Part shown: in pieces, positions 1-64,000 of the stretch
Position numbering within the stretch: the first letter of the stretch is position 1
Layout: every line of letters begins with the position of its first letter
Origin: Dendrobates tinctorius
Lineage: Eukaryota
Assembly (NCBI RefSeq): GCF_039654945.1
Contig: NW_027361751.1
Span: forward strand, 7,502,001-7,566,000
Reading direction: 5' to 3'
DNA: 64,000 nt
Position numbers and translations under genes: made by a program
The notes under the pieces: generated by a model
Databases searched by the model: none
Told to the model about the DNA's origin: nothing
What the model saw: only the letters and a program-made list of their open reading frames with translations

Positions 1-1090
1 CTTTGCCATGGCTGTGGTGTGTTCGCATTCCTTCTCTAGGGCCTCTATTTCTGCCCTTTTTTTTGCCTTTCTGTGCACTGCTTCGGCTGCCTCTATTTCC
101 ATTTCAGTTTTATTTAGAGCAAAGGCAGCTCGCATTTTCGTGGCCTCAGCTTCTGCACGTGCTCTTACGAGCTGTTCGCCTAGGGTTTAGGATTTTGAAG
201 AGCGTGACTTAGATCAGGGTTCCCCAACTCCAGTCCTCAAGGCCCACCAACAGATCATGTTTTCAGTATTTCCTTTGTATTGCACAGGTGATGCAATTAT
301 CACCTGAGCAATACTCAGGAAATCCTGAAAACATGACCTGTTGGTGGGTCTTGAGGACTGGAGTTGGGGAACCCTGACTTAGATGATCGCTTTGACTATC
401 TGGCTGAGCCAGAAATACAAGATGACATCTCGGCTATTAGCGCGATTCTTGCCTCTGTCTTGGCTTTTCTATCGCGCACTATGCTTTCTCTCTGAGAGTT
501 AAGTTGTTGGAAAGCTTGCAGCTCTTTGCAGGGAACTGACGGGTTAAGTCTCTGTAACACAGAGATGTACTGACCTGCTGTTTCTGCATACACTTGATAA
601 TCTGAACACAGTTGTGCAAGAGTTTCCTCTGGTGGTCGTTCGATAGAAGCAGGCTGAGACAGACTGTCTATGTGACTTAGCAGTTTTTGCCATAGCTCCG
701 CCATAGCATAGAGAAGATCATGTTTACTGGATTCTAGATTCTCCTTGACTTTCCATGTGGGCTTTGTGGGACGTCTAGCCTTCTCACTAGATAGTGGATC
801 AAGTTCTATGCACTCTTCCTCTAACAATGGGTCTGGCAGAGACCGTGTAGTCATTCCTTCAGCCATCTGATTCACATGGAGAAGGGGAGCTGTATAGTCT
901 CTTATATGCTGAGAGCGGATGCTCTGCAGGAAGTTCTGTAGCTTTATAGAAGCTGTGGGTGGCTTTACAGATGAATCTGGTGAGTCTTTTTTACTATTCT
1001 GTCCCCGGGGCCTGTGACTGCAAATATGGCTCGGTGAGATGCTGGATCTCTTCACCTTACTTACAATTGGCGACGGTCGCAGATAGCTTA
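1..1090 (-). mobile_element. Degenerate BEL/Pao-like LTR retrotransposon gag N-terminal region (runs off the left edge)
   Basis: ORF 396..1355 has RRPTKPTWKVKEN followed by a coiled-coil. After the MITE is removed it continues with an S/R-rich stretch and 'ARAEAEATKMRAAFA..EIEALEKE', as in the N-terminus of vertebrate BEL/Pao gag. Stops are present. Confidence 0.5.
215..376. mobile_element. hAT-type palindromic MITE (162 bp)
   Basis: Long TIRs CAGGGTTCCCCAACTCCAGTCCTCAAG...CTTGAGGACTGGAGTTGGGGAACCCTG; perfect 8-bp TSD ACTTAGAT (207-214, 377-384). Confidence 0.92.
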
Positions 1091-2349
1091 ACTCAGCTGC
1101 AGGCACACATGTTATGAAGAATCCAGAAGAGACCTTGATTTTTTTTAAGAATTCTTGTTGAATGCATACAAACAGGAGCAGGTAAAAAAGACTTTCTTCA
1201 GACAGGCTGAAAGCACATGTGCCTCTAATGAAGCCATGATGGAGACTGAGACACAGGGAGAAGAAGAAAGAAGTGACATCACACCTGAAGAGGGAGACAG
1301 GGAGACAGAAGGGACAAACTTCATGGAAAGGGAGGATTTCAGCTATGCATAACACTGGAATTCATAGCAACAATAAAAAAATATGAGTGACTGCAATACA
1401 GCATGTAAAATGTACAAGACAGTCTGTAAAATGTCTCATTCATGAGACATAGCAGAAGTGTTATAATAGAAGTGGCAGAGGATCACATTCGTTGAATTAC
1501 ATCTAACCTGCATGAGATTTTTTTTATTTTATTTTTTAAATAAATTGGTGAATGCGGGATAGTGTGAGGAGTCTTTATTCAAATAAAAAAACACTTTATG
1601 TGTGTATACTTTTATTTTTTATTATCGGGTTAGTAATGGGGGTGTCTGATAGACACCTCTCCAATACTAACCCCATGGCTTGATGGCAGTTATGATTTTT
1701 GACAAATCACAGCTGTCATCAACCCCAACTACCATAACCCTGATTGCCACTGGACCAGCGCAATCGGAAAAAATCAGGCAGAGCACCAGAATTGGCGCAT
1801 CTAATGGATGCACCAATCCTGGGGCAACTGTGGGCTTGTATTTTTAGGCTGGGATGGGCTCAATAACCATGGACCTTCCCAGTCTGATAATAAAAGCTCA
1901 CAGCTGTCTGATTTACCTTGGCTGGTTATCAAAAATAGGGGGGACCCAACATCATTTTTTAAAATTATTATCAGGGAGGAGGTAGTGTTTTTTTGTTTAT
2001 TTTTCTCTTTTTAATTTTGCCTTATATGCAAGTCATTATACAGGAAAGAATGTCTCTTAAAAATGTTTCCTGTAAAATCCATTTTATCTTCAGTTTTGTA
2101 TGTGACCTTGGAGTCAGAGATGCTTGCAGGTGTCTTCCCCATGCTGTTCCCATTCCATTTGAGAGCTGTTTCCATCCATTTTAGCTATTATCCTGCCTGC
2201 CAACTCTCCTGTTAGGGTCTTCTGGAAAGATGCTTGAGTTTCCCATTGATTTCCATTATATTCAGTAATTGAGTCAAGCCCATTTGAGCATCTGACCTGC
2301 TCGATTTGAGTACCAAGCACTTTAGCATTTTAGTGCTCAATCATCACTA

Positions 2350-2680
2350 GCATGGTTGTATTGACTCTCCTGTTATTGACCCAGATTGTATACCCATTCT
2401 GCCTGACCTCTACGCTCCTGACCCCAGCTACATATTCTGTTCCTGTACTGCCTGCCCCGGCCTCGGATTGTCTGATTACGTCTCTGCCTGTGCCTCCTGT
2501 ACCTCGTATCCCTGCCTTGACTCATTGGTCAGCTATTGCAGGTTCGTTAACCGGGAGTGGCACATGATTGCTACCCTAGGGTCCAAGCCTATCCTCACCA
2601 TCAGAAGACCAGTTAGTTTCTTAATCATGCCCCACTAGGATAAGCCCTGCAAGTGTTGAAGTGGCTCCACACCCACCAGC
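2350..2680 (+). mobile_element. Degenerate LTR-like remnant
   Basis: Similar to the reverse complement of 33040-33200 (gtggcac...gctacc...aagcct..cctcaccatcaga); termini not resolved. Confidence 0.3.
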
Positions 2681-3983
2681 TTCACTTGGGAAACTTATAT
2701 CTCTGTTAGAATGGAGTAGCATTGCATTTTTAAATGCTTGACCGCTGCCTTACTCATTCCCTATAGGGTTGTTGAGCACTGCTCTTTACTTTTTCCAACA
2801 GGTAGAGAATGAATGAAGTGAAAGTCGGACATCTGATTTGCCCCAACATTTTTTAATGGGGATTAAAGTTCCCCACCGAGGATAAAAATTCCTCAATTTG
2901 CCAATTAGTGCAGAGCCCAGCAATTGGACACCCGCTGATGAGCACGTTATCACCTATCCCTTGTGACATGACAACTTGTTTTACCCGGACAACCCTTTTA
3001 AAACCTACTAAAGGAGCATAGCAATAAAAAAAATTCAGTTCAATTTATTATTATTGCAAGATCCTTGTTCATTGGTCATTAAATCCAGAGTGTAGATTTT
3101 CCTTATGGTTTGCGTAATGGACCAGCAGATGAGACAGTGCTCCATGCTCATACTTTCTCCTGGTCACTCATTGCCACAATCTCTATGTTTCTGATACTGG
3201 GATCAGTTCACGTATGAACATATTTGCTCTTTATTGTGACTTTCAATAGACTTAAGAAGGTCAGAAAATAAAAACAGTTAATGCGATTTATCACAGGGCC
3301 ACATAGTGTATTTCATATCTCATCTGTCCCGTTCAGCTCCTCTCTAGCTGTGCGCAGTAATGATTGGAAATGTCAGAGGGAGTTATTTCGGTGGATAGTG
3401 GTGAGAGAATAAAGACCTAAACACCTCAGGCACCGAGCTGACGGTTTATATACTCATAGTACATTTAATGCAAACTGTGAAACAAAAGAAACATGGCACA
3501 TTCTCTCTGTATGCAGAGGATTTGTGCTTTAGAGAACATTATCCCCTAAAATTATACAATCAGTAAATAGATGTCCTTGCGTCGTCCTCTTCCCTTGAAT
3601 TTGCAATTCTATTTTGCATGTATTGCTATATTATTGCTTCCATTGAACTAGGGACCCACCTTTTCTAGACTCCTGAATGTTACTATTCAAGGCTTTGGTA
3701 CAGCTGTATGTTGATGACCTGTGTGCAATGAAAGCGGACACAGATGCGCCTAGAGCAGATCCCTTCTGTATCAAGAATCATTACGTAACATAGTTCATAT
3801 GTTTGAAGGAAGTTTTAAAGCAATTTGGCTTCATTAGTCACAGTGGTCAGCAACTGTCCAAAGCAATAGGAGAGAAAGTAATAAAACTGAAACATATACT
3901 CGCAAAAGCTTGGCCTACCAAGAGTTACTCTAGAGCTCCTTTAGATTTCTGGCAATGACTGCGAATTCATGGATATTTTAGAT

Positions 3984-4170
3984 TAGAGTTGAGCAAATTT
4001 GTTTGTGTCGCTGCTTATTCGGCAAGCTATAGCGCTTACCAATAAGCCACAGTAGGAACCTGGATACATGGAGAGCGCGCTCCATGTATCCAGGTTCCAG
4101 CTGTAGCTTATTCGGTAAGCGCTATAGCTTGCCGAATAAGCAGCGACACAAACAAATTCGCTCAACTCTA
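3984..4170. mobile_element. hAT-type fold-back MITE (187 bp)
   Basis: Near-perfect palindrome with TIR TAGAGTTGAGC(G/A)AA, shared with the large hATs ending at 48700 and starting at 57895. Flanks TTTTAGAT/TTTATGAT look like a degenerate 8-bp TSD. Confidence 0.85.
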
Positions 4171-5903
4171 TTTATGATCCATTTTGCACTCAGTGGGTCA
4201 CTCTCCGAAATTCTTAGAGATTATACTCTCTCAAAAACTTATCCTTTGGATAGGTGCTATAGATCTTCTTACCATTGTACTGCTGCCTCCTATTCAGGAT
4301 ACCAATAGTTCAGCTCTAAAACGATGAGGGATTAATCAGGAGGATTATTTTTTGTTTTATTTCATGGCATCTCTCCTTTTTCAGACACTTCTCACATCCC
4401 TTACATGCTGTTTGGTGGCTTCATCCACTTGGAAGCTCTAGGAATTTCAATGTGAATTGCAGTAGAAGTAAAGTTGAGCCATTTACTTCCTCACTGCTGA
4501 TGTCAAGTGCAGCAACAGATAAAGAGATTAAAAAAAAAATATGCAAAAATTTAATTACAAGCTGTTTTTGTGTTTGTAGAGTGAAATTGCTTCCTGAATA
4601 AAAGGTCTGTGATTGCAACAGCATCAGCAGGATTTCATGCATACAGTCTATGCTATATAAGAAAAACAAGAAAAAAGAATGAAAAAAAAAATATATGGGG
4701 GCAAATGAGATTACTTTTTGCAAAAATGATCCTTACAACAATATAAGAAATGGCAATGTGTATATAAGTAAATCAAAAAATAACATAATTGACAAACTTT
4801 GACTCTACCTTCTGATTTACTAATATTTGGACATTTGAATCTTTTTGTAAAAATCCTCTTCAACTATTACACTGATTCTTTAATTTCTTTGTTTTTCCAG
4901 CATCTTCTTTTCTCTGGATCAACATAATGGACATGTGTCTTTTACACCTATACTTGTTTTATAGATGGATAAAACAAAACAAATTGAATAATCAAATAGT
5001 GAAAAGAACTTGGATTTTTGTATGGTTTGTATAATGGCCTCCATTTGTAATGTAAGCCATGATGTTATTGTATGCTATGGGCAGGTATTTCAAGATAATA
5101 CTTTGCTATGATATTTTATGATTTAAGGAGCAAAAAAGTAGGTGATGCGGAAGAAGATACCGGTGGTATAAATGCGGCATGATAGATGGGGTGCACAAAG
5201 GCTTATTCTACACTGGGAGCAAAAAAATTCACTTTTTTGTCTGATCCAGCTATGACTCAAATATAATTATCTGGACAAGCATCAGATCAGTGAGAGCCTT
5301 GTCAGGGCATCAGTTTAGGCTTTTTAGCTTTCTGTAGTAAGGAATTTCATAGCAATGGAGAAAAGTCAATGAATCTCTTTTATTGAGATGTCAACAACAG
5401 GTAATTACAATATAAAGGTACAAGACAAACTGAAGCAAGTGGAGCAATGCATCACAATAATCACAATGTCACAATATTGAATTGTCAATATTGTGGAAAT
5501 AAATCTAACACTATGGAATCACGGCAGCAGTAAAGGGCATGTATAGGTGCAATTATGGAGTTCTCTCTTTTTAGCTCACAATCACTAGTATGAAACACAT
5601 ACTGTACCATGTCAGTAGCACATGTGTAAGGACAGCCACTGCTACGGGACCACCAGTTGTAGAAACATTGTTCCCCTATATCACCCAATTCCCCTCATGG
5701 CTGCTACATAGAGGAGGAAAAAAAAATCTTTGTAAAAATCTATGGCAATTTTGGAGAGTTACCGAGTCCTTTAAAGGGGGGTCATTCACCACCTTTAGTC
5801 TTCCATCTGTCAGGGTAGAACACAATATGCAAATCCTCCTTCCCTGGAGGAATATCTGGCTAGTCCCGTGTTTGAGACTCTTAAATGAGGCTCCACGGAC
5901 TTT

Positions 5904-5937
5904 ATTTGCATATTCGTATTTCCCAAGAAGCAATGCA
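5904..5937 (+). promoter_or_regulatory. Octamer (ATTTGCAT) plus adjacent SPH/Staf-like motif; snRNA-DSE-like element, repeated at 6300 and 6661
   Basis: Perfect octamers at 5904, 6300 and 6661, and an inverted one at 5827. The three forward copies are each followed by a TTCCCA....(G/A)CA(A/T)TGCA motif. Confidence 0.45.
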
Positions 5938-6062
5938 CCTACGATTTCACTGAGCGCCTTTGCGGCTGCCGCAGTGTTTTCTTTGACTGATCTCCCTGAG
6001 GTCAGTGATTGTTTCGTGATGTTGGTCTACTAGGCATTGCTCCCACCTAGCCAGAATCCTAC

Positions 6063-6106
6063 TCCACACTGATGAGGGGCAACACCCCAAAACAGCTGTC
6101 TGTGGA
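6063..6106 (+). ncRNA. Minimal type I hammerhead ribozyme, copy 1 (G12->A in the GAAA box)
   Basis: tccaca-CTGATGA-gggg caaca cccc-AAAAC-agct-GTC-tgtgga. Stem I tccaca/tgtgga, stem II gggg/cccc, palindromic stem III. Predicted cleavage after C6100. Confidence 0.8.
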
Positions 6107-6459
6107 TGGATACCTGGCCTTGGTATTTCCCTTGTCATATCTGTAAACTCGTAAAGAGTTGGATATTGACTTAAAGGGCCACTTAATATGGTGGTAATGG
6201 TGGCTTCCGAAAGGTGCCACTCCTTTGCTGGGTCCTTCCCTGGAGGAAGAACTGGCTAGTCCCGTGTTTGAGACTCTTAAATGAGGCTCCACGGACTTTA
6301 TTTGCATATTCGTATTTCCCAGGGAGCAATGCACCTACGATTTCACTGAGCGCCTTTGCCGGCTGCAGCAGTGTTTTCTTTGACTGGTCTCCCTAAGGTC
6401 AGTGATTGTTTTGTGATGCTGGTCTACTAGGCATTGCTCCCACCTAGCCAGAATCCTAC

Positions 6460-6502
6460 TCCACACTGGTGAGGGGCAACACCCGAAACAGCTGTCTGTC
6501 GA
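6460..6502 (+). ncRNA. Minimal type I hammerhead ribozyme, copy 2 (A6->G in the CUGAUGA box)
   Basis: tccaca-CTGGTGA-gggg caaca ccc-GAAAC-agct-GTC-tgtcga. Predicted cleavage after C6496, 396 nt after copy 1. Confidence 0.75.
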
Positions 6503-8369
6503 TGGATACCTGGCCTTGGTATTTCCCTTGTCATATCTGTAAACTCGTAAAGAGCTGGATATTGGTTTCCGAAAGGAGCCACTCCTTGGCTGGGTCCTTC
6601 CCTGGAGGAAGATCTGGCTAGTCCCGTGTTCGAGACTCTTAAATGAGGCTCCACGACTTTATTTGCATATTCGTATTTCCCAGGGAACATTGCACTTAGG
6701 ATTTCACTGATTGAGCGCCTTTGTTGGCTGCCGCAGTGTTTTCTTTGACTGGTCTCCCTGAGGTCAGTGATTGCTTCGTGATGAGGGTAGCACGATAGTG
6801 ATATCAGCATTCAGTCTGTTAGGTGCGTTTGTGTAGCAGTTGTGGAGAAACATACACCTTATGATATGTGCTATTCATAAGAAGGAGACCTCTCAATCCT
6901 GTCTGCGCTCTGGAGTCCATGGTAATCATGAGCTGCTGATTGACAGCTTTCTTCCTATGCACAGTAATAGCGAAAGAGCTGTCCATCATTACTGGTGAGT
7001 TGGGCTGGCCCTGCGGCTCACGAATTTCAAGAAAACACTGTATCTGATAAAGTGTAACAGATAAACATAATAGAAAGAAATCTGTGTGTCTGCCTCTACC
7101 TTAGAGAGGATAACATAAAGGTGGTGACAGATTCCCATTCATTTTTAACAGTATGCCACCTCTACTTCGCTGTTGAATTTTGGTATTTCTGAAGTGAACA
7201 GCCATCATGGGATTCCCATTTTCATAAGGTAGGGGTACAAGACATGACCTATGTGCAGTATACACTACCTACATAAATAGAGACTGTAGCAGCATTATTT
7301 TTATATGTATTTATGTATTTGTATATGTGTATTTTACGTATTAATAATAATCATATTTTTATGGCATTTTAGCTTGTCCTAGAGTCCTTCCTTCTGCAGT
7401 ATTGGTCTCTAGTTTATAAATACCACACACATTGCGGTTTAATATTTACTCAAACTAAGGAATTTTCCCAAAATACATAGAGAATGTGCCAGACAGTGTT
7501 CTAATTACACTTCTCTTCTGTACAGTGCCCTGGGTTTTCTATTAGCTCTATGGAGAAGTCAATAGATCGTCAGAGGGAAGGTATAACAGAACTGTACACA
7601 CACCTGGTGCTTGTGCCATAAGGGAAGGAAGTTATTGTGCCAAGCAAACAATGAAATAAAAGGCAGCTATCAGCGTACAATAAAGAGGTAACAGATCTAT
7701 GGAAACAGCGTAGATTACAGAAAATGATGTGTAATACATGTAAGCATTCACTATAACTGAACAGGATGAAGAGTATCAAGCCCTTTCTCTCCTGATCGTA
7801 CCCAAGGAGGGAAAGGCAGCACCAGGACCCATCAACAATGCACATTAGAGTATGTAAATGCCATGTATTGTTAGAGAATCTACTGTTAACGGGAATCTAT
7901 CACCCCCACCTGACAGCATAAAGTAAGCACAAAGTCTTGTAGGGGATATAACTCCTATACAAACCTCATCTTGAGGGCATATACATCGGACGAGTGCTAT
8001 TTGATGTTTTATCAGAGAGCACTCAAATCAATTTTATTGTATGGGGCAGAGAAGATCTGCGTCAATCGGATCACACACCCATTCAAGTCTATGGGTGCGT
8101 GTAACAGATTGGACTGCACTTGGATGTCCTCTGAGTACAGTTGTAAGGGGGTGAGATAGAATTACCTCCTTGCTTCCCTTCCTCTAATTTTTTTCAGTGT
8201 ATTGATGTTTACATGTGCTAATGTTGGTAATCCCCTATGTTAATATTTGTTGTACTGCTACATAGTAATATGTATTACCGCTCACATTTATGCTACTGCC
8301 ACATTCATACGTGTTACCATTGTTTGTAGAACTATGTATGTTATGTTGTGTTCCTTTAGTGTAATATTG

Positions 8370-10045
8370 TATATTATGTAATAATGTTTACTGATGCTCA
8401 TGTACAGGTTAGGGAAAGTGAAGTGTACCCTTCGGACAATAGAGGGGGGCATCATAGTGTTTGCAGTTCTTTATTACTAAGGGTAACTGTAGTATATGCG
8501 TGAACCACTAGATGGGGGCATACTAGTGTGCACTGTAGGTATAATTCGTAGTAAGTCTATAGAGGGTTAAGTGTAGGAGGGGCTGCTGGGTGGTAAGACA
8601 GGCATTTTTAGGAAGTTAGTTCAGATGGGCCAGGGTACCCAAGTGTCCACATGGGCTATAGGCCAAGGACGGCTTGGCAGCCATGCAACATTTAATAGCT
8701 TCAGCCCACATTATCCACGGCCACTGGATGTCATTGCAGTGGACCAGTACAGGAGAAGAAAGATGTGGCAACTCATAGCCTGGGCAGGAGATAATAATAA
8801 GTATAAAATAATAAATATATAAAATATATTTATATATAATATATATACTGTATATATATATATATAAAATAAAATATAATAAAAATAATAAAATTTAAAA
8901 TAATAATATAAGGAGTTGGCTGAAGTGAGGAGTTGAAGGAAGTTGGCGCTTCGACGGTATCGGTACAGACGGGTCGGATGCTTTACCAGAGGCAACCAAA
9001 CCGGGTGACTGATGATTTCAAGTCTGGAGCGAAGCAGGCAGAAGGAATTGTCATTATGGTGAGGTTAGACCAGGAAGTAACTGTGGAGCAGTCTAAAGGG
9101 CCTGTCACACTAAGCGATATCGCTAGCAATATCGCTATAACTTGTGACGTTATAGCGATATTGCTAGCGACATCGCTGTGTCTGATACTTACCTCCGACC
9201 GCTCCCCCGCTGGTTATCGCTGATCACGCGAGAACGTCCAGGACTGTTTCTCGTCATCAGCTTCCTGCGGCGCTTCCTGTGGAGAGACGAGCGACGAGCG
9301 TGGAGCCGGGCGGGAGGACGTCAGGATCGCCTAGTGTGACAGGTAAGTAGCGACCCCCGTCCCCAGCGATGTTGCTGGTGAGATCTGCCTGTGTGGCAGC
9401 TCACTAGTGACCACTTAGCGATGCACCAGCGATCCTGACTGCGTCATATCGCTGGTTGGGATCGCTGGTGCATCGCTAAGTGTGACAGTACTTTAAGACT
9501 GCACAGAAGCGTCAACAAAGCAGGGAGAGTTGAGGAAACAAGTGGATTCCATGATGTGCCAACTGTGGATGTAACATGTGAAATATTGGGTAAAGGGAAT
9601 GTTCAAGTTATCCTGGCCTGTGTCTCCATTACTGGGGGTCGCCTGGAAGAGGGACCATCGCCGCCTGGGAAGTGCCTGGGGGGACCTGAACCTGGAGATG
9701 CAGGTACGCTGAGAAGAGGAATACAGTGTCCTGTGAGGGAAGGTCGGGGCATAGATGCTTCAGTGTCTCTGGTCACAACTACAGTCCTGGCCTCCCCTTA
9801 CACAGTACTGTTTACGCAGACAGTGGAGAGGATGCAAAATTAAGTTCTCCGTATTCTCCGCACATGTGCTGTGATTCCATGACACGAGAGAATTGTATCA
9901 CAGTAAACTGACTCTGACAGAGTTTGCTCTGAGAGTCATCATCAATATTGATCCTTTTCTCTCAGAAGAGACAATCATCACTCGTGTGACCCCAGCCGTT
10001 CTTCAAAAATTGATGTTTATAGAGAGCTTGTCAGCACAATTTTAC
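8370..10045 (+). mobile_element. Degenerate LTR-like sequence, interrupted by a Harbinger MITE and an AT-rich stretch
   Basis: Composition and motifs (CCACTAGATGGGGGCA, GC-rich body) resemble amphibian Gypsy LTRs; ends not resolved. Confidence 0.3.
9097..9493. mobile_element. PIF/Harbinger-type MITE (CpG-rich AGCGAT/ATCGCT family)
   Basis: TIR AGGGCCTGTCACAC / GTGTGACAGTACTT; 3-bp TSD TAA; homologous to 28179-28324 and 39210-39604. Confidence 0.88.
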
Positions 10046-10049
10046 ATGT

Positions 10050-10443
10050 TAGGCCGGCATCACACTACGTTATAACACGGCCGAGTTCTATGTGATAAAA
10101 CAGCGTTAGGGCAGCTCAGATCTGCCATTATTTTCTAATGCCGATTCGGGATGAGAGAACAATAGCAGTGCAAAGTGATTGGCTGTGAGACTCGGCTCAT
10201 ACAAGTCTATGGGCCCGAGTGAAACATCGGACTGCAATCGGATGTCACCCCAGTGCAGTCCGATATACAGCGAGTCAGGCAATAGAGCAGATGGAGAAAT
10301 TACTTTGTCCATCTCCTCCGCAGCTGTCCTGCAATTCTCTCATGTGAGCGGATCAGAGCACAGAGGTGGAGCTGAGTGTCGTTAGCATATCACATCCTAT
10401 GCTCTCTCATCGTATGCCATATGCTAGTGTAAAGGTAAGGCAT
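10050..10443. mobile_element. Degenerate Harbinger-type MITE
   Basis: Starts tta-GGCCGGCATCACACTA and ends ...CTAGTGTAAAGG..GC-ataa; internal 'aagtctatggg' motif is shared with other MITE remnants in the window. Confidence 0.4.
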
Positions 10444-10449
10444 AATGGC

Positions 10450-11281
10450 TGTCATGATCCATGCGGGATCAGGACAGGTAAAAGCACAGGTAACCTTTTT
10501 TTTTCTCAAGCTGTGCTTAGAGATGTTTTTGCCCTCGGTGGCCATTTGGATTATTGCACTGTGGTGTCGTTTGTTCTAAGTTTGCCCCCGGTGGTGGTGA
10601 GCATCATTGCACTCTGTTTCTTTAGTTAAGTGCACATGTTTATAATGCAGGTCTGATTGCTGGCTCTGCTATAAAAGAGTCACAGGTGTTGCAATCAGCG
10701 TTGGTGATAGTACTCATTTCAACCATCCATGGTGGAGGAAGGAGCTGGAGAACATTCCTTGCAGCACTGTCTTAGCCCTGGTGTGGAAGGAGTCATAGGG
10801 GATTTCCTTGTAGCTCTAACAGAGCTTGGTGGCAGCGTTTCAGGAGGAGAGCTGCATTCTGGTGGTGGACTCTGTTGCCAGGAGCAAGTGCACAGAGTAA
10901 AGTTAAGTGGTGCATCCCTGTTTGTGTTTTTCCTTCGTGTGTATTACTACAGCGTTGGGGCCAGTGCCTGCACCACCCAGCTCCCTAGCAAGGGATAGGT
11001 GTAGGGTGTGCTAGGGCGACAGGTATCCTGAGCGGCGCCTGGTACGGAACCGGCATAGGGAACGTTAGGAGCATTAGGGACACTGACTGAGTGCAGGAGG
11101 TCTCCACATCCCCTTTCCCTATCGCAGGGCCCACCGTTGTAACTGTTTTCCCTCCCCTTGTCTTGTTGTTTACAGTTACCGGCCTGTGGGCCGTGTCACA
11201 CAGGACAGCTTTACGTGCCGCGTCGTGTTGTTTCAGTTACCGGCCTACGGGTCGCGTCACACAGGACGGGTCCACGTGACA
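10450..11281 (+). mobile_element. Solo LTR (Gypsy-like)
   Basis: TGTCA...TGACA termini; 5-bp TSD ATGGC/TTGGC; TATAAAA near 10670; homologous in reverse orientation to 16247-17305. Confidence 0.8.
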
Positions 11282-12639
11282 TTGGCGCTGTTATACAGAT
11301 CTAAGAGATATTCTTAAAGGAGAAATTCACATCCTGGTGGCTGCTTAATCAGCATTTGAGGTTTTGGTGTACAGAGGCGGAATTGTGGGTAGGGTCTTCG
11401 TCTCCTGCCCTGGCACCTCCACCTGCCTCTGATGTCTGCATAACAGGTCTCTGGTTTGTGAGTGACCTGCCTCCTATGTCAGCGACATCCTTTTGAGATC
11501 CTTTTGAGACCTCAATCTGCTCATGTGTCACCACCGGTGCCATTTTGTTGATGACCGCTGTGAGATCAATCTGCGCAATCTCTGCCTGTGGAGAGGGCCA
11601 CGCCGATGCAAACTTTCAAATTGAGGAAAAATCAGAGGATTAAATGGTTTTACCTTTAATCAAATATGCCAATTAGGGTACTTGGTGCACCCTGGTGTGT
11701 CCAGGAGGCTCACTGCACCTTTCTGCTCATTTGTTTTGCATGCCCCGCCTGACTCACTATTGAGGGCTGTCTCGCTATATTGAGCTTGAGAGTCCAGTGG
11801 GTTTTCCTGTTTAGTGATTGACATCAATATATATCTGATAACAATTAAGTATGACCGCACTCTGGACTCTTATGCCTGTTGGCCACTGATATTTGCTCAT
11901 GTTTGCTTTACGCTGACACCAGTCTTGGTGATTCCCTCCTGAAGAGAATGTCGCCCCATATGCAGGGCCGGGACAAGGGGTATGCAGAGTAGGCGGGTGC
12001 CTAGTGTGCCACCTCAAGTGAATCAGGAAGGGGCGCAATATCAAAGGAAAAAATGTAACATCTCCACCAGCACGCACTGTCACTGCTGCTGCTCTGCATG
12101 CGGGTGACTTGTTAACCTGATGCGCTCATCAGCACTGTAGTTAGTTCCTCTGCTGCCTATGTCACCACAGGAGAGTGCTATCGGTCCTGGCAATTCTGAA
12201 GGTTGCAATGTGTTGAAAAGAAAGAGGTTGGTGTGATTTTAAGTAGGCAAACTGTATATGGAGCAGTAATTTGACAAGCGCAAAAGGTGTGAAGACAGGC
12301 GAATCCTAACAGTATCCTAAAACTAAATCAGAATGTATTTTTTGAGAGATTGTTTGTTTTATTAAGGTGATGTGCAAAAGGACCTCACTATATAACTTTT
12401 GTAGCATTCAGCTTTTATCAGCATAACTTGCTGCTTGACAAATTAGACAAAACTAGAATACCATGCAATTTCTAACTCACAAAGTTTTGATTCTGACATG
12501 ATATTCTGTTCTCATATCTCTGTAACTAGCTTGGTTTTGTTCCTATATCTATGTGCAGGCCTGGTACTGTATCTATGTAGTAAGCTTGGTTCTGTTCCCG
12601 TATCTGTGCAGTAAGCTTGGCTGTTTCATACTTATGGAG

Positions 12640-13510
12640 AAACCTTATGCCCAACGGTAGCGCATGTGGATTTGTAGACCGACTGTGCCACAGGGTCATG
12701 CCTGCGTAGGAAGGGGTGTAGCTAAGTGGCTATCAGATGATCACTGGAGGTTTTGATGGCGACAGACTGGGCTGCAGGTAGCCACCAGGTACCACTCCTA
12801 GGCAGAACCTAGTATTGCAGCTGCTGATCCCTGGGGTCAGATTCACTGACACTGATTAGGGCTATGTGCAAGCACACTGATGTAGGATACTCGATTAGGG
12901 AATGGCCTCACATGGACCAGGGGAAAATGTTCATGCACTAGTCGCACCAAGACAAGGGTACTTTGGGAACAGGACTGGCCACAACGTGACCGGTGGACTT
13001 CAGATCAGGACTGGCCATTCCAGAACCAGGGGACAGTGTTCAGTCACTGGCCACACTAAGACAAGGGGACTTCGGGAACAGAACTGGCTGCACCGGGACT
13101 AGGGAACAATGTTTAGGACTCTGGCACACTATGACCCGGGATTCGGGTTCAGGACACTGGCTGCACTGGGACCTCACAATCACTTTGGTAGAACACCAAC
13201 TACCTAATGACTCTATACATTGCTTGGCAACTCCCTAAGGAAGAGGGAGTCTTTCATACAAGATGTCTTCCAGCTTTTGGCTAGGAGCGATTCTGCAGGT
13301 GTACGCATTATGCTAAATGCCTCTCAGCAAAAGGCTGAGGGCGTTTAGCAAAATCTGGGTTCTGCCCCATTAAGAGCAGGGGAGCATACGCACTAGGCAT
13401 GAAGCCGGGAGCTGTGGCGCACATACAACCCGGAAGCAGGAAGTACGCCAGGGCCTGGATAAGGGGCCGGAGCAGTGAGTGAACCAGTGTCCCTTCATGG
13501 AGGGACTTTT
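12640..13510. mobile_element. Degenerate LTR-like remnant inside a ~33-bp decayed minisatellite
   Basis: Shares motifs with 32951-33530 (ctgtgcca, gaagggg, cactggag, gatgg, caggtag, ccactcc). Flanked on both sides by AGTAAGCTTGGTTCTGTT repeats (12525-12620 and 13525-13790). Confidence 0.4.
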
Positions 13511-13808
13511 GGTACCATATTTATGGAGTAAGCTTGGTTCTGTTGCTGTATCTATGCATTAAACGTGGTTCTGTTTCCATATTTATGTACTAAACTAGGT
13601 TCTGTTCTTGTATCTGTGTAGGAAGTTTGTTTTTGTTCCCATATCAATGTAGTAAACTCAATTCTGCTCTCTGTGCATTATGTTTCTTTCTGTTACTGTA
13701 TTTATGTAGTAATCTTGGTTCTGGAACCAAATTCAGTAAGCTTAGTTCTGTTCCTGAATCTATGTACTGTAGTAGGCTTGGTTATTTTCCTGTTTCTGTT
13801 ATTGTATT

Positions 13809-14017
13809 TCTCCCATGCTCCCGAATGCCCCATGTGAACTGCATTGTATTTTATATGGTATGCATTGCTGAATTCCACCTCTCTCCCATGCTCCTGAATG
13901 CCCCATGTGAACTGCATTGTATTTTATATGGTATGCATTGCTGAATTCCACCTCTCTCTCCCATGCTCCTGAATGCCCCATGTGAACTGCATTGTATTTT
14001 ATATGGTATGCATTGCT
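13809..14017. repeat. ~73-75-bp tandem repeat, ~2.8 copies
   Basis: Near-identical units TCTCCCATGCTCC.GAATGCCCCATGTGAACTGCATTGTATTTTATATGGTATGCATTGCT. Confidence 0.9.
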
Positions 14018-14339
14018 TACCCATCTTCTTGTATCCATAATTGTACTCCATTCTTGTTATCTTTGCTACACATCTAAGTGGTCTGTATAACCCCTTACCC
14101 CTTTTATGACCTTTGCTTAACTCTGTGCATTTGGCCTGAGCAGTCACACCCCACTTTCACTCACACTTGATTGTCTTTAGCTGTACATATATTCAGCACC
14201 ATGGGTCTGCTCCAGACGTAGTCGGCTCCATCTATTTAAAAATCCATATTTCAAAGTACAAATTTCTAAGTACAATACTCTGAATTAGATTAGAATTGGA
14301 CTGGAATTGACTGTAAGGTAACGGACTATAACACCACAA

Positions 14340-17300
14340 CGTTTCGCCTTCTTTTTACTATCACCCCCATACTACTCTATTTCTCCCTAACTCCTGCCAT
14401 CCCTCCACCCAGTAAGGAACTTGTCATTTCCCCCTCCATTCTTTCCAGCCACCTCAACTGTTCCTCCACATACAATCCTTTTTCTTCAGACACACACGGC
14501 CACAACATGTCGTATCCTGCTCCCACCTTCTAATGCTCTGTCTACTACTCCTCATGGCTGGCGACGTATCCCCAAATCCTGGCCCTCCACAATACATCCC
14601 TACACTCACTTCTATCACCCTCCCATGATCCTCTACACATCTTCACAACCATGATAACCTCTTACCCATTCATCCAGCCCCCACTCCCCCAACCCCCTTA
14701 CCTGGAGCCCTATGGAACGCACGCTTTGTCTGCAACAAGCTGTCATTTATCCATAACCTCTTTATCACCAACAAACTCTCCTTCCTTGCCATCACTGAAA
14801 CCTGGCTCACTCCCTCTGACACAGCCTCTCCAGCTGTGCTTTCCTATGGCGGATTCCATTTCTCTCACATCCCTTGCCACAGCAACAAACGTGGTGGAGG
14901 AGTTGGCTTGCTCCTGTCTGATACCTGCTCCTTTACCCCAATTCCTCTGCCACCCTCCGCTACTCTTCCCTTGTTCCAGGTGCACTCCATCCGCATCTAT
15001 TCCCCCTCCAACCTCCAACTGGCTGTCATCTACCGCCCCCCAGAACTAGTCATCTCCACCTTTCTCGACCACTTCACCACCTGACAACTCCATTTCCTTT
15101 CTGCTGACATCCCCACCATCACCATGGGTGACTTCAACATCTCCATTGATACTTCCACCCCGGCTGCCTCTAAACTTCTATCGCTCACGGCTTCCCTCAG
15201 CCTCACTCAATGGTCCTCTGCGGCCACTCACAAAGATGGTCACACGCTGGACCTTATCTTCACCCACCTCTGCTCCCTCATTAATCTCAATAACTCACCC
15301 CTCCCCCTGACCACAACCTACTGACATTCTCTTCCCTCTCCCCTCCTACTGCGCAACCCCCGCTCCATAAACTCGCTCACCCTCGCAGGAATCTCAAACA
15401 CCTGAATTTACAATCACTCTCCAAGTCCCTTCTCCCTCTTACAGACATAGCTTCCCTTCATGACACAGATGCTGCTGCCACTTTTTACAACACCACAATA
15501 ACAGCAACACTTGATTCGGCTGCCCCCTTCATGCAGAGCAAAACTCGAACAATCAACAGGCAGCCCTGGCTGACCAGCCTGACCAAAGAACTGAGATGGG
15601 TTTTCAGGGCCGCTGAGTGGAGATGGAAGAGAACCCATTCTACTAAGCACTTCAGCGCATACAAGCAGTCCCTTGCCAGCTTCAAGTCCACACTCTCTGC
15701 CGCAAAACAAACTGACTTCGCATCTCTCATATCCTCCCTGTCTCACAACCCTAAACGGCTCTTCAACACTGTGAATTCTCTACTCCGTCCCACAGCACCT
15801 CCTCCCTCTCCTCTCATTTCTGCTGAAGACTTTCCCTCCTTCTTTAAGCAGAAGATCGACACGATCAGAAAAAATTTGGTCCGCAGCCCCCAATGCCCCT
15901 CTTAGCCGCTCAGCCCTGTTCTGCAAAAGCCAGCTTCTCCACCATGACAGATGATCAGCTCTCCATCCTTTTGTCAAGATCACACCTCACCACTTGTGCT
16001 CTTGACCCACTCCCGTCCCACCTCATCCCTAACTTGGCCACAGTCTTCATCCCATCTCTAACACACCTCTTCAACCTTTCACTTACAAATGGTATCTTTC
16101 CCTCATCCTTCAAACATGCCTCAATCACACCCATCTTCAAAAAGCCCTCCCTTGACCCATCCTCTGTGTCTAACTATCGCCCGATATCTCTTCTCCCGTA
16201 CACCTCAAAACTACTGGAACAGCATGTATATCTTGAAGTGTCCTAATGTCATGTGCCCCATCCTGTGTGACACGGCCAGCAGGCCGATAACTAATACAAC
16301 AGGACATGGCACGTGTAATTATCAAGTGTGACATGGCCCATAGGCCGGTAATTAATACAACAAGACACAGGGAATAGGGAAACATTTACAACGGTGGGCC
16401 CTGCGATAGGGAACGGGGGATGTGGAGACCTCCTGCACTCCCCTAAGTCAGTGTCCCTAACACTCCTAACGTTCCCTATACAGGCTTCTCACCCGTCGCT
16501 GATCAGGATACCTGTCACCCTAGCACACCCTACACCTATTCCTTACTAGGGAGCTGGGTGGTGCAGGCACTGGCCCCACCGCTATACTAACACCAACATG
16601 AGGAAAAGTGACAAACAGGGAAACACTTAGCTTTGCTCTGATGCACTTGCTCCTGGCAACAGAATCCAACACCGGAGGGCATCTTCCTCCCACCATGTCC
16701 AACACCTGGGTGCAGCTTTACAGCAACAGCGTCCAGTACCCGAGTGCCACCTCGGAGCAACAGAGTTCAGCACCTGAGTGCAGCTGTCCAGCAAAGGAGT
16801 CCAGCACCTGAGTGCAGCTGTCCAGCAACGGAGTCCAGCACCTGAGTGCAGCTTCCAGCAACGGAGTCCAGCAACTGAGTGCAGCTCTACACCATAGCTG
16901 CCACTCCACCAAGCTTTGCAAGAATTCTTCACTGACACCATAGCTGCCACTCCACCATGCTTTACACGAACTCCTCGCTGACACCATAGCTGCCACTCCA
17001 GGACTCTGACTGAGCTGCCCTGGACTCTCCTCAGCTAATTCCTTCACCCAGGATGCTTGGAAAAGATCAACAATATCACCAACGTGAGCACAACTGACAC
17101 ACCTTTATTGAGTAAACACACCTGTTAGTGATTCCCGTGCAATTACACTAACCACCACCGGGGGCAAAACTATTTCTAAAAACACCAGTACAATGACCAT
17201 ACTGGCCACCGGGGGCTAAACTATCTCTAACCACAAAGCTTAGGGAAAGGGAAAAAAAAGGTTACCAGTGCTCTTATCTGACATGATCCAGCATGGATCA

Positions 17301-18789
17301 TGACACCTCCCACCTCTCCTCCTGTTCCCTCTTTGACCGGTTACAATCTGGCTTCCGCCCGCATCACTCAACTGAAAATGCCTTAACTAAAGTCACTAAC
17401 AACTTACTAGCCGCCAAGAGCAAGCGACACTACTCTGTCCTCCTTCCCCTGGACCTGTCCTCTGCCTTCGACACCGTAGACCATTCCCTCCTGCTACAGA
17501 CTCTCTCATCTCTTGGCATCACAGACTTGGCCCTCTCCTGGATCTCATCATACCTAACAGACCGAACATTTAGTGTCTCCCTCTCACACACCACCTCCTC
17601 ACCTCGCCCCCTGTCTGTCAGTGTTCCTCAAGACTCTGTCCTAGGACCCCTACTATTCTCCATCTACACCTTCGCCTTGGGACAGCTCATAGAATCCCAT
17701 GGTTTGCAGTATCACCTCTACACCAATGACACGCAGATCTACCTATCTGGACCCGACCTCACCTCCTTACTGACTGAAATCCCACAATGTCTGTCTGCTA
17801 TCTCAGCCTTCTTTTCTTCTCGCTTTCTCAAACTGAACATGGACAAAACAGAATTCATCATCTTTCCCCATCTCACTCTACCCCTCCACAAGACCTATCC
17901 ATCAATGTCAATGGCTGCTCTCTTTCCCCAGTCCCGCACGCTCGGTGCCTTGGGGTGATCCTCGACTCTTCGCTCTCTTTCAAACCACATATCCAAGCCC
18001 TCGCCTCCTCCTGCCACCTCAAACTCAAAAATATTTCCCGGATCCGCTCATTCCTCAACCACGAAACCACAAAAACACTAGTGCATGCTCTTATCATCTC
18101 CCGCCTTGACTACTGCAATGTCCTTCTCTCTGGCATCCCCTCTAGCACTCTGGCACCACTCCAGTCCATCCTACACTCTGCTGCCCGACTAATCCACCTG
18201 TCTCCCTGCTATTCCCCAGCCTCCCCCTATGCCAGGCCCTTCACTGGCTTCCTATTGCTCAGAGGCTCCAATTCAAAACCCTAACCATGACATACAAAGC
18301 CATCCACAACCTGTCTCCTCCATACATCTGTGACATGGTCTCCAGGTACCTACCAGCATGCAACCTTCGATCGTCTCAAGATTTCCTTCTCTACTCTTCC
18401 CTTATCTCTTCTTCCCACAACTGCATACGAGACTTCTTCCGTGCTTCCCCCATACTCTGGAACTCTCTGCCGCAACACATGAGACTCTCACCATCAACAG
18501 AAACCTTCAAGAAGAACCTGAAGACCCACCTGTTCTGACAAGCCTACAGCCTGCAATGATCCTCGGTCTACTGAACCACCACACGACCTGCTCTACCCTC
18601 TCCTACTGTATCCTCACCCATCCCTGTAGACAGTGAGCCCTCTCGGGCAGGGTCCCCTCTCCTTATGTACTTGTGTGTCCCTTGTCTTATACATGTTTAT
18701 TATACTTGTCTATATTTCCCCTTTTCACATGTAAATCACCATGGAATAAATGGCGCTATATAAATGCATAATAATAATAAAATAATAAT
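14340..18789 (+). mobile_element. L2 LINE (degraded EN-RT), split by a solo LTR
   Basis: APE motifs WNAR..CNK, AITETWL, MGDFN, HTLDL; RT motifs [38 protein letters not shown]; SRLDYCN. L2-type 3' end GGCGCTATATAAAT(AAT)n. Confidence 0.93.
16247..17305 (-). mobile_element. Solo LTR (same family as 10450-11281) inserted in the L2 RT
   Basis: TGTCA...TGACA termini; the L2 frame EQHVYLEVS|..[10 protein letters not shown] resumes afterwards; imperfect TSD CCTAA/CCTCC; internal ~33-bp and ~48-bp tandem expansions at 16745-17000. Confidence 0.85.
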
Positions 18790-19165
18790 TGTATCCCTGT
18801 AGTTAGCGCCGTTCTGTTCACACCATTATATTTAAAGCCTGATACCTTTGCTGCTTTAATGCAGCGGCCAGAGATAAGTAGGCTGAAGATGGGCCGCCTC
18901 AACTGTTGCCATCCAAAGTTTGCCAGCCAGTCCCTGCAAAACAGCATACTAACTGTCTAAGACACTGACTTCTGCACACACTGGTTCAGTCAGTAGAAAT
19001 AAGGGATGTCAGGCCAGCGGCAGCTGTGCTCTGCAGACACCCTGGAGGTGTCACTCATGGGAATCACAGTAGTGCTGCCCTAGTGCAAATAATAAATAAT
19101 GTCACTTATTTCTAGCATTAGGCAGCAGTGCCGACATATGATGTATTCTATATACTAGCGATTTA

Positions 19166-19224
19166 GCGAATCCTGCTTTGAGCAGGGGGTTGGACCAGAT
19201 GGCCCAGGAGGTCCCTTCCAACTG
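19166..19224 (+). mobile_element. CR1 3'-end fragment
   Basis: CCTGCTTTGAGCAGGGGGTTGGACCAGATGGCCCAGGAGGTCCCTTCCAAC resembles the conserved CR1 3' UTR. Confidence 0.6.
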
Positions 19225-21319
19225 TCTGTCTCAAAATCATCAGTCACCTTTCTTTCCATTGCTGTGCTGAATTGCTGCCACTCCTATTCCACAAACTTGT
19301 AGGATACCACATGTGAGGGGGCATCATAATTCTCACCAACCTAGGGCACCAAAATACATTGTCCTGACTCCCGGTTCTGCCCATATACGATCATGACCCC
19401 CATCCTTTATAAGCCAAAATAGAAACACTACAAAAGAATAGCTTCATCAGCCTCTCCATGTATGACATGGTTGTCCATTCTCTATGTAACATGCATTCTG
19501 TTCTGAGTCAAGAAATGTCACAATTTCATGATATTCTGATCTTGTGCTTAATGATTACTTTAATTTCTCGAACATCTAAGCATATTATTAGTATAATTAA
19601 AATAGGGAAAATAATGTTTAAGTGACTACCTTATGAAGAATACTGATCTATTTAGATCTCTCCAAGTTGCAGACAGTGTAATTGCTAGGTAACCCCTAGA
19701 TGGGGAGGACTCAAAATAGACAAACCACAATGTAACCTTTAGAGTGGAACCATCCTGCTGATGATGCAGAGATGTCATGTTACACAGGATTCCAAATGTG
19801 CTGAATATATCATGTTATTATTAAATGTAGTATTCTATGTAACCTCACATTGGATGCACACTTACTATATGTCTATACAGTACATATACTTTTCATATCA
19901 GATGTAAAATACTGAGGAAAACCTTTATATTTTCTAATTACATTTTTTTGAATAGTAATAGTGATGGACAAGGGAGAGAGCCAGAAAAATGCTCGACTGT
20001 GCCTTTCACTTCCACTATGCTCACTACGCGAGTCAAGCACATCCGAGCTCATGAGTTCTTGATCAACACTAAATTATAATAAAATATGGGATAATGCCCA
20101 TACCATGTATTATCCAAATATTAGGGCGTTCTCTGATCTGAGTGACCTCATTCTCATAAACTACAATGGGCAGCTTGTTATTTTTCACATCTCAGCTGCT
20201 GCAGAATTGCTGTTTGACAATTAAGGGAAGTTTCCTGTTCATCATTGATTGATATGAAACTTTCTCATCAGTTTTGTGTGTGTGTGTGTGTGTGTGTGTG
20301 TAAGCAGCATATAAAAAAATACAACAACAGACAATGCCCCCAGGATTTTTAACCCCTTCACGACCAGACCTATTTTCGTTTTTTGCTCCCCTTCTTCCCA
20401 GAGCCATAACTTTTTTTATTTTTCTGTCAATATGGCCATGTGAGGGCTTGGTTTTTGCGGGACAAGTTGTACTTTTGAATAACACCATTAGTTTTACCAT
20501 ATCATGTACTGGAAAATGGGGGAAAAAAATTCCAAGTGCGGTGAGATTGCAAAAAAGTGCAATTCCACAGTTGTGTTTTTTGTTTTTTTACCATGTTCAC
20601 TAAATGCTAAAACCAACCTGCTATTATGATTCTCCAGGTCATTACGAGTTCATAAATACCAAACATGTCTAGGCTATTTTTTATTTAAGTGATGAAAAAA
20701 AATCCAAAGTTTGGTAAAAAAAAAAAAAAAAAGCATCATTTTCCGATACTCGTAGCGTCTCCATTTTTCGTGATCTCGGGTTGGGTGAGGGTTTTTTTTT
20801 TTGCCCGCCAAGCTGGCGTTTTTATTGATACCACTTTGTTGTAGATATGATCTTTTGATTACCCGTTATTGCACATTATTGCAATGTAGTGGCGACCAAA
20901 AAAAGTAATTCTGATGATTTTAATTTTTTTCTTGTTACCATGTTTAGCAATCGGATTAATTCTTTTTTTTTTTTTTTAAATTCTTTATTTTCAGGTTTAA
21001 ACCACACCATAAGACAGAACACCATTTAACAAATACAGATGGTTAATTATTGCTTAGACGTCGGTCCAAGGTGATAAAAAAAAAAGGGGGGAAAATAAAG
21101 GGGGGGGAGGGAAAAGTGGGTGGGAAAAAGGAAGAAGAAGGGAAGGGAAAAGAGGGATACATAATAACAAACAATAACAATAACATCAACACAAAGCAGT
21201 CGTCGGCATCGACACTAGCAATTAATGAGTGTATTATGAAAATAGAGCAGGTGAACAGTTCTATAAGTAACCTTGGAACCAGCTACCCCAAAATAAAGGC
21301 CATCAGGTCTAAGTAAGAC

Positions 21320-24300
21320 TCATGTATTATCCGATCTCTCACCTCGAGGATTATCCCCCAGATATCTAGTCCACGGGGCCCAGGTCGACACATAAGATTT
21401 GTGATTGAAGATCTCCCAGCTAGACAGCTCCTCCAGACGAGAAATCTGATTTATCTTAACATGCCACTCCTCCAATGTGGGGGGAGCGACATCTTTCCAA
21501 TGTACAGCTATCAGTTGTTTTGCAGCACTTAGCATCAATGGGAGTAGGCCATGTTTTTTTGGTAAGAAATCCTTTGATGGACACGAAAGAAGAACCTCCA
21601 TAGCCCTGAGATTAGTCTTTATTAATTGCAATTTCTTAAGAACTAGCTCGACACCGTCCCAAAAATGTCTCAATTTGGGACAATCCCAGAATATGTGTGT
21701 ATGATGTCCTCCAGAGTTGAGGCATCTCCAACAAGCATCATTATCAGCAAGACCCCTCTGTAAGAGCTTTGCGGGAGTCCAATGCCACCTGGTCAATATT
21801 TTATAAGAATTTTCTTGCAAAAGAACACACCTGGAGAATCCCCGTGCACTAGATAGCATTCTAGATACTTGTTTCTCTGTGAACGTAGTATTAAGTTCCA
21901 TTTCCCAGGAGTAAATAAATGAGGGCTTAAAATGTACTCCCGGAGAGATCAGATGTGAGTAAATACGAGACAAGATTTTCGGCCGTGGAAGCGGGAGTTT
22001 GATCATGATATCTAACCAGGACCAGTTCGATTTGGTCGGGAATTTCTTCTTAAATTGTAGAAGCGTACGTCGAATGTGCTGGCACTGAAGAAAATTAGTT
22101 GGTTGACTCATTGCATTTGATGGCCAAACTCCTCCCTGTAATATTTTATTACCGTAAAAGCTATTCAATGTATCTCTAGGGAGGGTAGACCATAGATTAT
22201 AAGGATCCTGAAAATCAAAATCCAATAGAAACTGTATTGAGCTAATCGGCGTTAATGTCGAAGGAAAAGTGTCCTCCGGTAATTCCCCCAACATCGATCT
22301 TTTGATACGTAATGTAGTAGAAGTTATCTCGTCCAGTCTAAGAGTAACCGGTGGTTTAGCCCTAGTCCAGAGATAAGGCAAACCCCTCGGGCCCAGTAAA
22401 GCCAGGTCGACACAAGCTCCCTCCCCACCCTCAGTGCAAGACACCACCTTTAACCATCTGCCAAGGTGGATTGCTTTATAATATAATAGGGGGTCTGGAA
22501 CTCCCAATCCACCAGAGGAGACTGGGTAAGTAAGAAGCCTATAAGGCAACCTAGCCGGTTTAGATTTCCAGATAAATTTTCCTATTAGTGACTTTAATGA
22601 CCCGAAAAAGGTCAGGGGTATCTGAATCGGTACCATATTCATGACATACAAAATGATAGGCATGATATATGCCTTAAACACGTTGATGCGACCCAACCAA
22701 GATAAAGTGGGTAGGTTATATTTATGCATCAGATTGGTAACTTTCTTCAATAAGGGTATGAAATTACTTTGAAATAAGTTAGTGGGGTCCCTAGTTATGA
22801 ATATTCCTAAATATTTAATAGAGCCATTAGCCCAAGAGGAGGGAATCTGTGTACGAAGAATGGAAAGTTGGGAATGAGGGAGAGTGATATTTAACGCTTC
22901 AGATTTGGCTAGGTTAATTTTAAAATTGGAAAGGGAGCCAAACTGTTGAAAAATTCGGAGGATGATCGGGAATGCCTGAGATGGGTTGGATATGAGGAAA
23001 AGCAAATCATCTGCGAAAGCTAGCGTTTTAAATGTCCCCGGGCCCACCGACAACCCCTCTATGCGTTGTTCTTGTCTGATGCTTTGTATCAAAGTTTCTA
23101 TAACTAAAATGAACAAAGATGGGGACAAAGGGCATCCCTGCCTAGTCCCATTGTGAATTTCCAAACTTTTTGATAGGGTGCCATTTATCCTGACCCTGGC
23201 CGTCGGTTGGGAGTAGAGAGAGAGGACTGCTGTTATATATTGAGGAGGGAAGCCGAATTTAATCAACACCTGCTCCATGAATCTCCAGCACACTCTGTCA
23301 AAAGCCTTCTCGGCATCCGTTGACAAGAGTACCAAGGGGACCTGCCGGGTTTTGGCAAACATTATAGACTGTATGACCCTAGTGGAGTTATCTTTCCCTT
23401 CCCTACCCCTCACAAAGCCCGCCTGATCCGCATGAATCAATTTGGGTAAAAAGTAGCTTATTCTACCCGCTAGTATTTTAGCCCACAGTTTTATGTCTGC
23501 ATTAAGTAATGAGATTGGTCTATAGCTGGTGCACAAGTTGGGGTCCTTACCCTCCTTCGGGAGAACCGTAATATATGCCTCCAGTGATTGCTTAGGGGGA
23601 AGCTGGCCTTTCAAATAGGAATTAAACAAGGTCACCAATTGAGGTAAGAATGATTTTATAAACTTTTTATAATATATAATGGGGAGACCATCCGGGCCTG
23701 GGGCCTTTCCATTTGGAATGGTGGAAAGAGTATCCAAAATTTCTTTAGGGGTAACCGGAGCAGTTAACAAAGTTTGGCCTTCCGGGGTAATTTTAGGTAA
23801 AACTAGTGGAGTCAGGAACGCTCTAATTTTTTCTATAGCTTTTATTGGATCTTGCATACTATCTGGTATGCTTAGATTATATAAGCTGTCATAAAAGGAT
23901 CTAAACTCCTCGGCAATGTCAGCGGTCTCGAAAATTGAGGAGCCATCCAGAGTTTTGAGTTGCCTAATAAACGTCCTTTCCTGCTGCTTTTTAAGCAATG
24001 AAGACATAAGCTTACTGCTTTTATTGCCATGGAGATAGAACCTCTGTTTGCATCTCATATAGGTTTTGGCCGATTGGATATTTAAAAGATTTTTTAGCGA
24101 ATTTCTTAGGTCCGTCAGTTCAGTTAGTATCTTAATTACTTGAGATCTCTTATGCAATCTTTCCAAGGAATTAATTTGGTGCAAAATAGACACAACCTGT
24201 TTTGTCCTTTCTTTTTTGAGATGGGAACTCAAAGCTATAAATTCTCCCCTCATTACCGCTTTATGTGATTCCCACACCACAGGTATGGGTGGGCCAGAGT

Positions 24301-25147
24301 GCAAATTTGTCTGAAAAAAGAATTCAAGAGTGTCAGTCAGTTTCGTAATGTGGGAATCTGAATCTAATAATGTCTCATTAAGTGACCATGACCTGGCTGG
24401 TCGCGGAAGGGTTTCTATGCCTATGTCGAGAAAAATAGGCGCATGGTCCGATAGTGAGATAGCGTCTATGGTCGCATTTTTGACTAATGAGAGGTTGGTT
24501 GTTTGTATCAATATATAGTCAATTCTATGATAGCTACCACACGGATGGGAATAAAAAGTGTAGTCTCTGCCCGAAGGAGAGAGTGTCCTCCAGGGGTCTA
24601 TCAAGTGTAATTCTTGGAAAGAAAGGTGTAGTTTTCGCAGTGCCTTTTGAGAAAGGGTCGACTTGCCCGTGGAAGTATCCAAAGATGGATTAAGTGGTAC
24701 ATTAAAATCTCCCCCCATCAGCAATAAACCCTCAGTAAATAGTTTTAAGGTATTCATTGTTTTGCACAGCCATCTAATCTGATTCTTGTTTGGGGCATAT
24801 AAGTTACATAGGGTAACTTTGGTATTGGCAATAAGGCCCTTCAGTATAATATACCTTCCTTCGGAATCTGAAAGGCAATCATGCAAGACAAAAGGAACAT
24901 TTTTTTTAATAGCAATACTCACTCCTCTAGACGCCGACCCACCTGTACTATGATACCAGGTCGGGTAACGAGATCTGGACATGTCTGGTACTCTCCCCGC
25001 TTTAAAATGTGTCTCCTATAGAAAGACCACACTAGCCTTTTTTGCATGCAGAAGGTTCAATACCTGATTTCTCTTACACGGGGAGCGTAGCCCCTTTACA
25101 TTATACGAAGCCACTACTATAGTGGCAAAATTTTCCTTGTCACCCAT
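21320..25147 (-). pseudogene. L1 ORF2p (APE endonuclease, RT, C-terminal Cys/His), single premature stop at codon 44
   Basis: ATG at 25147 gives MGDKENF..SYNVKGL..VFL*ETH (TAG at 25018-25016). Then 1220 aa are open from 24982: GGDFN, SDH, YRPISLLN, GTRQGCPLSP, FADD, CWRC..H..W.C. Confidence 0.95.
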
Positions 25148-25498
25148 AGTAAATTAGATGTAGCAAAAGAAAAAATAAATGATAAAGTGTCCCATGCCGA
25201 CGGACCACAAAAAATACAAAATGCAAGGTAAAATAACAGTAACCAATAGATAACAATAACCAACTACCTGCCTGCGGCAGGAGCAGGGGGTCCAACATGC
25301 CCCCCATGACAGAGCAGGGAATCACATCTCCAACACACGAGTAGCACATGTTAGCTTATACGGCAGTTAAATGAAAGCATCAACACCTAGGCATGTGCCA
25401 ATCAAGGCAAACTAAAGTGATCCAAAACATTGCAAAGTTAAACCAAAACTACTGGGTCCAAATGCAAGAAAATACGACTAGACCGAATAAAACAAAAT

Positions 25499-26507
25499 TC
25501 AGGGGGGCATCTCTTTTCTTGCCCCAGATTTCCCTCGCTTAGGGGGCATGCGTCTCTTCACTGAGGCCCAATCCCCCTGACCTCCTGTATAAGCGTTGAT
25601 AGGAGGAGGTATGCGAAGATCCATATCCAAAGGTAACCATGAAGGAATATCAATAGAAGCAATGTCAAAAGTGTCCCATATTTTGCTTAAATCTTCGGGA
25701 CTCCTCACTGTCACTTGTTTGCCATCCCCATTTACCGATATTCCAAACGGAAACAGCCATTTATAGAGAATTTTATGCGAGCGTAGTATTTCCAATAAGG
25801 GTCTCAGGATTCTTCTCTTTGCAAGGGTCGACGGCGCAATGTCCTGGTAGAGTTGGATAGCAGATCCTTCGTAGGCGAGATTTTTAACATCCCTTGAGGC
25901 AGACAAAATAACATTGGTGTCCACATAACTCAACAAGCCACAGATCACATCCCTCGGGGGTTCAGAGGGCTTAGGCTTGGGTCTGAGCGATCTATGGACC
26001 CTCTCTATTACAATTTGGTCGCATTTTTCTTGAGGGATTAGGAGGGCAAAGATTTCTTTTGTGGATTTTTCCAGTATTTCTGCAGAGACACTTTCAGGCA
26101 ATCCTTTAATCCTTATATTTTTTCTGCGACTTCTATTCTCTTGATCTTCCAAGGCCAGAAGAGAGTTATTAAGCTGTGCTCTGTGGTAGTCCAAATGGTC
26201 CCTCATGGCATTAGAGTGGCTAATGAGAGAGGACTGAGATGATTCAAGGGACTCCACTCTGTTACCAATGTGTGACAGATCTGCTCTCATACCAGATATC
26301 TCTGTAACCAAAGGTTTTAATGCTTGGGTCAGAAGTTTTAAATACTGATCTAGAGAACTTCCCAGAGTCTGAGTGGGTAATGTTGCTGCCTGAGACATCT
26401 TCACTTGAGTACGAGTCCTCGACCTGTTCCTCTACCTCAGCATTTTTATGTAGCTTTTTTGGTGTGGGCCTAGCCGACCCAGGTTTATTTTTCAAAAATT
26501 TCTCCAT
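25499..26507 (-). pseudogene. L1 ORF1p (coiled-coil/RRM), one frameshift near 26360
   Basis: N-terminus MEKFLK.. in one frame; remainder with EDQENRSRRKNIRIKGLPE, IERVHR, PRDVI, LYQDI, YKWLFPF in another. Confidence 0.9.
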
Positions 26508-28178
26508 TTCGCTTTGCCTGCCTTGATGTACCCTAATATCCAGCGGTTTTGCACGCTCTTTATTAGATTTGACGATAATGTTGAATTAAAGCGTGCATTT
26601 AAATCACTCCTCGTGCATTCAGGGAAAGTCTATTAATGCATGTTCATAGGTGAAGATAACCTCATGCGTCTTAAAAGGTGGAGCGCTGGCATTAGTAGAT
26701 AACGCCCTGATATGGTGCCCTATATATAGAGTTTCTCACTGCTGTGGTATGGGATCAGGCCGGTCTTAGCATCTCTGGAAAGGGGGAGCAGTACCCCCAA
26801 ACCCCCAGTCACTATTTACAGCAGGAGCGCCCGTCCCAGTCACCAGGCGCACCCAGCACTGCGACCACCCTCTGATCACCAGCCAGGCTCCTGCGACCAG
26901 CTCACCTCCCTCTCCTCCGGTAAGCAGACCTTCTCCTGTAAGCAGACCTTCTCCTTCCTTTCTGTAACGGTCAGCGGTCTCTCCTCCAGCATAGGCCGCG
27001 GCCCTCCACCCCCTCCAATGGCTCTCTGCAGTCTTCTGGCCCACGCAGCTCAGGAAGAAGCAGGAAGACGCAGCAAAGATGGCGCCTGTCCACCTCCGGC
27101 GCCAAGGCCCGTTCCCCGCGACCGCTCTCCTCTCAGAGAGCCGCGGTTCCTTCCACGCAGTCCTCCACCACTCTCTCCTGGTCCAGCTCTCTCTGGGGGG
27201 CACACAGACGCCCCCGTTGGGGTCAAAACAGGGCTCACTTCGTGGCTGGCAGCGGGAGCAACAGCACAACACGTCCTCCCACAAGCGATCCAGACCACGC
27301 CCCCCGGATTAATTCTTTTTTAATACTGATAGATCGGGGGATTCTGAACTTGTATATTTGAGATCACCTGTGTGTAGCAGAAATGCTCACTTGCTTTGAG
27401 TGCCGATCACAGGGCGGTGCTCATAGCAATCCAGCAATACCAACCATAGAGGTTTGCTGGAGACCTCTGGTTGCCATGCATTGCTGACCCAGGGTTGGAT
27501 TTACGATGCATTTACAGTAAGCGCTAGTTAAATGCTGTTGTTAGAAACTGACAGCGACATTTCACTAGATAATAGCCGCGGCTGTTGTTGGCACATGTCA
27601 GCTGTAGATATAATAAAAATAATTTTTATTTATATAGGCCCAATATATTCAGTAGCACTTTACAATTAAGCGGGGACATGTACAGACAATAAATTCAATA
27701 CAAGTTAAGACAATTTAAACAGTGACATTAGGAGTGAGGTCCCTGCTCGCAAACTTACAATATACAAGGAAATGGGGGGGGACACGGTAGGTGAAAAGTG
27801 CTTGTTATTTCAGGTCTGGCAATTATAATAAATAGGGATTTTCATATAAAGCTGCATGATCCGGTCATCAGCCCATGTGTTTAAGTGCACTAGTCAAGTA
27901 TCAAGTGCAGTTATAGTGTGCATGGAGGGTGTGGAGACAGATGAATAGTAGGGTGCAGATTCAGAATAGTATTTGGAAGGAAGGAACGGGGCAAAGTTAG
28001 TTTAATGAGTAGTTGATGTGGTAGGCTTGTTTGAAGAGATGGGTTTTCAAAGCGTGCTTGAAAAGGTCGGGGCTAAGTATCAGTCAGATCGTCTGGGGAA
28101 GTGCATTCCAGAGAGCTGGCACAGCATGAGAGAAGTCTTGGAGACGGAGGTGTGAGGTTCGGATTACGGGGGATGTTA

Positions 28179-28324
28179 AGGTACTGTCACTCTAAGCGAT
28201 GTATCAGCGATCCCGACCAGCAATATGACGCGGTCAGGATCGCTGGTACATCGCTAAGTGATCGCTAGTGAGCGATATCGTTATAGCGATATTGCTAGCG
28301 ATATCGCTTAGTGTGACAGGCCCT
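28179..28324. mobile_element. Internally deleted Harbinger MITE (family of 9097-9493)
   Basis: TIR AGGTACTGTCAC / GTGACAGGCCCT; TSD TTA. Confidence 0.85.
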
Positions 28325-28386
28325 TTAGTCTTAGGTCATTTGCAGAATGGAGGGCACGTGTAGGGCAATAGAGAGAGATGAGATAT

Positions 28387-29137
28387 TGTGGTAGGGGGCC
28401 GGGCTAGGGGGGTGGGCCACTGCTTACCAGATGAGGCAAAGATGAGACGGAGACAGCTTCCACTTGTAACAGTTCCGGATTTATTTGTCGTCCTCCTGAC
28501 GACCACCAAACACGCACCGCAGCTTCTTTACACCACTGTATCGCCAGGCCTGGGTACCTATTCTTCAGCTCCAGTCACAGTAACGCACCTCGCGGATCTT
28601 TCACTGGGGGCTGTCCTAGACCAATCTACCCCCAGTGCTTCACCTGCCCAAGATCGTCTTCCAATCGGTACCCTCGGGGCCTCGTCTGTCTTGCGGTATG
28701 TCGAATCAGGGTCTCCCCCATGGCTTCCTCTTCTCCTTGCCTGTCCTGCAGTCCGTCGGGTCAGGGCCACCCCCCTGACTGTCTCTCGTTGGTCCGTCCC
28801 CCTGGCCGAGCTCTTCTCACTTTCTCCGTCTTCTTCTGAGCTCCTCCCGGGACAAAAACTCTCCTGGAGCCCCGCCTTCTATTTATCCCCTCTCTCACAG
28901 GGGAATTTCCCACCCGGGCTCCTATCTCCCCGCCTCCCATGACTAAGCGGATTCCTAAGCCGATGTTAAGTCCTGTACTACTCTCCCCTGCCATCTTGTG
29001 GTCATTTCACGGTACTGCACTCCCTTTTCTGTCTTTCCCTGCTGTTACCTTTCTAACCTGTCAATCTCTGTCACTAGTGCACAAACCGTCCCCTCCTTCT
29101 ACCAGTCACGTCTGTCCGTCAAGTCACCTTCCCCACA
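28387..29137 (-). mobile_element. Solo LTR (751 bp)
   Basis: TGTGG...CCACA termini; 4-bp TSD ATAT; AATAAA on the minus strand near 28480; interrupts the L2. Confidence 0.8.
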
Positions 29138-30960
29138 ATATAAAGCGGTACAGAATTGTGGAGAGCTTTGTGGGTGAGAGAGATGAGTTTATACTGGACC
29201 CTGAAGTGAATAGGTAGCCAGTGTAATGACTGGCACAAGATGGAGGCATCGGTGAAGCGGCTGGACAGAAATATGACCCTGGCTGCCGCATTCAAGATGG
29301 ATTGGAGAGGAGAAAGTTTGGTAAGAGGGAGACCGATCAGAAGAGAGTGGCAGTAGTCCAGACGAGAATGAATAAGAGCGACAGTAAGAGTCTTAGCAGT
29401 TTCAAAGGAGAGAAAAGGTCGAATTTTGTAGATGTTCTTAAGATGCAGGTGACAAGAGCAAGTGAGTGATCGGATATAGGGAGTAAAGGAAAGTTTGGTG
29501 TTGAATATGACCCCAAGACAGTGGGCATGCTGCTTGGGAGATAACCCCTCCAGGGTTATTTTGATGTTAGGTAGAGTGAGGTTAGTAGAGGGGAGAAACA
29601 CAAGACATTCTGTTTTGGAGAGATTTAGTTTCAGATGGAGGACATGATGTTAGAGACAGAAGACAGACAATCCTTGGTATTTTGAATTAGGGTAGGGGTG
29701 ATATCAGGGAAGAAGTCTATTATTTCGTGTCATCAGCATAGAGATGATACTGGAACCCAAATCTGCTGATTGTTCTTCCAATAGGGGCAGTGTATAGAGA
29801 GAAGAGGAGGGGGTCTAGGACTGAGTCCTGCGGGACCCCGATAGTAAGGGGATGAGGAGAGGAAGAGGAGCCGGCAAAAGATACAGTGAAGGAGCGGTCA
29901 GAGAGGTAGGAGGAGAACCCGGAGAGTTCTGTGTCCTTGAGGCCTATAGAGCGGAGCATAGTGAGGAGGAGCTGGTGATCCACAGTGTCAAATGTGGCAG
30001 AGAGATCCAGGAGAATCAGCAGGGAGCAATGACCTTTCGATTTAGCTGAAAGGTGCGATTTCAGCTCCGGAGCCCGCACCAAACAAGGGGAGTCCGACAT
30101 CGGCATACTATTATGCCGGTTGGTGGAAAGTGGTTAAAAAAAGATCTGCAACAGCTGAAGTATATATTATTCTTTTACGCATCATAGGAACTGTTTAATC
30201 ACACAACTTATTGTTATAGAGGTTGTCCGGCCATGTAATATTGATGACCTATCTTAGAGATTGGTCATCGATATTAAATCGGTGACACTCATCACCCCAT
30301 AGGGTCAGCTGTTACCACCTCTGGTGGTGACGAATAGGAAATAATCTGCAGTACCCATTAGCGGCTTCGGCGCAGAGCTTTGCTGATGTTCTCCATTTAA
30401 TGTCAGGGGACAGGAAACAGCTGATCAGTGGGGGTGCCATGTGTCAGACCCAACTATCCTTGACAAATCCTAAGGACTCATGCAACATAACTGTTTAAAT
30501 CGGACAAGTGCTACCCATGGTCGCACTCATGCTATTCTATGGGGCTGTGCACATATCCGATTATTTTCTTGGAACTGAGTGATCGAGGAAAAAAATCATT
30601 GACGTGTTCGACTTTGATCTAGGTGTTGAATCAAATGCAAGTCTACAAGTCCATAGAAAACATCCGACTGCACTGAGATATTATCCAAATGTGGTCCAAT
30701 TTCAAGGGCTGATGGCATGGAGAGGGTGGAAAAACTTTTTTTTTCTTTCCACTCTGATCAGAGTCAGAATAACATAATCGGACCAGTTTTCTCAGATGGA
30801 GAGAAAACGATCGTTACCCTAGCCTAAAGAAAAGGCATCAAGATGACCATTTGAAAAAATAGACTCTTCAATAAAAGAAACATTACATGTCAGTGCTTGG
30901 TACAAGAGAAAAAATATTCTGAGGAGGCAGACTCCAGAAGAAAAAGTTGAGCAGTATCTA

Positions 30961-31846
30961 TGTAGTGCCATTGTTTCTGTATAAGTGTAAGGGGGTGAAC
31001 AGGAATAACGTCATCGGACAGAGATATGGTCTGGAGCCGGAACTTCTGGGGCCATCACCGCTGTTGCAGGTGGATGACTTGTCTGACGTGCCTGACTTGA
31101 CTGGGCAGGAAGAGCTCGAGCACCTAACTGAAAGGGGCGTGGGGGACTTAAAAGGAGCGGAGCGCTGGAAGGGGAGAGACTTGGCAGGAAGGCGACTACA
31201 GACCAGGACGAAGGTTGACTCCCTCTCCTCTACTATCGCCACTGACGCTAGTCTTTCTCAGACTGTACTCCTCTCGAGCACTCTATCCAGTTTCTCCCCA
31301 CGTACGAAACCTTTAACAGGTAGAACAGCTGACTTACCGACTTTCCCTGGATGCTGTGACTTTGCATGAGGCCTTGTCTTACCTGCAGCCTGTACGGCAA
31401 CGTGGTCCTGGCGAGTAGCGTTACACTTCAACAACCCACAGCAGAACTTTACCCCGAGTTCAACGGACCCGAGTTCAACAGACCCAAGTTCAACGGACCC
31501 AAGTTCAACAGACCCAAGCTCAACGACCCCATGACCAACGGATCAGGATACTTCAGCACGGTCAGGAGACAGTGCATCTCGTTCTTACTCAACAGAGCCA
31601 AGGACTTTGCTCACGGACTGCGACGCCGTCGGGAACTGTTGCAACCGTTCTCCAATAAGATCTTCAAGCGATGTCTTTATCTTTACCTTTTACTTCTTGT
31701 TGTGTATTCTTGTATATTTCACTGCCTGTCTCAACACCTACCTGCGTGGAAGGATTCCTTCAATTCATATTTGATAATTGGGTTAGTAAATTTTGTTAAC
31801 CCCTTCTCTGCCTCCGGCTGTTCACGTCATCCGGCGAAGCTTTACA
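30961..31846 (+). mobile_element. Probable solo LTR with an internal 15-bp tandem repeat (31453-31530)
   Basis: TGTA...TACA termini; GC-rich body in AT-rich flanks; TATA-like TTAAAAGG at ~31148; no clear TSD. Confidence 0.5.
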
Positions 31847-32614
31847 TAACCATTAGGTCCTGACATCTGAATGTGATTTTTATACAATTATTATTTACAG
31901 ACAGGTCAGTAAAAACTTTCTAAGGACATAAATAATAAGGATAATAAAAGTAATACTTACACTGTAACAGTGATCTGTATTATTTTATACCACTTATTGC
32001 TATTTCTCATTCCCCATCATATGAAATTTCAAATACAGAATTTAGCAAATTTCTAAAATACTTCCTCATGGAAAATGCAAAGCTCCGGGCAGCTGAGCTG
32101 AAGATACAGCTCACTAGTTTCTCCCTTCCCCTCTCATCACTGGAACAATCAGAATGTAAACAGTGCTGGAGCAGATGGCAACTATGGACAGAAGGTTGGC
32201 AAGGGGTTGAGGGGGCAATTGATTTTACAGATTAGGAAGAAAGTTGCTGATGTCTCATTGAGGGGCTGAAAATGATTATAACTTCACGGCCACAACCACA
32301 ACTATTGTACTAGGAAATAAAGGAACATGTTCTGTCAGGAACGATTTGCAATGTAGATGCTGTGCTAGATTAATCCTCTGCCTTCTGAAATACATTGTAT
32401 CATTGTACAACATAGTATTACATCTATGTGCTAATAGGTGTCATCATATAAATGTAATCTTATACTGTATATATACATGATAAAGTTTAGTAGTTCACAG
32501 AGGAGGAGGAGGAGGAGGAGGAGGAGGAGTAGAATGATGAAGTCATGCATTACATTTACCGTCTGCAACAGAAACCTTATTTCCATATCTAACCTGTCTC
32601 TAATGGGTGACTAA

Positions 32615-32893
32615 AGCCCCCCATACACACTACAATAATGTTGACTGAACCCACTGAAAACAGCAGGTTCGGTCAACAGTCTAATGTTTATGGGTGTCCC
32701 AGACATTGATAGGTGGAGTTAAGTTTCCAACATGTCCGATTTTGAGTGCCAATCTGTTTGTTCTTCCTAAAATAAGCTGCCACCAGATGTGTCTAGCAGC
32801 GTCTCCTTCATAAGTAACATAGAAGTGCTCAACCCAGTGAAAGCTAATACGTATGGGAGTGACATCTAATATAGCTGATGTGTATGGGGGGCT
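32615..32893. mobile_element. Harbinger-type MITE
   Basis: 15-bp TIR AGCCCCCCATACACA / TGTGTATGGGGGGCT; flanks TAA/TAT. Confidence 0.7.
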
Positions 32894-32950
32894 TATAGGA
32901 GTTTTTCCAAGAACAACGTTAATATTTTATCAACATTTTAATGTGCACTG

Positions 32951-33530
32951 TGTAATGGCTGTGTCTGACCGTACGGGAACATGGTTGTTATGCTCGCGCC
33001 TTGGCTGATTGGCGCGAGCCGGGGGGTTGTGGCCCCACCGTGCCACAAACCAGACTACCCTGGAAGGGGCGTGACTACGACAGCTACCTCGGTCTTCGCT
33101 GGAGCCTCTGATGGTGAGGTCAGGCTTGTGCGGCAGGTAGCTGCCGGGTGCCACTCCAGGGTGGTGTCTGGCTGTGGCTGCTGATCCCACTCGGGGACAA
33201 GTCACTTGGACAGGTGTGACTGACAGGCAGGCTGAGGCACAGGGCAAGCAGGTATGGCTAAGACACTGGGCAAGCAGGCACAGCTGAGACACAGGGCAAG
33301 CAGGCACGGCTTGGAGACACAGGGCAGGCTGGTACAGACGAGACACAGAGCAGGCTGGCACAGCTTGAGACACAGGGCAGGCGGGCACAGCTTGAGTCAC
33401 AGGGCAGGCAGGAGTGGTATATAAAGAAACAGGTAGGGACCTGTTCACACAGCAGGTACCAGTACTGATCATACCACATCTCCTGGGAAGGGGAGGAAGC
33501 AAAAGAGTTTACAGACATTACAGCAGGGTG
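32951..33530 (-). mobile_element. LTR remnant with ~28-bp tandem repeats
   Basis: Starts with TGTAA; GAGACACAGGGCAAGCAGGCACAGCTT repeats at 33230-33410; related to the remnants at 2350 and 12640. Confidence 0.45.
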
Positions 33531-33900
33531 TCACGGATATGCAGCGAAGAGACCACACAGATCCCACCACTGCCACCATTTTGTCAGGGGAACGCAACTC
33601 CACTGCCTCCAATTGTCAGGCCAGTTATGCAATTGACTAATGAGTGATGGACGAGGCCACGGCTGCTTCCACTATTAGGCGGGTTATTGGGGATCTCACA
33701 GTGAGCATATGGTATATACAACTCCGATTCCAATGCATGGAATATATGTATACCCTGATTCGATCACTGCCAACTTAAAAGTAACAAAAGGAAATACTTG
33801 TGGCTATTTTCATAATGGGCTGGCTTTTATGTGGCCATCTATAGAGGAGGTGGGAGGATGTCCAACTTATCTCCACCCTAGTGTGTGATCTTCGACTTAA

Positions 33901-36232
33901 AGGGAAGGTGCCATAAAAAAAAAATATTTCCCAGCAATTGAAAAAATGTAAAGAATTAATGTTTACATTTTCTTAAAAAATATTATCATTTGTTTATAAT
34001 TTAGTAAAATATTAAAAATAATTTTAAAAGGTTTGGTATGTCCACTTTTAAACACTAGGGGGAGCAGCTATAGAAATTTGCAGTAAATATGGTCCGAGTC
34101 TGCTGACATGGGTGTGATGTCTCCTCTCCTCCCCTTTTGGATGTTTGCTAAGGGATAAGAGAGGATGAGATTTAGGAACACAGTGAGCAGCCATTTTGTT
34201 GGTGACTGCAAAGTTATACTGATAAGTAGACCGTCACCGAGGATGGCAGACAGCAAGAATTCTGGGAGATATATGGTGGAGCGAGCAGGGTGACAGCAGC
34301 ACAGATTATTTCGGGAGAGCAGTGTGCTGGTCTATGGGGGGCACCCTGTTCTGTGCGCGAAGCAGGCAGGGATTGTACATAGAGCGCTGTGTTTTATACA
34401 CATGGATGGACCGTCTGCTTGTCTGCTCGACAAATCCAGGAAACATTTCTACTGATTGATGGCTTGTTCTGATCGAGACTTTGCATGCAAAGACCCCATT
34501 CCCCTTCTCAGATCCTGTCTTCTCCATCCTGTCCATGTGATGTGTGAAAGCGAGTCAACAGGCACAGTCCGGGGTGACGCTGGGAAGCAGGCTGGGGGGA
34601 AATGTAGCCATATAGTAATGATAAAAATGAGACCCCTCTCTTCAGCTGCCTCACCAGCCCTCCCCTGACTGCACCTAACTGGATGGCATGCTGACCCCCT
34701 CTATTACCCCAGACCCATGTGCAGGTGCTCAGCCAGAACCACCCTAGAATTGGTCCCCTTTCTTCAGATAATACTGCCATAGTGTTCCCACATAATACCG
34801 CCATATAGATCACAAATAATTCCGTCATATAGATCACACATAATACCGCCATATAGATCACACATAATACCGCTCTAGTGTTCTTACATAATACCACCAT
34901 ACAGATCACACATAATACCGTCATATAGTTCACACATAATACCACCATAGTGTTCTCAAATAATACCACCATACAGATCACACATAATACCGCCATAGTG
35001 TTCACACATAATACCGCCATATAGATCACAAATAATACCGTTATATAGTTCTCATATAATACCACCATATAGATCACACATAATACCGCTCTACTGTTCT
35101 CACATAATACCGTCATACAGATCACACATAATACCGCCATATAGATCACACATAATACTGCCATAGTGTTCTCACATAATGCCGCCATACAGATCACACA
35201 TAACGCTGCCATATAGATCACACATAACACCGCCATATAGATCACACATAATACAATCAGTATCACACATGGGAGGGATTAGATACACAGCTCACCAGTC
35301 AGTATCACACGACAGGATTAGGTACACAGCTCAGCAGACAGTATCACAGGATGGGATTAGATACACGGCTCAGCAGACAATATCACACAGGAGAGGATTA
35401 GATACATAGCTCAGCAGTCAGTATCACACAGGATGGGATTATATACACAGACAATAGGACTGAGCTGTGCAGACTCCTCACCCCCCACAGCTGCAGGAGC
35501 TGAGACAACTCACTGCTGTATGTGTGCAAGTGAGAACAGGTCAGCTGCTGCGTCGTCACCCCCCCCCCCCCCCCCCCGATAATTACCCCACTGCCTGCTC
35601 TGCTCCTTCCCCACACCTTCCGTCTTCGGTCTTCTATAACCGCGCCTCCTGCGATTATAGAGGGAAAGTGGAGCTCACTGTATACACTGTATGCTCCAAA
35701 AATATGGTGCCGATCTCATCCCTCTGCTGTGATCTGGACAGCCCAGGGGTCGTTTTTGGACGGATCCGTTTGAATTGTAGCGGTTCCCGGGCAGAGCAGA
35801 CAGACTCTGAAACTTTTTTTGTAGCAACGGTCCACTTTTTACAAGTGCGCATGCCCTGGAAGATTTGCTCAGAGAAGCATTTTAACCCTGACTATCGTAA
35901 AAAAAAAGTCTCTGTGTCTCTCTCTCGACCACGGTTCCTTTAAATTTCCTGCCCTTTGAAACTTCGCCGGATCCGTCCAAAAAAAAAAACGGTCCGCTGA
36001 CATACAGTACGTTTGTTCCATAACGGTAACGGATCCATTTTTTTCATCTTTGGTGGATTTCAACTGATCACAAAAAACGAAAGTGTGAAACTGGCCTAAG
36101 TGTCTCTTACACTCGTGCAAAGCAAAATGGCAGCGTCCAGTGGCTGCAAAAATAATTAATAATTGTATTAAAAATAATACATTATATATAAATAATCTTT
36201 TTTAATACAAAAAAAATTGCATCACCTTCCCT
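33901..36232. mobile_element. Non-autonomous Kolobok/T2-like DNA transposon
   Basis: TIR AGGGAAGGTG / CACCTTCCCT; TSD TTAA (33897-33900, 36233-36236). The 3' LTR shows the empty site with a single TTAA. Contains minisatellites and a Harbinger-like fragment (~35750-36098). Confidence 0.88.
34770..35450. repeat. 21-bp minisatellite (ATAATACCGCCATATAGATCACAC-like) followed by ~31-bp repeats
   Basis: Direct inspection; explains the repetitive ORF 34508..35266. Confidence 0.9.
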
Positions 36233-36534
36233 TTAAGTAGCTGGCCTCCAAAGGCAGCAGTGTTCAGTGTCTGGAGAGGAACCCTCCAGAGAAATGGTTT
36301 ATGTTTATGCTGAAACCTGAACCGTGTGTGTTCTGCTAGCGGTGATCGGGAGGAACTCCGCTCTCAGAAGGACTGTGCTTTCTGCTGTTTTGTTTTCCTG
36401 TTTTGCCCAGAGGGCTGTAATTGTTCTACTACATCTTGGTTTTTGCTGTCCATAATAAACCAAAGGAAGTTCTTAAAGCCCCAGCGTTCCCATGTCTACC
36501 TCCGTGTACAGCCAAGTGAGCCGATCTACCACAG

Positions 36535-36557
36535 GTGGTGATAGAAGTGGGGGCAGC
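36535..36557 (+). promoter_or_regulatory. Degenerate primer-binding site (possibly tRNA-Ala type)
   Basis: TGGTGATAGAAGTGGGGGCA immediately after the LTR end resembles TGGTGGAGAATGCGGGCA. Confidence 0.4.
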
Positions 36558-36662
36558 ATTCCCAGCAAACACATGTGACGGCTACAAGTGGTAGTGCAAG
36601 TCCTGGATGATGGTGGTCACAAGCCAGCATACGTCAGGCTAAATGGAGGATGTGCTGAAACA

Positions 36663-38138
36663 CAGGGGCGTAACTAGAACTGATTGGGCCCCATGGCAAA
36701 CTTTTAAACGGGGCCCCCTTAAAGACACACCCCCTCAAAACCACACCCCCTTACTGATATTGCATACTAGAGTCACATTAAGTAGCAGAATTAGAAATAA
36801 TGTAACACAATTATTCCTAATCCTGTAACTCAGTCAATACAATCAAGTTAGTTAAGCATTGATAATTTTATATTTTAAGTTGCTGACCCAACACCACATG
36901 GTATACAGCACCCAGCGCCCAGCACCACATGGTATATAGCACCCAGCACCACATGGTATATAGCGCCCAGCACCACCTGGTATATAGCGCCCAGCACCAC
37001 CTGGTATATAGCACCCAGCACCACATGGTATATAGCACCCAGCACCACATGGTATATATATAAAGCGTCCAGCACCACATGGTATATAACACCCAGCACC
37101 ACATGGTGTATATAGCGCCCAGCACCACATGGTGTATATAGCGCCCAACACCACATGGCATATAGCACCCAGCACCACATGGTATATAACACCCAGCACC
37201 ACATGGTGTATATAGCGCCCAACACCACATGGTGTATATAGCGCCCAGCACCACATGGTATATAACACCCAGCACCACATGGTATATAGCACCCAGCACC
37301 AGATGGTATATATATAGCACCCAGCACCACATGGTGTATATAGCACCCAGCACCACATGGTATATAGCGCCCAGCACCACATGGTATATAGCACCCAGCA
37401 CCACATGGTATATAGCGCCCAGCACCACATGATATATAGCGCCCAACACCACATGGTATATAGCGCCCAACACCACATGGTATATAGCGCCCAACACCAC
37501 ATGGTATATAACACCCAGCACCACATGGTATATAGCGCCCAACACCACATGGTATATAGCACCCAGCACCACATGGTATATAGCACCCAGCACCACATGG
37601 TATATAACACCCAGCACCACATGGTATATAACACCCAGCACCACATGGTATATAACACCCAGCACCACATGGTATATAGCGCCCAGCACCACATGGTGTA
37701 TATTTACCCCCCAGTAGCCCGCCAGGCCAGACAGAGCCTGCCCCTGAGCCTCCCTCAGTTATACTCAGTCACCTCTCTCTCTGTCTCTTGCAGCCCCCGG
37801 CCGGTGCTTGTTCCATCTTCTCATCTCAGCAGCATTCTTCCTGCTTTCAGTGTCCACGTGTTGCCACTCATTACATATGCGCATATGTAATGAGCCGCTC
37901 ATTACTTATGCGCATAGGTAATGAGCGGACGCTGAAAGCAGGAAGAACACCGGAGAACTGAAGATGGAATAAGCACCGGCCGGGGGCTGCAAGTGCAAGA
38001 GACATGCATTGCTAGGGGAGGAGTTGTAGTTAATTGCACTACCTGGGTAGCGCCGATTGGAGCCGGGGACCCGGGCCCCTATATGGGCCGGGCCCCAAAG
38101 CAACCGCTTCGGCTGCTACCCCGGTAGTTACGCCACTG
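36663..38138. mobile_element. Non-autonomous hAT inserted at codon 7 of the Gmr1 gag
   Basis: TIR CAGGGGCGTAACTA / TAGTTACGCCACTG; perfect 8-bp TSD CTGAAACA; gag reads MEDVLKH|LVQAEQHQQQ across it. Confidence 0.93.
36887..37702. repeat. ~24-bp minisatellite CCCAGCACCACATGGTATATAGC(A/G)
   Basis: More than 30 near-identical units inside the hAT. Confidence 0.95.
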
Positions 38139-39209
38139 CTGAAACATCTGGTACAAGCAGAGCAACACCAGCAACAATTACAGCAACAACAGATGGTGCA
38201 ACAAGAGACCAGTAAGCTGTTTATGTAGCAGATGCAACAGCAGCATCAGCAGCAGATTGACTTGCTCGCAGAGGCGGTTCATTGGGTTCCCCCAAGTCCA
38301 GGCACGTACGTCCAGAAGGTAGTAAGACGAGCCATGTAAAAAATAACTCCGGGTGATGTTTTGGAGGCATTTTTGACTGTGTTTGAGTAGGTGGCAGAGC
38401 GTGAGAAGCTACTGCTAGAGCAGTGGGTGGAGGTGCTTGCCCTCTATCTGACTGGTGAGCCCCATAGGGCCTATTATGATTTGGCATTACAGGATGCGCA
38501 GGAATATGCCAAATTAAAAACTGAACTTTTGGCACGCGCAGCAGTGACTATGTTAATCACAGCGCAAGGTGTGGCAAAGAAGATCCAAGACAACATACTC
38601 AGAAGGGAGGTAAGAAAATTTCTAAAACAATCAACAGGGAGGAGATTGGAACAAAGCAAAATTCTCTAAAATGCATGCTCGCAAACGCCAGAAGCCTTAC
38701 AAACAAGATGGAAGAACTAGAAGAAGAAATATCTACAGATAACTATGGCATAGTGGGAATTACCGAGACATGGTTAGATGAAAGCTATGACTGGGCAGTT
38801 AACTTACAGGGTTACAGTCTATTTAGAAAGGATCGTAAAAATCGGAGTGGAGGAGGGGTTTGTCTTTATGTAAAGTCTTGTCTAAAGGGAAGATATTAGC
38901 GAAGGGAATGAGGATGTCGAGTCCATATGGGTCGAAATACATGGAGGGAAAAATAGTAACAAAATTCTCTTTGGGGTCTGTTACAAACCCCCAAATATAA
39001 CAGAAATCATGGAACGTCTACTACTAAGGCAGATAGAAGAAGCTGCAACCCATAATGAGGTCCTTGTTATGGGGGACTTTAACTACCCGGATATTAACTG
39101 GGAAACAGAGACCTGCGAAAGCCATAAAGGCAACAGGTTTCTGCTAATAGCCAATAATAATTATCTTTCACAACTGGTGCAGAATCCAACCAGAGGAGCA
39201 GCACTTTTA

Positions 39210-39604
39210 AGGGGGTTTTACACATAGCAATATCACTAGCGATATCGCTATAATGTCACCGATTTTGTGACGTTATAGCGATATCGCTAGCGATATCGCT
39301 ATGTGTGATACTTACCTCCGACCGGCTCCCCCGCTGTCCATCGCTGATCGCGCAAGAATGTCCGGCTCCATTTCTCGTCGGGCGCTTCCTGCTGGGCTTC
39401 CTGCTGTCACGACGAGCGACGGGTGGAGGCGGGCGGGAGGACGTCAGGATCGCTGTGTGTGAAAGGTGAGTATCGTGCGCTGCGTCGCTGTGAGGTCTGC
39501 CTGTGTGACAGCTCACTAGCGATCATTTAGCGATGCACCAGCGATCCAGACTGGGCCAGATCGCTGGTCGGATCGCTGGTGCATCACTAAATGTAAAGGG
39601 GCCT
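39210..39604. mobile_element. Harbinger MITE (family of 9097-9493) inside the CR1 endonuclease
   Basis: TSD TTA; the CR1 reads GAALL|DLILSN across it. Confidence 0.88.
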
Positions 39605-42197
39605 TTAGACCTAATACTATCTAACAGACCTGACAGAATAACAAATCTGCAGGTCGTCGAGCATCTAGGAAATAGCGACCACAATATTGTACAGTTTAAC
39701 TTGTCTTTCGCTAGGGGGACTTGTCAGGGAGTCACAAAAACACTGAACTTTAGGAAGGCAAAGTTTGACCATCTTAGAGATGCCCTTAATCTGGTTGACT
39801 GGGGCAATGTCTTCAGAAATAAGAATACAGAAAATAAATGAGAAATGTTTAAGAACATCCTTAATAGGCACTGTAAGCAGTTTATACCTTGTGGGAATAA
39901 AAGGACAAGAAATAGGAAAAACCCAATGTGGCTAAACAAAAAAGTAAGAGGGGCAATTAACTGTAAAAAGAAAGCATTTAAACTACTAAAGCAGGATGGC
40001 ACCGTTGAAGCTCTAAAAAACTATAAGGAGAAAAATTCTTTATCTAAAAAAATAATGAAAGCTGCCAAAAAGGAAACAGAGAAGCACGTTGGTAAGGAGA
40101 GTAAAACTAATCCCAAGCTGTTCTTCAACTATATCAATAGTAAAAGAATCAAAAGTGAAAGTGTAGGCCCATTAAAAAATTGTGAGGAAAGTATGGTTGT
40201 AGATGATGAGGAAAAAGCTAATATATTAAACACCTTCTTCTTCATGGTATTCACGGTGGAAAATGAAATGCTAGGTGAAATGCCAAGAGACAAAGAAAAC
40301 CCTATATTAAGGGTCACCAATCTAACCCAAGAAGAGGAGCAAAACCGGCTAAATAAGATTAAAATAGATAAATCTCCGGGTCCGGATGACATACACCCAC
40401 GAGTACTAAGAGAACTAAGTAATGTAATAGACAAACCATTATTTCTTATATTTAGAGACTCTATAGCGACGGGGTCTGTTCCACAGGACTGGCGCATAGC
40501 AAATGTGGTACCAATATTCAAAAAGGGCTCTAAAAGTGAACCTGGAAATTATAGGCCAGTAAGTCTAACCTCTATTGTTGGTAAAATATTTGAAGGACTT
40601 CTGAGGGATGTTATTCTGGATTATCTCAATGAGAATAACTGTTTAACTCCATATCAGCATGGGTTTATGATGAATCACTCCTGTCAAACCAATCTAATCA
40701 GTTTTTATGAAGAGGTAAGCTATAGACTGGACCAAGGTGAGTCATTGGATGTGGTATATCTTGATTTTTCCAAAGCGTTTGATACCGTGCCACACAAGAG
40801 GTTGGTACACAAAATGAGAATGCTTGGTCCGAGGGAAAATGTGTGTAAATGGGTAAGCAACTAGTTTAGTGGTAGAAAGCAGAGGGTGGTTATAAATGGT
40901 ATATTCTCTAACTGAGTCGCTGTGACCAGTGGAATACCGCAGGGGTCGGTGTTGGGACCTATTCTCTTCAACATATTTATTAACGATCTGGTAGAAGATT
41001 TGCACAGTAAAATATCGATATTTGCAGATGATACAAAACTATGTAAAGCAGTCAATACAAGAGAAGATAGTATTCTGCTACAGATGTATCTGGATAAGTT
41101 GGGAACTTGGACCAAATGGTGGCAGATGCTGTTTAACAATGATAAATGTAAGGTTATACACATGGGAAGAAGGAATCAATATCACCATTAGAGATGACCA
41201 ACTTTGCCTTTTTTTGGGTCGAGTCGGATTTCACGAAACCCGACTTTCGCAAAAGTCGGGTCGAACGAAATCGGCCAATTATTGTGAAAAGTCGAAGTCC
41301 TACTGAAACACGAAACCCAATGTAAGTCAATGGGGAAGAAAAGTCGGCAGTGAGTGGAGGACAGGAAGCACACCTAGAGTGCCCATTTTAATGCCAAAAA
41401 CATCAATTCTTATTCCTTAAGCTTGTCAACCTTAATTTACTTTATAATAATAGTTAGGCATTGAAAACTGGAGGTTATTTGGCTAAAGTTGTGGGGGGGT
41501 AGTGCTGGCTCCAGATTTTCGTGGGTTCAGGGCCAAAGAGTGTTACTGGGCTCCTTTAACACATGACACAATTCATGATCCTTTGATACGGCAGAGAAAT
41601 AGCGGTACAGTACAATGAAAAATACTTCAATTCTTACATCACATGACTGATATCCATTTTAAATTCTCCAATAGCTCCAAAAACAGACAGAGTATTCCTC
41701 CATACAGTATTATGGCCACTGCATTGTGCGCCATACAGAGTAATGAGGCCCATATATTTCTCCATACAGAATCATTGGTCCCATATAATGTTTGAAACAG
41801 TATATGATGAGCTCCACATAATGCTACAGTATATGTTGTTCACCATTGATGAAGCTCCAGTGTCTTATGGGCCCAAATAATGCTCCACATATAATGGGCC
41901 CCATTTCTAATGCTCCAGTGTATAATGGGCCCTGTAAATGGTGCTCCAGTGACTGATGTCCACCTTTGGAATGCTCCAGTGTATGGTGGGCCCCAGATAT
42001 CATTCTCCAGAGTATCGTGCTCCCCAAAAATTGCTCCCAACATTTAAAACAATTAAATAAGTCTCCTCGCTAAGGAATCCCTGTACTCTGGACTCCTCAT
42101 CGTCCCCATATTCCATCTCTCTGCACTTGGACTGTTTAGGCAGAGGGCGTACAGACGTGATGTCATCGCGCTCTTTGACCAGAATGTCACTGTCAGG

Positions 42198-42613
42198 AAA
42201 AGTGTTTGGTTTCCGGGGCCAGTATGGTTGCAAAGCTGAACCTTAAAGGAATGTCCAGAAGGGCATGACCAGGAGTGGAGCCTGCGGCTTAATTGGACTC
42301 CACACGGGCAACATCAACCATGCCATCCACAAAAAAGCTGCACAGATTGCAAGCTTAATTCCGTTAATGAGCGAGACTCAGGCATGCCCCCGCGGTCCGC
42401 GTCCAGCTTACTAGAGGGACACGCGAGGCTCTGGCACGCGAGATCGACCAATAACAGGTCTGTCATGCCCTTACATGTCCGGGGCTGCACGCGTGCTGCA
42501 ATGAAGGGACCAGCGTGTATCGCTTACAAGTGCGGATAACACGCTGAACCCCGTTAGTGATGGGGATTACAATTCTTCCCCGCGAACAAGCATTTCCCAG
42601 TAAGTGCAGGTCA
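42198..42613 (+). pseudogene. Degenerate 18S rRNA fragment (3' major domain) with an internal deletion
   Basis: AGTATGGTTGCAAAGCTGAA.CTTAAAGGAAT..., CCAGGAGTGGAGCCTGCGGCTTAATT.GACTC, CAATAACAGGTCTGT.ATGCCCTTA.ATGTCCGGGGCTGCACGCG and TTCCCAGTAAGTGC.GGTCA match conserved eukaryotic 18S segments in order. Confidence 0.9.
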
Positions 42614-43899
42614 ACCGTAATTCCGGAATTAGGCCTAAACGGCATTCCAGAAAGAATGTGAAAAAATTAAGTGTCCAAACCACAGGTGCTGTAGCTTGCT
42701 TAACAGCTGGGCTCCTCTGCTGAGTAGCACACAGTTCTTATATAAACACGCGGCATAGCTTGGTTCTCGGGTGGCCAACTCTGCTGAGTAGCATACACAG
42801 TTACTAGGCCCAAAGTATTAAGTGGTGTAAATGCAGTCAAAAACTGGTTCTTTCATAAAAAACGGATTAAAAACATATTAAAAACATATATGTGACATGC
42901 ACAAGTGTGAACAAGTTGGTCAGACAATGCTCACACCACCCAATGGCTGAAACACAACAAGAAAACACAAAATGACAAATTTGCAAAAATACTCTGCAAT
43001 AAAAAACATGATAATAATCAGCAAGTGCTGTATAGCAAATACAGGGTATTTAGTCAATACGTTTTTTGCAAAAAATGTATACCAAGCCGCTTCACCACGT
43101 CACGGTAACCCTTCACGAAGCAGTCCCTATCTAATGTATTTAAAACCTGAACATGTGAACAGTGTCTAAATGAACAGGATACAGACAGGCGCCTCCTAGT
43201 ATATGGGCTTGTGGTGTAAGACAGGCGGCATAGCTCAGTTCACGGGTGGACTCCTCTTCTGAGTAGCAGACACAGTTACTAGGCCCAAAAGGATTTTCAG
43301 AACAATAAGCGGTAAAAATTATTAGAAACACACACAGCGTAGCTCCTTCACAGGTGTACTACACCGCTGGCTACCATACACCGCTAATATGCCCTAAAAC
43401 TGTCTATTATCATTGAAAACCATTATTAATGTGAAAAAAAATATGCTTTTGTTTAACGAAACATTCTAGAACGGAAACTCGAACAGCCGAATTTTAATCA
43501 AAGTGTTGTAGTTCGACGAACGGATCTAACACCGCCCAAAACAGCTAGAATTTGAACTTGGCCAACAGTTCCACTCAATCACAACTCATCTGTAATCAGG
43601 AGGCAGACTCAGACGGTTTCAGGCACAGTATGGATTCGACAAGATTGCAGAAAGTTGAGAAAGGGTAGATTATCACTGGATAACAGGTATACAGTATATA
43701 GCATAGTTTAAACATTTAAAATCTCCGTGTTTATTTACGGAGTCCGACAAATACACTCACAGCCTCAATATGGATTAGACAACAATCTAAAATGTAGAAA
43801 AAAGGAAATGTTTTTGATGCGTACACCAGTATACACTGTTAGGGTATTTTTAAATCTTCATACTGTATATATTTCTGTCTCAGTAAGACAGACCAGACT

Positions 43900-44485
43900 C
43901 TCTGCAAGAGGAAATGAGATGGATAAAAGTACAAACATAAAGTCGAGTGATTGCAGAATTTTAGGAATTGCTAATCACGGGAAAAACTCCCAGGAGAATT
44001 CTCAGAGCCGATGCTGACCCTCAATTACTTTGTGTGTGGAGACAGCGAAAACAGTTCTTTGTGAAGAAAGGGTTGCTGTATCGCAGTACCGTTGATCCCA
44101 TCACCGTTACTCATCTCCATCAAATTTTGATCACAGGGAGAGATGTAGACATGGTCCTCACTGCCTATCATGATCTGTCAGGTAACTTTGGAGTGCAAAA
44201 GACACAAGCCACAGGCCGTAGGCGATTCTATTGGATTGGCATGAGAGGACACATTTAAAAATGTGAGCAGGAATGTCACACATCTGTGAGTCGGAAAACC
44301 GTGAAAGCTGATGATAAACCACCACTGCATCTCATTGTGAGTCGACGTCCATAACAAATGGAAGCCATTCATCATCTGAAGATAGAGCCCAGCAGGACAG
44401 GGCATAGCTACGTCTTAACCATCATCTATCATTTCACCAAATTTGTATTGGCAATCCCAGTGAAGTATTTAACAGGCCAGACTAC
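43900..44485 (+). mobile_element. Gypsy integrase fragment inside the hAT
   Basis: KKGLLYR..AYHDLSGNFGVQKT...RRRFYWIGM; GHSYVLTII.HFTKFVLAIPV. Confidence 0.7.
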
Positions 44486-44939
44486 ACAGTGATGGAGCAG
44501 GGAGAGGTAAGTATTGCAAGTGCTGGTGCCCTGAGCAAGCAGGGGGGCCCACTTGTGGGCGGCGGTACTGGCACAGGGCCCCTCATAGTACGCCGGTGTG
44601 TCTGACGGCGGGTGTGCACCCCCACCGTCAGAGACACTTGATTCTACTATGAGGGACCTTGTGCCACTGCCATTGCCAAAGAGTGTGCCCACCCATCTGT
44701 CCAGGGCAACAGCACTCGCACAGGTGCGTGCGCCAGGTGGTGACCCCGGCCCTGTGGGGGGAGGCAGCCCAGTTAGGGAGGTGGAAAAAATGGCATATGT
44801 TGATGTTGGACATTCAGCAGCTGCAAATGGAGTAATTGGAGAAGTCCGCGGAAGAGGATGACAAAAGCAAGCCATTTTTCTGGCAACCTACGTGTCAGCA
44901 GGGGAGGGTGGGACAAAATCCTTTGAAACCCATGCATGG

Positions 44940-47930
44940 TTCATTTTAATGAAGGTTAGATCATCAACATTTTGGGTCGACAGACAGGTCCTTTTTCTTT
45001 GTCAGGATTGATCCAGCAGCACTGAAGACTCGTTCAGATAGCACACTAGCAGCAGGGCAAGCGAGCTGCTGTAAGGCATATTGTGCCAATTCCGGGCAGG
45101 TGTCAAGTTTACTGGCCCAATAGTCAAAGGGGAATGACCGGTGAGGAAGAACATCAATATGGGAGAAGTAGTTTGTTACCATAGCTGACAACTGCTGTCT
45201 CCTGTCACTTTTGAAAATCAGTCCACAACATGGTCATGAATCCCCTGTGTCCAACGCCACTTCGGCTGTGTGCACCATGAACAACTCTTCCATGTTGCCC
45301 CCTACGGCTCGTGGGAGAAACATCACCGCTGCTGTGTGCAGGGAATGCCTCAAACAAATGGTTTACCAGAGTTGCTTGTTTGTTAGCCCACATTAGCTCT
45401 AGGTTCTCCTGTGGCATGATGTTTTGGAATTTGCCTTTATAGCGTGGATCCAGGATGCTGGCCAACCAGTAGTCGTCATCGTTCATCATTTTGGCAATGT
45501 GGGGGTCCGTTTTTAGGATCTGCAAGGCATAATCACACATGTGGGCCAATGTTCCAGGTGTCAGTGATGCATTGCGAGTGCTGGGTGGAGGATCACTTTC
45601 TGGCAAATCAACATCCCTCCAGTCACGCACAAACCCTGTACCTGACCTTGCCACGCCAACATTTTTTCCTGGCACCTGAGAAGCATCCTCCTCCTCAAAA
45701 TAATCATCCCCATCATCCTCCTCCTCCTCTTCCTCTTCTTCCTCCACCTCATCCACGAGACTTCCCTGAGCAGGCAATGGCTGACTGTCATCAAGGCTTC
45801 CCTCCTCTTCCTCCTCAGCTGCAGACGCCTGCTCCTTAATGTGCATCAAAGTTTGCATGAGCAGACGCATAAGTGGGATGCTCATGCTTATGATGGCGTC
45901 GTCTGCGCTTACCAGTCATGTGCATTCCTCAAAACAATGAAGGACTTTACAGAGGTCTTTCAGCTTCGACCACTGCACACCAGACAACTCCATGTCTGCC
46001 TGCAAACTGCCTGCCCGTGTATCCTCCCACAAATGAATTGCAGCCTGCCTCTGTTCGCACAGCCTCTGAACCATGTGCAGGGTGGAGTTCCACCTTGTTG
46101 CAACGTCGATAATTAGGCGGTGCTTGGGAAGGTGGAGCAATCGCTGCAGCTTCTGCATACGACTGGAGTGTACGGGCGACCGGCGGATGTGCAAGCACAG
46201 TCTTCGCACCTTATGGAGCAGGGGTGTTAACTCCGGATAATTATTGAGGAAGCACTGCACAACCAGGTTCAAGGTATGAGCCAGGCAAGGTATGTGTCTG
46301 AGTTTTGAAAGGGCTATGGCTGCCACAAAATTCTGGCCGTTATCACTAACTACCTTGCCTGCCTCAAGATGTAGACTGCCCAGCCATGACTCAGTTTGTC
46401 GCTGCAAGTAGTCGGCCAGTATCTCAGCGGTGTGTCTGTTGTCACCCAAACACATCATCTTCAACACAGCCTGCTGATGCTTACCACTAGCTGTTCGATA
46501 GTGGAACAACTCGTGTGCAACACTGGCAGTTGCGGATGGAGTGCTCGTGCGACTGCACTCTGTGGACAAGCTTTCGCTTCTGGTGGAGGAGGAGGAGGGT
46601 CGAACGCCTACAGCCAACTGTTTCCTATACCGTGGGCTAGGCAGCACTGTCCCACCGTCGCTGTCCCCTGTGGACCCTGCATCCACCACATTAACCCAGT
46701 GCGCAGTGATGGACACGTAACGGCCCTGGCTATGCCTACTGGACCATGCATCTGTTGTGAGGTGCACCATTCCACTCACTAATTGCTTGAGTGCATGGAC
46801 AATGTGGTCTTTCACATGCACGTGGAGGGCTGGGATGGCTTTTCGCGAAAAGAAGTGCCGACTGGGTAGGTCAAAGCGTGGTACTGCGTAGGCCATGAGC
46901 TCGTGGAAAGCTTTGCTTTCAACCAACCGGTAGGGCATCAACTCTAACGAGATTAGTTTGGCAATGTGGGCGTTCAAAGCCAGTGTACACGGATGAGAGG
47001 ATGAGTACTTTCTTGTCCTACTCAGAGTCTCTGGTAGGATGAGCTGGACTTGAGAGCTGCATATGGTGAAACTAACGGTGGTCATGGCGGACTGAGAGAG
47101 GGTTGGTGATGGTGATGGTGTTGGTGGTGTTGCTGAAGGCCTAGATTCAGTCTTTCGTAGCAATAACATTGTGATTCCATGACTGCTTTACCCTTGCGAC
47201 GACACCTCGACATTTGCTGCTGGTGGTGTGCTAACCGGTGGGCTTACAGTGGGGGAAGCGATGTAGCGTTGCTGACTACCTTCATTCGGAGCAGGTGCAC
47301 ATGTGGTACGTGAGGTTTGGTAGTCCGTCCACGCTTGCAAGTGCATGGTGGTTAAATGTCTAAGCATGCAATTGGTATTCAAATTTCTCTGATTTTTCCC
47401 TCGGCTAAAGGTCTTTGCGCACTTCTTACAGATAACTTTTGCCTGATCATTAGAATTTTTTTCAAAAAAGTGCCACACTGCACTCTTCCTACTATGGAAG
47501 CCATTTTGAGACCTTGCACGCTGTGCTAATTTGACCGTCTGGCCAAGCTGTCCTGCAACGCTTTTGGTTTTTGTAACACATTTTTGGACTGCTACGGTCA
47601 TGCCAGATAACAGCTGTTGCGATGTTGTTGCCTGCTGCGGATCCTCCTCCTCCTCTTCTTAGCTATTGGCAGCGGCACTCTCTTCCCCCAATGGATGCCA
47701 ATCTGGGTCAACAACTGGGTCATCCATCACCGCCTCTTCAATTTCATGTGCACCTTCCTCTGTGTCACCGTGTAAGGTGGTATAGTATGCGGGAAGGGGC
47801 ACCTGAGTTTCATCAGGGTCTGATTCTGCCTCAGTACATTGGAGGACAATGTAGTGCTCTGAGTGAATGTACCAGCAGAAAAATCTAGCAGTGGTTGTGC
47901 GTCAGTGCACTCCATGTCAGATTAATCTTG
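44940..47930 (-). pseudogene. hAT (ZBED4/Ac-like) transposase, disrupted
   Basis: BED finger SAVWHFF..CKKC..MLRHL..H; LTTDAWS, SDNG, CLAHTLNLVV, TRWNST, LDPRYK, CPAASVLSERVFSAAG, spread over four broken ORFs. Confidence 0.93.
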
Positions 47931-50900
47931 GACTGGGGAATTCACAGGCTGAAATTGGATGGTGTATGTCAAGGTGGAGGGTGTCTATAGGATTGGTGAG
48001 AATTGGGATCTCACTAGAGATTTGAGGACGCAGACAATGATGCTCTCAGTCCAAGTATGGACGCAGGCAGCCTAATAAGCAGGACTGCTGCACACACAAA
48101 AGGTTTGAAAAATGAACGCTTGGTAACTGTGCAGAAAAGAGGAAGAAAAGTATTTTTGCTTTTAAAAAAGCAGTTTGCACAGCAGTGTGCAAACAGCAAT
48201 GCAGCCTAATAACCAACAGAGCTGATGCACAAAAATAGAGCCTCCCCTGTCACTGCACACAAAGTGTTGTGTTGTAAGTGGAAATCGCTAACAGCAGAAG
48301 CAGTTTTTTGGTTCTTCTTCCCTGCCTAATGCTCTCCCTTATTTTGAATCAGCAGCCAGCAACCTCTCCCTAATGCTAAGAGAGGCAGAAGTAAGATGGC
48401 GGTCGGCGTTCACGCCCTTTTATAGCCCCTTTGACACCACACCAAGCCAGCCAATCACTTGCATGCCCTTCTCAAAGATGGTGGTGACCAATGCCTATGT
48501 CATCGCATTGCCCACAGTGTGCGTCCTCCATCATTGGCTGAAAAAGGGCGCTAGAAGCATCTTTTGAAACGCGATTTTGGCGCTCTGGTCGCCGACCTCG
48601 TGGCCGACCTCACGTTATGGTCGGGTTTCATTTCATGAAACCCGACTTCAGCGAAAGTCGCCGACTTTTGAATATGACCGACCCGTTTCGCTCAACTCTA
48701 CCAGAGAGATTAGCAAAATTAGGATTATTTAGTCTAGAAAAAAGACGACTGAGGGGCGATCTAATAACCATGCATAAGTTTATAAGGGGACAATACAAAT
48801 ATCTCTCCGAGGATCTGTTTATACCAAGGAAGGTGACGGTCACAAGGGGGCATTCTCTGCGTCTGGAGGAGAAAGATTTTTCCACCAACATAGAAGAGGA
48901 TTCTTTACTGTTAGGGCAGTGAGAATCTGGAATTCCCTGCCTGAGGAGGTGGTGATGGCGAACTCAGTCGAAGGGTTCAAGAGAGGCCTGGATGTCTTCC
49001 TGGAGCGTATCAATATTGTATCTTACAGTTATTGTTAGGTTCTTTAGAAGGACGTAGATCCTGGGATTTATTCTGACAGAATTTTATAGGCTGAACTGGA
49101 TGGACTAATGTCTTTTTTCGGCCTTACTAACTATGTTACTGTGTTACTATGTTAAGGGGTTCACCACTTTACATATTATGGGGACAAACCGCCTTGATCC
49201 CAAATGTTTGATCTACTGCATCTTGTGCAAAAATGATGGCAGCCAGAATCCTCCACTCCAGCCTAGATGGTCAAGCAGGTTGTCATGGACAGATTTGTGC
49301 ACTCTCTTCCTAGGCCAGTGCAGGCCTGGATTGCCTAGGGAGATCCCTGGAATGCGGACGAACTGGTGGGCCTAGTGGAACAGTAACAAGGAAGTCGAGA
49401 GGTCCCTAATAAAGCCAGGGGGTGGTGCATCCTCATACTAGGGTATTCAGCAAGAACCTTAGTCCCAAAAGAGGGATGGAAGAGCCACCAATGGGGGGCA
49501 TCCTAGATCCCAGGGGGTTGCTGATGGGTTGTTAAAAGCCATAGGTAAAGACTTGCTTTGCTGGAGATGTTGCGGTCTTGGACATATAGACACCCGTTGT
49601 CCCTTGTTCTTCGAGGAGATGGACTGCAGCCTAGGGAGGTGCTGCTCCTACTATGCCTATGTCACCTGCAGTGTGGACTATCAGACCAGTGAGGGGCCAC
49701 AGTCATGTCCCGTGTCAATAAATGGGGTGCAGCTGTCGGGACTCTTAGTCTCCGGGAGCTTGGTGAACACCAGTTTTTACCAGGGAAACACGTGGGCGTC
49801 CACAGTATCCACATGAACGCCAAAGACTATCCTGTCACCAGAGTGTCGATCAAAACGAGCCGGGGTACTGAGTCCCATGAGGTCAGGGTAGTCAAAGGTT
49901 TGTTCAGCCTTTTCTGGGACTTGTGGGGAAAGACGGGGATACCAAAGGATGTAGACAGAAGCCAGCTCAAGTCTGATGAAACCCTATCGCAGTCGGAGGT
50001 GGATGAGTTTTCCTTGTGTGTCCTGGCTGGTTACAAGAACAAGTTGGTGACCAGTGAGGCTGAAATTCCTGAACTGGGGGTTTCTGGGGAAAATTTAGGG
50101 ACTGCCCAAAATGCAGGCTCTTACTTTAAAAAATGTAGTTGAAAATGTGACTGTTATAAATGGCGTTTGCCATGAGTCAGGTGTCAACACAAGGTACTTT
50201 GCAACCGATGAGGAGTTGCTATATCGGGTCACTAAACAGTGAGAGGAAGTATTAGAGCAGCTGTTAGTCCCAGGACCCTATAGTCGTAGGGTAATAGATC
50301 TTTACATGCTCATTTCTTGGTGGGGCATCTAGGCGTAGATAAAACCCAAGAGCGAGTCGTTCAGGGGTTTTACCGGCCTGGATGTCACAGGGACATTGTT
50401 AGTTTCTGTTGATCTTGCGATACCTGTCAGCTAACTGCTCCTGTATCCCTCTCCCGCAGTCCCTTAGTTCCGTTATCCATAATCAAAGTCCCACTTCATC
50501 TGACTGCCATGGACCTGATAGGGCCAGTAGCTATGTCCACCAGGGGTCATCAATACATCCTGATGATAATGGACTATGCCATGTGGTACCCAGAGGCGGT
50601 ACCTCTGAGAAGCTCCTCCACCCAGTATAGCAGGAGAGCTAGTTCATATTTTCTCCCGGACATGCCTGCCAAAGGTGATCCTGACAGAACAAGGAAGGGA
50701 CACCATTCATTTCCAAGGTAATGAGGGAGTTGTGTAAGGCCCTCCAGATTACCCAATGTAGGACGGTGGTGTACCATCCTCAGACAGATGGCCTTGTGGT
50801 GAGGTTCAAAAAGACCATGAAATCTATTTTGAAGAAAGTTGTGGAGAAGGTGGATCGACTTTGGGGTTGCCTGCTGCCATACTTACTGTTCTCCATTAGA

Positions 50901-53146
50901 TAAGTCCCACAGGCCTCTATGGGGTTCTCGCCATCTGAGCTCTTATACAGACAGCACCCTTGAAGTCTTCTGGACATTGCAAAGGAGACATGGGAAGCGG
51001 AGGTAACACCCCACCAAAGCGTTATCAAACATGTGGCTCAGATGCAGAACAGGATCGCGATTGTGATGCCGATTGTGAGGGAGAGCCTCCTCCAAGCACA
51101 AGAGGCCCCGGCAAAGGTCTACAATCAGTCAATAAGACTGAGACAGTGTAGCTCTGGAGACTGGGTGTTGGTGTTGATCCCCACTGTTGAAAGTAAGTTC
51201 CTGGTTAAGGGGCAAGGGCCACATGAGGTGGTCGAAAATTTAAGTGACGTCAACTACAAGGTCCACCAACCAAGGAGAAGAAAACCATACCAGGTGTACC
51301 ACATTAGCCTGCTGAAACCGTGGCAAGACAGGGATCTGGTAGAAGCAATGTGTTAAGGTGCCCATCCTGAAGCCAGGTTCGAGGATATCACAGTGGCAGA
51401 GACACTGTCGCTGCTCCAGAAACAACAGTGCCACGAGCTGCTTCAGCGGATCCAAGACCTGTTTTCGGCACTACCATGTTGTACGCAGGTTGTGGAACAC
51501 AAAGTTCTGACTGAACCGCATGTGAGGGTGAACCAAAGGCCGTATAGGATTTCTGCAGCCCACCACAAGGTGATCTCAAAGGAGAAGAAGAGAATGTTGA
51601 GCCTGGATGTCATCAAGGAGTCAAAGAGCAGCTGGTCCAGCCCTATTGTCCTTGTGCCGAAGCCGGATGCAGAGTGGCGCTTCTGTAACGATTACAGGAA
51701 ACTCAATGAGATGTCCAAGTTCGACACATATGCAATTCTCCAGGTCGATGAGCTTTTTGAGAGGCTACAGTCAGCCAGATATATCAACACCCTGGACCTA
51801 AAGAAAGGGTACTGGCAAATTCTCCTGTCTCCATGTGCCAAGGTGAAGACAGCCTTGTCTATACCTGGCGAGTGCTTTCAGTATACTCGGATGCCGTTCA
51901 GACTACAAGGAGCCCCAGCTACCTTCCAAAGGGCTATGGACTGGATCCTAGCCCCTCACAAGAAGTACACTACCGCTTACTTGGACAACATTGTGATGTT
52001 CAGCCCGGATTGGGGAAGAAACCCGTAGAAGGTCCAGGCGGTATTGAATGCACTGAGGAAGGCAGGATTTAGCGTAAACCCAAAGGATTGCGCTCTCAGA
52101 AAAAGAAGAGGCAAAGTACTTGGGCTACATCATTGGAAGGGGTCGAGATGAAGTCACAAATAGACAAGGTGGAGGCAATCCAAAAGTGGCCTCAGCCAAT
52201 CTCCAAAAAGCAGGTTAGAGCATTTCTGGGAATTGTGGGATACTATCGGCGATTTAACCTAAATTTTGCCGTGATAGCTACCCCCCTGATGGATCTTCTC
52301 AAGGACTCAAAATCGTCAATGGTCAAATGGTTTTCTGAAGCTGAGATGGCATTCCAGGAGTTGAAGCTTGTCCTGTGCAGGCAGACAGCCGATCTTGGTC
52401 GCACCGTTAAGGGGTTTGTGCTCCAGACGGATGCCTCCGAGGTGGGTGTGGGAGCTTTGTTGTCCCAAGAAATAGATGGGGATGAACATCTGCTCCTATA
52501 CCTGTGGAGAAAGAGTGTTTGGCCATCAAGTGGGCAATCGACACCCTGAGATACTAGTTCAGGCTAGTGTCAGATCATGCGCCCCTGAGATGGCTGAAGG
52601 AAAAGAAGGGGAAGAACGCCCGGGTAACTTGGTGGTTTCTGGTGCTCCAGGACTTTACTTTTGATGTGGAGCACAGGCCAGGGAAGTTGCATGGGAATGC
52701 AGATGCCCTGTACAGAGTCCCCTGCTTAACGAGTGAAGGTGCCAAATCCTCCAGCTCTGGGCAGATGGGGGGAATATGTGACAAAGTTACTGGTAAAGTG
52801 CTGGAGGAGAGATATGTTTCATTATGTCTAATGGCGTCAGTCATATAAAACTCAGAGTTTTTCCTCCAGCACACTAAGTGTTGTGATGGGTTAAGCTATT
52901 TGCTTAATGTGCTTGCTTTTATGTGGACATCCATAGAGCAGGTAGGAGGATGTCCACCTTATCTTCACCCCAGGGTGGGGTCTGGGACTTAAGTAGATGG
53001 CCTTCAAAGGCAGCAGTGTTCAGTTTCTGGAGAGAAACCCTCCAGTGAAGTAGTGTGTGTCTTCTGCTAGCAGTTAGTGGGAGGAATTCCGCTCTCAGAA
53101 GGACTGTGCTTTCTCCTACCGTTTAGTTATCCTATTTTGCCCAGAG

Positions 53147-55335
53147 ATATCCAAAAGAAAATGAAAGAATAAAGCGTATCACAAAAAGAGTAAATGCAAT
53201 AAATTTTATAAATGCCCATATAGCATAAACAAAAGGAGAAGAGACATACAGGTGTGAACACCACCCAGTTATAATGCACAAATCAGAAAGAGCTGCATGA
53301 AAATGACATATATAAAAGTAGAAAAAATGCACAAATGCAAAATGAAGCACATCAGCAGTAATGTAACATAAGCGCATTTGCGCCACAGAGCTCCTAAGAA
53401 AACCCTTAAAAAAAGGGGAGAAAATAAATGGACTTAATTAGGTGTATCCCAAAAGGCATATGCCTAAAAGTATACACGTCCAAAATAAAGACAGTGGTCC
53501 GTTTAGACTAAAAAAGGAGCAATTACCACAGTGATGTGCTACAAAGGGCAAACAAATAAAGTGCTATATGCATACCTAAGTGCAATGTGCCTAATACATC
53601 CAGTATTCACAGAAATATCACAAATCAGCAGAAAGTATATGTACATGGCCATTAGTCCTTTTTATCTTCTATTTCCTGGGCTCCCCTGATAGTCAGGTGA
53701 AGTGGTCTACTATGTCAGACATTTAAACAGTATCGAAGAAACTCCATCCATGATGAAGAAAACGCATAATTCTTTTATACAATTTGTTCCATTTTTTGTA
53801 TACAGTATTCATATTATGCTGGTTTCTTCTCCTCTTTGGGGGTTTGGTTGGGTGGGTACCTATGATTCCTGAGGGATACCATATATGTATTGTCCCTAAA
53901 CATAAATTCGGGGTACAGTTGTATCCAGTTTTATTGTTGTATTAATTGTATTATCTCCCCCCCCCCCCTTTCTTTTGAGGGGTTTGATTAGTTGGGTATT
54001 TGACGATCCCTAGGGAGATGGAATAGGGATACATATATATCCGGTCTAACTGACGAGGATAACTGACGTTATTTATTTCAACAATATTATGTATCTGACT
54101 GTTATGCCCTTTAGGTATCATCAATCTTCTATATATATCTGGTAAAGGTGTTGTATATTTAGTGACATATTGTGGATTCATTGTATCTATTATTGTATGA
54201 TCACTTCCTGCGGGGAGCGCTTCTGTGTGTTCAGCCACTTGCTGGATGCCATGGACACGCGTCCCTCCAGCACCGCAGGTCCTGCCTCCCAGCTGACGCG
54301 TCGCTGTCTGGCCGGCTCCTGTGATGTGGGACGCTGACTCCATGGCTTCCGGTTTTCGGTACCAGCGACGGAAGCGCCACCATACCGCAGTACGATCAGG
54401 CTTCCACATGGACTATTTAATGGCCACATCTCTCCTACTTTCACACAACCCCCCCGAGGAAGCTGACGCGAAACGCGCGTCGGGGTTTGTTCCTTCACCC
54501 TCAGGTATGCACATGGCACTTTGCCTATAGCTTATTATTCTGAATATGGGCTGTTATGCAGGCGGGCAACGTGCAATCATTTGTGCTCATACTTAATGCG
54601 CTAGTGTGTGGGTTATCATGGATAAAGGCTCTTGCGCAAATATTTTATATGATTTTTATCACCGCTAACATTTGGACTATATTAGAGTGGGCTTTGGTGC
54701 AAATAAGTGGTGCATTAAAACACACACGCCAGCAAAGATATTCATACATCCGTGTATTCACTCTGTGTACCCCATGTACATATACTTTCTGCTGATTTGT
54801 GATATTTCTGTGAATACTGGATGTATTAGGCACATTGCACTTAGGTATGCATATAGCACTTTATTTGATTGCCCTTTGTAGCACATCACTGTGGTAATTG
54901 CTCCTTTTTTAGTATAAACGGATCACTGTCTTTATTTTGGACATGTATACTTTTAGGCATATGCCTTTTGGGATACACCTAATTAAAGGTGTTACCCTGT
55001 CCATTTATTTTCTCCCCTTTTTTTAAGGGTTTTCTTAGGAGCTCTGTGGCGCACATGCGCTGATGTTACATTACTGCTGATGTTCTTCATTTTGCATATG
55101 TGCATTTTTTCTACTTTTATATATGTCATTTTCATGCAGCCCTTTCTGATTTGTGCATTATAACTGGGTGGTGTTCACACCTGTATGTCTCTTCTCCTTT
55201 TGTTTATGCTATATGGGCATTTATAAAATTTATTGCATTTACTCTTTTTGTGATACGCTTTATTCTTCCATTTTCTTTTGGATATTTATGGTATTAGGAA
55301 GGGCGGTAAATATAGTGACCTCTTTAGGACTTATG
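53147..55335 (+). mobile_element. Penelope-like element: pseudo-LTR with a 5' inverted partial copy
   Basis: 12-bp TSD TTTTGCCCAGAG (53135-53146, 55336-55347); ~500-bp inverted arms 53147-53648 / 54772-55285; ETS-like and TATA-like motifs, a hammerhead motif and a splice donor CAGGTATG. Confidence 0.75.
54445..54490 (+). ncRNA. Minimal hammerhead ribozyme variant of the Penelope pLTR
   Basis: acaaccccc-CCGAGGA-a-gc tgac gc-GAAAC-gcgc-GTC-ggggtttgt; U4->C; palindromic stem III; predicted cut after C54481. Confidence 0.6.
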
Positions 55336-55724
55336 TTTTGCCCAGAGGGCTGTATTTGTTTTACTACACCTTGGTTTATGCTGTCCATAATAAACCAAAG
55401 AAAATTCTTAAAGCCGCAGTGTTCCCGTTTCTACCTCTGTGTACAGCTGTGTGAGCCGAACTACCACAATATGCTGAGAGTGATTGCCGTTTTCTTTTAC
55501 CCTTTTCTGTTTCCCTTTGTATCTGTATTATAGAGCAGGACTAGCGTTCCTTTTTTCAATAACTCACTAATCCAGGACTTGTATCAAAAACCTACATACA
55601 GTATCTCCACTTTTTTTGCAGACACATGGAGATGCAAACTTTTCCCTAGACTATAATGATTATAATATGTAATCTATCTCTGTAAACCTTGATAGAATGT
55701 GTACTTGAATAATTGCATGACTAT

Positions 55725-55798
55725 TAATAATAATAATAATCTTTATTTTTATATAGCGCTAACATATTCCGCAGCGCTTTACAGTTTGCACACATATT
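55725..55798 (-). mobile_element. L2 3'-tail fragment
   Basis: Minus strand reads TGTAAAGCGCTGCGGAATATGTTAGCGCTATATAAAAATAAAG(ATT)n. Confidence 0.8.
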
Positions 55799-56121
55799 AA
55801 TAGCATTTGAAAACCACTCTGATTTGCATTGAAGCCACATCACAATATGTGCTCTTATCATAACCATCTTTTCATTTTAACAGCATCACTTTGCCCATTA
55901 AATAAGGTCAGCTTCTGCATCATCTGCTATCACCAATCTGGTTAATCTCTGATCTGGGGCTGAGACAAGGATGGATGGATTTCCTATTAGACACAAGGGT
56001 CCCATGCTACAGATGCCCAGTTGGAAAGGACATCTGCTCCTTAGGATCAAGTTGTACTGGCAGCAGACTTGCTACACTTAGCTATAAATCATAATGCACC
56101 TATTGACTTTGACTTACAATA

Positions 56122-56998
56122 TGTTAGGAACGGCGGAACGCACTAAATAAAAATAAATAATAAAGTGCGTTCGCCGCTCGGGGTCCACCATGTAGTAGAT
56201 GTTACACCACTGCTAGGTAATGACAGACAAGCAATATGGCGGTATAATGCGCACGGGTTAGACTTCACCCGAAGTGCGCAAAGCGGGCTCTGTTCACACA
56301 CAGAGGCGCCGAAACATAAACATACAAAAACACTGAGCCTGTTAGTACCACAGGCCTCAGGTAAATGCAGAGACGGTATCAGGTCACAGGAGCAGGACCT
56401 AAGACAGAGGAGCTGCGTCCGTCTACACCTACCGTGTGTGCGGCGTTGCTACTGCGAGCGCCAAGAAGGGCTGCAACAGCAGCACGGAGTAGGACACTGC
56501 CGCAGGACAACATAGCTACAAAGCAGGCGCAATGTCGGACGCCAGCGCAGAGGTGCGGTGTGCACCATGGCCTAAGGCTTGCCACTGACTGGCGCTAACT
56601 GCTGAACTAATTTCCTATCCACATGCGTAATATCAGAGGGAAGGGGGTTTCTTAATAAGTCAGTCACCAGAATCATACATCAGTCTCCATTCACACATAG
56701 CAAGTATAGTCTATACTAGCGCATGGTCAAACGGTCATGCACGCTTTTTATAGCCGTGCGGGACCTTCCAGATCTCCGAGATGGACCAATGAGATCTGGA
56801 GCAGGACCTGGGCACATGACTCCCGATCTCCAATGGGAGATCGTCTCGTGAGCATGCCCAGTAGGAGCACAGAGGAACTTAGTCTCTTGAGCGGTCTGCT
56901 GCAAAGTAATCTTCTCTGCAGTAGATAGACAGCAGGAGACCGCAGACTATGAGGCTCTGGATTCCTGCAGAGCAGATGCAGAAACCTGATGCCTAACA
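56122..56998. mobile_element. Solo LTR (877 bp)
   Basis: TGTTAGG...CCTAACA termini; perfect 5-bp TSD CAATA. Confidence 0.88.
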
Positions 56999-57844
56999 CA
57001 ATATTATAAATTAATTTCAGATGAATGTACATAAATGAACTTGTATGTAAAGTAACTGGAAATAAATTGTAAAATATATTTTATGATACTCATCGAATTA
57101 TTATAATCAGATGTTACTTTTACATAAACTGCAGTTATATCTTTTTCTTTTTTTCTTCCCTGTCTGCACGGTCTCCTTAGAGGCATAGGTAATCTATATC
57201 TACCATTCTCTCAGGACTGGATTCCCTGTCAATGGTGTTATATTTCTTATTAGTTGGACTTCCAATTTCTCTGCAGTTATTTTCTTCCACCTCATTCCCT
57301 ATACTCATCTTATTACTTTGTGGAGTATCACAGAAGGGGATTTTCGTTACTCTACTGCTTTCCAGAAACTAAATTTTTCATCTTTTACAACATAGTACAT
57401 TTAGACATATATAAATGTGTTGGATTTATTCAATAAAAAATGTAAATGTTGTGAATTCTAAAATAAAAATATTATATTTCACTTTATTTGAGGTCAGCAG
57501 GTTTTTCTGTTATTAGTGATTCGCGTACTTGCAGAATAGACTCAATCGGCTTTTCTCAATAGAAGAGAATAGAGAGAAGTCGGATGAGACTAGTCATCAC
57601 ATAGCATATCCAAGAATCGTGAAAGCGTGTATAGGATGTGGTATATTCTGCGATTTACTATAGTATCAAAAAGTAATTACCGGTATATACCCAGCAAGAA
57701 AAAAGTCAAATATAAGCTTATATGTACTGTCTGGCCATTACTGTACATACTTATATGTTGTTTTCCAAATATAAACACTTGGCAAATGCGGGATCATAAT
57801 ATGGCTAGCATGGTGGGCTTATACTATACGACATGCGGCATTAA

Positions 57845-57894
57845 AGGGAACCTATCAGGCCTGATAATGCTATTAACCTCAGATATAGGGTTAA
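57845..57894. mobile_element. Start of a Kolobok/T2-type MITE, interrupted by the hAT
   Basis: TTAA-AGGGAACCTATCA terminus immediately before the hAT TIR. Confidence 0.5.
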
Positions 57895-58054
57895 TAGAGT
57901 TGAGCGAAACGGGTCAAAAAAATTCAAAAGTCGCCGACTTTTGGCAAAGTCGGGTTTCATGAAACGAAACCCGACCCTAGGATGAGGTCGGCCACGAGGT
58001 CGGCGACTTACGCGCCAAAGTCGCGTTTCAAAAGTTTGTTTTGCGCTCTTTTTC

Positions 58055-58210
58055 AGCCAATCAGGATCCACGGACACTGTGGGCAACGTGATGACATAGG
58101 AACGGGTCACCACCATCTTTCAGAAGGGCATGCAAGTATTGGCTTGCTTTGGTGGGCGTCACAGGGGGTATAAAAGGGCGTGCACGCCGACCGCCATCTT
58201 ACTTCTGCCG
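58055..58210 (+). promoter_or_regulatory. Putative transposase promoter: CCAAT boxes, TATAAAAG (58169), YY1-like CCGCCATCTT
   Basis: The motifs are conserved in the same order in the diverged copy at ~48390-48540 (minus strand). Confidence 0.55.
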
Positions 58211-58462
58211 ATCTTAGTATAGGGAGAGGTTGCTGCTGATTCTGTAGGGAGAGCGTTAGGCAGGGGAGAAGACAAAAAAACTGCTTCTGCTGCTAGCGAT
58301 TTGGCCTACACAACACACAAGTCACTGTGTGTGCAGTGCAAGGGGAGGCTATATTGTGGTGTATCAGTGGTGTTGGTTGTTGGGCTGCCTTTTAAGGCTT
58401 CCTGACACGCTGGCATTGCTGTTTACCCACTGCTCCGCAAACTGCTTTTTTAAAAGCAATCC

Positions 58463-61400
58463 AATCTCCCTTATCCTCTCGTCACTTTGGTCACAGGCAG
58501 CTGTGCCATCGAGCGTGTCACATAGCGCTCAGATATCAGTGGGCCGCACACAATCCACAAGTGTCCAGTGTCCAAAAGTGTACGCAGAGATTCAAAATCT
58601 CCATTATCCTCTCGTCACTTTGGTCACAGGCAGCTGTGCCATCGAGCGTGTCACATAGCGCTCAGATATCAGTGGGCCGCACACAATCCACAAGTGTCCA
58701 GTGTCCAAAAGTGTACGCAGAGATTCAAAATCTCCATTATCCTCTCGTCACTTTGGTCACAGGCAGCTGTGCCATCGAGCGTGTCACATAGCGCTCAGAT
58801 ATCAGTGGGCCGCACACAATCCACAAGTGTCCAGTGTCCAAAAGTGTACGCAGAGATTCAAAATCTCCATTATCCTCTCGTCACTTTGGTCACAGGCAGC
58901 TGTGCCATCGAGCGTGTCACATAGCGCTCAGATATCAGTGGGCCGCACACAATCCACAAGTGTCCAGTGTCCAAAAGTGTACGCAGAGATTCAAAATCTC
59001 CATTATCCTCTCGTCACTTTGGTCACAGGCAGCTGTGCCATCGAGCGTGTCACATAGCGCTCAGATATCAGTGGGCCGCACACAATCCACAAGTGTCCAC
59101 TGTCCACAAGTGTACGCAGAGATTCAAAATCTCCATTATCCTCTCGTCACTTTGGTCACAGGCAGCTGTGCCATCGAGCGTGTCACATAGCGCTCAGATA
59201 TCAGTGGGCCGCACACAATCCACAAGTGTCCACTGTCCACAAGTGTACGCAGAGATTCAAAATCTCCATTATCCTCTCGTCACTTTGGTCACAGGCAGCT
59301 GTGCCATCGAGCGTGTCACATAGCGCTCAGATATCAGTGGGCCGCACACAATCCACAAGTGTCCAGTGTCCAAAAGTGTACGCAGAGATTCAAAATCTCC
59401 ATTATCCTCTCGTCACTTTGGTCACAGGCAGCTGTGCCATCGAGCGTGTCACATAGCGCTCAGATATCAGTGGGCCGCACACAATCCACAAGTGTCCACT
59501 GTCCACAAGTGTACGCAGAGATTCAAAATCTCCATTATCCTCTCGTCACTTTGGTCACAGGCAGCTGTGCCATCGAGCGTGTCACATAGCGCTCAGATAT
59601 CAGTGGGCCGCACACAATCCACAAGTGTCCAGTGTCCAAAAGTGTACGCAGAGATTCAAAATCTCCATTATCCTCTCGTCACTTTGGTCACAGGCAGCTG
59701 TGCCATCGAGCGTGTCACATAGCGCTCAGATATCAGTGGGCCGCACACAATCCACAAGTGTCCACTGTCCACAAGTGTACGCAGAGATTCAAAATCTCCA
59801 TTATCCTCTCGTCACTTTGGTCACAGGCAGCTGTGCCATCGAGCGTGTCACATAGCGCTCAGATATCAGTGGGCCGCACACAATCCACAAGTGTCCAGTG
59901 TCCAAAAGTGTACGCAGAGATTCAAAATCTCCATTATCCTCTCGTCACTTTGGTCACAGGCAGCTGTGCCATCGAGCGTGTCACATAGCGCTCAGATATC
60001 AGTGGGCCGCACACAATCCACAAGTGTCCACTGTCCACAATTGTACGCAGAGATTCAAAATCTCCATTATCCTCTCGTCACTTTGGTCACAGGCAGCTGT
60101 GCCATCGAGCGTGTCACATAGCGCTCAGATATCAGTGGGCCGCACACAATCCACAAGTGTCCACTGTCCACAAGTGTACGCAGAGATTCAAAATCTCCAT
60201 TATCCTCTCGTCACTTTGGTCACAGGCAGCTGTGCCATCAAGCGTGTCACATAGCGCTCAGATATCAGTGGGCCGCACACAATCCACAAGTGTCCAGTGT
60301 CCAAAAGTGTACGCAGAGATTCAAAATCTCCATTATCCTCTCGTCACTTTGGTCACAGGCAGCTGTGCCATCGAGCGTGTCACATAGCGCTCAGATATCA
60401 GTGGGCCGCACACAATCCACAAGTGTCCAGTGTCCAAAAGTGTACGCAGAGATTCAAAATCTCCATTATCCTCTCGTCACTTTGGTCACAGGCAGCTGTG
60501 CCATCGAGCGTGTCACATAGCGCTCAGATATCAGTGGGCCGCACACAATCCACAAGTGTCCACTGTCCACAAGTGTACGCAGAGATTCAAAATCTCCATT
60601 ATCCTCTCGTCACTTTGGTCACAGGCAGCTGTGCCATCGAGCGTGTCACATAGCGCTCAGATATCAGTGGGCCTCACACAATCCACAAGTGTCCACTGTC
60701 CACAAGTGTACGCAGAGATTCAAAATCTCCATTATCCTCTCGTCACTTTGGTCACAGGCAGCTGTGCCATCAAGCGTGTCACATAGCGCTCAGATATCAG
60801 TGGGCCGCACACAATCCACAAGTGTCCACTGTCCACAAGTGTACGCAGAGATTCAAAATCTCCATTATCCTCTCGTCACTTTGGTCACAGGCAGCTGTGC
60901 CATCGAGCGTGTCACATAGCGCTCAGATATCAGTGGGCCGCACACAATCCACAAGTGTCCAGTGTCCACAAGTGTACGCAGAGATTCAAAATCTCCATTA
61001 TCCTCTCGTCACTTTGGTCACAGGCAGCTGTGCCATCGAGCGTGTCACATAGCGCTCAGATATCAGTGGGCCGCACACAATCCACAAGTGTCCACTGTCC
61101 ACAAGTGTACGCAGAGATTCAAAATCTCCATTATCCTCTCGTCACTTTGGTCACAGGCAGCTGTGCCATCGAGCGTGTCACATAGCGCTCAGATATCAGT
61201 GGGCCGCACACAATCCACAAGTGTCCAGTGTCCAAAAGTGTACGCAGAGATTCAAAATCTCCATTATCCTCTCGTCACTTTGGTCACAGGCAGCTGTGCC
61301 ATCGAGCGTGTCACATAGCGCTCAGATATCAGTGGGCCGCACACAATCCACAAGTGTCCACTGTCCACAAGTGTACGCAGAGATTCAAAATCTCCATTAT

Positions 61401-63515
61401 CCTCTCGTCACTTTGGTCACAGGCAGCTGTGCCATCGAGCGTGTCACATAGCGCTCAGATATCAGTGGGCCGCACACAATCCACAAGTGTCCAGTGTCCA
61501 AAAGTGTACGCAGAGATTCAAAATCTCCATTATCCTCTCGTCACTTTGGTCACAGGCAGCTGTGCCATCGAGCGTGTCACATAGCGCTCAGATATCAGTG
61601 GGCCGCACACAATCCACAAGTGTCCACTGTCCACAATTGTACGCAGAGATTCAAAATCTCCATTATCCTCTCGTCACTTTGGTCACAGGCAGCTGTGCCA
61701 TCGAGCGTGTCACATAGCGCTCAGATATCAGTGGGCCGCACACAATCCACAAGTGTCCACTGTCCACAAGTGTACGCAGAGATTCAAAATCTCCATTATC
61801 CTCTCGTCACTTTGGTCACAGGCAGCTGTGCCATCAAGCGTGTCACATAGCGCTCAGATATCAGTGGGCCGCACACAATCCACAAGTGTCCAGTGTCCAA
61901 AAGTGTACGCAGAGATTCAAAATCTCCATTATCCTCTCGTCACTTTGGTCACAGGCAGCTGTGCCATCGAGCGTGTCACATAGCGCTCAGATATCAGTGG
62001 GCCGCACACAATCCACAAGTGTCCAGTGTCCAAAAGTGTACGCAGAGATTCAAAATCTCCATTATCCTCTCGTCACTTTGGTCACAGGCAGCTGTGCCAT
62101 CGAGCGTGTCACATAGCGCTCAGATATCAGTGGGCCGCACACAATCCACAAGTGTCCACTGTCCACAAGTGTACGCAGAGATTCAAAATCTCCATTATCC
62201 TCTCGTCACTTTGGTCACAGGCAGCTGTGCCATCGAGCGTGTCACATAGCGCTCAGATATCAGTGGGCCTCACACAATCCACAAGTGTCCACTGTCCACA
62301 AGTGTACGCAGAGATTCAAAATCTCCATTATCCTCTCGTCACTTTGGTCACAGGCAGCTGTGCCATCAAGCGTGTCACATAGCGCTCAGATATCAGTGGG
62401 CCGCACACAATCCACAAGTGTCCACTGTCCACAAGTGTACGCAGAGATTCAAAATCTCCATTATCCTCTCGTCACTTTGGTCACAGGCAGCTGTGCCATC
62501 GAGCGTGTCACATAGCGCTCAGATATCAGTGGGCCGCACACAATCCACAAGTGTCCAGTGTCCACAAGTGCACGCAGAGATTCAAAATCTCCATTATCCT
62601 CTCGTCACTTTGGTCACAGGCAGCTGTGCCATCGAGCCTGTCACATAGCGCTCAGATATCAGTGGGCCGCACACAATCCACAAGTGTCCACTGTCCACAA
62701 GTGTACGCAGAGATTCAAAATCTCCATTATCCTCTCGTCACTTTGGTCACAGGCAGCTGAGCCATCGAGCGTGTCACATAGCGCTCAGATATCAGTGGGC
62801 CGCACACAATCCACAAGTGTCCAGTGTCCAAAAGTGTACGCAGAGATTCAAAATCTCCATTATCCTCTCGTCACTTTGGTCACAGGCAGCTGTGCCATCG
62901 AGCGTGTCACATAGCGCTCAGATATCAGTGGGCCGCACACAATCCACAAGTGTCCACTGTCCACAAGTGTACGCAGAGATTCAAAATCTCCATTATCCTC
63001 TCGTCACTTTGGTCACAGGCAGCTGTGCCATCGAGCGTGTCACATAGCGCTCAGATATCAGTGGGCCGCACACAATCCACAAGTGTCCAGTGTCCAAAAG
63101 TGTACGCAGAGATTCAAAATCTCCATTATCCTCTCGTCACTTTGGTCACAGGCAGCTGTGCCATCGAGCGTGTCACATAGCGCTCAGATATCAGTGGGCC
63201 GCACACAATCCACAAGTGTCCACTGTCCACAAGTGTACGCAGAGATTCAAAATCTCCATTATCCTCTCGTCACTTTGGTCACAGGCAGCTGTGCCATCGA
63301 GCGTGTCACATAGCGCTCAGATATCAGTGGGCCGCACACAATCCACAAGTGTCCACTGTCCACAAGTGTACGCAGAGATTCAAAATCTCCATTATCCTCT
63401 CGTCACTTTGGTCACAGGCAGCTGTGCCATCGAGCGTGTCACATAGCGCTCAGATATCAGTGGGCCGCACACAATCCACAAGTGTCCACTGTCCACAAGT
63501 GTGTGCAGAAATTCT
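58463..63515. repeat. 133-bp tandem array (~38 units) with higher-order structure
   Basis: Exact 133-bp period and near-identical units; diagnostic SNPs recur at 1596 bp. Confidence 0.97.
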
Positions 63516-63600
63516 AAAACTCCCCTGTCCTATAGACACCTTGTACCTTGTTTTACATTACTATATAGTTTGTTGGATTTTGTCTACATTTCTACCAAAA

Positions 63601-64000
63601 ATGAGGAAGGCTGGTGGAAGAGGCCGTGGAATTGGGCGGGGGTTGGCAGCTGGTAATGATGGTGTTGGTGGTGGATCTGATGGTAGTGGCAAGAGCAAAA
63701 TAGGACCGAATGCAGGAGGTGCTGACCCTGCGTCATCGTCTGGCTACATAAGGACTCGAACGCTTAGTTTTCTAGGAGTTGGCAAACCGCTTTTAAAGGC
63801 AGAGCATCAGGAAAAAGTTTTGTCTTACATTGCTGACTCAGCCTCCAGCTCTATCGCCTCCTCTTCTTCAGTTGTAAAAAGTAAAAGCACTGAGTCGTCA
63901 TTGGAGGCTCATGTTCATGAACCACACCTTTCCTTGTGTCCTTCACCCCAACCAAGATTGAAGGATGACGCAGGCCATACTACTGATTACTCCATGGAGC
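63601..64000 (+). CDS. Probable hAT transposase N-terminus (partial, open to the window end)
   Basis: CCAAAA-ATG, then MRKAGGRGRG...DYSME with no stop over 133 codons. Position and orientation fit the transposase start of this element, but no conserved domain lies within the window. Confidence 0.6.
   Translation, partial: MRKAGGRGRGIGRGLAAGNDGVGGGSDGSGKSKIGPNAGGADPASSSGYIRTRTLSFLGVGKPLLKAEHQEKVLSYIADSASSSIASSSSVVKSKSTESSLEAHVHEPHLSLCPSPQPRLKDDAGHTTDYSME

Follow-up and report, generated by a model that had tools for sequence, protein, structure and literature searches.

A probable inactive insertion of a hammerhead-bearing tandem retroelement in a frog-like genome

Introduction

A 64,000-nucleotide stretch of DNA (the window) contains, at positions 5835-6783 of the forward strand, a short tandem repeat in which a preliminary description had recognized a hammerhead-ribozyme motif. 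What kind of element is this? The array could be a retroelement that carries its own ribozyme, a piece of a larger Penelope-like element, a locally amplified minisatellite or an ordinary repeat that resembles a ribozyme by chance. We weigh these readings below and consider it likely that the array is a non-LTR retrozyme of a frog-like genome: an insertion, old and no longer active, of a non-coding tandem retroelement that bears a hammerhead and occurs in very high copy number.

Such elements have relatives among amphibians. Repeat-associated hammerheads are known in X. tropicalis (PMC3088659, PMC4209133), and the amphibian retrozyme unit averages 316 bp, with 7 units or fewer in 75% of families (Li, Clavereau & Pollet 2026, bioRxiv 10.64898/2026.07.22.740005). 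Where present, target-site duplications of non-LTR retrozymes are longer than 4 bp (PMC7229834; Li et al. 2026).

Results

Structure of the array

The array consists of 2.4 head-to-tail units of 398, 362 and 189 nt that are 91-94% identical, close to the ~2.5 units of ~396 bp first described. Boundaries and identities were taken from a blastn search with unit 1 (5835..6232) against the window, and repeat finding and MAFFT gave concordant results. Unit 2 (6233..6594; blastn match 6233-6583/6594) is 94.0% identical to unit 1 and lacks 34 nt of its tail, as seen by both blastn and MAFFT, while the partial unit 3 (6595..6783) is 91.1% identical and contains no hammerhead. The same blastn search found no further copy in the 64-kb window outside 5835-6783. 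Tandem Repeats Finder at default settings did not report the array, which was recovered by repeat finding and blastn. GC content within it is 0.48-0.49. None of the overlapping open reading frames (147, 127, 91 and 85 aa) matches a Pfam family, which agrees with the lack of coding capacity proposed earlier. A non-coding unit of 396 nt with a GC content below 50% and no LTRs corresponds to a non-LTR retrozyme, in which units of ~150-450 bp are arranged head to tail.

Both ends of the array fall within a unit. The array is 5'-truncated, its first base lying ~131 nt downstream of the cut site in a unit; the last base of unit 3 corresponds to 6021 of unit 1 and falls short of the ribozyme cut site by 77-79 nt. 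The differences of 6-9% between units mean either that the insertion is old or that its template was a heterogeneous multimer instead of a single circle.

Two hammerhead motifs with mutated cores

Direct reading of unit 1 gives the motif tccaca-CTGATGA-gggg(caaca)cccc-AAAAC-agct-GTC-tgtgga at 6063-6106. Together with its extended helix I the hammerhead spans 6050..6118 on the forward strand, with the core at 6069-6100 and the predicted cut after C6100. In unit 2 the hammerhead (6447..6514, same strand) reads CTGGTGA, ccc-GAAAC and tgtCga at 6460-6502 and has its predicted cut after C6496. The positions of the predicted cut sites agree with the preliminary description; the stretch between them (6101..6496) is the 396-nt monomer RNA that an intact copy would release. 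The consensus motif drawn there from the two copies fared less well: the motif is present in both full units, but the consensus itself is a hybrid across a 1-nt indel.

Unit 1 has a helix I of 6 bp, a helix II of 4 bp and a helix III of 2 bp closed by the palindromic tetraloop AGCU, and its helix I continues as 6 bp, a 3x1 internal loop, 4 bp, a 1x2 loop and 5 bp. The palindromic stem III and the extended stem I reported earlier are thus both there, whereas the label "minimal" has to be given up. These are the dimensions of the canonical metazoan type I ribozyme as defined in PMC4209133 (helix I of ~6 bp and open-ended, helix II of 4 bp, helix III of 1-2 bp with a palindromic loop of 2-4 nt).

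Neither genomic copy carries the full invariant core (C3-U4-G5-A6-N7-G8-A9, G12-A13-A14, U16.1-H17). Hammerhead 1 has an A at 6089 where G12 is required, and this G12-to-A change is the single core mutation that had been assigned to it. For hammerhead 2, also credited with one mutation, we count three defects: A6 is replaced by G (6469), helix I contains a C-C mismatch (6500) and helix II is down to 3 bp. We note that G12 sits in a CpG (ccccGaaac) formed by C11.1 and G12, so the change in unit 1 is the expected methyl-CpG decay. With both cores mutated, the locus is predicted to be incapable of releasing the 396-nt monomer by self-cleavage and is thus a decayed member of the retrozymes, as had been proposed.

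A broken core in both copies also raises the possibility that the motif is a chance resemblance within an ordinary repeat and was never a ribozyme. No Rfam hammerhead model matched either copy at the gathering score, or at E values up to 10, in searches with 1.2 kb and with 86-nt slices; the weak Rfam matches that did appear (Hrs13, mir-296, SNORD65, HOTAIR_2 and UCA1) were rejected as chance. In the hammerhead search proposed earlier, a descriptor scan recovered unit 1 at no more than one core mismatch but did not recover unit 2. One clear false positive, in low-complexity DNA at 30709, was returned in the same window. Against chance stand the expectation from 60 dinucleotide shuffles of the window (0 matches without a mismatch, and 0.017 per window at no more than one mismatch), the palindromic helix III region with the double-hammerhead fold predicted from it, and two results from contigs described below, namely the restoration of the core in the family majority and the co-variation of helix I between two families with an identical internal loop. 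Taken together, we regard a chance resemblance as very improbable, and the motifs are treated in what follows as remnants of a ribozyme.

Folding predictions support this reading for unit 1. Hammerhead 1 (6050..6118) folds at -27.7 kcal/mol with a z score of -3.1, and for hammerhead 2 z is only -1.3. The 396-nt stretch 6101..6496 has a predicted energy of -138.5 kcal/mol (z -3.06), which 0 of 100 shuffles equalled. When two unit-1 ribozymes were folded together with RNAcofold, the minimum free energy structure had helix I in trans and a helix III of 8 bp, with the dimer at -62.9 versus -55.4 kcal/mol for two monomers. Two copies are therefore predicted to form a double hammerhead via the self-complementary ACAGCUGU.

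The core in the family majority

The wider family was followed in assembled contigs of four public runs (X1, X5, X15 and X17) from three organisms, aligned to the window; 24 runs were available in all, every one as contigs and none on record as RNA. The family majority was taken as the majority letter at each place, weighted by summed depth. Depth is ~8 in the unique flanks, and summed depth over the repeat ranges from 10^4 to 4.9x10^5 with a peak at 6070-6116, thousands-fold above the flanks in these four runs and three organisms.

In X1 (74 contigs), G accounts for 565,208 of a total depth of 580,164 at 6089, and X5, X15 and X17 give the same picture; at ~97% of depth, G12 is restored in the family majority. 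No variant of at least 10% was seen in the best-covered bin at 6069-6075 (CUGAUGA) or at 6090-6105, which includes GUC. By contig depth, then, most family copies carry the type I core, and an intact core in the family majority is supported, in line with the earlier suggestion of a decayed copy in a family whose consensus is whole. Contigs that best fit the ribozyme of unit 2 reach a depth of ~10^2 to 10^3, and its defects may be shared with other copies. One X17 contig ends exactly at 6100; contig ends are not RNA ends. The two runs that carry the guessed label "RNA?" contain the repeat without its flanks, and we rejected this as a sign of expression because low-coverage DNA looks alike.

The same core occurs in a second repeat family, in which helix I is UUUGCA/UGCAAA versus UCCACA/UGUGGA here. 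Three base pairs differ in both partners, while the 3x1 internal loop is identical. The second helix I was read from loose-end consensus strings at an agreement of 0.7 and is approximate. In the contig comparison compensatory changes are confined to helix I, and helices II and III are invariant. As far as these strings go, the ribozyme module is common to at least one other repeat family, with helix I co-varying on both strands. Stem covariation, whose absence had been named as a point against the ribozyme, is thus found as double changes between two families.

Insertion marks and neighbouring DNA

Directly after unit 3, at 6784..6793, stands the candidate right target-site duplication AGGGTAGCAC, which matches the candidate left duplication AGGGTAGAAC (5812..5821) at 9 of 10 places. 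No other pair of 10-mers from the two flanks matches better, and 10 of 500 shuffles do at least as well. Between the left candidate and the array lies an 11-nt piece, AATATGCAAAT (5824..5834, reverse strand), the exact reverse complement of 5904-5914, which includes the octamer discussed below; an inverted match of at least 11 nt arose in 5 of 2000 shuffled flanks. An inverted, 5'-truncated copy often adjoins Penelope-type insertions (PMC8557442). With modest support, the locus may have the marks of a Penelope-type insertion: a target duplication of 10 bp and, at the 5' end, an inverted piece of 11 nt. Contig loose ends suggest that further genomic copies end at unit places 6022 and 6027.

These ends bear on whether the array arose in place. 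A single ribozyme-bearing monomer may have landed and then been amplified by unequal crossing-over or slippage, an account that is silent on rolling-circle reverse transcription. The 6-9% divergence and the 34-nt indel between units would fit it, and expansion in place is considered for such repeats by Li et al. However, the array stops at a unit place where other copies also seem to end, and a single insertion event is compatible with its incomplete outer units, the candidate duplication and the inverted piece. The family is, besides, dispersed at very high contig depth. We consider such a local minisatellite improbable.

A closer competitor to the retrozyme reading, and still an unlikely one, is that the units derive from the pseudo-LTR or a UTR of an autonomous Penelope-like element, with the locus a truncated partial tandem of it. 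In Xenopus, almost all retrozyme families have a Penelope pseudo-LTR as sister (Li et al.), and insertions of Penelope elements are 5'-truncated and arranged in tandem or inverted, to which the 11-nt inverted piece at the 5' end of the array and opposite-strand joints in X5 contigs may be compared. The minimal hammerheads of Penelope pseudo-LTRs (PMC4209133) also share with the locus their type I topology, palindromic positions for dimers, tandem and inverted insertions and the same host genomes. Unlike the canonical ribozyme found here, though, they have neither helix III nor loop 3; their helix II measures 7-8 bp and their helix I 4-5 bp, stem II is preceded by an extra base, and they border an RT-endonuclease ORF (PMC4209133). 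No ORF separates or adjoins the 2.4 units, and Pfam gave no RT or GIY-YIG match at 2.5-10.5 kb of the window (~4 kb around the array), so the locus shows neither of the marks of a Penelope pseudo-LTR, a flanking RT/GIY-YIG ORF and a minimal hammerhead. In addition, the candidate duplication closes the element directly after unit 3. RT matches do occur farther away in the window, at 17.3, 21.3-25 and 39.8 kb, and the largest of them has an APE endonuclease and is therefore a LINE. The candidate duplication, the tiny inverted piece and the literature are compatible with mobilisation of the retrozyme by a Penelope-like reverse transcriptase, as the preliminary description had proposed.

A conserved octamer

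The octamer ATTTGCAT is exact in all three units, on the forward strand at 5904..5911 (196 nt upstream of the cut site), 6300-6307 and 6661-6668, and no variant of at least 10% was seen in the contigs of organism A. For scale, 4.3 occurrences of any single 8-mer are expected per window. The preliminary description had paired the octamer with an SPH-like element, and only the octamer stands: a match to the SPH/Staf consensus is present in unit 1 only and with 3 mismatches, and the window holds 16 such matches versus 19 expected by chance, so the label was rejected. To our knowledge, an snRNA-type promoter in frog repeat units has never been tested.

Discussion

The closest relatives by setting are the non-LTR retrozymes of Xenopus (Li, Clavereau & Pollet 2026, bioRxiv 10.64898/2026.07.22.740005), which likewise come from frogs and are built of tandem units, each a few hundred bp long, non-coding and equipped with a type I hammerhead; they mostly form short intergenic arrays and are linked to Penelope-like elements. 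By the rule of Li et al., which asks for two consecutive complete motifs, the present locus counts as inactive. Their primers (Supplementary Table 7) gave no credible family match to the unit: the best alignment covers 10 of 19-20 positions, a level reached by 12 to 30 of 300 shuffles, and both primers of one pair fall on the same strand.

In architecture, the locus resembles newt satellite 2 and the axolotl retrozymes (HHR_Amex1 and HHR_Amex2; PMC7229834), which have type I ribozymes with a very short helix III and a palindromic tetraloop, a looped, extended helix I and an octamer in the unit. The helix III of HHR_Amex2, 2 bp plus a tetraloop, is the same as in unit 1 (PMC7229834). The unit is 396 nt here versus ~330-350 nt in the newt and axolotl elements, and the comparison is one by description, between frog and salamander. 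By this likeness the element appears to be of the same kind as the newt and axolotl satellite 2. The newt and axolotl ribozymes cleave efficiently only as dimers (PMC7229834), and newt satellite 2 is reported to have an snRNA-type promoter (Coats 1994, as cited in PMC2220036). Among invertebrates, Schistosoma Sm-alpha and cave-cricket pDo500 are also tandem non-coding repeats with type I hammerheads, which process multimeric transcripts. Those repeats, unlike the locus, have ribozymes with a more stable helix III that cut as monomers (PMC7229834), and Sm-alpha has a Pol III promoter.

Published work on axolotl, newt and Penelope-like elements suggests how such an insertion could form. Intact arrays would be transcribed as multimers, adjacent ribozymes would pair through helix III and cut after GUC, and a Penelope-like reverse transcriptase would begin at a fixed internal position when copying the circle or the multimer. 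The resulting cDNA would be longer than a unit, with a fixed 3' end and a random 5' end, and the inserted copy would be flanked by a target duplication of ~10 bp, in some cases with a short inverted piece at its 5' end. Of nine Xenopus retrozyme dimers assayed in vitro, eight did not cleave (Li et al., bioRxiv 10.64898/2026.07.22.740005), so an intact motif is no proof of activity.

The locus is ordinary, one dead copy in a very large family of a kind already published for amphibians, frogs included. Newt satellite 2 was reportedly described in 1987. Further precedents are the repeat-associated hammerheads of X. tropicalis (2010-2014), the axolotl retrozymes (2020) and 57 Xenopus retrozyme families (2026 preprint). 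What the locus offers is a clean worked example in which genomic copies decay at the C11.1/G12 CpG while the family majority stays intact, and in which a ribozyme module appears to be common to repeat families with a co-varying helix I. The ends of the insertion also hint at where reverse transcription starts. A defined internal start of copying is an in vitro result for an anole Penelope element. We tentatively suggest that, if the 3' terminus is fixed among copies, frog retrozyme RNAs would be copied from such a start; the octamer may also be the element's own snRNA-type promoter. If true, copying from a defined start would be the first mechanistic, rather than phylogenetic, link between retrozymes and the Penelope machinery.

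Array Structure and the Hammerhead Motifs

When unit 1 is used as a blastn query against the whole window, the array (5835-6783) resolves into units in head-to-tail order: unit 1 (5835-6232, 398 nt), unit 2 (6233-6583, extended by a short tail to 6594; 94.0% identity to unit 1), and a partial unit 3 (6595-6783, 91.1% identity to unit 1). Repeat finding and a MAFFT alignment concur, confirming the tandem repeat noted in the preliminary description. The array escaped Tandem Repeats Finder run at its default settings, and blastn returned no further matches to unit 1 elsewhere in the 64-kb window. The array has a GC content of 0.48-0.49; 34 nt near the end of unit 1 are absent from unit 2, and unit 3 ends 77 nt short of the would-be third ribozyme cut site.

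Read directly, the unit 1 motif (6063-6106) is tccaca-CTGATGA-gggg(caaca)cccc-AAAAC-agct-GTC-tgtgga, and its sole misfit to a type I hammerhead is the A at 6089 in place of the invariant G12. The unit 2 motif (6460-6502) carries three defects: A6 is changed to G at 6469 (CTGGTGA), helix II has only 3 bp (ccc-GAAAC), and a C-C mismatch interrupts helix I at 6500 (tgtCga). The earlier claim of one core mutation per copy thus holds for unit 1 but not for unit 2, and the proposed "two-copy consensus" mixes the two copies across an indel of 1 nt. The claimed spacing of 396 nt between the predicted cut sites (after C6100 and C6496) is correct. Beyond its first 6 bp, helix I of unit 1 extends past a 3x1 internal loop (UAC/U) into paired segments of 4 bp and then 5 bp, which a 1x2 loop separates; RNAfold recovers this extended helix (-27.7 kcal/mol, z -3.1) and gives the unit 2 ribozyme a z of only -1.3.

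Unit 1 had been labeled a "minimal" hammerhead. Its helices I (6 bp), II (4 bp), and III (2 bp, capped by a palindromic loop of 4 nt) instead match exactly the "canonical" metazoan type I architecture defined by Cervera and de la Pena (2014); the "minimal" Penelope-repeat motif differs in lacking helix III, in its longer helix II (7-8 bp), and in one additional base ahead of stem II (PMC4209133). The nearest architecture is that of axolotl HHR_Amex2, with a 2-bp stem and a tetraloop, which cleaves well only as a dimer (PMC7229834).

The segment ACAGCUGU (6092-6099) is self-complementary, and the minimum-energy structure from RNAcofold of two unit 1 ribozymes is a double hammerhead whose helices I both pair in trans, with a helix II hairpin in each copy and a single helix III of 8 bp (-62.9 kcal/mol vs -55.4 for two separate monomers). 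A double hammerhead has one complete core per active site. Because each site needs a complete core and both array cores are mutated, the locus, judged from its sequence, should release no monomer. The 396-nt monomer between the cut sites (6101-6496) is predicted to fold more stably than all 100 shuffles (z -3.06), resembling in this the fold reported for retrozyme circles.

As a test of chance, we scanned the window with our own descriptor, which requires the core and H17 together with minimum lengths of 5 bp for helix I, 3 bp for helix II, and 2 bp for helix III, the last closed by A-U. Unit 1 matches at one core mismatch; 60 dinucleotide-preserving shuffles of the window gave no matches without mismatch and 0.017 per window at up to one mismatch. 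A T-run at 30709-30743 (+), which also matches at one core mismatch, is a low-complexity false positive. The Rfam hammerhead models scored neither copy, whether at gathering thresholds or with the cut-off relaxed to E 10 for a 1.2-kb piece and for 86-nt slices.

The Repeat Family in Public Contigs

Contigs from four public runs (X1, X5, X15, and X17), representing three coded organisms, were aligned to 5600-7000 at 85% likeness. The repeat family is clearly very abundant: in X1, probably from the source organism itself, word depth is 7-8 over the unique flanks vs a summed 10^4 to 4.9 × 10^5 over the repeat, although summed contig depths do not equal copy numbers. The X1 depth peaks at 6070-6116, on the ribozyme, as it does in all four runs.

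At 6089, where the window has A, G accounts for 565,208 of the 580,164 depth in X1 (74 contigs), leaving ∼2.6% non-G, and the G share is similar in X5, X15, and X17. In the best-covered bin, no variant of at least 10% is listed at 6069-6075 (CUGAUGA) or at 6090-6105 (AAC, helix III, GUC, and helix I); the only other majority difference within the motif is in loop 2, C to T at 6083. With the majority G (∼97%) and the lack of such core variants, the family majority has an intact core, with ccccGAAAC, as was suggested. Because G12 sits in a CpG, its change to A is the expected methyl-CpG decay.

Contigs that best fit the ribozyme of unit 2 (6446-6492) have an X1 depth of ∼10^2 to 10^3, compared with 8 for unique flanking sequence, and 6469 has no listed variant. 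The version with A6 to G and a 3-bp helix II may thus be multicopy instead of private to this locus.

Many contigs share only the 48 nt of 6067-6114 with the unit and then continue into unlike sequence; this ribozyme module is common to at least one other abundant repeat family. The consensus of this second family ends in ...AUCUCA-UGC-UUUG before 6067 and starts with CAAA-U-UGAGAU... behind 6102, strings that are approximate given an agreement of ∼0.7. These flanks are unlike the array unit and complementary to each other, and the joined sequence forms a single extended helix I that encloses the shared core and, like that of the array unit, has a 3x1 internal loop before a further helix. Helix I is UUUGCA/UGCAAA in the second family vs UCCACA/UGUGGA in the array's family, with three pairs altered on both sides. 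Approximate as the strings are, helix I truly covaries between families that have one catalytic module in common.

Candidate Insertion Marks and Putative Promoter Element

The top 10-mer match between the flanks, a candidate target duplication, pairs AGGGTAGAAC (5812-5821) with AGGGTAGCAC (6784-6793), a level reached by 10 of 500 shuffles, and the right copy directly adjoins the end of unit 3. AATATGCAAAT (5824-5834), located between the left copy of this pair and the array, is an exact inverted match to 5904-5914; a match of this kind arose in 5 of 2000 shuffles. Tandem units, truncation at the 5' end, and a short 5' copy in inverted orientation are hallmarks of Penelope-type insertions (PMC8557442). 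The flanks at 5801-5814 and 6810-6823 also share TTCCATCTGTCAGG / TTCAGTCTGTTAGG (11/14), which slightly weakens the target-duplication call; the host sequence here may itself be repetitive. The array's 3' end corresponds to unit place 6021, and in two other runs contigs depart from the unit at 6022 and 6027, which, with support from four contigs only, hints at a fixed 3' terminus. This candidate resembles the case of an anole Penelope element, for which reverse transcription was shown to start internally (PMC11167929).

The octamer of the preliminary description, ATTTGCAT, occurs without mismatch in each unit (at 5904, 6300, and 6661), lies 196 nt upstream of the cut, and is preserved in the family majority of organism A, one of the coded organisms; an 8-mer alone is expected by chance 4.3 times per window. 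We reject the accompanying SPH-like element, since the SPH consensus matches unit 1 only, with 3 mismatches, at chance level. For newt satellite 2, transcription from a Pol II promoter of the snRNA type has been reported (Coats 1994, cited in PMC2220036).

Coding Capacity and Surroundings

The ORFs overlapping the array (147, 127, 91, and 85 aa) have no meaningful Pfam match, in line with the described absence of coding capacity, and neither do ORFs of at least 70 aa between 2.5 and 10.5 kb; the element is thus not joined to a coding Penelope copy. Farther away lies a LINE at 21320-24982 (-) that may still be intact: its 1220-aa ORF is uninterrupted and matches an APE-type endonuclease, a reverse transcriptase, and, weakly, zf-RVT. 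Reverse-transcriptase fragments lie at 17293-17958 (+; RVT_1, E 1.5e-24) and 39845-40864 (+; RVT_1, E 2.5e-12). An 18S rRNA fragment of eukaryotic type occupies 42216-42640 (+; Rfam SSU_rRNA_eukarya, 88.9 bits, model positions 1118-1666, internally deleted). A 319-aa ORF at 396-1355 (-), with a weak ECSIT_C match below the Pfam cut-off (E 0.0024), may be a host exon or chance.

Relation to Known Retrozymes

Repeat-associated hammerheads were reported in X. tropicalis in 2011 (PMC3088659), with ∼9,000 minimal motifs by 2014 (PMC4209133), and axolotl retrozymes with circular RNAs followed in 2020 (PMC7229834). A 2026 preprint (Li et al., bioRxiv 10.64898/2026.07.22.740005) describes non-LTR retrozymes in seven of seven sampled amphibians and 57 Xenopus families, nearly all sister to Penelope pseudo-LTRs, with in vitro cleavage in one of nine Xenopus dimers. 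Its primers gave no credible match to the 396-nt unit, and the unit was tied to no named family. The array observation is confirmed and its interpretation supported, with corrections. Being of a known kind, and at a dead locus, the array itself is of low interest; its possible fixed 3' terminus and the putative promoter in the unit merit follow-up.
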